Below are positions 1 to 32,070 of a DNA stretch of 32,070 nt, one piece after another; positions within the stretch are counted from its first letter, which is position 1, and each line of letters opens with the position of its first letter. This DNA is from Candidatus Krumholzibacteriia bacterium (GTDB taxonomy: Bacteria > Krumholzibacteriota > Krumholzibacteriia > LZORAL124-64-63): positions 1 through 32,070 of the forward strand of contig JADGEP010000002.1 of assembly GCA_016744275.1 (NCBI GenBank). Reading direction: 5' to 3'. The translations under genes and the position numbers were made by a program. A model generated the notes under the pieces. That model did no database searches and was not told the DNA's origin. It saw nothing but the letters and a program-made list of their open reading frames with translations.

Positions 1-98
1 CCAGTGAGCATATCATTTCTGCTATTGAGTCGGCGCCATACCCGCAAACGTCGTATCAAACCGAAATCGGAAACCCGGCTCTTCGGCGGTGGGTCGCA

Positions 99-473
99 TT
101 GCCGTGGGGAGCCCAGGTCACAATGGGAGGAGGACCACCTCCACATGCGCCGAAGATGGAGTTTGAAGTGGAGTTCGAATTGGCCGACGGAATATACAAT
201 CAGTTGAATTGGTCAATGCCTTCGAGCTACGCCAGCTTGCTTTCAGCAATGAAAGCGGCGATGCGCACCGAATTGAAAGGTGATTGGAGCAATATGATGT
301 GCGTGCGCAACAATTTCAATCTTGATTTGGACCGAGATCAACGGGCGATATGTTGGCGACTTGAGTCAAGCACTCAACCGCCAGGGCCCGTTCCGGGAAT
401 TCTATTTCCCAGCTATTGGGTGAAACTATCCGACCTGGATATCGACGTAGACTTGTGTGGAAATTTGATCTAG
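99..473 (+). CDS. hypothetical protein (orphan, 105-124 aa depending on start)
   Basis: ORF from the track. In-frame ATGs at 123 and 156 are alternative starts. It ends 27 nt before the next same-strand ORF, so the two look like an operon. No motif I recognise. Lies in the A+T-richer left segment. Confidence 0.4.
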   Translation: MPWGAQVTMGGGPPPHAPKMEFEVEFELADGIYNQLNWSMPSSYASLLSAMKAAMRTELKGDWSNMMCVRNNFNLDLDRDQRAICWRLESSTQPPGPVPGILFPSYWVKLSDLDIDVDLCGNLI

Positions 474-500
474 AGGTCCTATCAGACGTGAGGAATCATC

Positions 501-1622
501 GTGCCAAATCCTGAAGGTGCATCTCATTCGACCGACCCGGTGGCCGCCTGCCCCGTTACTCGCCCAATTCCTTTTGTGCATCCGATTTACTATCCCAATG
601 ACGCGGGGGAGTCTTGGACCAGGGACAGCAATGGTGACAGTGTCAATGACCTGGAACGATGGACATTGCTGGCGGAACCGACTGTGCGTACAAGTGGGAG
701 CCCCTTTATCAAGCTGACGCCCGCTTCTCCGGTAAAAGTCGGAACCGATATACAGCTGTGTGTCACCTGCCGAAATTCGGGTTGCACCGATGCATATGTC
801 GGTTTCGCGACGATTCAACTTTGTGCAGTGGGAACTGAGCTGCCCTGGGATTTGATCACCGTTGCTGATTCCATTCCCATGCGCCGGGAATCTGGTGATG
901 TGATTTCATGGCCGGCCGAAGGTCAGGATCTTTTAGTTGAGGACCCGGTAGCGGGCTGCTCCGGATTGTTCACTTGGTACTACCGGTTTCATGCCAAAGA
1001 ATCGTATGAGGGTCACCGTTGCCTATTGGTGACAACTTGGGGGTTCCCCGGCACCGACGGCCCGATGCCCTATCCGGAAAATGGGCGCCCGCACCCAGTG
1101 AAAGACCGCCATGTCGGGCAGAGAAACATGACCTTTCTGCCACTGGATCGAACGGAACCAGGGTCGGACGAGGGCTTCAGAACGGACGCCTCCACTCGGG
1201 GATTGCTGCCCGGTGAGACAAGAACGGCCACTTTTCCTGAGGTGCCGTCGGGGCGAGGGGCTTTTGCTTTTTGGATCGGAAACCGCAGCGCCGAAGACAA
1301 TCGATATCGAATCGGCATGCGCTTGATCGGCCCTGCAAGCGCACAGGGCGAACTATTGGATGAAGACTGGAATGAAAAAAATGCTGCCGAGTCTTGGTTG
1401 GCCAGCGCTCGCCTTTTGGCGGTGGCGCCGAGTGGTGAAGGTGAAGTCAGCAGCTTTTCCATGGAAACAGCGGCGCTGAGTATGCAAGGAGGCGAGTTCA
1501 GGGCCGTTGGGCTTCAATACCGACTAGGTGATTTCGAGCGGCCCTTTTTGGTCGAAATCGAGCAGGTTCGTTTGGGGCCTGAAAATGAAGTGATCGGGGA
1601 GTTGCAGATATTGTTTGGTTAG
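501..1622 (+). CDS. hypothetical protein, 373 aa, no signal peptide
   Basis: GTG start at 501 preceded by GAGGAA (490-495) with a 5-nt spacer. Long ORF with coding-like composition. Contains a CVTCRNSGC cysteine cluster. I cannot assign a family. Confidence 0.6.
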   Translation: MPNPEGASHSTDPVAACPVTRPIPFVHPIYYPNDAGESWTRDSNGDSVNDLERWTLLAEPTVRTSGSPFIKLTPASPVKVGTDIQLCVTCRNSGCTDAYVGFATIQLCAVGTELPWDLITVADSIPMRRESGDVISWPAEGQDLLVEDPVAGCSGLFTWYYRFHAKESYEGHRCLLVTTWGFPGTDGPMPYPENGRPHPVKDRHVGQRNMTFLPLDRTEPGSDEGFRTDASTRGLLPGETRTATFPEVPSGRGAFAFWIGNRSAEDNRYRIGMRLIGPASAQGELLDEDWNEKNAAESWLASARLLAVAPSGEGEVSSFSMETAALSMQGGEFRAVGLQYRLGDFERPFLVEIEQVRLGPENEVIGELQILFG

Positions 1623-1689
1623 TCCCTGTTTCAGCCGCAACTAGAAGGCGCTGCCAAGTCACACTAGAACGGGTTTCGTTGCCCATTTC

Positions 1690-2307
1690 CTATTCCCCCG
1701 GATCAGTCACCCAACTCTCAATTCCCACAACGGTATCAGTCTGCGCCTCACAGATCTCAATGCAGCTCCCCACCTCACCTTTGCAAGCCACGACCTGGGC
1801 GACATAGGAACTCTTGTAGAATCGCGAAACGAGCTCAGAGATCTTATTCCACGAAAAAACGAAAGAAATAATAGCAACTGCGGGCAGGGAAAATAGCGCT
1901 GCGTCCCCAATTTTAAGTTCGAAAAACAACCCTCCCATGCCGATTTTTTGAAAGATTCCAATGACGCTTGGGGCCAGACCAATCAGCCCAAGGCCCACCA
2001 CCGCCGCAACCTTCCAATAGACCAGTCGCAATTCTTTGACAGTAACGGCGACAGCTATTTTGGATTGAGGTACTGCTGCCGGCCCGATGCGATAGAGAAG
2101 ACCAATTTCCATGGGGCCTTCGTTCTTGGGAAACTTGAACGTATTGCGGCCGGTTCGGTAGGGCCCATCAACTTCAATGTCGTCTCCAAAGAGGAATTCC
2201 ACGACCGCGGGCCTATTCTTCGCCGTAAGGCGCAGTGCCCTGTTCACGAAAACAGCATCACCCGGGTGGGCCTTTTTGGGCCAAGCCAGTCGCTCTACGT
2301 GGCACAT
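1690..2307 (-). CDS. small membrane protein: ~95-aa soluble N-domain, two hydrophobic helices, Cys-containing acidic C-tail
   Basis: ATG at 2307 preceded on the minus strand by AAGGAG with a 6-nt spacer, only 16 nt after the stop of the upstream NTPase gene. Hydrophobic segments are VYWKVAAVVGLGLIGLAPSVIGIF and AALFSLPAVAIISFVFSW. Confidence 0.7.
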   Translation of the reverse strand: MCHVERLAWPKKAHPGDAVFVNRALRLTAKNRPAVVEFLFGDDIEVDGPYRTGRNTFKFPKNEGPMEIGLLYRIGPAAVPQSKIAVAVTVKELRLVYWKVAAVVGLGLIGLAPSVIGIFQKIGMGGLFFELKIGDAALFSLPAVAIISFVFSWNKISELVSRFYKSSYVAQVVACKGEVGSCIEICEAQTDTVVGIESWVTDPGE

Positions 2308-2322
2308 GTGAGCTCCTTTATA

Positions 2323-4101
2323 TCAGTCGATTATTGCAATGTCGTCTTCTTCTGGGCTGTGATAGACAACACCGGCCGGGTAGTTGGATGGAACGGTTCT
2401 GATCGAATCCGACAAGAGTGGGTGCATTGCACAAACACTCTTTTCATTGGGCTCAAGAAACCCGGGAACGTTGTATTCGAAATCAGTCATGTAATAGCGC
2501 TTTTGATTGCCTTCGGGTTCTTCCCATTCGTGAGCAGGGAGATTGACCACGCCCATCAGCCCGCTTCGCAGAAGCACCCGAATCATATCCTCCAGCAACA
2601 GGTCCTTTCGGCTCCCTTCGTAGCGGCTATAGACCCTTTTCATGCATTCCCTGAGTGCTGGGTAGTGGATGATTTTTGGCTCGTTTTCCATGACATGACG
2701 AATCAAATCAGAAAGATTAGTCGCCCACCTCAAGCCTGGCGGGATCCCAAATACGGCGAGGCTGTCCGTCATCAATTGCATCAGGTTTCCGGTGGAATGA
2801 AGCCCAGTGACAATGGCGGACTCAGAGAGAATAGGAAGCGCCGAGTCTTCCAGCATGCACTGAACGATGTAGTTCATGCTGCTCAGGATCTCTCGGGGGC
2901 GTTTTTGGGTATGACGAATGAGGTAAGCTGCTGAATCTTCATTCCATCCGAGCAGATTCGTGATCTCGGGTACAGCAAACAATTGCCACACGTGATCCCG
3001 GTACACCTTGTTGCCCAGCAACTTCTCTTGTTTGATTCTTGAAACCGTTTCCCGTACGCGGTGTCCCAATTCAAGGGCATGGGGGATGTCTTGCCCCTTT
3101 TTGAGAAGAAATCCTGAATACCGCAGGGCGATAAACTCGATCAATTCGGAGTAGTGCCAATCCAGGGTGACCGTCTGGGCGCGATACTTCATTTCTTTTT
3201 CAAGGAAGACGTACGGGGTCAATTCAGCGGGAAGGAAACACTTCAGGTGAACATTCGGCCCGCCGACCTCCTTTTCGTGAAAACGCGACACTGCTCGACA
3301 TAGCCCACGGTAAGGAGCAAGCTGAATCTCATCCGGGGCGTACCGTTCTCTGGTATCAATCGAAATAAACAGGCTGTTGTCGCGCATGATATCCGTTGTC
3401 AGCGACCAGATTCTTTGTGGCGTTCCTTCTTCTATCAAGCCCTGAAGGCGACCGGAAAATACGACCAAGGCATTGGGGCCCGCCGTACAGGCCAGCAGCT
3501 CGTTCATGATTCTATCGTAGGCAATACGGGGTGGTTCTTGAATTGCTCCATTGCCATCTTCGAGGAAAGACTTGATGGGTTCCAGGGTCTCGGCCGGCGT
3601 GCCGTCTTCTTGGGCAATTTTGTATGCGGAACTTGTCACACAGATATTTATCAAATATGACCATATCCGATCATATATGTTGATGACGTTTGCGACTGGC
3701 AGCGTAAAGCCACCGTTCAGAGAAATGATGGACGTCAACAGTTGATCGTGTAAGTCGCGGTAGTATTCTTCTCGGAGGTAGATCGTGCTGCGAAACCCAC
3801 CTCTCTGGGCCATCCAATATGAGACAGCAGACTTTCCTGCACCGCGTCGACCACATACGAACGGATAATCCGTTGTCATGGCCAGCTTGTTCTTCTCAGT
3901 TGTGACAAAATTTGCGAGAAGAAACGTCGATTTTTCATGGTTCGAATCCGAACTCAAATTCCCAAGATGAGGAACCATATCTTTGGCATCGCGCATTCGT
4001 CCCCGCATAGTCTCTCCAGTCATGTTTTGCGGGTGCAAATATACAGCTTTTCGTAGGGCTATGTTGCTGACCCAATGGGTCCGGTGTCCCAGTTCCTGCA
4101 T
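2323..4101 (-). CDS. P-loop NTPase of unassigned family, 592 aa
   Basis: Walker A GRRGAGKS is encoded at 3829-3852 on the minus strand. A candidate Walker B-like strand LFISID lies ~165 residues downstream. The ~330-aa C-terminal region matches no family I know. It is the only long ORF over this span. Confidence 0.8.
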   Translation of the reverse strand: MQELGHRTHWVSNIALRKAVYLHPQNMTGETMRGRMRDAKDMVPHLGNLSSDSNHEKSTFLLANFVTTEKNKLAMTTDYPFVCGRRGAGKSAVSYWMAQRGGFRSTIYLREEYYRDLHDQLLTSIISLNGGFTLPVANVINIYDRIWSYLINICVTSSAYKIAQEDGTPAETLEPIKSFLEDGNGAIQEPPRIAYDRIMNELLACTAGPNALVVFSGRLQGLIEEGTPQRIWSLTTDIMRDNSLFISIDTRERYAPDEIQLAPYRGLCRAVSRFHEKEVGGPNVHLKCFLPAELTPYVFLEKEMKYRAQTVTLDWHYSELIEFIALRYSGFLLKKGQDIPHALELGHRVRETVSRIKQEKLLGNKVYRDHVWQLFAVPEITNLLGWNEDSAAYLIRHTQKRPREILSSMNYIVQCMLEDSALPILSESAIVTGLHSTGNLMQLMTDSLAVFGIPPGLRWATNLSDLIRHVMENEPKIIHYPALRECMKRVYSRYEGSRKDLLLEDMIRVLLRSGLMGVVNLPAHEWEEPEGNQKRYYMTDFEYNVPGFLEPNEKSVCAMHPLLSDSIRTVPSNYPAGVVYHSPEEDDIAIID

Positions 4102-4229
4102 TTGTCGCAGCGGTTTGGGAAATTACAAAAAGAGAAACTGTATTTTGCGCCCTAAAACGGTCTTGCTACTGGGTGTGTTTATAAATATGCAATTCAAAGC
4201 AGCGCCCTCTATAGGCTAATCATGGAGAC

Positions 4230-4238
4230 ATTGTACCA
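4230..4238 (-). promoter_or_regulatory. possible extended -10 element (TGgTACAAT) upstream of the NTPase operon
   Basis: The minus strand reads TGGTACAAT ~130 nt upstream of the ATG at 4101, inside an A+T-rich 195-bp intergenic region. I found no convincing -35. The promoter consensus for this lineage is unknown. Confidence 0.25.
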
Positions 4239-4296
4239 TGTTATCGCGCTGTTTTTTTAGAAAATTCGATTCTCAACCGACAATCTTGAATCAATC

Positions 4297-5379
4297 TCAA
4301 CGATCTTCCTTCTCACCAGCCCCCCAAACCTCGCCAACGGTCTGACAAAGAGCCGCCGCATCCTCCGCAAATCCCCCCTCAATAGAACTCTTGCGAGCCA
4401 ACCCATCCATCACAACCGGATAAAGCACCCGCGCCATCAAATCAATCTTCCGATCCCCATACCAAGGACGACTCCACTTGAACCGCTTCGGTTCAAACCG
4501 CCGCCTGAACTCCACATTGCCCAAAACCGCAGCCAGAGGCTCCTCCAACACATCCAACCGACCAACTGACCGCCACGTATCCGGACAAGCAGCCAATACC
4601 ACGTCACTAACCAAACGCTTCTGCTCAGGGGACTGCATCGCCGAAATCACATGCACAGCTTCGTGAACAACAACATCGGCATTGGACATCGTTTCACCTT
4701 CATACGGCCGCACACGCAACAGAAGGTAGGGGCCATTCGGATTCGCAACAATGCGGTCTGCATCGGGCCACCACACGTACAGAGCCGTGAACGTCGTGCT
4801 ATCAGAAACACCAAAAAACCCAGAAATTTCATTCAAATAAGAACCAACACCCTCGGCCTCGAGAACCTGGCGAGTCCGTTCCAGTGATGACGCCACCAAG
4901 GGCTCGGTCGAGCCGGTAATCCGTTCCATCCGATCAGAAAAATGCGCGTAGAATGAGCGCAGGAAATCGACCTCGTCCGGATCGACAATTTGCTGCAACC
5001 GCTGGAACGATTCTTCCAAGGTTGCCGAGCCGTAGAACGCATAGGCAACGGGATCCGCATTCAACACCGCCCTGTCGGTGAACAAGCCACTCCGGTTCGC
5101 CGTGGGGCTGTCGTTTTCCTGGCCTGTCTTGTCATAGTAGCGGTTGCGAATTTGAGCGTACTCTGCAAACAACAGCGAATCCGCCGGTGCGATTTCGAAC
5201 GAATCAACCCATGCCTCTCGGTAGGCCAATTCCGTATAACCTGGCCACCATTGGCTGACGTTGTCCATCAATTCGAAGGCATCGGCGGACCGGCTATAAC
5301 GCACCTCAATTTGCACACCGGCAGCCGCCAGGTTGAACATGAATGCCACCGTGATGAATGTCAGAATCGCAAGGCGCAT
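4297..5379 (-). CDS. secreted HExxH-motif protein (putative zinc metallopeptidase-like)
   Basis: The preferred start is the ATG at 5379, with GGAGA 7 nt upstream on the minus strand, giving the signal-peptide-like N-terminus MRLAILTFITVAFMFNLAAAG. The track ORF starts 11 codons earlier, at 5412. The HEAVH motif is encoded at 4651-4665. Confidence 0.7.
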   Translation of the reverse strand: MRLAILTFITVAFMFNLAAAGVQIEVRYSRSADAFELMDNVSQWWPGYTELAYREAWVDSFEIAPADSLLFAEYAQIRNRYYDKTGQENDSPTANRSGLFTDRAVLNADPVAYAFYGSATLEESFQRLQQIVDPDEVDFLRSFYAHFSDRMERITGSTEPLVASSLERTRQVLEAEGVGSYLNEISGFFGVSDSTTFTALYVWWPDADRIVANPNGPYLLLRVRPYEGETMSNADVVVHEAVHVISAMQSPEQKRLVSDVVLAACPDTWRSVGRLDVLEEPLAAVLGNVEFRRRFEPKRFKWSRPWYGDRKIDLMARVLYPVVMDGLARKSSIEGGFAEDAAALCQTVGEVWGAGEKEDR

Positions 5380-5505
5380 CAAGATTTCTCCGTGATTAAA
5401 TCGAAATTGCACGCCCGTTTTCGGCGCAGGTCTATACTACAGCCACTGTACTCTTTCTCAGAAATCCGACAAGAAAATAGAGGGCTTCGGGGCATCTGCC
5501 CCCTT

Positions 5506-5565
5506 CGAATAAAAAAACCGGGTGATCGAATAAAAAAACCGGGTGATCGAATAAAAAACCGGGGG
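5506..5565. repeat. 21-bp tandem direct repeat, about 2.7 copies (CGAATAAAAAAACCGGGTGAT)
   Basis: Read directly from the sequence. There are two perfect 21-nt units, then a third that diverges after AAAAAACCGGGGG. Each unit carries an A6-7 tract. The repeat sits in the 285-bp divergent intergenic region between the HExxH gene and the LVIVD gene. Confidence 0.9.
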
Positions 5566-5664
5566 AGATTTTCATTCCCTCAAAACATCCCTAAGACCAG
5601 GAGTTCCGACGACACCCATTCCGGTACGCTCCTTCACCGCCACTGTCAATGCATTGGAGCCGCC

Positions 5665-8600
5665 GTGAAAAACCCACTTCTGCATACAGCCCTCTTGGCC
5701 ACCTTCCTGGCCTTCAACACTCCCACCACCGCCCAACCCTCCCTAACCGAATCCTTCACCACCACAACCTACCAATACCAACCCACCACCCAACAACCCA
5801 ACTGGAACACCACCACCGCCCAACTCCACCTCAACCCTTTCACCTCCTCCCTGGCCGGCCAAGCCGCCGCCCCAGGCAACCTCCGCCACATTGCCACCCA
5901 CGGCCGCTACGCCTACCTCGCCGCCGGCACCGCAGGCATCCAAATCCTCGACCTCGCCAACCCCGCCTTACCCATCCTGGTCGGCACCCACAACACCCCC
6001 GGCGACGCTATACAGATCCACCTCGACGGCAACTACGCCTACGTCGCCGACCAGTCCGCCGGCCTGCGCGTCCTCGACATCACCAACCCCGTCGCGCCCG
6101 TCGAAATCGCCTCCCTGACCACCGCCGACCCGGCCGTGAGCATCACCGCAGACGGCAACTTCGCCTTCGTCGGCGTCGGCAAATTTGGCATCGAGATCAT
6201 CGACATCACCAACCCCAAAATTCCCGTCCAGCTGACGATCATCGACACCGACGGCGATGCCACCCAGGCTATCAAGGTCGCCGGCGACCACCTCTACATC
6301 GCCGACAACACCAAGGGCCTGGTCGTCATCGACATTTCCAACCCCCTGGTGCCGATTCCGGTCTCCGGCACCGCCGGCCCGGGCGACGCCCTCGACCTGG
6401 AGATCCATGGCGATCTGGCCTACATCTCGGCCAAAGGGTTCGGCCTGTGGATCGCCGACATTTCCGATCCCACCCAGCCCAGCGTGGTGGGCGCCGAGGC
6501 CCTCAGCGGCGAGGTTCTGGGCCTGCACCTCCAGGGCAACCGCGTCTTCATGGCCAACATGGGAGGGGCCCTGCAGGTGGTCGACGTGTCCGACCCCACC
6601 GCGCCCTTTGTCACCGAAACCATCGCCACCCCGGACGCAGCCGCCGACGTGCTCGTCCGCGGCGCTTACGCCTTTGTCGCTCTGCCCGGAGAAGGGCTGC
6701 AGACGGTTCACGTCGCCGACCAAATCGTGCCCGCCCTGCGCACCAGCGGCAGCCTGGGCTCCGGCGGACAAGACGCCGCGACTCAGGGCTCTTTGGTATT
6801 TGAGTCGCATATAAGCGCCGTCCGCATCTCCGACTATTCCGATCCCGACAACCCCGTGCAGTTGGGATCATTCAGCCAGGTGAGCTCGGCCCACGGCGTC
6901 GCCGTTGCCGGTGACCTGATGGTGATCGGAAGCAATTCCGGTTGCACCACGGTGGACATCACCGATCCCACTTCTCCGGCGTTTCTCGGGTCGGTGCACA
7001 ATGGGAAAGAGGCCTGGGATCTGGCTCTCAGCGGAAACCACGCGTATTTGGTTTCTTCGAGCGGGTTCGACGACTACCTGGAAGTGGTCGATTTCAGCAA
7101 TCCGAACTCTCTGGCCATAGTCAACACCGTGAGTTTGGCCGGGTACACCACCGGGATCGTCGCGGAGGGAAACCTGCTCTTTCTCTTCGGATACACTGGC
7201 CATGTGCTGGTGATGGACATTTCAGACCCCACCCAGCCGGTTGCCTTGAGCAGCTATTTTCCCGGCACCAACATCTTTGGCCTGGATGTCGAAGGAGACC
7301 TGGCCTATCTGGCGTGCCAGGACGGTGTCCTGCGGGTCTTGGATATCAGCGACCCGGCGGTTCCGTTTCTGGCCGGGTCCGCCTCTCCAGGCTCAGGCAG
7401 CATGAGTGACGTGGTCGTGATCGGCGACATGCTGTATGTGGCGCAAGGCGACCGGGTGGAGCAGATGAGTCTCACCGATCCGGTGAACCCCGCCTGGACA
7501 GCCAACAGCTTCTATCAAGGCCGCTTTTACAATCGACTTCTGCCCTTGGGCGGGTTGATGTTGGCGGTGGCAGGCACCCGCACCGACGTCCTGGCGCCGC
7601 TCCAATACGATGTGGACCTCGCCAATCGCTTTGGCGCTTCGCTGCTTTACCCCACCGGCCCGGGCAACATCGCGCGGTACCGGCTCACCTCCAACCACAC
7701 CGGCCCCGTGGCCTGGAGCGTGAACGTCGCCAACGCCAACGGATTCATTCCCACCAATCCTGGCCAGTGGTACCAATTCGACAACCTGGGCCCAGGGGTC
7801 GGTTGGCTCGCCGAACTTGGCTACGCCCCGGGTGTGGTCACGGCCATCGACGACGTGACCATCGAGTGGCTGTACCAGGCTCCCTTCATTCACGAAGTCG
7901 CCGACGTTCCCGACGACCAGGGCGGGCAGGTGCGCCTGGAATGGGCCCGCAGCGCCTACGACGAAATCGGGGCCAATCCCGAGATCACGCAATACGCCGT
8001 ATACCGCGAGGCCGCCGCCGGCAACGGCTGGGATTTCCTGCTCACGGTGCCGGTGCTGCTGCAGGACCGCTACTCGGTAGTGGTGTCCACCCTGGCTGAT
8101 TCCACCATCAGCGGCGGCGCCCACTTCACCAGCTTCCAGGTCGTGGCCTTGACCGCAACCCCGGGCCAGTTCTTCACTTCGAACCCGGACAGCGGCAGCT
8201 CGGTGGACAATCTGGCCCCGCAAATGCCCCAGGGCATCACCGCCGCCTACGCCGCCGATGGCGTGGACCTCAACTGGCAGGGCGGCAATGAATCGGACTT
8301 GTGTTGCTACCGCGTTTATCGCGACACCCAACCCGGTTTTACGCCCACCGCGGCCAACTTGATACAACAGGTGGGGGCCACCTTTTTCACCGACAACACC
8401 AGCTCGCCCTGGGCCTATCACTACCAGATCACGGCTGTGGATTTGGCGGGGAATGAAAGCCCCGCCGGTGAGGTCTTGAGCGCGACTGATGCGCCGGGTA
8501 TTGCCGCGAGGTTCGCCCTTAAGGGCGCGGTGCCCAATCCGTTCAACCCGGCGACGGAGATCCGGTATTCATTGGCACGCGCGGGGGCGGTGCAGTTGTC

Positions 8601-8784
8601 GGTGTACGACGTGGCCGGACGCTGCGTGCGCACCTTGGTTGATGACGTGTTGCCCCTCGGTAATCATCAGGCGCGTTGGGATGGGCGCAATCAGAGCGGC
8701 CAGGCGGTGGCTTCAGGCGTGTACTTCGCGCGCTTGCGCAGCGGGAGAGAAGTGCAGAGCCAGCGCATGATGTTGATGAAATGA
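5665..8784 (+). CDS. LVIVD-repeat surface protein with FN3-like region and FlgD-Ig/T9SS-type C-terminal domain
   Basis: GTG at 5665 with GGAG 5 nt upstream and the signal peptide VKNPLLHTALLATFLAFNTPTTAQP. Many repeats follow the LVIVD pattern (G-YAYVA----GL-V-DISNP--P). The C-terminus is VPNPFNPATEIRYSL...WDGRNQSGQAVASGVYFARL...MLMK. The track ORF start at 4990 is an antisense extension into the neighbouring gene. Confidence 0.85.
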   Translation: MKNPLLHTALLATFLAFNTPTTAQPSLTESFTTTTYQYQPTTQQPNWNTTTAQLHLNPFTSSLAGQAAAPGNLRHIATHGRYAYLAAGTAGIQILDLANPALPILVGTHNTPGDAIQIHLDGNYAYVADQSAGLRVLDITNPVAPVEIASLTTADPAVSITADGNFAFVGVGKFGIEIIDITNPKIPVQLTIIDTDGDATQAIKVAGDHLYIADNTKGLVVIDISNPLVPIPVSGTAGPGDALDLEIHGDLAYISAKGFGLWIADISDPTQPSVVGAEALSGEVLGLHLQGNRVFMANMGGALQVVDVSDPTAPFVTETIATPDAAADVLVRGAYAFVALPGEGLQTVHVADQIVPALRTSGSLGSGGQDAATQGSLVFESHISAVRISDYSDPDNPVQLGSFSQVSSAHGVAVAGDLMVIGSNSGCTTVDITDPTSPAFLGSVHNGKEAWDLALSGNHAYLVSSSGFDDYLEVVDFSNPNSLAIVNTVSLAGYTTGIVAEGNLLFLFGYTGHVLVMDISDPTQPVALSSYFPGTNIFGLDVEGDLAYLACQDGVLRVLDISDPAVPFLAGSASPGSGSMSDVVVIGDMLYVAQGDRVEQMSLTDPVNPAWTANSFYQGRFYNRLLPLGGLMLAVAGTRTDVLAPLQYDVDLANRFGASLLYPTGPGNIARYRLTSNHTGPVAWSVNVANANGFIPTNPGQWYQFDNLGPGVGWLAELGYAPGVVTAIDDVTIEWLYQAPFIHEVADVPDDQGGQVRLEWARSAYDEIGANPEITQYAVYREAAAGNGWDFLLTVPVLLQDRYSVVVSTLADSTISGGAHFTSFQVVALTATPGQFFTSNPDSGSSVDNLAPQMPQGITAAYAADGVDLNWQGGNESDLCCYRVYRDTQPGFTPTAANLIQQVGATFFTDNTSSPWAYHYQITAVDLAGNESPAGEVLSATDAPGIAARFALKGAVPNPFNPATEIRYSLARAGAVQLSVYDVAGRCVRTLVDDVLPLGNHQARWDGRNQSGQAVASGVYFARLRSGREVQSQRMMLMK
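8512..8781 (+). other. C-terminal sorting-type domain (FlgD-Ig / Por secretion tail-like), copy 1
   Basis: About 90 aa, paralogous to 26525-26797. The two share the 21-nt DNA string GTGCCCAATCCGTTCAACCCG. Confidence 0.75.
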
Positions 8785-8819
8785 GGGGGCGCTGGTGGAG
8801 CGCAGGGCGAGCCGCCCCA

Positions 8820-9098
8820 TCACCGCTTCACCAACGGCACGATGCTGCTCCACAAAACACCCGTAATCATGGCCCCAAATGCGCCGACCCAGAAACTGAG
8901 CAGGCCGTTTTCGGCCACAAAGAGCAATACAAACAAGGACACATAAAACGGCGAAAGAGAAAGAAAGGTTTTCCCGAACGGCACGCTCACGGTGCCGCCG
9001 CACTCGGAACAATTGGTGGATAGCACCGGGCCCAATAGTTGTTTTCTGAGGGCCGATATTCCCTGTTGCCCGCAGTGGGGGCACGTATGCTTTTCCAT
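8820..9098 (-). CDS. zinc-ribbon membrane protein, 92 aa
   Basis: ATG at 9098 with GGAAGGA upstream on the minus strand. CPHC...CSEC (a 4-Cys ribbon) is followed by two hydrophobic helices. Confidence 0.6.
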   Translation of the reverse strand: MEKHTCPHCGQQGISALRKQLLGPVLSTNCSECGGTVSVPFGKTFLSLSPFYVSLFVLLFVAENGLLSFWVGAFGAMITGVLWSSIVPLVKR

Positions 9099-9256
9099 GT
9101 TTTTTCCTTCCAATCTGACTTGTAGACGTTCTTATATGACGAATATTTCACGGCGCGCAGCAAATGTCGCTATATTCTCTGAAGATTCGCCCTTGTGACG
9201 GCGGCGACAGACTATGATGAACTTTTCAAACCAACCTATATCCGAAAGGCCCAACG

Positions 9257-10141
9257 ATGGCCAGAGGCATCCAACGCCGCGCGATGGTCTTTGTCGACTA
9301 CAGCGCCTTGCGTGCATCCCTGAAAAAAGACTTCCGCACCCCGGGCACGCGCTGGGTCGATCCCAATTCAGAGCTGGATTACGAAAAACTGGGCCGCTGG
9401 CTGTGCGGCGACCAAAGCGAATTCATCCGGCTCAACCTGTACACCGGCACGCCCGTGACGATCACCGAAACCGAAAACGGCAGCACCCTGGGGCGCATCG
9501 AATTGCATGACCACGAGGCGTTTTTGGCGCGGGGGGTCAGCCGGGGTTTCAAGGACCTGGAATACAACGTGAACAACAATTCGCGGTACACGCGCCTGGC
9601 CACCGGCCGCATGATGGCGCGCCGGGTTGAGTTGCGCCATGGCGAGGCCTTTGCCTGGGCCCAGGCTGTGTTGGAAGAATGTGGAGAGGGCGGCATGTCC
9701 GCAGCCGATCAGGAGTTCTTCACCGAAGCTGCCGAAATCAACCAGGAAGCCAAAGACGCTCGCGATGACCTCTGCCGCCGCATCATCGCGTTGAAAGAAG
9801 AAGGCCGCATCCCCAAGGAAAAAATGGGATCCTACTCGCGGCGCCTGGCCCAGCTGTTGGGTGAACAACTCGATTTCACCGAGAAGGGTGTCGATACCAA
9901 GCTCACCGTCGAGATGCTCGAGTTGTGCATGAACGATTCCTACGACGACGCCATCCTCTTTGCCGCCGACGAAGACTACGTGCCCCTGGTCGAGGCCGTT
10001 AAAAAAACCGGCCGCCACGTGATCCAGGCCTTTTGGGATATTCCCAACCCCGGTTGGGTGCTGCGCCAGGCCTGCGATGACTCGGTGGTTGTGCCGAGAG
10101 ATGTTCTGCCCAGTCTGTTGTTCCGGAATGAAGGGAGTTAG
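9257..10141 (+). CDS. NYN-domain (LabA/DUF88-like, PIN-like fold) protein with extended middle region
   Basis: The N-terminal strand is AMVFVDYSAL. The central motif EKGVDTKLTVEML and the C-terminal DDAILFAADEDYVPLVEAVKKTGRHV (nt 9960-9998 region) match the NYN signature (xFxDxxN ... GxD ... sgDsDfxPlv...G). Confidence 0.75.
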   Translation: MARGIQRRAMVFVDYSALRASLKKDFRTPGTRWVDPNSELDYEKLGRWLCGDQSEFIRLNLYTGTPVTITETENGSTLGRIELHDHEAFLARGVSRGFKDLEYNVNNNSRYTRLATGRMMARRVELRHGEAFAWAQAVLEECGEGGMSAADQEFFTEAAEINQEAKDARDDLCRRIIALKEEGRIPKEKMGSYSRRLAQLLGEQLDFTEKGVDTKLTVEMLELCMNDSYDDAILFAADEDYVPLVEAVKKTGRHVIQAFWDIPNPGWVLRQACDDSVVVPRDVLPSLLFRNEGS

Positions 10142-10263
10142 GTGCGGGAACGCCTATGAAATGACCGACCTTTTCTCGACGGTGTGGTTAAATTTCATCT
10201 TCAACGATTCTCGACTCCGCCCCTGAAAACCCAACGCTGGGCGCCCTGGAAGGTCAGTCACCA

Positions 10264-11304
10264 TTGCAGAATAAGAAACGCATCACCCGCACACTGCGCA
10301 TGATCATGATTCCTGCGGGTATCATCTCCATCGTGATTTTCCCGCCTTGGATCGGAATATGGGCCTGGATGAAACCCTTGCCCAGCACTGTCCAGGAACA
10401 AGTCGACGACGCCATTGGTCACGGCTTGGATGGCATCATCGTGTACGTGGACCAGGCCGGCCAGCCACCCGCCTTCCATACCGCGGGTTGGAAAGATCGC
10501 GTCCAGAAAATTCCCGCCGGCCCGCAATCACTCTTCAAGATTGCCAGCATCAGCAAGTTGTACGTGGCCGTGGCTGCGGCCAAGCTGCACAACGCCCAGA
10601 TCCTGTCGCTGGACGACACCCTCGCCGACCATTTCCCTGAACTTGTGGGCCGGATCGCAAATGCCAAAACGATCACCCTGAGATTGATGCTCCAGCACCG
10701 CAGCGGCATCCCCAACCTGACCGACCAGCCCGGTTATCGCTGGGAAGACCCACCAAAAACGAACCAGGCCAAGCTCGACTTGGTGCTGGACCTGCCGGCC
10801 GATTTTCAGCCGGATGAAAAATACAGCTATTCCAATACGAACTTTTTGCTGCTCGCCGAAACCTTTGAAAAAGCTTTGGGCCATGGCCTTCACCAATACA
10901 TCGAGGCGGAAATTTTAGAGCCACTGGAGCTGAGCCAAACCTTCAGTTCAATTCATGATGTGGATCTCGACGATGTCATGAGCGGTTATTACGTTGGCAT
11001 AGAGGCCGATTTCAAAGAAGTTGATGCGGGGATGGTGGCGACCGCCGAAGATGTGGGCATCTTCCTCAGAGCGTTGAACGAAGGCTCATTGCTCACCGAG
11101 AAGGAGCAGGAAATTTACGCCTCTGTCTATGGGTACGAACACAAGGGCTGGGTTCTGGGATATCAGAGCATCGCTCGTTACCACCAGGACATCGATACGG
11201 TCGTCATCCAATTCGTCAACACCGTCAGCGACCAAACGGAGCTGACAACCCTCGTTGTGTACAATCGGATTATCCGGATTTTACGTGAGAAAGCAGAAGA
11301 CTGA
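10264..11304 (+). CDS. membrane-anchored serine hydrolase of the beta-lactamase/PBP (class C-like) family
   Basis: SxxK motif SISK (10546-10557), YxN motif YSN within YSYSNTNF, and an HKG third motif, plus an N-terminal hydrophobic anchor. The start is TTG at 10264 or ATG at 10300. Confidence 0.85.
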   Translation: MQNKKRITRTLRMIMIPAGIISIVIFPPWIGIWAWMKPLPSTVQEQVDDAIGHGLDGIIVYVDQAGQPPAFHTAGWKDRVQKIPAGPQSLFKIASISKLYVAVAAAKLHNAQILSLDDTLADHFPELVGRIANAKTITLRLMLQHRSGIPNLTDQPGYRWEDPPKTNQAKLDLVLDLPADFQPDEKYSYSNTNFLLLAETFEKALGHGLHQYIEAEILEPLELSQTFSSIHDVDLDDVMSGYYVGIEADFKEVDAGMVATAEDVGIFLRALNEGSLLTEKEQEIYASVYGYEHKGWVLGYQSIARYHQDIDTVVIQFVNTVSDQTELTTLVVYNRIIRILREKAED

Positions 11305-11318
11305 CCAGAGGAGATCAG

Positions 11319-11633
11319 ATGTCACTACGCAGCTCCCACAACCGCAAAGCCGGCCGTCCCAAGCCTGACAACGTGCCCTCGTCCGAAGATATCGCCCGCG
11401 ACGTGCGCCGCATGAAACACGAACAGAAACCGGCCCACAACTACCGCGCGTTGTCGTTGGAAATGCACGGCATGATCTGCGCCAAGTGCGCCCGCGAGTT
11501 CGACGAAAAGAACAAACGCGAGCTGACGGTGCACCACATCGATGGCAACGACGCCAACAATCCGGCCGATGGTTCTAATTGGGAAAACCTGTGCATACAC
11601 TGCCATGAGGATGCCCATAGTCGGGGGATGTAG
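11319..11633 (+). CDS. yajD: HNH nuclease family protein YajD
   Basis: CAKC ... RELTVHHIDGNDANNPADGSNWENLCIHCHEDAHS closely follows the E. coli YajD core (RELTVHHID...NNPEDGSNWELLCLYCHDHEHS). GGAG RBS is present. The start lies 14 nt after the hydrolase stop. Confidence 0.85.
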   Translation: MSLRSSHNRKAGRPKPDNVPSSEDIARDVRRMKHEQKPAHNYRALSLEMHGMICAKCAREFDEKNKRELTVHHIDGNDANNPADGSNWENLCIHCHEDAHSRGM

Positions 11634-11670
11634 GGGTAATTTCGAGAGTGGTGATGGCTGAAGAAGCAAA

Positions 11671-11704
11671 GGGTGTTTCGGTAGTCATAATAACCAAAAC
11701 ACCC
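11671..11704. terminator. hairpin between convergent genes (GGGTGTTT / AAACACCC, 8-bp stem, 18-nt loop)
   Basis: Read directly from the sequence. It lies 38 nt after the yajD stop and 36 nt after the lipoprotein stop. The loop is large and there is no clear U-tract. Confidence 0.35.
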
Positions 11705-11739
11705 CAAGTCACACTTTATAAAAGCCATTTTGTGGAAGG

Positions 11740-12381
11740 CTAAGGTTGCTCTACCTCGCCAAGCTTGCGAATGTCGTAGTTGCCGTACATCTGATGAACC
11801 AGGTCATCACCGAGATTGCGCAAAGCACTCTCCACCGACGTTGAATATTCACTTTTTCCTGTCGTCAACGCTCCCATTCCTTTACTCGATACACCCATTC
11901 CTGATCCCTGAACCGCCGAAACTTGAACCATCTCAAGATTGTAAAAGGTCATTTGCACAGATACCTGAGTGTTGCCAGAGGCACTGTCTTGAAAGAATCC
12001 TTCTTTTCTATTCAGCGATACTCCAGCGGCTGTGATTTTTGGGATGGCTACAATGTCCAAGTTGCGTTCGTCTATCATTTGCTGAGTTGGGTAGGAATCG
12101 AGTATCTCCGTTTTTTGGAAAACGCGTTGCACTGATTTTGTAACGATAGAATGGGTTGCCTCGCCAATGTTAAAAGAGTACTTGTGAGCCCAGTCTGCAT
12201 TGTCTTCGATTACGAAGGTCTTCAACTCCTCTGGAACATACAGGCCCACGCTTACTGGAACCTTGTTGGCAATATTCGCAGTGGGGTCAATGTTGGGGTC
12301 GAGTTTCACCGCGTAAGAGCAGCCACCCAGTGATGCCAAGCCTATGGATAGGCAAATTCCCAGATACAACAATCGCTTCAT
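11740..12381 (-). CDS. lipoprotein of unknown function, 213 aa
   Basis: GGAGG RBS on the minus strand. Signal peptide with lipobox: MKRLLYLGICLSIGLASLGG-C. The gene is visibly more A+T-rich than its flanks. Confidence 0.75.
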   Translation of the reverse strand: MKRLLYLGICLSIGLASLGGCSYAVKLDPNIDPTANIANKVPVSVGLYVPEELKTFVIEDNADWAHKYSFNIGEATHSIVTKSVQRVFQKTEILDSYPTQQMIDERNLDIVAIPKITAAGVSLNRKEGFFQDSASGNTQVSVQMTFYNLEMVQVSAVQGSGMGVSSKGMGALTTGKSEYSTSVESALRNLGDDLVHQMYGNYDIRKLGEVEQP

Positions 12382-12933
12382 TTCTTGCCTCCGGTATAAT
12401 TATAAAAGACAAATAAACTGCTGATTAACTTACGTTTAGGTCAGCTAGCAGATTGTATCTTAAGCCCGTTGAATTTGTAAGCGCATTCTCAATGACTTCG
12501 GATATCATGTCAGATTTTAAAGAACCGACCGATGACTTGAATAGAAGGTTGTGCCTCGAAGATTGTGTTTTTTGAAAAATTCGTAGAATGCGGGTTGTAT
12601 TGAAGTTAAATAGATTCCGGAGGAAAGACGGATGTGAACAGCACTTTTTTCTGAGTGCGCCATATTGGATTGAGTCCCGCGAACCATGTCAGGATGTCGC
12701 TCCTGGCGCACATGCTGCCCGTATTTGGAGCGTCGTTGATACACCTCAGAAACCGGTACCCTTGGGCAACCATTGCTTCTGCTCTGGCTTGATATGCGCC
12801 ATTGATGTGCTATGCTAATACCCCGGAACGGGTTCGCACCACCCGACCAGAACCGGGCCAGCCCGCATGCTAACTTGCGCCCTACACGTCGACTACAACC
12901 ATTGCACCAGACTCAATCTCCGAGGCACAACCG

Positions 12934-13308
12934 ATGCAAAACTGTAATCTCGCCATTCCAACGCTGCCGAGTAAATCGATAGCCGCCACGGTGGCTTTTT
13001 ACAGAAGGCTTGGCTTCGAAGGCGGAGCGCATGAGTTCGACGCTTCCTATGCCATTCTTCGGCTCGGAACAATCGAATTGCACTTTTTCGGTCACGAAGA
13101 AATTGTACCCGCCCAATCATCTGCTGGTTGCTACATTAGAGTGCTTGATGTTGAGGAGATATACCGGGGTTTCTCGTTGAGCGAATTGCCCAAGCACGGT
13201 ATTCCTCGCATGGATGCCTTGGAGGAGAAGCCATGGGGTCTCAAAGAGTTTGCAGTCGTTGACCTGGATGGCAATCTCCTGCGCATTGGACAGATAATTG
13301 AGAAGTAA
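12934..13308 (+). CDS. VOC-superfamily protein, glyoxalase/bleomycin-resistance-like
   Basis: P-LPS-SIAATVAFYRRLGF ... IELHFF ... EEKPWGLKEFAVVDLDGNLLRIGQ follows the layout of the bleomycin-binding protein (Ble) and VOC family. Confidence 0.8.
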   Translation: MQNCNLAIPTLPSKSIAATVAFYRRLGFEGGAHEFDASYAILRLGTIELHFFGHEEIVPAQSSAGCYIRVLDVEEIYRGFSLSELPKHGIPRMDALEEKPWGLKEFAVVDLDGNLLRIGQIIEK

Positions 13309-13819
13309 CAAAGCCGCGTGTTGGCCCCTTTCCCCAATAACCACCGCATTACTGATTCTGCTTTCGGCCACAACGGCCGCTTGGGGAGATGTGCCCGACA
13401 GTATTGGTGTCTGCACGGACGTGGTGATCCGAACCTACCGGGCCATTGGCGTGGATCTGCAACGATTGGTGCACGAAGACATGGTGGCCGATTTCGAGAG
13501 CTACCCGCAGTTTTGGGGGTTGCGAAAAGCGGACCCGAACATTGATCACCGGCGGGTTCCCAATTTGCAGGCTTTTCTGCAGAACCAAAACGCCAAATTG
13601 CCCGCGTCTGAGGTCGCGGCCGACTATCACCCGGGCGATCTGGTGACCTGGATGCTGCCCGGCAACCTGCCTCATATCGGGATCGTGATCGACCAACGTT
13701 CAAGGGACGGTCAACGGCCACTCATCGTGCACAACATCGGTGCAGGCCCAAAGATTGAAGACGTGCTATTCAGGTACTTGATAACGGGACACTACCGCTA
13801 TTTGGGCCCTGAGCATTAA
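13298..13819 (+). CDS. DUF1287 domain protein (secreted)
   Basis: GVCTDVVIRTYRAIGVDLQRLVHEDM...NIDHRRVPNLQAF...PGDLVTW...LPHIGIV...IVHNIGAGPKIED...ITGHYRY is the DUF1287 signature. The TTG start at 13298 overlaps the upstream stop by 11 nt, so the start is uncertain. Confidence 0.8.
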   Translation: MRSNKAACWPLSPITTALLILLSATTAAWGDVPDSIGVCTDVVIRTYRAIGVDLQRLVHEDMVADFESYPQFWGLRKADPNIDHRRVPNLQAFLQNQNAKLPASEVAADYHPGDLVTWMLPGNLPHIGIVIDQRSRDGQRPLIVHNIGAGPKIEDVLFRYLITGHYRYLGPEH

Positions 13820-13870
13820 GAAGAAGCCAGCGTTACCCGGACCTTGTATCGCCGCACATCGTCAGCGCCA

Positions 13871-13890
13871 CCGGACTGGGTGTGGTCCGG
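13871..13890. terminator. short hairpin between convergent genes (CCGGAC / GTCCGG, 8-nt loop)
   Basis: Read directly from the sequence. It lies between the DUF1287 stop (13819) and the selO stop (13944). The stem is only 6 bp and there is no U-tract. Confidence 0.25.
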
Positions 13891-13943
13891 ATTGAATGCG
13901 ATACCGTTCAGTACTATTGATCCGGCAACCTGTGACGCAAGCG

Positions 13944-15425
13944 CTACGTACCGCAGAATGTCTTGTAGGGCCCGAAATCACATGGCGCAGGCCCCTCAAA
14001 GCCCTCCAAACCGTCGCGTTTTGTGAAAGGGTCGGACAGCACCTCAAGCAGCTTGCGATACGGTGCCATGTCGCCGGCCTCGGCAGCTTGCAATGCTTCT
14101 TCGACGCGATGGTTGCGTGGAATATAGACCGGGTTGACCAGATTCATGGCTTTTGCACGTTCGTCTGGATTTTGCGGATCACGCAAAAGGCGCTCCCGCC
14201 ACAAGGCCAACCAAGAGGTGATCTTGCCGCTGTCATCAAACAATGCCAACACCTGTTCATCTTGTCCCAGTGCAGCCTGTGCCAAGTGGCGAAAGAACAA
14301 CGTGTGGTCCACGCTCTGCCCTTCCATTTCCGAAAACAAGTCATCGATCAGTGCAGCATCACTGTCTTCGTGCGAAGCAAGGCCGATCTTGGTGCGCATT
14401 CCTGCGGTCCAGATGTCTGTGTAGCGATCCATGAAGCCGTTGATCACATCGGTCGCCAGGCGGATTGCGTATTCACTGTCGTCAGGGTCGATCAACGGCA
14501 ACAGCGTTTCGGCAAGCCGCGTCAAATTCCATTGGGCAATGACAGGCTGGTTGCCCAATGCATACCGCCCCCTGCGGTCAATGGAGCTGAACACCGCCTT
14601 GGGGTCATAGGCATCCACAAAGGCGCAAGGGCCATAGTCGATCGTTTCGCCAGAGATCGCTACGTTGTCAGTGTTCATCACTCCATGGACGAACCCCACC
14701 TGGAGCCAACCGGCAACGAGTGCTGCTTGCCGGTTCGAAACAGCCACCAGAAACGCCAGATACTTTTGGTCGTCGCCGGTCAATTCAGGGTAGTGGCGTT
14801 CAATGGCGTAGTCAGCCAACTGGCGAACTTTATCCCATTCTTTACGCGCGGCAAAAAACTGAAACGTGCCCACCCGCAGATGGCTGGACGCCACGCGCGC
14901 CAGAACCGCCCCTTGTTTAACACTCTCGCGCACAATGTCTTCGCCGGTTGTCACTGCGGCCAGGGCGCGTGTGGTGGGCACATCCAGGGCGTGCATGGCC
15001 TCACCCATCAGGTATTCACGCAGCACCGGGCCGAGGGCTGCCTTTCCGTCACCGCCGCGTGAAAACGGCGTGCGGCCAGACCCTTTCAGTTGCAGATCAT
15101 ATCGGACCCCGCTCTTGTCCAGAACTTCGCCCAAAAGCAATGCGCGCCCGTCGCCGAGCTGTTCAGAGAACCCACCGAATTGATGACCGGCATAGGCTTG
15201 CGCCAAGGGGTCGGCGCCTTCAGGGGCAACGCTGCCAGAAAAGATCGCCGCACCGTGGTCAGTGTTCAAAGCGGCGGAGTCCAAGCCCAGGTCGCTTGCC
15301 AGATCGTCGTTGAACAAGACGATCTCGGGCGCAGGCGCCTCTTCGCCTTTCCAGGCAACGTAGAAGCCTTCCAGTTGGTGGGCGTAGGTGTTGTCAAAGA
15401 TGAAGTCGGGGTCGCGTCTGGTCAT
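13944..15425 (-). CDS. selO: protein adenylyltransferase SelO (YdiU/UPF0061)
   Basis: AQAYAGHQFGGF..QLGDGRA, LQLKGSGRTPFSRGGDGKA, REYLMGEAMHALDVPTTRALA and HGVMNTDN are the conserved SelO blocks. Full length, 493 aa. Confidence 0.92.
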   Translation of the reverse strand: MTRRDPDFIFDNTYAHQLEGFYVAWKGEEAPAPEIVLFNDDLASDLGLDSAALNTDHGAAIFSGSVAPEGADPLAQAYAGHQFGGFSEQLGDGRALLLGEVLDKSGVRYDLQLKGSGRTPFSRGGDGKAALGPVLREYLMGEAMHALDVPTTRALAAVTTGEDIVRESVKQGAVLARVASSHLRVGTFQFFAARKEWDKVRQLADYAIERHYPELTGDDQKYLAFLVAVSNRQAALVAGWLQVGFVHGVMNTDNVAISGETIDYGPCAFVDAYDPKAVFSSIDRRGRYALGNQPVIAQWNLTRLAETLLPLIDPDDSEYAIRLATDVINGFMDRYTDIWTAGMRTKIGLASHEDSDAALIDDLFSEMEGQSVDHTLFFRHLAQAALGQDEQVLALFDDSGKITSWLALWRERLLRDPQNPDERAKAMNLVNPVYIPRNHRVEEALQAAEAGDMAPYRKLLEVLSDPFTKRDGLEGFEGPAPCDFGPYKTFCGT

Positions 15426-15470
15426 TGGGCTTGTCCACCTTGGTCGGATACAGAGGGCGCGGTGGGCGCA

Positions 15471-15977
15471 CTACTCAGTGATGTCACGGCGCGGCAAAAC
15501 CCATTCCGGCCGTACAAAATGGCAGGTGTAACCGTTGGGCTGGTTCAACAGATAGTCCTGATGTTCGGGCTCGGCTTCCCAAAAATCGCCAACAGGTTCG
15601 ACTTCCGTCACGACCTTGCCAGGCCAAAGCCCGGACGCCTCAACATCGGCGATGGTGTTCAACGCCTCATCACGTTGTGCGTCATTCACGTAGTAGATTG
15701 CTGACCGATAAGACGTGCCGCGGTCGTTCCCTTGACGCAGGGGCGTCGTCGGGTCGTGGATCTGGAAAAAGAATTCCAGCAGGTGACGATAGCTGGTCTT
15801 CTCAGGATCAAAGGTGACCTCAAGGCCTTCGGCGTGCGTGCCGTGATTGCGATAGGTGGCGGAAACCACGTCGCCACCGGTATAGCCAACCCGCGTGGAC
15901 ACGACGCCCGGAATTTTGCGGATTAAGTCCTGCATGCCCCAAAAACAACCACCGGCGAGAACGGCACGTTCTATCAT
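15471..15977 (-). CDS. msrA: peptide-methionine (S)-S-oxide reductase MsrA
   Basis: GGCFWG catalytic motif, GYTGG, and the HDPT...QG.D.G.QYRS-like block. The preferred start is the ATG at 15977, with GGAGGA 7 nt upstream. The track starts at a TTG at 16001. Confidence 0.92.
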
Positions 15978-16057
15978 GAGATATCCTCCACTCGGCCCCA
16001 ATGACTGTCGCCACTAAGGCCCTGCTCATTCAAAAGGTTCCTTGTGAGATACGCCCG

Positions 16058-17776
16058 TCAGCGCTCAACCGCCACCACCCGGCGGCTGGCGCGCGACACG
16101 AAGGCCTTGACCGTGCCACTCCAACCATCGCCCCGGTCGACGGCGCACTCCACAGCCACGAACGGGTACATCCCGCCTGGAGCTGCGCTCAGCAAGGCCG
16201 CAGCCGGCCCTGTGGTCAGGGACACCGTGGACGCATCGCTTTCAATCCATGCAGACCACTGGCCGCCACGACCCGCGTCAACCGCAGCCACCCGTACCCG
16301 ATAACGCGCCGCGGTTCCGGGGTAAATCTCGCGTTCCGCGCCAAGGTCGTCGAACGCGATGGCTTCGCCGGTCATGCGGAAGAAATCCAGCGGCGGAATC
16401 CGGTCAAAAAAGTGCCGGGCAATGATGTCGCGGCGAGCCCCAAGGACATCCTTCAGGTACGCGATGGCCCGTGGATCCTGATACTGCGCTTCACGCAGCA
16501 CCGCTTCGAGGTGGTCGTCAGAGAACGCTGAGATGACCTTCGCGGCCCAGTAGCCATCCAGGTCGGTCATGTTGGCAAAGGCGCTGTTGGGGTTCTGCGG
16601 CTTCCACTCGATGGGGTCCCAGTTTTCGGCCGTGAAGAATCCAACGGCGGGCAAACCCTCGGGCTGGTGAGCGCCATACCAGGATGTCTCGTGAATGCCC
16701 AGCGAGAGGATGCGACCGACGACGGCTGGTAAGTCCGCCTCATACTCGTAACCCAGTTTGTCTACGGGCCCAAAGCCGCCCACCCCAAGGGTGCTGGCGA
16801 AGTCGATGAGGTAGTGCTTCACGAAGCGGCGGCCGTCTTCCTGGACGTACATGTCCAGCGTATTGTGCTGCTTGGTATCGAAGTGGTTGAGCCAGGCCGC
16901 GAACATGCGCAGGCCGCGCAGTTGGCGGCGGTCCTGGTGGTCGATGCGGTCGTTGGGGTTGTCGTCGCGGAGACCTTCGTAATCAAAAGGTCCCATGGGC
17001 TGGCCGTCGAGAAATTTGCTCGCCAACGCGAAATAGCGCCCGTCCGGCAGGGTCGGCAAACGGGATAATAAATTGTCCAGTTCCTGATCGCCGAAGGATT
17101 TCACCTGGTCGTGGCCGGCGGTGAAGGTGATGCCGGGCGCGATGTCCAGATCCTCGCGCCGGAACTTCACGATGTTGTCCTGGGGCACGTTGAAGCCCAT
17201 GGCCCAAAAGAGCCGGCTGGACACGACCCCGGCCGACAGCGTCGTGCCGGGGTATTTCGGAGGGTCGAACTTGATGACGTAGACCTCGCCCCGAGCGTCA
17301 CGGATGTTGAATCCGGGCGTGACGCCCTCGGTCTTCGCGCCGATCACCACCCAGGGCGAGTCCTGGTCTGGCAGCGCGCTGCGGGCGCCGCCGTCGGCCA
17401 CCTGGTCAATCGTCAAGGGGAACAGCCCGATGCGATTGGTGAACCAACTCGAGTTGTACACCTCGCCCAAGGTGTTGATGTCCTCAGCCTTCTGGACGTG
17501 ATGACCGCCGAACCCGGTGCCCACGCGGCGCACCAAGCGGCCAGGATTCGTCAGACGAGAAACGGGCCGGGCGAGACCCTGCTTCAGGCCTTCCCACATG
17601 AGGCCGGGACTGCGGGGAGAGGGCGCCGCGATGTCGGCGCTGTCGTTGTCGTACCAGGCGACGGGACCATCAACCAGGTCGCCTGCCCGGGCAGTGCCTG
17701 AGGTGATGCAGGTGATCGCCAGAAACAGCGCCAGAACGCAGGCGAACTCAGCGGCTCGGAATCGGATTGCGGCCAT
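16058..17776 (-). CDS. secreted protein with protein-kinase-like signature (HFDTKQHN, IDFAS)
   Basis: The preferred start is the ATG at 17776, with AGGAGG upstream on the minus strand, giving the signal peptide MAAIRFRAAEFACVLALFLAITCITSGTARA. The HxDxKxxN motif is encoded at 16862-16885 and the DFA (DFG-like) motif at 16793-16810. EVYVIKFD is a candidate beta3-Lys strand. The family is not otherwise recognised. Confidence 0.7.
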   Translation of the reverse strand: MAAIRFRAAEFACVLALFLAITCITSGTARAGDLVDGPVAWYDNDSADIAAPSPRSPGLMWEGLKQGLARPVSRLTNPGRLVRRVGTGFGGHHVQKAEDINTLGEVYNSSWFTNRIGLFPLTIDQVADGGARSALPDQDSPWVVIGAKTEGVTPGFNIRDARGEVYVIKFDPPKYPGTTLSAGVVSSRLFWAMGFNVPQDNIVKFRREDLDIAPGITFTAGHDQVKSFGDQELDNLLSRLPTLPDGRYFALASKFLDGQPMGPFDYEGLRDDNPNDRIDHQDRRQLRGLRMFAAWLNHFDTKQHNTLDMYVQEDGRRFVKHYLIDFASTLGVGGFGPVDKLGYEYEADLPAVVGRILSLGIHETSWYGAHQPEGLPAVGFFTAENWDPIEWKPQNPNSAFANMTDLDGYWAAKVISAFSDDHLEAVLREAQYQDPRAIAYLKDVLGARRDIIARHFFDRIPPLDFFRMTGEAIAFDDLGAEREIYPGTAARYRVRVAAVDAGRGGQWSAWIESDASTVSLTTGPAAALLSAAPGGMYPFVAVECAVDRGDGWSGTVKAFVSRASRRVVAVER

Positions 17777-19142
17777 GCAACAGCCCTCCTTTCGCGAACT
17801 GGAACAACTGATCGCCACGCAAGCGGATGACGGTCTCCTCTTCGCTGCGTGCGATTTCGAGGCGACCCACGAAACCACCGCCCGGGATGACGAACCGAAG
17901 ACCAAACCCGTACGACGTGGTCATGTCGGTGGTATTGAGCTGGTCCAGGTCATCGAAGACCTGCCCAAAGTCGGTGAACAGGTAGGAGTCCAGTCCATAA
18001 CCGTCCGGAGTGTTTCGGGCAAAGATCGGCCAGCGATACTCCACGGTGGCTGCGGTCATGCCCAGATCGCGCCAGCGATAATCCTGATAGCCTCGCAACA
18101 GATCAGGGTCGTCGTTGACCATCAACCGCTGGAACGGGATGGCGTTGTCGCCCTTGTTTTCCAGCCAGCTGATGTGGGCCCGGAAGGCCAAGGTTCGGCG
18201 CGGGCTGAAAGGTGAGAAGAACTGCTGAATTTCTCCGCGCAGTTCCCAGAACCTGGTGTTCGTATCGTCATTATCCATGAAGTAGGTCGTGCGCACGCGC
18301 TGCACGCCGCCATCGGCGGGACGACCCACCTGGTCGGTGCTATCGTGGCCCAGTGACAGACCAAAAGAGAGTCCGTTCGAACGCTCGCCATACCCAACCG
18401 GGCGCACCGCGAAGACATCCTCCAGAGGCACATTATCCTCGGGCTCGCCCGGCCCGCGCGTGCCCACGCTGGAGTACATCCCGGACATCTCGATGAAAAA
18501 GTCGTTGGCTGGTTCGTAGCGGTAGTTGCCGCCGAACCAGGTCATCTCCTGGGTGAAGAAGGACTGGTCATTTTCATTGGTCAGCGGGCCGGTTCCGAAG
18601 TAACGAGTGTTGGGCTGGTTGCGGTAGCCGAAGCCGAGGTCGAACAGGCTGGAATCCGTCTTGTGCAGACGCAGGCCCAGGGTGACCTCGCTGAAATTCT
18701 TGGTGGTGTACTGCAGGCGCAGTTTGAATTTTCCGCCGGTAGGCAGGAAACCGGGATGCGTCACCGACAGTCCGCCGCCGTAGCCACGCAAACCACCAAA
18801 AGTGAAGTTCTTGCCGATGGTGGTTCCCCAGGGGCCCTCGAATGGCTTGAAGAGTTTGGCTCCCTGGGTGATGACACCGCTTTTATAGGCCGCGGTGCCC
18901 ACCGCCTCGCTTCCCACGTAAACCAGCTGCAGCGGCAGCACGATCAGGCGATAGGGGTAGTAGAGCGATTTTTCCCATAGAGGCTTCGGAACGTTCTGCG
19001 CCTCGGTGGCGACCGAATCGTCATGGGCTGGGATGGGACCCCAGCGACTCGGGCCCGAACCGTCCTCTGCCAGTGCACCGCAGGCGCCGGCCAACAGGAG
19101 AATGATCACGATCATTCCGGTAGGGCGATGGAACGGAGCCAT
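17748..19142 (-). CDS. outer-membrane beta-barrel protein, Omp85/surface-antigen (D15)-like
   Basis: Signal peptide MIVIILLLAGACGALA. Alternating beta-strand patterns run throughout. The C-terminal block YGFGLRFVIPGGGFVGRLEIA...LRGDQLF resembles the terminal strands of bacterial surface-antigen barrels. The 3' end overlaps the next gene's start by 29 nt. Confidence 0.65.
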   Translation of the reverse strand: MAPFHRPTGMIVIILLLAGACGALAEDGSGPSRWGPIPAHDDSVATEAQNVPKPLWEKSLYYPYRLIVLPLQLVYVGSEAVGTAAYKSGVITQGAKLFKPFEGPWGTTIGKNFTFGGLRGYGGGLSVTHPGFLPTGGKFKLRLQYTTKNFSEVTLGLRLHKTDSSLFDLGFGYRNQPNTRYFGTGPLTNENDQSFFTQEMTWFGGNYRYEPANDFFIEMSGMYSSVGTRGPGEPEDNVPLEDVFAVRPVGYGERSNGLSFGLSLGHDSTDQVGRPADGGVQRVRTTYFMDNDDTNTRFWELRGEIQQFFSPFSPRRTLAFRAHISWLENKGDNAIPFQRLMVNDDPDLLRGYQDYRWRDLGMTAATVEYRWPIFARNTPDGYGLDSYLFTDFGQVFDDLDQLNTTDMTTSYGFGLRFVIPGGGFVGRLEIARSEEETVIRLRGDQLFQFAKGGLLHGRNPIPSR

Positions 19143-19394
19143 GATGGAATAGCCCCCATGCTGATAGGCATTGGCCAGTCGGGAAGCAAGGAAACCCTTG
19201 CTCCGTAACTAAACCGATTGGTGAGAAATAGACGAATGAGATTAGATAACACGGAAATTGTTTTGTCGCAATAATGTACAGATATGGTGAGGGCGGTTTA
19301 CAAGGCCAACTCGCCTTCAGATTTTCCATACATGATAAAAAACATCTGCTATCTTGTGCGAGCCAATACTTCTGTTCATCAAGGGGAAGCTGCT

Positions 19395-21065
19395 GTGATA
19401 AATCGAATTTCTGCCCTGATCGCCATTCTCTGTCTCACCATGGTTCTTTTGACCGGCTGCGCAGGCAAAGCGCCCGCGCCTGAGATGTCCACCGCACCCG
19501 ACTTATTGGCCGGTGTGGACACCTACACCCGACCCATCACCACCGATTCAGGAATCGCCCAGCAATGGTTCGACCAGGGCTTGATACTCCTGTACGGCTT
19601 CAATCACGATGAAGCTGCCCTGTCGTTCCGCCAAGCCGCCGCCCTGGACCCCAAAGCGGCCATGCCCTGGTGGGGCGTTGCTTACGCGGCGGGCATGAAC
19701 ATCAATGATCCCCAGATGACTGAAGAACGTTGGCAGATTGGCCACGAAGCTGCCCAAAAAGCCCTCGGTTTGCTCGACGAAGAAAGCAGCCTCGAACACG
19801 CCCTGATCCACGCCGTGGCCCAACGCTACACCTGGCCCGCCCCGGCCGAACAGCGCCCTTACGACGAAGCCTACGCCTCGGCCATGCAGAACGTGTACGA
19901 ACAGTACGGCAACGATCCGGACGTGGCTGCGCTCTACGCCGAGTCGTTGATGGACCTGCAGCCCTGGGCCTACTGGAATGTCGCGGGCGAACCCGCGGGC
20001 CGCACGACCGAGTTCATCGCCGCCATCGAGAAGACGTTGAAGCGCCACCCGGACCACCCCGGCGCGGCTCATTTCTACATCCACGCCATGGAGGCGGGGC
20101 CATCGCCGGAAAAGGCTGTGCCTTACGCCGAAAAACTGGAAGCCCGCGTACCCGGCGCCGGTCATCTGGTCCACATGCCATCGCACATCTATGCCCGCGT
20201 GGGTCGCTACGGTGACGCCGCCGACGCCAACGTGCGCGCCGTCGCGGCCGACCGGGAATATTTCAGCAAAGCCGGCCAACAGGGCATGTACTTCATCTAC
20301 TACGCCCACAACCAGCACTTCCTGGCCTACGCTTCGATGATGGAGGCGCGCTACGAGCCGGCCATGAAGGCGGCCCGCGAATTGGAAGCCGATATGCCGG
20401 CTGAAGTGCTGCAGGAACTGAACTGGCTGATCGAAGGGATTATGCCCACCAACTATCACGTCATGATCCGCTTCGGGCGCTGGGACGACATCCTGGCCGA
20501 ACCCTTGCCGGCCGCCGACCGCCTGGTCACCACCGCGGTACACTACTACGCCCGCGGCATCGCCCTGTCGGTGTTGGGCCGCACCGCAGAAGCGCGGCAG
20601 GAAACCGCCAAATTCGAAACCGCAGCGGCCGCTGTGCCCGATGAGTGGTGGGTGTTCAACAACCGCATGCACGACGTGCTGCCCATCGCCATGGCCATGT
20701 TGGAAGGCGAAACGGCCTACCGCGAAGGCCGGCTGGATGAAGCCTGGGCCGCCCTGCGCCGCGGCATCGAAGCCGAGGACAAACTGGTATACGACGAGCC
20801 CCCGGCCTGGATGCTGCCGGTGCGCCACTCCATGGGTGCGTTGATGCTCGAAGCTGGCGAATATGCCGAGGCCGAGAAGTTGTACCGCGAAGATCAGGAG
20901 CGGCATCCGGGCAACGGGTGGTCGCTGCTGGGGCTCAGCCAGGTGCTCGAAGCCCAGGGGCGCGGTGAAGAGGGTGCACAATACGCGGCGGCTGCCAAGC
21001 AGGCCTGGTCGCGGGTTGAGGACAAGCCTTCCAGTTCGTGTCTTTGCGCGCCGCGGGATCAATAA
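19395..21065 (+). CDS. TPR-containing lipoprotein
   Basis: The GTG at 19395 gives VINRISALIAILCLTMVLLTG-C, a signal peptide with lipobox. TPR-like helical pairs occur at the N- and C-termini (for example EAGEYAEAEKLYREDQERHPGNGWSLLGLSQVLEAQG). The track ORF begins 37 codons upstream. Confidence 0.7.
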   Translation: MINRISALIAILCLTMVLLTGCAGKAPAPEMSTAPDLLAGVDTYTRPITTDSGIAQQWFDQGLILLYGFNHDEAALSFRQAAALDPKAAMPWWGVAYAAGMNINDPQMTEERWQIGHEAAQKALGLLDEESSLEHALIHAVAQRYTWPAPAEQRPYDEAYASAMQNVYEQYGNDPDVAALYAESLMDLQPWAYWNVAGEPAGRTTEFIAAIEKTLKRHPDHPGAAHFYIHAMEAGPSPEKAVPYAEKLEARVPGAGHLVHMPSHIYARVGRYGDAADANVRAVAADREYFSKAGQQGMYFIYYAHNQHFLAYASMMEARYEPAMKAARELEADMPAEVLQELNWLIEGIMPTNYHVMIRFGRWDDILAEPLPAADRLVTTAVHYYARGIALSVLGRTAEARQETAKFETAAAAVPDEWWVFNNRMHDVLPIAMAMLEGETAYREGRLDEAWAALRRGIEAEDKLVYDEPPAWMLPVRHSMGALMLEAGEYAEAEKLYREDQERHPGNGWSLLGLSQVLEAQGRGEEGAQYAAAAKQAWSRVEDKPSSSCLCAPRDQ

Positions 21066-21105
21066 AATCAAAGCCAAACTCATTTGCTCGAAAGGGAAAG
21101 ACTAG

Positions 21106-21894
21106 ATGGGATCAGCAAAGGTACAGGGCGCTCTGTGGAACCATAGCCCAACCGGGTGGAGTATTCAGGAGCGACTCCATACGCCCATTTTCGAAGCGAT
21201 GTTGGATGCTACCGACGTCACCTCCGGTACCCGAATTCTGGATGCCGGTTGTGGGTCCGGAACGGCGTCGGTATTGGCCGCAGCACGTGGTGCAAAAGTC
21301 ACGGGAATTGATGCCGCCGATGGGCTTGTCACTTTTGCCAGCAAGGCCGTGCCCGCTGGCACCTTCAGCGTATCGGATATCCAGGAGCTCAATTTCCCGA
21401 ACGACTCCTTCGAAGTTGTCTTCGCCGCTAACGCAGTTCAGTACGCCGAAGACTCCGTTGCCGCTCTGCGGGAGTTCAAACGCGTTTGCAGGAAGGGCGG
21501 CATGGTCGTTTGCAGCCTTTTCGGACCACCAGAAGGAATAGACTACAAAGCGGTGTTTGCCGCCGTAAAAGGAGCAATGCCGCCACCACCTGCGGACGCA
21601 AAACCAGGTGGACCCTTCGCTCTTTCTGGCAGCGGCGTCCTGGAGAGACTGTTCACCAAGGCAGGGCTCGATGTCGTTAAAACTGGCAAAGCAAATTGTC
21701 CCTTCAGCTATGAAAACTTCGACCAGAAGTGGGAATACTCCGTAGGCGCAGGACCCTTTCAGGGGATGATGAAGGTCATCGGCGAAAGTGCCTTGAAGGA
21801 AGCGATTCGGCAGGGATGTGAGGGTTACACCAAAGAAGATGGAAGCATTGTATTTCCGACGAATGAATTCATCTACGTCGTGGCCAAGGCCTAG
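21106..21894 (+). CDS. class I SAM-dependent methyltransferase
   Basis: Motif I is RILDAGCGSGTASVLAAARGAKVTGIDAA. The post-I and motif II layout includes FDVVFAANAVQY-like FEVVFAANAVQYAED. Confidence 0.85.
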   Translation: MGSAKVQGALWNHSPTGWSIQERLHTPIFEAMLDATDVTSGTRILDAGCGSGTASVLAAARGAKVTGIDAADGLVTFASKAVPAGTFSVSDIQELNFPNDSFEVVFAANAVQYAEDSVAALREFKRVCRKGGMVVCSLFGPPEGIDYKAVFAAVKGAMPPPPADAKPGGPFALSGSGVLERLFTKAGLDVVKTGKANCPFSYENFDQKWEYSVGAGPFQGMMKVIGESALKEAIRQGCEGYTKEDGSIVFPTNEFIYVVAKA

Positions 21895-22015
21895 GACTGG
21901 TTTTCAGGGGAGCGGGTCGGGCGCTGAGCACCCTTTGGGGATAATCCACATTTAACCTGGCGGTTTCTGCCCAACCGCGACGCGTCTCAGAGTAACCCGA
22001 ACTCTGGAGGCAAAG

Positions 22016-25000
22016 ATGCGGTATCTAGGCAGGCGCTTAACTCAGGCCACATTCATCAATGCGATTATAGCGGCAGCCGCCATGCTGGCTTTGCTGCCCG
22101 GACTTTCCCTCGCCGACTGGGACCCCGACGGCATGCCGCTGGGCTTGGGTCCCGGAGACCAGAACCCGGCCACTGCCGGCGGAACCAGTGTTTGCCATGA
22201 CGACGTCGGCGGCGTGATCGGCGCCTACCGCATAGGAACCGCCGAAATTCGCATCAACCGCCTGGACGGCATCAACGGTGCCGGCCAATGGTCCGGCGCC
22301 AATGGCCTCCTGGTAACGGCCACCGCCGGTGGTCCGCCCCACGTGGTCAAGGACACACAAGGCGGCGCCTGGGTCGCCTGGTACGATACGCGCACCACCG
22401 GCACGGGCTCCGGCTTGTATGTCCAGCACTATGACGCGTTCGGCACCACCACCTATTCCGCCGCGGCAAGACGCGTCGCGTCAGGGACGGCCCCCGACCC
22501 CAGCGGCAACACCATCGACATCGACATTGCCAGCACCGGTGACCTGGTGGTGGCTTGGCGAGGCGGCGTCAACGGCATCTGGGTGCAGAGGATTCTGTTT
22601 GACGGGTCTTATGGCGTCTTCGCCAAGGTGTCGAATGATCTGAACATGGCGCGCGTGCAGGTGATGGCCGACGGTGACGGGTTTGTCGTGGCCTGGGCCT
22701 GTTTGCGGGGATCGGATCAGGGGATCTGGGCAAATCGTGTCACGTCCACTGGCACGCTATTGTGGGGCGCCGAAGGCAAACAGGTCATGAACCGCGGTCC
22801 CGGAACCGCGCCCAAACAACACACCGCAGCCTGGGACTCGGGCAGCCTGTTCGTGACCTGGTCTTTCCAACCCACCGGCGCGCGTTTGGGTCTGCGGGAC
22901 GTGTATGCGCAACGTCTAGATAGCAATGGGGACTGGCAGTGGACCAACGCCACCCTCGGCAAGGCCGTGCTCTACGCCACGTTCATAAGCGGCAATTCGA
23001 CCTCCACCCAGCAGGACACCGAGCCTCAAATTGTGCCGGACGGCGCCGGCGGTTGCCTCATCACTTGGCGCGATGAGCGGGACTTCTACAAGCCCGGCAG
23101 CAACGGCTTCACTCACGGCATCGATCTCTACGGCCAGCGACTCAACAGCGCCGGCACTCCACAATGGATATTCAATGGCAAGGCGCTCGAGGCCTCGAAC
23201 GGCACGCAGAAGGATGCCAAGCTGGTGAGCGATGAGGCCGGCGGCGGGATTCTGGTTTACATGAGCTACTTTGGCCCCACCCGCGACATCCGGGCCAAGC
23301 GCATCAACGGAGATGGCAATACGACCTGGGGCCGAACGGTCTGCGGGGCCAGCGGTGAGCAGGAGGCGCCCCTGATCGCGGCCGATGGCCTGGGCGGGGT
23401 GGTTGCGGTCTGGGAAGATGACCGCAACGGCGATGTCGACATCTACGCGGCCCACCTCGGTGCCAACGGCACGCCCTTCGCGCCCGCTCTGAATTTGTCT
23501 GCGCCCAACGGAGGCGAGTACCTCCTGGCTGAGACCACGCAAGCGATCACCTGGACCTCCAACTTTGCCGGCAACGTGGCGCTCAGTTATCGGCGCGAGG
23601 GTTTTGCTCCCGTCAGTATCGCATCGTCGACGCCCAACGACGGCGAGTATTCGTGGACGGTGCCCAGCCTAACATCAGACGGGGCGCGGATCATCCTGAC
23701 CGAGCTTTCGGGGACTCTGACCGATAGCAGCAGCTCGACGTTTGTGATCTGCAACCCGCCCTTTCTATCGGCTTCGACCCGCACCGATTTGGCCCAGGCA
23801 CGCGACCTGGCCGTGGCCGATTTTAATGGCGACCGCATCCCTGACCTGGCGGCGGCCGTCGGCGACGGCCTGGCCGTATCCCTGGGCACAAATCTGGGCG
23901 GATTTGGCGACGGAACCTTCATCTTCCCGAAGTACTACGCCATGGCCACCAACGGACGCGCCGTGGTGATCGATGATTTTAATGGCGACAGTATTCTTGA
24001 CTGCGCGGTGACTCAGGATACTGGAGTCGGGCTGTTTCTGGGTCTTGGCACTGGGGGGAACGGCAACGGCGCTTTTGGTGACGTTTCCAATCACACCACC
24101 GGCACCAATGCGCTGGGTTTGGCGCGTGGTGATTTTAATGAAGACGGCATCAGTGATTTGGCCGTGGCCAACGGCGGCTCGGCCTCTGTCTCTATCCTGC
24201 TGGGCAACGGCAGCGGCGGCAATGGCGACGGCACTTTTGCGGCCCCGGTGAACTATGCAACGGCGGTCACGCCGACGCGCATTGTCGTCGCCGATTTCAA
24301 CAACGACGCCATCGATGATCTGGCTGTCACCTGCTACAACGGGGGCACATTTGCGGTTCTCTTGGGCCAGGGCAGCGGCACCGTCGGCGACGGAACCTTT
24401 GCTGGGGCCGTCAATGCCTGGAGCACATACCAGCCGCGCGGTTTGGCCGCAGGCGATTTTGATGAAGACGGGAACATTGATCTGGCCCTCGGCAACGGCA
24501 ATACCGCCATTTCCATCTGCCTGGGCAATGGAGACGGCTCGTTTGCCGCTCCCAACATCATCGCCGGCGCCCGGGGCAATCGCGACCTGGCGGTGGGCGA
24601 TTTCACCGGCGACGGTATCGCCGATTTGGCGGCTGCCGCCGGTTGGGACGATGAAGTGTCGCTGTATGCGGGCAACGGAATTGGCGAGCTCGGCGACGGC
24701 ACCTTCCGTTTCATCGCCAGTTACGCCACCGGTGATACTCCTGAAGCGATCGTCGCGGCCGATCTCGACGGTGATCTGCGCGCCGATCTGATCACGGCCA
24801 ACTACGGTACAAATGACGCCACCAGCTTCCACGGCAATCTGGGCGATTGTCAGCTTGCGGACGCTGGAATCAACGTGGTTTCCCCCAGTGGTGGCGAAAA
24901 TTGGTTGGTCGGCTCGGTGCAAACGGTCAACTGGATCGCCGAGGCAGGCGTGGCCACCGTGAATCTCGAAGTCTCCCGCAATGGCGGTCAGAATTGGGAG

Positions 25001-26800
25001 CTCCTGGCCGAAAACCGGCCCGGTTCGTCGTGGCAGTGGAATGTGACGGCCCCGATTTCGACTTCCACCCTGTTGCGGGTTTATGACTCCACCGCCGTCG
25101 AGCGCCACGGCATCAGCAATTCGTCCTTCACCATCAGCACCAGTTTTTCTGACCTGGGCGCAGCCAACGGGATGGCTGATACGGGCGGTGGCTCGGGCGC
25201 GGCCTGGGCCGACTACGACGGCGATGGCGACCTGGACCTCTATCTGGCCCTTGTCAACGGCGAACCCAATCGGCTCATGCGCAACGACGGCGCGGCCGGC
25301 TTTGTCGACGTCGCGGCCAGCGCGGGGGTTGCCAATATTGTTACCGGACGCGGCGTCGCCTGGGGCGACTACGACAACGATGGGTTCATCGACCTGTTCG
25401 TCACGACGCTTTCTCCGAACTCGGAGCTTCTGTACCGCAACCGGGGCGATGGAACCTTCGCCGAAGTGGGCGCCGCCATGGGCATCGTGACCTCGTCAAC
25501 GGGACGCACGGCCGCGTGGGCCGACTACGACAACGACGGTGATCTTGATCTGTACCTGGCCAAATCCGGCGCCAATTTCCTGTACCGCAACGATGGCAGC
25601 GGATTTGCCGAAGTGGGCGCTGCCGCCGGCGTTGATGATACCGGCACCAGCCAAGGCGTGCAGTGGGCGGACTACGACAACGATGGTGATGTCGACCTCT
25701 ACGTCAGCAACACAGGCGCCAACAAACTGCTGGCCAACAATGCCGACGGCACCTTCACCGATGTGACCGGAACCGCCGGTGTCGCCGGCAGCGCCAGTTC
25801 GCGCGGTGTGGCCTGGGGCGACTACGACAACGACACCTACCTGGATCTCTACGTGGCCAACGCCAGTGGCGCCGCCAATACGTTGTACCGCAACCTGGGC
25901 AACGGCACCTTTGCCGAGGTGACCGGTGCCGTCGTCAGTGACGTCAATACGGGTGCATGCCCGGCCTGGGCGGACTACGACAACGACAGCGATCTGGATC
26001 TCTTTCTCTCGGTTGCCAACGGCCCCAACAAACTCTATCGCAACGAGGGTGGCGGCGCTTTCAGCGACGTTTCGGCGGCCGCGGGCCTGGATGACGCCGG
26101 CGTCAGCATCGGCGCCAGTTGGGGCGACTACGATGGCGACGGCCAGATGGATCTCTTCGTGGCGAATTTTGGTCAGGCCGACCGGCTCTACAAAAACGCC
26201 GCGGGCCAAGGCAACCATTGGCTTCATCTGGACCTGAAAGGCACGGTGTCAAATCGCTCGGCCATTGGCGCGCGGGTTCGCCTGCTGGCCGGTGGGGTGC
26301 TCCAGGTTCGTGAGGTTTCCGGAGGATCCGGCATGCATTCCCAGGACTCGCAGAGGGTCGCGTTTGGTCTCGGTGCAGAGACCATGATCAGTTACGTGGA
26401 AGTCTATTGGCCCAGCGGCTTGGTCACCCAATTCGGCAGCAATACTCCTGTCGATCAACGCCTCACCCTACTGGAAGACGGCGGCATGTCGGAGGTTGGG
26501 GCGACGCCCGCCCGCCCGTTGGCCCACGCGCTTCATCCGGCGGTGCCCAATCCGTTCAACCCGACAACGACCCTGGCCTTTGACCTGCCGGCGGCGTCCA
26601 GCGTGCGCTTGCGGGTTTTTGATCTGGCCGGAAGACTCGTGCGCACCCTGGTCGAGGGAACCCGTCTGGAAGCCGGGACCCATCGGGTGTTGTGGGATGG
26701 CCGAGATGAGCGGGGTGCTGCCGTCAGCGCGGGGGTGTATCTGTATCACCTGGATGCGGGCGCATTCGCCCAGACGCGGCGCGCAGTGATGGTCAAGTGA
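22016..26800 (+). CDS. giant secreted repeat protein with four parts: N-terminal unnamed repeats, 7 FG-GAP blades, VCBS/FG-GAP repeats plus UnbV_ASPIC domain, and a FlgD-Ig/T9SS-type CTD
   Basis: GGAGG RBS and a signal peptide. Seven DFNGD..DLAV...G.GDGTF units span about 23800-24845. Seven WADYDNDGDLDLY...N.LYRN.G.GTF..V units span about 25195-26200. They are followed by NHWLHLDLKG...IGARV...GGSGMHSQDS (ASPIC/UnbV, CRTAC1-family layout). Confidence 0.9.
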   Translation: MRYLGRRLTQATFINAIIAAAAMLALLPGLSLADWDPDGMPLGLGPGDQNPATAGGTSVCHDDVGGVIGAYRIGTAEIRINRLDGINGAGQWSGANGLLVTATAGGPPHVVKDTQGGAWVAWYDTRTTGTGSGLYVQHYDAFGTTTYSAAARRVASGTAPDPSGNTIDIDIASTGDLVVAWRGGVNGIWVQRILFDGSYGVFAKVSNDLNMARVQVMADGDGFVVAWACLRGSDQGIWANRVTSTGTLLWGAEGKQVMNRGPGTAPKQHTAAWDSGSLFVTWSFQPTGARLGLRDVYAQRLDSNGDWQWTNATLGKAVLYATFISGNSTSTQQDTEPQIVPDGAGGCLITWRDERDFYKPGSNGFTHGIDLYGQRLNSAGTPQWIFNGKALEASNGTQKDAKLVSDEAGGGILVYMSYFGPTRDIRAKRINGDGNTTWGRTVCGASGEQEAPLIAADGLGGVVAVWEDDRNGDVDIYAAHLGANGTPFAPALNLSAPNGGEYLLAETTQAITWTSNFAGNVALSYRREGFAPVSIASSTPNDGEYSWTVPSLTSDGARIILTELSGTLTDSSSSTFVICNPPFLSASTRTDLAQARDLAVADFNGDRIPDLAAAVGDGLAVSLGTNLGGFGDGTFIFPKYYAMATNGRAVVIDDFNGDSILDCAVTQDTGVGLFLGLGTGGNGNGAFGDVSNHTTGTNALGLARGDFNEDGISDLAVANGGSASVSILLGNGSGGNGDGTFAAPVNYATAVTPTRIVVADFNNDAIDDLAVTCYNGGTFAVLLGQGSGTVGDGTFAGAVNAWSTYQPRGLAAGDFDEDGNIDLALGNGNTAISICLGNGDGSFAAPNIIAGARGNRDLAVGDFTGDGIADLAAAAGWDDEVSLYAGNGIGELGDGTFRFIASYATGDTPEAIVAADLDGDLRADLITANYGTNDATSFHGNLGDCQLADAGINVVSPSGGENWLVGSVQTVNWIAEAGVATVNLEVSRNGGQNWELLAENRPGSSWQWNVTAPISTSTLLRVYDSTAVERHGISNSSFTISTSFSDLGAANGMADTGGGSGAAWADYDGDGDLDLYLALVNGEPNRLMRNDGAAGFVDVAASAGVANIVTGRGVAWGDYDNDGFIDLFVTTLSPNSELLYRNRGDGTFAEVGAAMGIVTSSTGRTAAWADYDNDGDLDLYLAKSGANFLYRNDGSGFAEVGAAAGVDDTGTSQGVQWADYDNDGDVDLYVSNTGANKLLANNADGTFTDVTGTAGVAGSASSRGVAWGDYDNDTYLDLYVANASGAANTLYRNLGNGTFAEVTGAVVSDVNTGACPAWADYDNDSDLDLFLSVANGPNKLYRNEGGGAFSDVSAAAGLDDAGVSIGASWGDYDGDGQMDLFVANFGQADRLYKNAAGQGNHWLHLDLKGTVSNRSAIGARVRLLAGGVLQVREVSGGSGMHSQDSQRVAFGLGAETMISYVEVYWPSGLVTQFGSNTPVDQRLTLLEDGGMSEVGATPARPLAHALHPAVPNPFNPTTTLAFDLPAASSVRLRVFDLAGRLVRTLVEGTRLEAGTHRVLWDGRDERGAAVSAGVYLYHLDAGAFAQTRRAVMVK
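26525..26797 (+). other. C-terminal sorting-type domain (FlgD-Ig / Por secretion tail-like), copy 2
   Basis: VPNPFNPTTTLAFDLPAASSVRLRVFDLAGRLVRTLV...WDGRDERGAAVSAGVYLYHL...VMVK is paralogous to 8512-8781. Confidence 0.75.
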
Positions 26801-26894
26801 TGGGCACTGTCAGGTGTCGCGGTGAGGCTCTGTTGTGGTATGTTTCGTCGCAACGCGCCATCCCGCTACATCTTGACGAGCCCCGGAGGCCTCC

Positions 26895-28595
26895 ATGTCC
26901 GTCGCCGCGAAGACCCTTTTGACCGAACTGGAATCTTTGAAGAACAGCTTTGGCGACGGCCTTGGCGCCCAAAAATACGAGATCTTGTGCCGCCTGGAAA
27001 CTGCTTCGCTGCCTACGGCCGACGCCGTGCTGCACCTGCACGAGGTGCTCTGTTTTTGCCGCGCCCATCCGGACGACGCGCGCCTGCTGCGGCAAGTCGA
27101 AGGCATGCTCAATGGGTTTCACGCCCGCCGCGACCTGCAACGCAAAGGCGCGGGTCTGGTTGATTCGGGCATCGAAGGCACCGAAATCCGCTACGAATTT
27201 TTCATGCAGATGGCCCAATGGCTGGCCACGCGTTGGCCCGACCGCTTGCAGATCGATTGGAAAGAACTCGGCAGCGGCGACAACCTCGATCAGATCCTGC
27301 ACCTGCTGGCGCTTTACACCGAAACCCCCGGTCTGGATGAATTCGCTTTCCCGCTGAAAGATTGGATCAACCGCTTAAAAGCGCCGGGCGAAACCGACGC
27401 CACCTTCGTGATCAACCGCATCAAAGACCTGGAGATGGATACGCCCACCCGCGAGCTCTTCTACGAACGGCTGGGCCTGCCGCTGGTCATCATCGCTGGC
27501 GTGGGCGGCCCCAACCGCACCTGTGCGAAACTCAGCGGCGCGAAGGTCTTTTACCAAACTGCACCGTTGCAACAGAAGCGCCCTGACCTGCGGGCCGCCC
27601 TGAAAATTCCGCCGCTGGCCGTGCGCGCCGTCAACAAACGCAAGGGGCAGGAGATCATCGACCTGGCCCGCGAAGCGATGGTCACCCGCAGCCGCGATCT
27701 CGATGTTTTTGCCTACGGCGACCCACGCGATGTGCGCCTGATCGATTGTGGCCAGGGCCTGCAGTTCGCGGCCATCGGCGCGTTGCCGGAACGGCGCCTC
27801 ATTTTTGAAGCCGTTTATGGCTTTCTGATCCTGAAAAACGGCGTGCCGGTGGGGTATGTGCTCAACAGCGCCTTGTTTGGCTCGGTCGAAGTGGCTTACA
27901 ACGTTTTTGAAACCTACCGCGGGGGCGAAGCCGGCTTCATGTATGGCCGCTTGCTGGCTGCTTTGAAGCTCGTATTCCAGGCCGATACGTTCACTATCTA
28001 TCCCTACCAACTGGGCGGCGACGGCAATCAGGAAGGCCTCGCTTCAGGCGCCTGGTGGTTCTATCAAAAGCTGGGTTTCCGGGCCCGCAATGAAGACGTC
28101 TTGAAACTGATGCGTAGCGAATTGCGGCGGATTCGGAAAAACCCGAGGCAGCGTTCGAGCATCAGCACCCTCGAAAAACTGGCCGGCGAGAACGTCTACT
28201 TTGATTTGAAGAAACCTCGCCACGATGTGATCGGGATGTTGCCTTTGGCCAACGTCGGCTTGCACGTGACGGCCCTTTTAGCTGACCGTTTTGGTGCGCA
28301 TCGCAAACAGGGCCAAGATCTGTGCGCCCGTGAGGCCATGGCGTTGCTGGGTGTGCGCAGTCGGCAAAGCTGGAGCGCCGGTGAACAAATGGCCTGGCGG
28401 CGCTGGAGTCCGTTGGTGCTCGCCTTGCCGGGCGTGACAAAATGGACGGCGACCGAAAAGAAAAACTTGGTCGCCGTGGTGCGCGCCAAGGGCGGCCGCC
28501 GTGAATCAGATTTCACGCGCCTTTTTGACGGCCATCGCAAGTTGCGCAGTGCGATCAAACGCCTGGCCTTGAAGGACATTTCCGGGGCCCAATAA
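26895..28595 (+). CDS. hypothetical 566-aa protein with GNAT-like central fold
   Basis: GGAGG RBS. The segment ILKNGVPVGYV...VEVAYNVFETYRGGEAGFMYGRLL...GAWWFYQKLGFR resembles the acetyltransferase beta4-alpha3 (R/QxxGxG/A) and C-terminal Y-x-K-x-GF elements. The flanking helical domains are unassigned. Confidence 0.7.
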   Translation: MSVAAKTLLTELESLKNSFGDGLGAQKYEILCRLETASLPTADAVLHLHEVLCFCRAHPDDARLLRQVEGMLNGFHARRDLQRKGAGLVDSGIEGTEIRYEFFMQMAQWLATRWPDRLQIDWKELGSGDNLDQILHLLALYTETPGLDEFAFPLKDWINRLKAPGETDATFVINRIKDLEMDTPTRELFYERLGLPLVIIAGVGGPNRTCAKLSGAKVFYQTAPLQQKRPDLRAALKIPPLAVRAVNKRKGQEIIDLAREAMVTRSRDLDVFAYGDPRDVRLIDCGQGLQFAAIGALPERRLIFEAVYGFLILKNGVPVGYVLNSALFGSVEVAYNVFETYRGGEAGFMYGRLLAALKLVFQADTFTIYPYQLGGDGNQEGLASGAWWFYQKLGFRARNEDVLKLMRSELRRIRKNPRQRSSISTLEKLAGENVYFDLKKPRHDVIGMLPLANVGLHVTALLADRFGAHRKQGQDLCAREAMALLGVRSRQSWSAGEQMAWRRWSPLVLALPGVTKWTATEKKNLVAVVRAKGGRRESDFTRLFDGHRKLRSAIKRLALKDISGAQ

Positions 28596-28924
28596 TTCAA
28601 GACGCGCCGCGCCACCAACAGCCGCCGCCATCGCCGTATTCCTGCCAACTGCGCTCTTCGTCCTGGGCCGACCAACCGTCGTTCAGTCGCCTGTCCGGTT
28701 CGCCTTTTCGCGGCGGCGTGCAGCGCTCGGCAATGTCCTTCAATACCTGGCCCAAGCCTTGAATTTTGCGGTTGGTATTCTTCACGATCGCTTCCTCCTG
28801 CTGGAACAACATCAATGGTGGGGCCAGATGGGCCCGACGCCGATGTCGAGGAAAAAGCAATTCTGATGCGCAGGAATTCTGTTGTTAATAAAGCAGTTGG
28901 CAGGTTTTCAAGGCTGGTGTGTGT

Positions 28925-28956
28925 CTGGGCGGACACGACTCATTGTGTCCGCCCAG
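28925..28956 (-). terminator. perfect 12-bp GC-rich hairpin (CTGGGCGGACAC-8 nt-GTGTCCGCCCAG) 31 nt downstream of the DUF4395 stop
   Basis: Read directly from the sequence. There is no U-tract, which is frequent in high-GC genomes. The position fits an intrinsic terminator for the minus-strand gene. Confidence 0.5.
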
Positions 28957-28986
28957 CCGCAAAATCAAGGTTGCTGGCCCGGCTTA

Positions 28987-29625
28987 CTAATGAATTTCAG
29001 CGCCAAACAACGCACTGGGCGCCACGGCGAAGTTGTCGTTGAACAGGAACACCGTCGCGGTCACGTATCCGATAAAAGCGACCACAATCAACATCTGCCA
29101 AATGGAGGTTTTTTGGATCGGTTGCCGGTCCTTCACTTCGCACACTTCGCCCGGGCAGTACTGGGCCTTCTCCCTGTAGAAGAGCGAGTAGAATTTGCAG
29201 CCAAGGCAAATGCCGAAGGCAGTTTCAAAGAACAGGAAAATGAGGCAGATCAAACAGATCAAGCCGGTGATCGGACTGTAGGTATTCATGACCACTTGCA
29301 GGGCCATCATCGTGACCGCCAAAACCAAACCAATCACCCACGCGAATTTTTTCTGCGCCGCGCCCACGTATTCGGGGGTCTGGTTGCGCACGATCAAGCG
29401 TCCGGCGATCAGCGAAGGTGACCAACGCGGGCTGATCAAAACCCGGATTGCGATGTCGGTCAGAAAAATCGTGACGCCGTATTTCAGCAGCAGGAAATCG
29501 TTCTTCATGATCGCCGTCAGGATCGCGATGAACATGATCAGGAACAGCAGTCCGGATGCCGCGCGGATTTCGCGTTCGTTCAGGACGGGGATGTCGTAGC
29601 CGGCGACGGTTTCTCCGAATTTCAT
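28987..29625 (-). CDS. DUF4395 family membrane protein
   Basis: Four or five hydrophobic helices plus the conserved block ETAFGICLGCKFY typical of DUF4395. GAGGAA RBS on the minus strand. Confidence 0.8.
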   Translation of the reverse strand: MKFGETVAGYDIPVLNEREIRAASGLLFLIMFIAILTAIMKNDFLLLKYGVTIFLTDIAIRVLISPRWSPSLIAGRLIVRNQTPEYVGAAQKKFAWVIGLVLAVTMMALQVVMNTYSPITGLICLICLIFLFFETAFGICLGCKFYSLFYREKAQYCPGEVCEVKDRQPIQKTSIWQMLIVVAFIGYVTATVFLFNDNFAVAPSALFGAEIH

Positions 29626-29756
29626 GCTTCATTCCTCTGCTGAAGGGAGTGCCATTTCAGCCATCATAGCGCCAGCACCGCGAATCACCAGAAAAATAGT
29701 GGGGTTTTCCCGCGAAGCTGGTGGCGGTGCCATTCGCAATTGCATATAGTACGGAT

Positions 29757-30233
29757 ATGAATAGTCCAAAACCGAACAAAACAAAAACGAATCGTCAAAA
29801 AGCTCCGGCCTTGCCGCCGTTGCGATACTTGTCGCCCTTGCATCGCATCCAGCGCCAATTGCAGGTGCACTTGCATCAAAGTGTGGCGCCCATCGGGATC
29901 ACCGGCACCGAAGCCCACCTGCTCAGCTATCTGGCCAGCTACGCACCGGTGCCGGTCGGTGATTTGGTGCGCGTCTTTGGCCTGAAAAAGTCGACTCTCA
30001 CGGGCATTCTTGACCGCCTCGAAGAAGCCGGCTACACCATCCGGCAGATCAACCCCGACGACCGGCGGTCTTTCTTGCTGAAAACCACCCCCCGGGGGGC
30101 GAAAGCGGCCCAAAAGGTGCGAGCCCTGCTGGAGAGATTTGAAGCCAGCCTGGACGCCGAACTTTCAGCCTCCGACAAAAAGGCCTTCGTGCGCGTGGCT
30201 GCGGCCATCGAACGCGCCACTTCTCCCACTTGA
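29757..30233 (+). CDS. MarR family transcriptional regulator
   Basis: Winged-helix block LTGTEAHLLSYLASYAPVPVGDLVRVFGLKKSTLTGILDRLEEAGYTIRQINPDDRRSFLLKTTPRG. The start is ATG at 29757 or GTG at 29721; neither has a strong RBS. Confidence 0.85.
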   Translation: MNSPKPNKTKTNRQKAPALPPLRYLSPLHRIQRQLQVHLHQSVAPIGITGTEAHLLSYLASYAPVPVGDLVRVFGLKKSTLTGILDRLEEAGYTIRQINPDDRRSFLLKTTPRGAKAAQKVRALLERFEASLDAELSASDKKAFVRVAAAIERATSPT

Positions 30234-30249
30234 AACAGGAGTAAAAGTC

Positions 30250-30750
30250 ATGATGGACGTCCGCACCTTCCAAAAAATCGCCATCATCCAGTTCAAATAC
30301 ACGACTTGGGTGATGGGCGCCAACCTCAAGGGTCTCACTGACGAGCAGGGCCTCCAGCAACCCCCAGAAGGCAACTGCCTCAACTGGGTGGCGGGCCACG
30401 TCATGCAGGCCCGCAGCGGCATCTTGCATCTCACACGCCAGGCAACCCCTTTTGCCGCAGGCAAATACGAGCGTTATGAGCGGGGCTCGGCACCCGTCGT
30501 CGAGGCTGCCGGCACGGTGCCTCTGACGGAAATGCTGACCGATTTCATGGCCACCGAAGAAGGCCTGAAAAAGGGCATAGCAGGTTTGAGGGCTGAAATG
30601 CTGGCGGCCAAGGCGCCTTTCAGTCCCAGCAATGATGAAACCGAAACCATCGGCTCTTTGCTGGCCGGATTGGTCTTTCACGAAGCCTATCACTGCGGCC
30701 AATTGGGCACCTTGCGCCGCCTGGTTGGTGGCGACGGCACCATCAAGTAG
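30250..30750 (+). CDS. DinB-superfamily (DinB_2-like) metal-dependent protein
   Basis: AGGAG RBS 16 nt after the marR stop. The four-helix pattern has conserved His residues (NWVAGHV ... LVFHEAYHCGQL). Confidence 0.8.
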   Translation: MMDVRTFQKIAIIQFKYTTWVMGANLKGLTDEQGLQQPPEGNCLNWVAGHVMQARSGILHLTRQATPFAAGKYERYERGSAPVVEAAGTVPLTEMLTDFMATEEGLKKGIAGLRAEMLAAKAPFSPSNDETETIGSLLAGLVFHEAYHCGQLGTLRRLVGGDGTIK

Positions 30751-30763
30751 TTGCCGGCAGGGG

Positions 30764-30791
30764 CGGCGCCGGTGAAATAGCCCCGGCGCCG
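30764..30791 (+). terminator. hairpin (CGGCGCCGG-10 nt-CCGGCGCCG) 14 nt after the dinB-like stop
   Basis: Read directly from the sequence. The GC stem is 9 bp and there is no U-tract. Confidence 0.4.
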
Positions 30792-30916
30792 TAGAGATTG
30801 TCACCGTACGAGAGATAAAATTTGTGGTCGGCGCGGCCTTTCCCAGGCCTCTAAATCGCACCTTAGCGTTGACTTCCGGCCTCAAAAAGCCATCTTTCTT
30901 CTGAGAAAACGCCGTT

Positions 30917-31348
30917 ATGTGCCGGAGGACAGCCTTTTTGAGCCAAAACGTACTTGCCAAGGTCCAAGTTTGGACTATTTTACTCGCGCTTCCCTTGGCC
31001 CTCGTGCTTGGGTTTGCCATTTCGTTCAGCTTTGCCGCTGGGGTGTTTCTGACAGCCCTGTGGGCAGTGGCCGGATTCCGGGCGCTGGAAGGCTTATTTC
31101 GCGCTGCGTTTGTCCCCGAGGGCACGCCCCGCAACGAATTTGCCATCATCTTGTGGCTGGTTGCGAAATTGAGTGTTTACGGCCTGGCGGTTTGGGTGTT
31201 ATTTTCCCGTCCGTTTCCGGCAGTTAGCCACGCAGTCGGATTCACCATCCTGATGGTGGTACTGGTGGTTGTCGGGGCACGGCATCGTGCAGAAGAAATC
31301 CGGTTGGCGACAAATTCTGGTGACAATCAGAACGACGACCAACCCTAA
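30917..31348 (+). CDS. AtpI-like small membrane protein upstream of atpB
   Basis: Four hydrophobic helices, about 135-143 aa, immediately upstream of ATP synthase subunit a, which is the canonical atpI position. A possible alternative start is the TTG at 30938, preceded by GGAGGA. I recognise no sequence signature beyond topology and position. Confidence 0.5.
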   Translation: MCRRTAFLSQNVLAKVQVWTILLALPLALVLGFAISFSFAAGVFLTALWAVAGFRALEGLFRAAFVPEGTPRNEFAIILWLVAKLSVYGLAVWVLFSRPFPAVSHAVGFTILMVVLVVVGARHRAEEIRLATNSGDNQNDDQP

Positions 31349-31385
31349 AGTGACCTTTAGTAGACTGATTCCTGCAGAGGGGACG

Positions 31386-32070
31386 ATGCGAAAAACCAGC
31401 GCGAACCAATTGGTGGTCTTGGCCCTCCTCGTCGGAGCGGTCATTTTTGCGTCCGGTGTTACACCCGGTAATGCGATGGCCCAGGATCACGGCCATGGTC
31501 AGACCACCGAAGAGCAGGCTCAACCGGCGACCAATCACGACGGGCCCAATACGACCCACGATGAGCCGGGACATGTTGATGCGGCTTCCCACGGAGACGC
31601 CCACGGCGAAGGCCACGGCGAAGGCCACAGTTCGATTCCCCATCTCCAGAACATGGTCTCCGGCTGGATCTCGCCCCTGGTGCCCGACTCGGTCGCCAAG
31701 GTTCTCGCCGACTACGTCGATCCCCTGTACTCCATGTTTGTGGCCCTGCTGCTGGCACTGTTCTTCATCGCCCTGAGCCGCCAGCTCAGCGCCCGCAAGC
31801 CCGGACGCCGCCAAATGGCCGCCGAGCTTATTTTTGGCGGCCTCTATTCGCTCTTCCAGGCCATCATCGGCCCGAGCGCTCGCCGCTACACGCCTTTCCT
31901 TGGCACGCTGTTCATCTTCATCCTGTGCAACAACCTGGCCGGTATCGTGCCCCTGGGACACGCAGCGACGTCGAGTTTCAACACCACGACTTTTGCCTTG
32001 GGCGGCCTGACGTTCCTTTACGTCCAGGCCATCGCGCTCAAGGAGAATGGCCTGCTGGGCTACCTGCACC
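31386..32070 (+). CDS. atpB: F0F1 ATP synthase subunit a (partial, continues beyond the window) with N-terminal signal-like and His-rich extension
   Basis: My own translation from the ATG at 31386 (GAGGGG RBS) gives ...YTPFLGTLFIFILCNNLAGIVPLGHAATSSFNTTTFALGGLTFLYVQAIALKENGLLGYLH, which is the conserved subunit-a helix 2-3 region. The ORF is open at the window end and so is absent from the track. The 275-aa minus-strand ORF here is a shadow frame. Confidence 0.85.
   Translation, partial: MRKTSANQLVVLALLVGAVIFASGVTPGNAMAQDHGHGQTTEEQAQPATNHDGPNTTHDEPGHVDAASHGDAHGEGHGEGHSSIPHLQNMVSGWISPLVPDSVAKVLADYVDPLYSMFVALLLALFFIALSRQLSARKPGRRQMAAELIFGGLYSLFQAIIGPSARRYTPFLGTLFIFILCNNLAGIVPLGHAATSSFNTTTFALGGLTFLYVQAIALKENGLLGYLH

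Follow-up and report, generated by a model that had tools for sequence, protein, structure and literature searches.

A co-conserved Sll1717-family P-loop ATPase and two-helix membrane protein in a Candidatus Krumholzibacteriia bacterium: a candidate abortive-infection gene pair

The window analysed here, a 32,070-nt stretch of contig JADGEP010000002.1 (assembly GCA_016744275.1) from a Candidatus Krumholzibacteriia bacterium, carries two neighbouring genes on its minus strand, which encode a P-loop ATPase (2323..4101 as the maximal ORF in the ORF list, 592 aa) and a small membrane protein partner (1690..2307, 205 aa). The initial annotation, made from the DNA sequence alone, had given the ATPase 592 residues; this holds for the maximal ORF, but translation probably starts at Met32 and yields a protein of 561 aa (gene 2323..4008, minus strand), because both the database gene call and the homologue lengths of 545–565 aa point to the ATG at 4008-4006. 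A GGAGAG Shine-Dalgarno sequence can be read 5′ of this codon (4017-4012), and none precedes the upstream ATG at 4101. The junction between the two genes (2308..2322, minus strand) consists of a 15-nt spacer between the ATPase stop codon TGA (2325-2323) and the partner ATG (2307-2305), and it contains the AAGGAG (2318-2313) described earlier; the two genes are translationally coupled. Homologues of each gene are under clear constraint in other metagenomes, by which sequence criterion both genes are judged real.

The region in front of the ATPase gene (4009..4296, minus strand) is AT-rich, with a GC content of 43% over its whole length and 39.5% at nt 4102-4296, and it includes the extended -10-like element TGGTACAAT at 4238-4230. 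The AT-richness and the element were thus as first described, but TGGTACAAT was not called as a promoter in a two-hexamer scan of the leader because a -35 element is absent, and a promoter at this position is a plausible prediction from the sequence. The leader RNA is predicted to fold with z=-3.0, its 5′ end pairing with the Shine-Dalgarno region, and an Rfam search of the leader gave no match. Third-position GC (GC3) is 0.57–0.60 in the four genes at 501-5412 versus 0.69–0.81 in most other genes of the window, in agreement with the compositionally distinct segment that had been proposed. The window neighbours of the pair are orphans and secreted repeat proteins, and Pfam returned no match for the ATPase, the partner or the two flanking orphans.

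The Walker A motif (P-loop) GRRGAGKS lies exactly where it was first read, at 3829..3852 on the minus strand (residues 53–60 of the 561-aa protein). G53, R54, G56, G58 and K59 are invariant in an alignment of 15 homologues, and G53, G56, G58 and K59 are also invariant in 110 wider relatives. The distant Walker B strand, formerly putative, is upheld by the alignment as well: in the LFISIDTRE segment (3346..3372, minus strand; residues 213–221), whose residues 213–218 form a strand in the AF2 model, I217, D218 and E221 are invariant in the 15 sequences. It is separated from the Walker A lysine by 159 residues, and this long spacing is explained by a six-helix insert in the AF2 model. The most conserved signature of the family is RHTQKRPRE (2890..2916, minus strand; residues 365–373), which is invariant in the close-clade alignment; across the 110 wider relatives, conservation at H366, T367, P371 and R372 reaches 90% or more. 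The motif probably forms the part of the lid that bears the sensor-2 arginine. The alignments and the AF2 model further reveal a near-invariant K274 and an invariant R296, the latter in the first lid helix. No nuclease or other effector domain was recognisable in the ATPase by Pfam or Foldseek.

Neither the view that the ATPase and its C-terminal region of about 330 aa could not be placed nor the suggestion of a new ATPase family was supported by the profile searches. The ATPase matches NCBIfam NF047389 ("P-loop ATPase, Sll1717 family") with 71.7–72.0 bits (E=5e-20 to 6e-20), slightly under the curated cutoff of 75 bits, and the match is colinear and full-length, covering residues 52–563 of the 592-aa ORF and profile positions 5–450 of 454. 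All 55 sampled wider relatives, which were found with the clade's own HMM, match the same profile (best E=3.5e-58). The window ATPase shares its size class (510–600 aa) and conserved motifs with the Sll1717 family, which comprises about 1,600 clusters at 50% identity; the window clade is a divergent sub-clade of about 30 such clusters. A literature search for 'Sll1717' found no papers, and the family has no assigned function in NCBIfam. The ATPase is therefore a divergent member of a catalogued but functionally uncharacterised family rather than the founder of a new one.

The AF2 model of the ATPase, which is of high confidence (pLDDT 88.6), contains a strand at residues 74–78, helices at 80–208, lid helices at 286–387 and a helix-helix-beta-beta unit at 449–510. 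Its top Foldseek matches were BrxC (the BREX ATPase and best PDB match), archaeal ORC2/Cdc6, SSO1545 and RdrA; the best structural matches had E=4.5e-4 (9zll_B) and E=1.2e-3 (1w5t), with low TM-scores of about 0.3. The model presents the hallmarks of the ORC/Cdc6 (STAND-related) clade as taken from the literature (PMC12839542), namely a Walker A of the form GxxxxGK[ST], an acidic Walker B residue in strand 3 and, as modelled, a helical insert after strand 2 and a helical-bundle lid followed by a winged-helix-like domain. We therefore describe the predicted fold as an ORC/Cdc6-type AAA+ with a lid and a winged-helix-like C-terminus, which also accommodates the C-terminal region in the model. 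The insert, of about 130 aa, is far larger than a canonical helix-extension-helix. A PDB sequence-profile search with the ATPase returned chance hemagglutinin matches only (E>0.05), and the BFVD structural search gave no significant match. Membership of the KAP NTPases was rejected, as the P-loop domain has no inserted transmembrane (TM) helices.

The partner (1690..2307, minus strand) begins with a beta-rich N-terminal domain of about 95 aa that carries a WPxxxxPGD motif; a TM hairpin follows, and the last 50 aa or so form a tail. Hydropathy and alignment place TM helix 1 at aa 97–118 (1954..2019, minus strand), with an invariant Pro113, and TM helix 2 at aa 135–152 (1852..1905, minus strand), with an invariant Pro142 and a following basic W[KR][KR] patch. 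The beta-rich domain and the two hydrophobic helices thus stand as first described; the tail of the window copy is indeed acidic and contains cysteine, although the family alignment conserves neither property. Hydropathy, alignment and flanking charge predict an N-in/C-in topology, which would let the soluble parts of the partner share a compartment with the ATPase. No match was found for the partner in Pfam, NCBIfam or PADLOC, and it represents a new family, which was assembled from synteny, the word-indexed protein search having found almost no homologues. Structure prediction, fruitful for the ATPase, failed here: the AlphaFold model, built from a three-sequence alignment, was unusable (pLDDT 48).

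That the two genes belong together, as the initial annotation had supposed, is borne out across genomes. In 11 independent loci, the window included, a homologous two-TM partner lies directly downstream of the ATPase gene, adjacent to or overlapping it; the junctions range from -26 to +15 nt over the 11 loci, from -26 to +3 nt in the homologous loci and 15 nt in the window. The neighbourhood comparison found no flanking gene other than the pair itself to be common to the loci. Pairwise identities among the ATPases track those among the partners (matrix correlation r=0.60, Mantel p ~2e-4), with a mean identity of 36% for the ATPase versus 24% for the partner. The two genes form a co-conserved pair and co-diverge. 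In two divergent relatives (L014 and L015), the downstream slot is occupied by an FRG domain protein (Pfam E=3.4e-25), FRG being a putative NADase immune effector of the ART superfamily (PMC9503650), and in a third (L007) by a different protein with two TM helices and a coiled coil. Exchanges of this kind in the effector slot are characteristic of immune modules.

The suggested company of defence and mobile genes was found in other genomes, in a census made without a background control, but not among the window's own neighbours, none of which is a known defence gene. An AbiZ-like gene lies directly upstream of the pair in L001, a HEC-01A/B defence-candidate pair occurs in the neighbourhood in L005, and toxin–antitoxin neighbours comprise HicAB in L008 and an Xre/MqsA-like gene in L024. 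Genes of mobile elements (transposases, resolvase or TrfA) were observed in L003, L009 and L014, and IS21/ISL3/IS200 elements lie near the pair in homologous loci. The PADLOC census matches 'DrmD' and 'mad2' (two members each) were not counted as defence, because they are probably duplicated IS21 IstB ATPases in L014. Neither a tRNA nor flanking direct repeats marking an island boundary were found in the window, and the left boundary may lie outside it. The close clade is sparse and patchy (about 30 clusters, identities 28–58%), with hosts including Tectimicrobiota and Armatimonadia; one locus only occurs in GTDB species genomes and four occur in JGI metagenome contigs. Tblastn searches of 72,556 sequenced plasmids gave no match for the window ATPase or for either of two queries from the wider family, and no relatives were found among IMG/VR viral contigs. 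Some distant family members, P0017 for example, occur as single genes with housekeeping neighbours (TilS, FtsH). Overall, the pair is a horizontally mobile two-gene cassette.

We lean towards reading the pair as an abortive-infection module in which an ATP-dependent sensor or switch works with a membrane effector; the defence role is something we infer, and so are the trigger, the order in which the two proteins signal, and disruption of the membrane as the final step. The ATPase would be a minimal ORC/Cdc6-like switch made up of a P-loop core, the large insert after strand 2, the RHTQKRPRE lid and the winged-helix-like C-terminal domain. Via the insert or the winged-helix region it could sense infection, the cue probably being either a phage protein or a nucleic acid, and recognition of this cue would change its nucleotide or oligomeric state. 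Translational coupling would supply the partner at a fixed stoichiometry to the ATPase, and the hairpin would leave both the N-terminal beta domain and the C-terminal tail in the cytoplasm. Once activated, the ATPase could engage the partner and cause it to oligomerise, so that the membrane would be permeabilised or depolarised; this breach would halt phage production and sacrifice the cell. Since the partner structure could not be modelled, pore formation is put forward as a conjecture. In favour of the reading as a whole are the predicted fold and the family of the ATPase, its remote tie to the antiphage protein DS-41, the strict pairing, the swapping in the effector slot, the genomic context, the patchy distribution and the predicted topology of the partner; against it are the orphan and secreted-repeat neighbours in the window, the negative PADLOC result for the window proteins, the remoteness of DS-41 and the negative plasmid and viral-contig searches.

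Parts of the same evidence could also be read differently. The frequent position of the pair beside transposases, resolvase, TrfA and IS21/ISL3/IS200 elements, its tight two-gene coupling, the atypical GC of its DNA and the toxin–antitoxin genes adjoining it in L008 and L024 would all suit a toxin–antitoxin-like module that serves mobile elements in addiction or exclusion, the hairpin acting as the toxin under the control of the ATPase (as regulator or antitoxin) and the pair stabilising or protecting the carrier element, with effects on phages possibly incidental. However, antitoxins are seldom as large or as elaborate as this 560-aa AAA+ ATPase, whose Walker motifs are intact, the exchange of the partner for an FRG domain better suits a sensor–effector logic, and tblastn gave no match on the 72,556 sequenced plasmids; we consider such a module unlikely. 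The association with mobile elements and the atypical GC would in turn be unexpected of a housekeeping function, and this bears on a second reading, in which a membrane-tethered ORC/Cdc6-like complex serves DNA or replicon handling or envelope/stress signalling outside any conflict, with the two-TM protein as its anchor or adaptor. The predicted ORC/Cdc6-like fold with its winged-helix-like domain, the ordinary chromosomal character of the window and the setting of P0017 are compatible with this role, which is nevertheless unlikely in view of the extremely sparse and patchy distribution with low identity between hosts, of a neighbourhood that conserves nothing besides the pair, and of the replacement of the partner by FRG.

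The roles could also be reversed within defence, with the membrane protein detecting either the injection of phage DNA or a disturbance of the membrane, and the ATPase carrying out the response, for example by ORC/BrxC-like DNA binding or blocking. DNA is what BrxC and the ORC-type ATPases work on (PMC12839542), and the better conservation of the ATPase than of the partner would fit such an arrangement, as sensors often evolve faster than executors. Nevertheless, no nuclease or effector domain can be recognised in the ATPase, and in L014 and L015 the slot of the supposed sensor holds FRG, a putative enzymatic effector rather than a membrane sensor, which leaves reversed roles decidedly improbable. 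If the favoured reading, with the ATPase as switch and the hairpin as membrane effector, were validated, it would provide a first function for the sizeable orphan ATPase family NF047389, tied to the antiphage protein DS-41 discussed below, and it would describe a compact pair in which an ORC-like ATPase of about 560 aa without obvious sensor repeats controls a membrane hairpin of about 200 aa. So small a system would then be tractable for studying ORC/Cdc6-type infection recognition and two-helix membrane gating.

Among known systems, the best structural match, BrxC, differs in size (1,200–1,300 aa versus 561 aa) and works with PglX, PglZ, BrxA, BrxB and BrxL (PMC12839542). No PglZ, PglX or Brx genes were found in the window or the homologous loci, and membership of BREX was rejected on both the length of the ATPase and the missing Brx/Pgl companions. 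An assignment to the AVAST/Avs-type STAND NTPases was likewise rejected: these combine an N-terminal effector, the NTPase and a C-terminal TPR-like sensor, whereas the window ATPase has no N-terminal effector or repeat array and ends after the winged-helix-like/beta region. Matches of its homologues to nSTAND3, AAA_16 and NB-ARC were all sub-threshold. The claim that the pair fits no named system agrees with a PADLOC v2 search with the window proteins, which matched no system apart from a Cas10c match over 65 residues (E=0.01) that we regard as spurious. The wider family weakly matches PADLOC PDC-M28C (best 6e-9) and mad8.

A further comparison is with DS-41 (construct 'AAA2', WP_033812887.1), a DefensePredictor protein that protects E. 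coli against phages (PMC13092281). Its layout resembles that of the window ATPase, with a Walker A, a long helical insert, a Walker B and a lid carrying (K/R)xPRE; the KSPRE of DS-41 is matched by the RHTQKRPRE motif, and hhalign aligns the hhhhIDxxxE Walker B of the wider Sll1717 family with VLIDKLDE in DS-41. The DS-41 profile NF053860 (DS41_1_antiphage) is matched by 34 of the 55 wider-family members (best E=1.6e-12), and hhalign, comparing 399 of the 502 DS-41 residues, gave 93.7% probability (E=1.9e-7) for the wider family profile but 36% only for that of the close clade. The window ATPase itself reaches 16.8 bits against NF053860, through the P-loop only, where the cutoff is 370 bits. 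DS-41, a 502-aa protein, is encoded by one gene with no membrane partner, whereas the window system has two genes. By score and gene architecture, the window ATPase is not a DS-41 equivalog, and by the profile comparisons the wider Sll1717 family is remotely related to DS-41. We raise, tentatively, the broader possibility that the pair is an undescribed two-gene abortive-infection system within an Sll1717 family that forms a broad class of repeat-sensor-free ORC/Cdc6-like immune switches, driving interchangeable downstream or fused effectors (a proline-kinked hairpin, an FRG/ART NADase-like domain or a kinase), with DS-41 as a single-gene offshoot.

Two-component abortive-infection systems that couple a sensor in the cytoplasm to a small effector in the membrane include lambda RexA/RexB, those with the two-TM effectors of retrons and CBASS, and AbiZ. 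By analogy, the window pair could follow the same proposed logic, from soluble sensor to membrane protein to depolarisation. It bears no PADLOC profile similarity to these systems and, unlike RexA/RexB-, CBASS- and AbiZ-type systems, its sensor would be an ORC/Cdc6-like AAA+ ATPase. Because immunity by an NTPase plus a membrane effector is already a well-populated category, the pair would not constitute a new kind of system, and the general picture would stay the same even if its function were validated.

The ATPase gene is encoded on the minus strand of the window as a maximal ORF of 592 aa (2323..4101), adjacent to the 205-aa ORF of its partner (1690..2307, minus strand). The operon anatomy proposed in the initial annotation was borne out: the ATPase stop TGA (2325-2323) is joined to the partner ATG (2307) by a 15-nt spacer carrying AAGGAG at 2318-2313, and the Walker A sequence GRRGAGKS lies at 3829-3852, as had been read. 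The 592-aa length belongs to the maximal ORF and probably not to the protein, because the database gene call is 561 aa, all homologues are 545–565 aa long and a GGAGAG box precedes the ATG at 4008 by five bases, together favouring Met32 as the true initiation codon. Upstream, the non-coding DNA is indeed A+T-rich (39.5% GC at 4102-4296; 43% GC at 4009-4296); the proposed −10-like element, TGGTACAAT, is present at 4238-4230, yet a two-hexamer scan of the leader called no promoter there, and a promoter in this leader is no more than plausible. Folding of the ~220-nt leader at 4005-4230 (minus strand) gave an MFE of −63.7 kcal/mol, more stable than that of shuffled controls (−51.3 ± 4.1 kcal/mol; z = −3.0). 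The predicted structure joins the 5′ end of the leader (UGUCUCCA) to the Shine–Dalgarno region (UGGAGAGA) of the Met32 start, suggesting possible translational control; no Rfam family matched the leader.

The C-terminal ~330 aa of the ATPase had been described as impossible to place in any family, and the protein has no match in Pfam or PADLOC. It is nevertheless assignable: NCBIfam NF047389 ('P-loop ATPase, Sll1717 family') matches it over the full length (profile positions 5–450 of 454; E = 6e-20), with 71.7 bits against a cutoff of 75, and is also matched by 55/55 sampled members of the wider family gathered with an HMM of the close homologues (best E = 3.5e-58), which identifies the ATPase as a member of a divergent sub-clade of the large Sll1717 family. 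That family is already catalogued and functionally uncharacterised, and a literature search returned no paper mentioning Sll1717. A word-indexed search of 5.8 billion proteins gave 14 full-length homologues (29–38% identity), and the exhaustive HMM search reached E ≤ 1e-3 for 1,631 representatives clustered at 50% and E ≤ 1e-30 for 250 of them, nearly all being full length (510–600 aa). The family alignment contains the invariant motifs FVCGRxGxGKS (Walker A), hhhIDTxExY (Walker B; D218 and E221, numbered from Met32), KCFLPAE, RHTQKRPRE, LRSGLxG, FEY and HPxLxD; the second confirms that LFISID was correctly taken as Walker B.

An AlphaFold2 model of the ATPase, computed from the alignment of its close homologues, was confident (pLDDT 88.6, pTM 0.88) and places a six-helix insert of ~130 aa (80–208) between strand 2 of the P-loop core (74–78) and the Walker B strand (213–218), accounting for the unusual spacing of the two Walker motifs. 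RHTQKRPRE is carried on a helical lid (286–387), followed at the C-terminus by a helix-helix-beta-beta unit and then more strands. These modelled features match the hallmarks of the ORC/Cdc6 clade, namely an insertion that follows strand 2, a helical bundle and then a wHTH (PMC12839542). Among PDB structures, Foldseek ranked the BrxC N-terminal ATPase (9zll_B, E = 4.5e-4) first; the remaining best matches were Aeropyrum ORC2 (1w5t), SSO1545 (2fna_A, target TM-score 0.56), HslU, RdrA and ORC subunits from yeast and human. Sub-threshold Pfam matches of the homologues to ORC-CDC6-like, nSTAND3, AAA_22 and AAA_16 agree with this placement. A PDB sequence search gave chance matches only, and a viral structure library gave no significant match to the model.

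All close-clade loci examined have a gene of ~200 aa immediately after the ATPase, and this gene is homologous to the window partner in 11 independent loci (the window, L001, L002, L003/4, L005/6, L008, L009/10, L011/13, L012/24/25, L022 and L023), in line with the synteny that the initial annotation expected. At one extreme the two genes overlap by 26 nt, and at the other they are separated by the 15-nt gap of the window. No other flanking gene was common to independent loci, indicating that the conserved unit consists of exactly two genes. The identity matrices of ATPase and partner correlate (Pearson r = 0.60, Mantel p about 2e-4), and the partner evolves faster (mean identity 24% vs 36%).

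The partner itself has no match in the Pfam, NCBIfam or PADLOC profile libraries and almost no homologues in the word-indexed protein database; its family was recovered via synteny with the ATPase. An HMM trained on the window partner and six partners of other loci (these seven score down to 1e-83 by construction) detected the remaining independent partners with E = 1e-24 to 1e-61, and pairwise blastp E-values reach 1e-35. The alignment comprises a ~95-aa N-terminal region, predicted to be beta-rich and bearing a [WY]PxxxxPG[DE] motif, then TM1 with an invariant proline, a ~13-aa loop, TM2 with an invariant proline, a basic patch and a variable tail including a GxxxxxIxI strand; the Cys-containing acidic tail highlighted earlier is not conserved. 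Lysines and arginines number 2–5 before TM1, 2–4 after TM2 and 0–2 in the loop, which by the positive-inside rule indicates an N-in/C-in topology for the hairpin, in which both soluble parts of the partner probably face the cytoplasm. Its AlphaFold2 model was too poor for use (pLDDT 48).

The downstream slot is occupied differently in divergent relatives. In two loci with ATPases of 27–28% identity (L014:9971-12475; L015:1134-3568), a soluble FRG-domain protein (Pfam E = 3.4e-25) replaces the TM partner; FRG is an ART-superfamily domain for which an antiviral effector role and possible NADase activity were proposed earlier (PMC9503650). The divergent ATPase homologue with this pairing is flanked by IS21 IstA/IstB copies. 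In L015 it is split into two ORFs (1134-2477, 2360-2824), which makes it a frameshifted pseudogene unless the assembly is in error. The slot in L007 encodes an unrelated protein that combines two TM helices with a coiled coil. In more distant members, a single gene encodes the ATPase in fusion with a zinc ribbon or Ser/Thr kinase, as in P0016 (867 aa, L019:3875-6478), with an N-terminal zinc ribbon and Ser/Thr kinase fusion, and P0017 (580 aa, L016:6001-7743), with an N-terminal double zinc ribbon and housekeeping genes (TilS, FtsH) around it.

A neighbour census of the pair loci, without background control, gave an AbiZ-like/DUF6161 gene directly upstream in L001 (1-1224; PADLOC E = 6e-28, Pfam E = 2.5e-88) and a MutS_V-domain gene ~1.5 kb downstream (5112-6425), which may form a small defence island. 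Further neighbours were a HEC-01A/B candidate pair (AAA_15 and DUF4276) and a 'GT4-conflict' glycosyltransferase (L005), HicAB (L008), an Xre/MqsA-like gene (L024/25), an N6/N4 DNA methyltransferase (L013), and TrfA, resolvase and IS240, IS200, ISL3 and IS21 transposases (L003, L009, L014). Two 'DrmD' and 'mad2' matches were set aside as probable IS21 IstB copies. L003 and L004, from different samples, encode an identical ATPase and have the partner and a downstream 131-aa gene in common; the upstream Peptidase_S8 gene is intact in L004, and in L003 it is bordered by TrfA together with IS and resolvase genes, a difference that points to recent mobility or plasmid location of the cassette.

Within the window, the claim of a compositionally distinct segment is supported by the GC3 of the four genes at 501-5412 (0.57–0.60 vs 0.69–0.81 in most window genes); no tRNA or boundary repeats were found. 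The orphans flanking the pair (501-1622 and 4297-5412) and a third at 11740-12381 have GC3 of 0.52–0.60 and no Pfam match; the flanking two also have no meaningful NCBIfam or PADLOC match and are absent beside the pair in other loci. An imperfect 40-nt inverted repeat (12547-12586/12893-12932) lies near the third orphan, and a 21-nt unit, TCGAATAAAAAAACCGGGTGA, occurs three times in tandem at 5505-5567, between the orphan at 4297-5412 and an LVIVD-repeat gene, the third copy being 76% identical. The pair's neighbours here are orphans, LVIVD/FG-GAP secreted proteins, SelO, a beta-lactamase-fold protein and an NYN-domain protein, with no recognisable defence gene among them. The last (9257-10141; PIN-like RNase fold, Pfam E = 1e-12) lies ~5 kb from the pair on the opposite strand, and no link to the module was established.

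The pair is best explained as a mobile sensor–effector conflict module, on the basis of an intact ORC/Cdc6-clade ATPase without an enzymatic effector domain, its strict pairing, through translational coupling, with a small membrane hairpin protein with which it co-diverges, the replacement of that protein by a putative NADase-type effector in relatives, the patchy occurrence, the atypical composition, the neighbours of mobile or defence type, and the remote DS-41 tie with structural likeness to BrxC. On balance, we lean towards the ATPase acting as an ATP-dependent sensor or switch and the hairpin protein as an abortive-infection effector that would disrupt the membrane. A non-conflict, membrane-tethered ORC-like function is less likely; an addiction module of a mobile element appears slightly less probable still, and a reversal of roles, with the membrane protein as sensor, is the least probable.

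As for known systems, NF053860 ('DS41_1_antiphage') was matched by 34/55 wider-family members (best E = 1.6e-12). DS-41 (construct AAA2, WP_033812887.1, 502 aa) is encoded by a single gene, and the DefensePredictor study (PMC13092281) found that it protects E. coli from several phages. Against the 399 of its 502 residues printed in the supplement of that paper, the wider-family profile gave 93.7% hhalign probability (E = 1.9e-7), the aligned stretch beginning at Walker B and extending across the lid and (K/R)xPRE motif, whereas the close-clade profile alone gave 36%. The window ATPase matches NF053860 at the P-loop only (16.8 bits vs 370). By these profile comparisons, DS-41 is a remote relative and a different system. 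Weak matches of the wider family to the PADLOC candidates PDC-M28C and mad8 were also seen. With no profile match and no description found in the literature, the partner family and its pairing with the ATPase appear undescribed. The pair is a good candidate for experimental testing and no surprise, 'NTPase plus small membrane effector' being an already well-populated kind of system.
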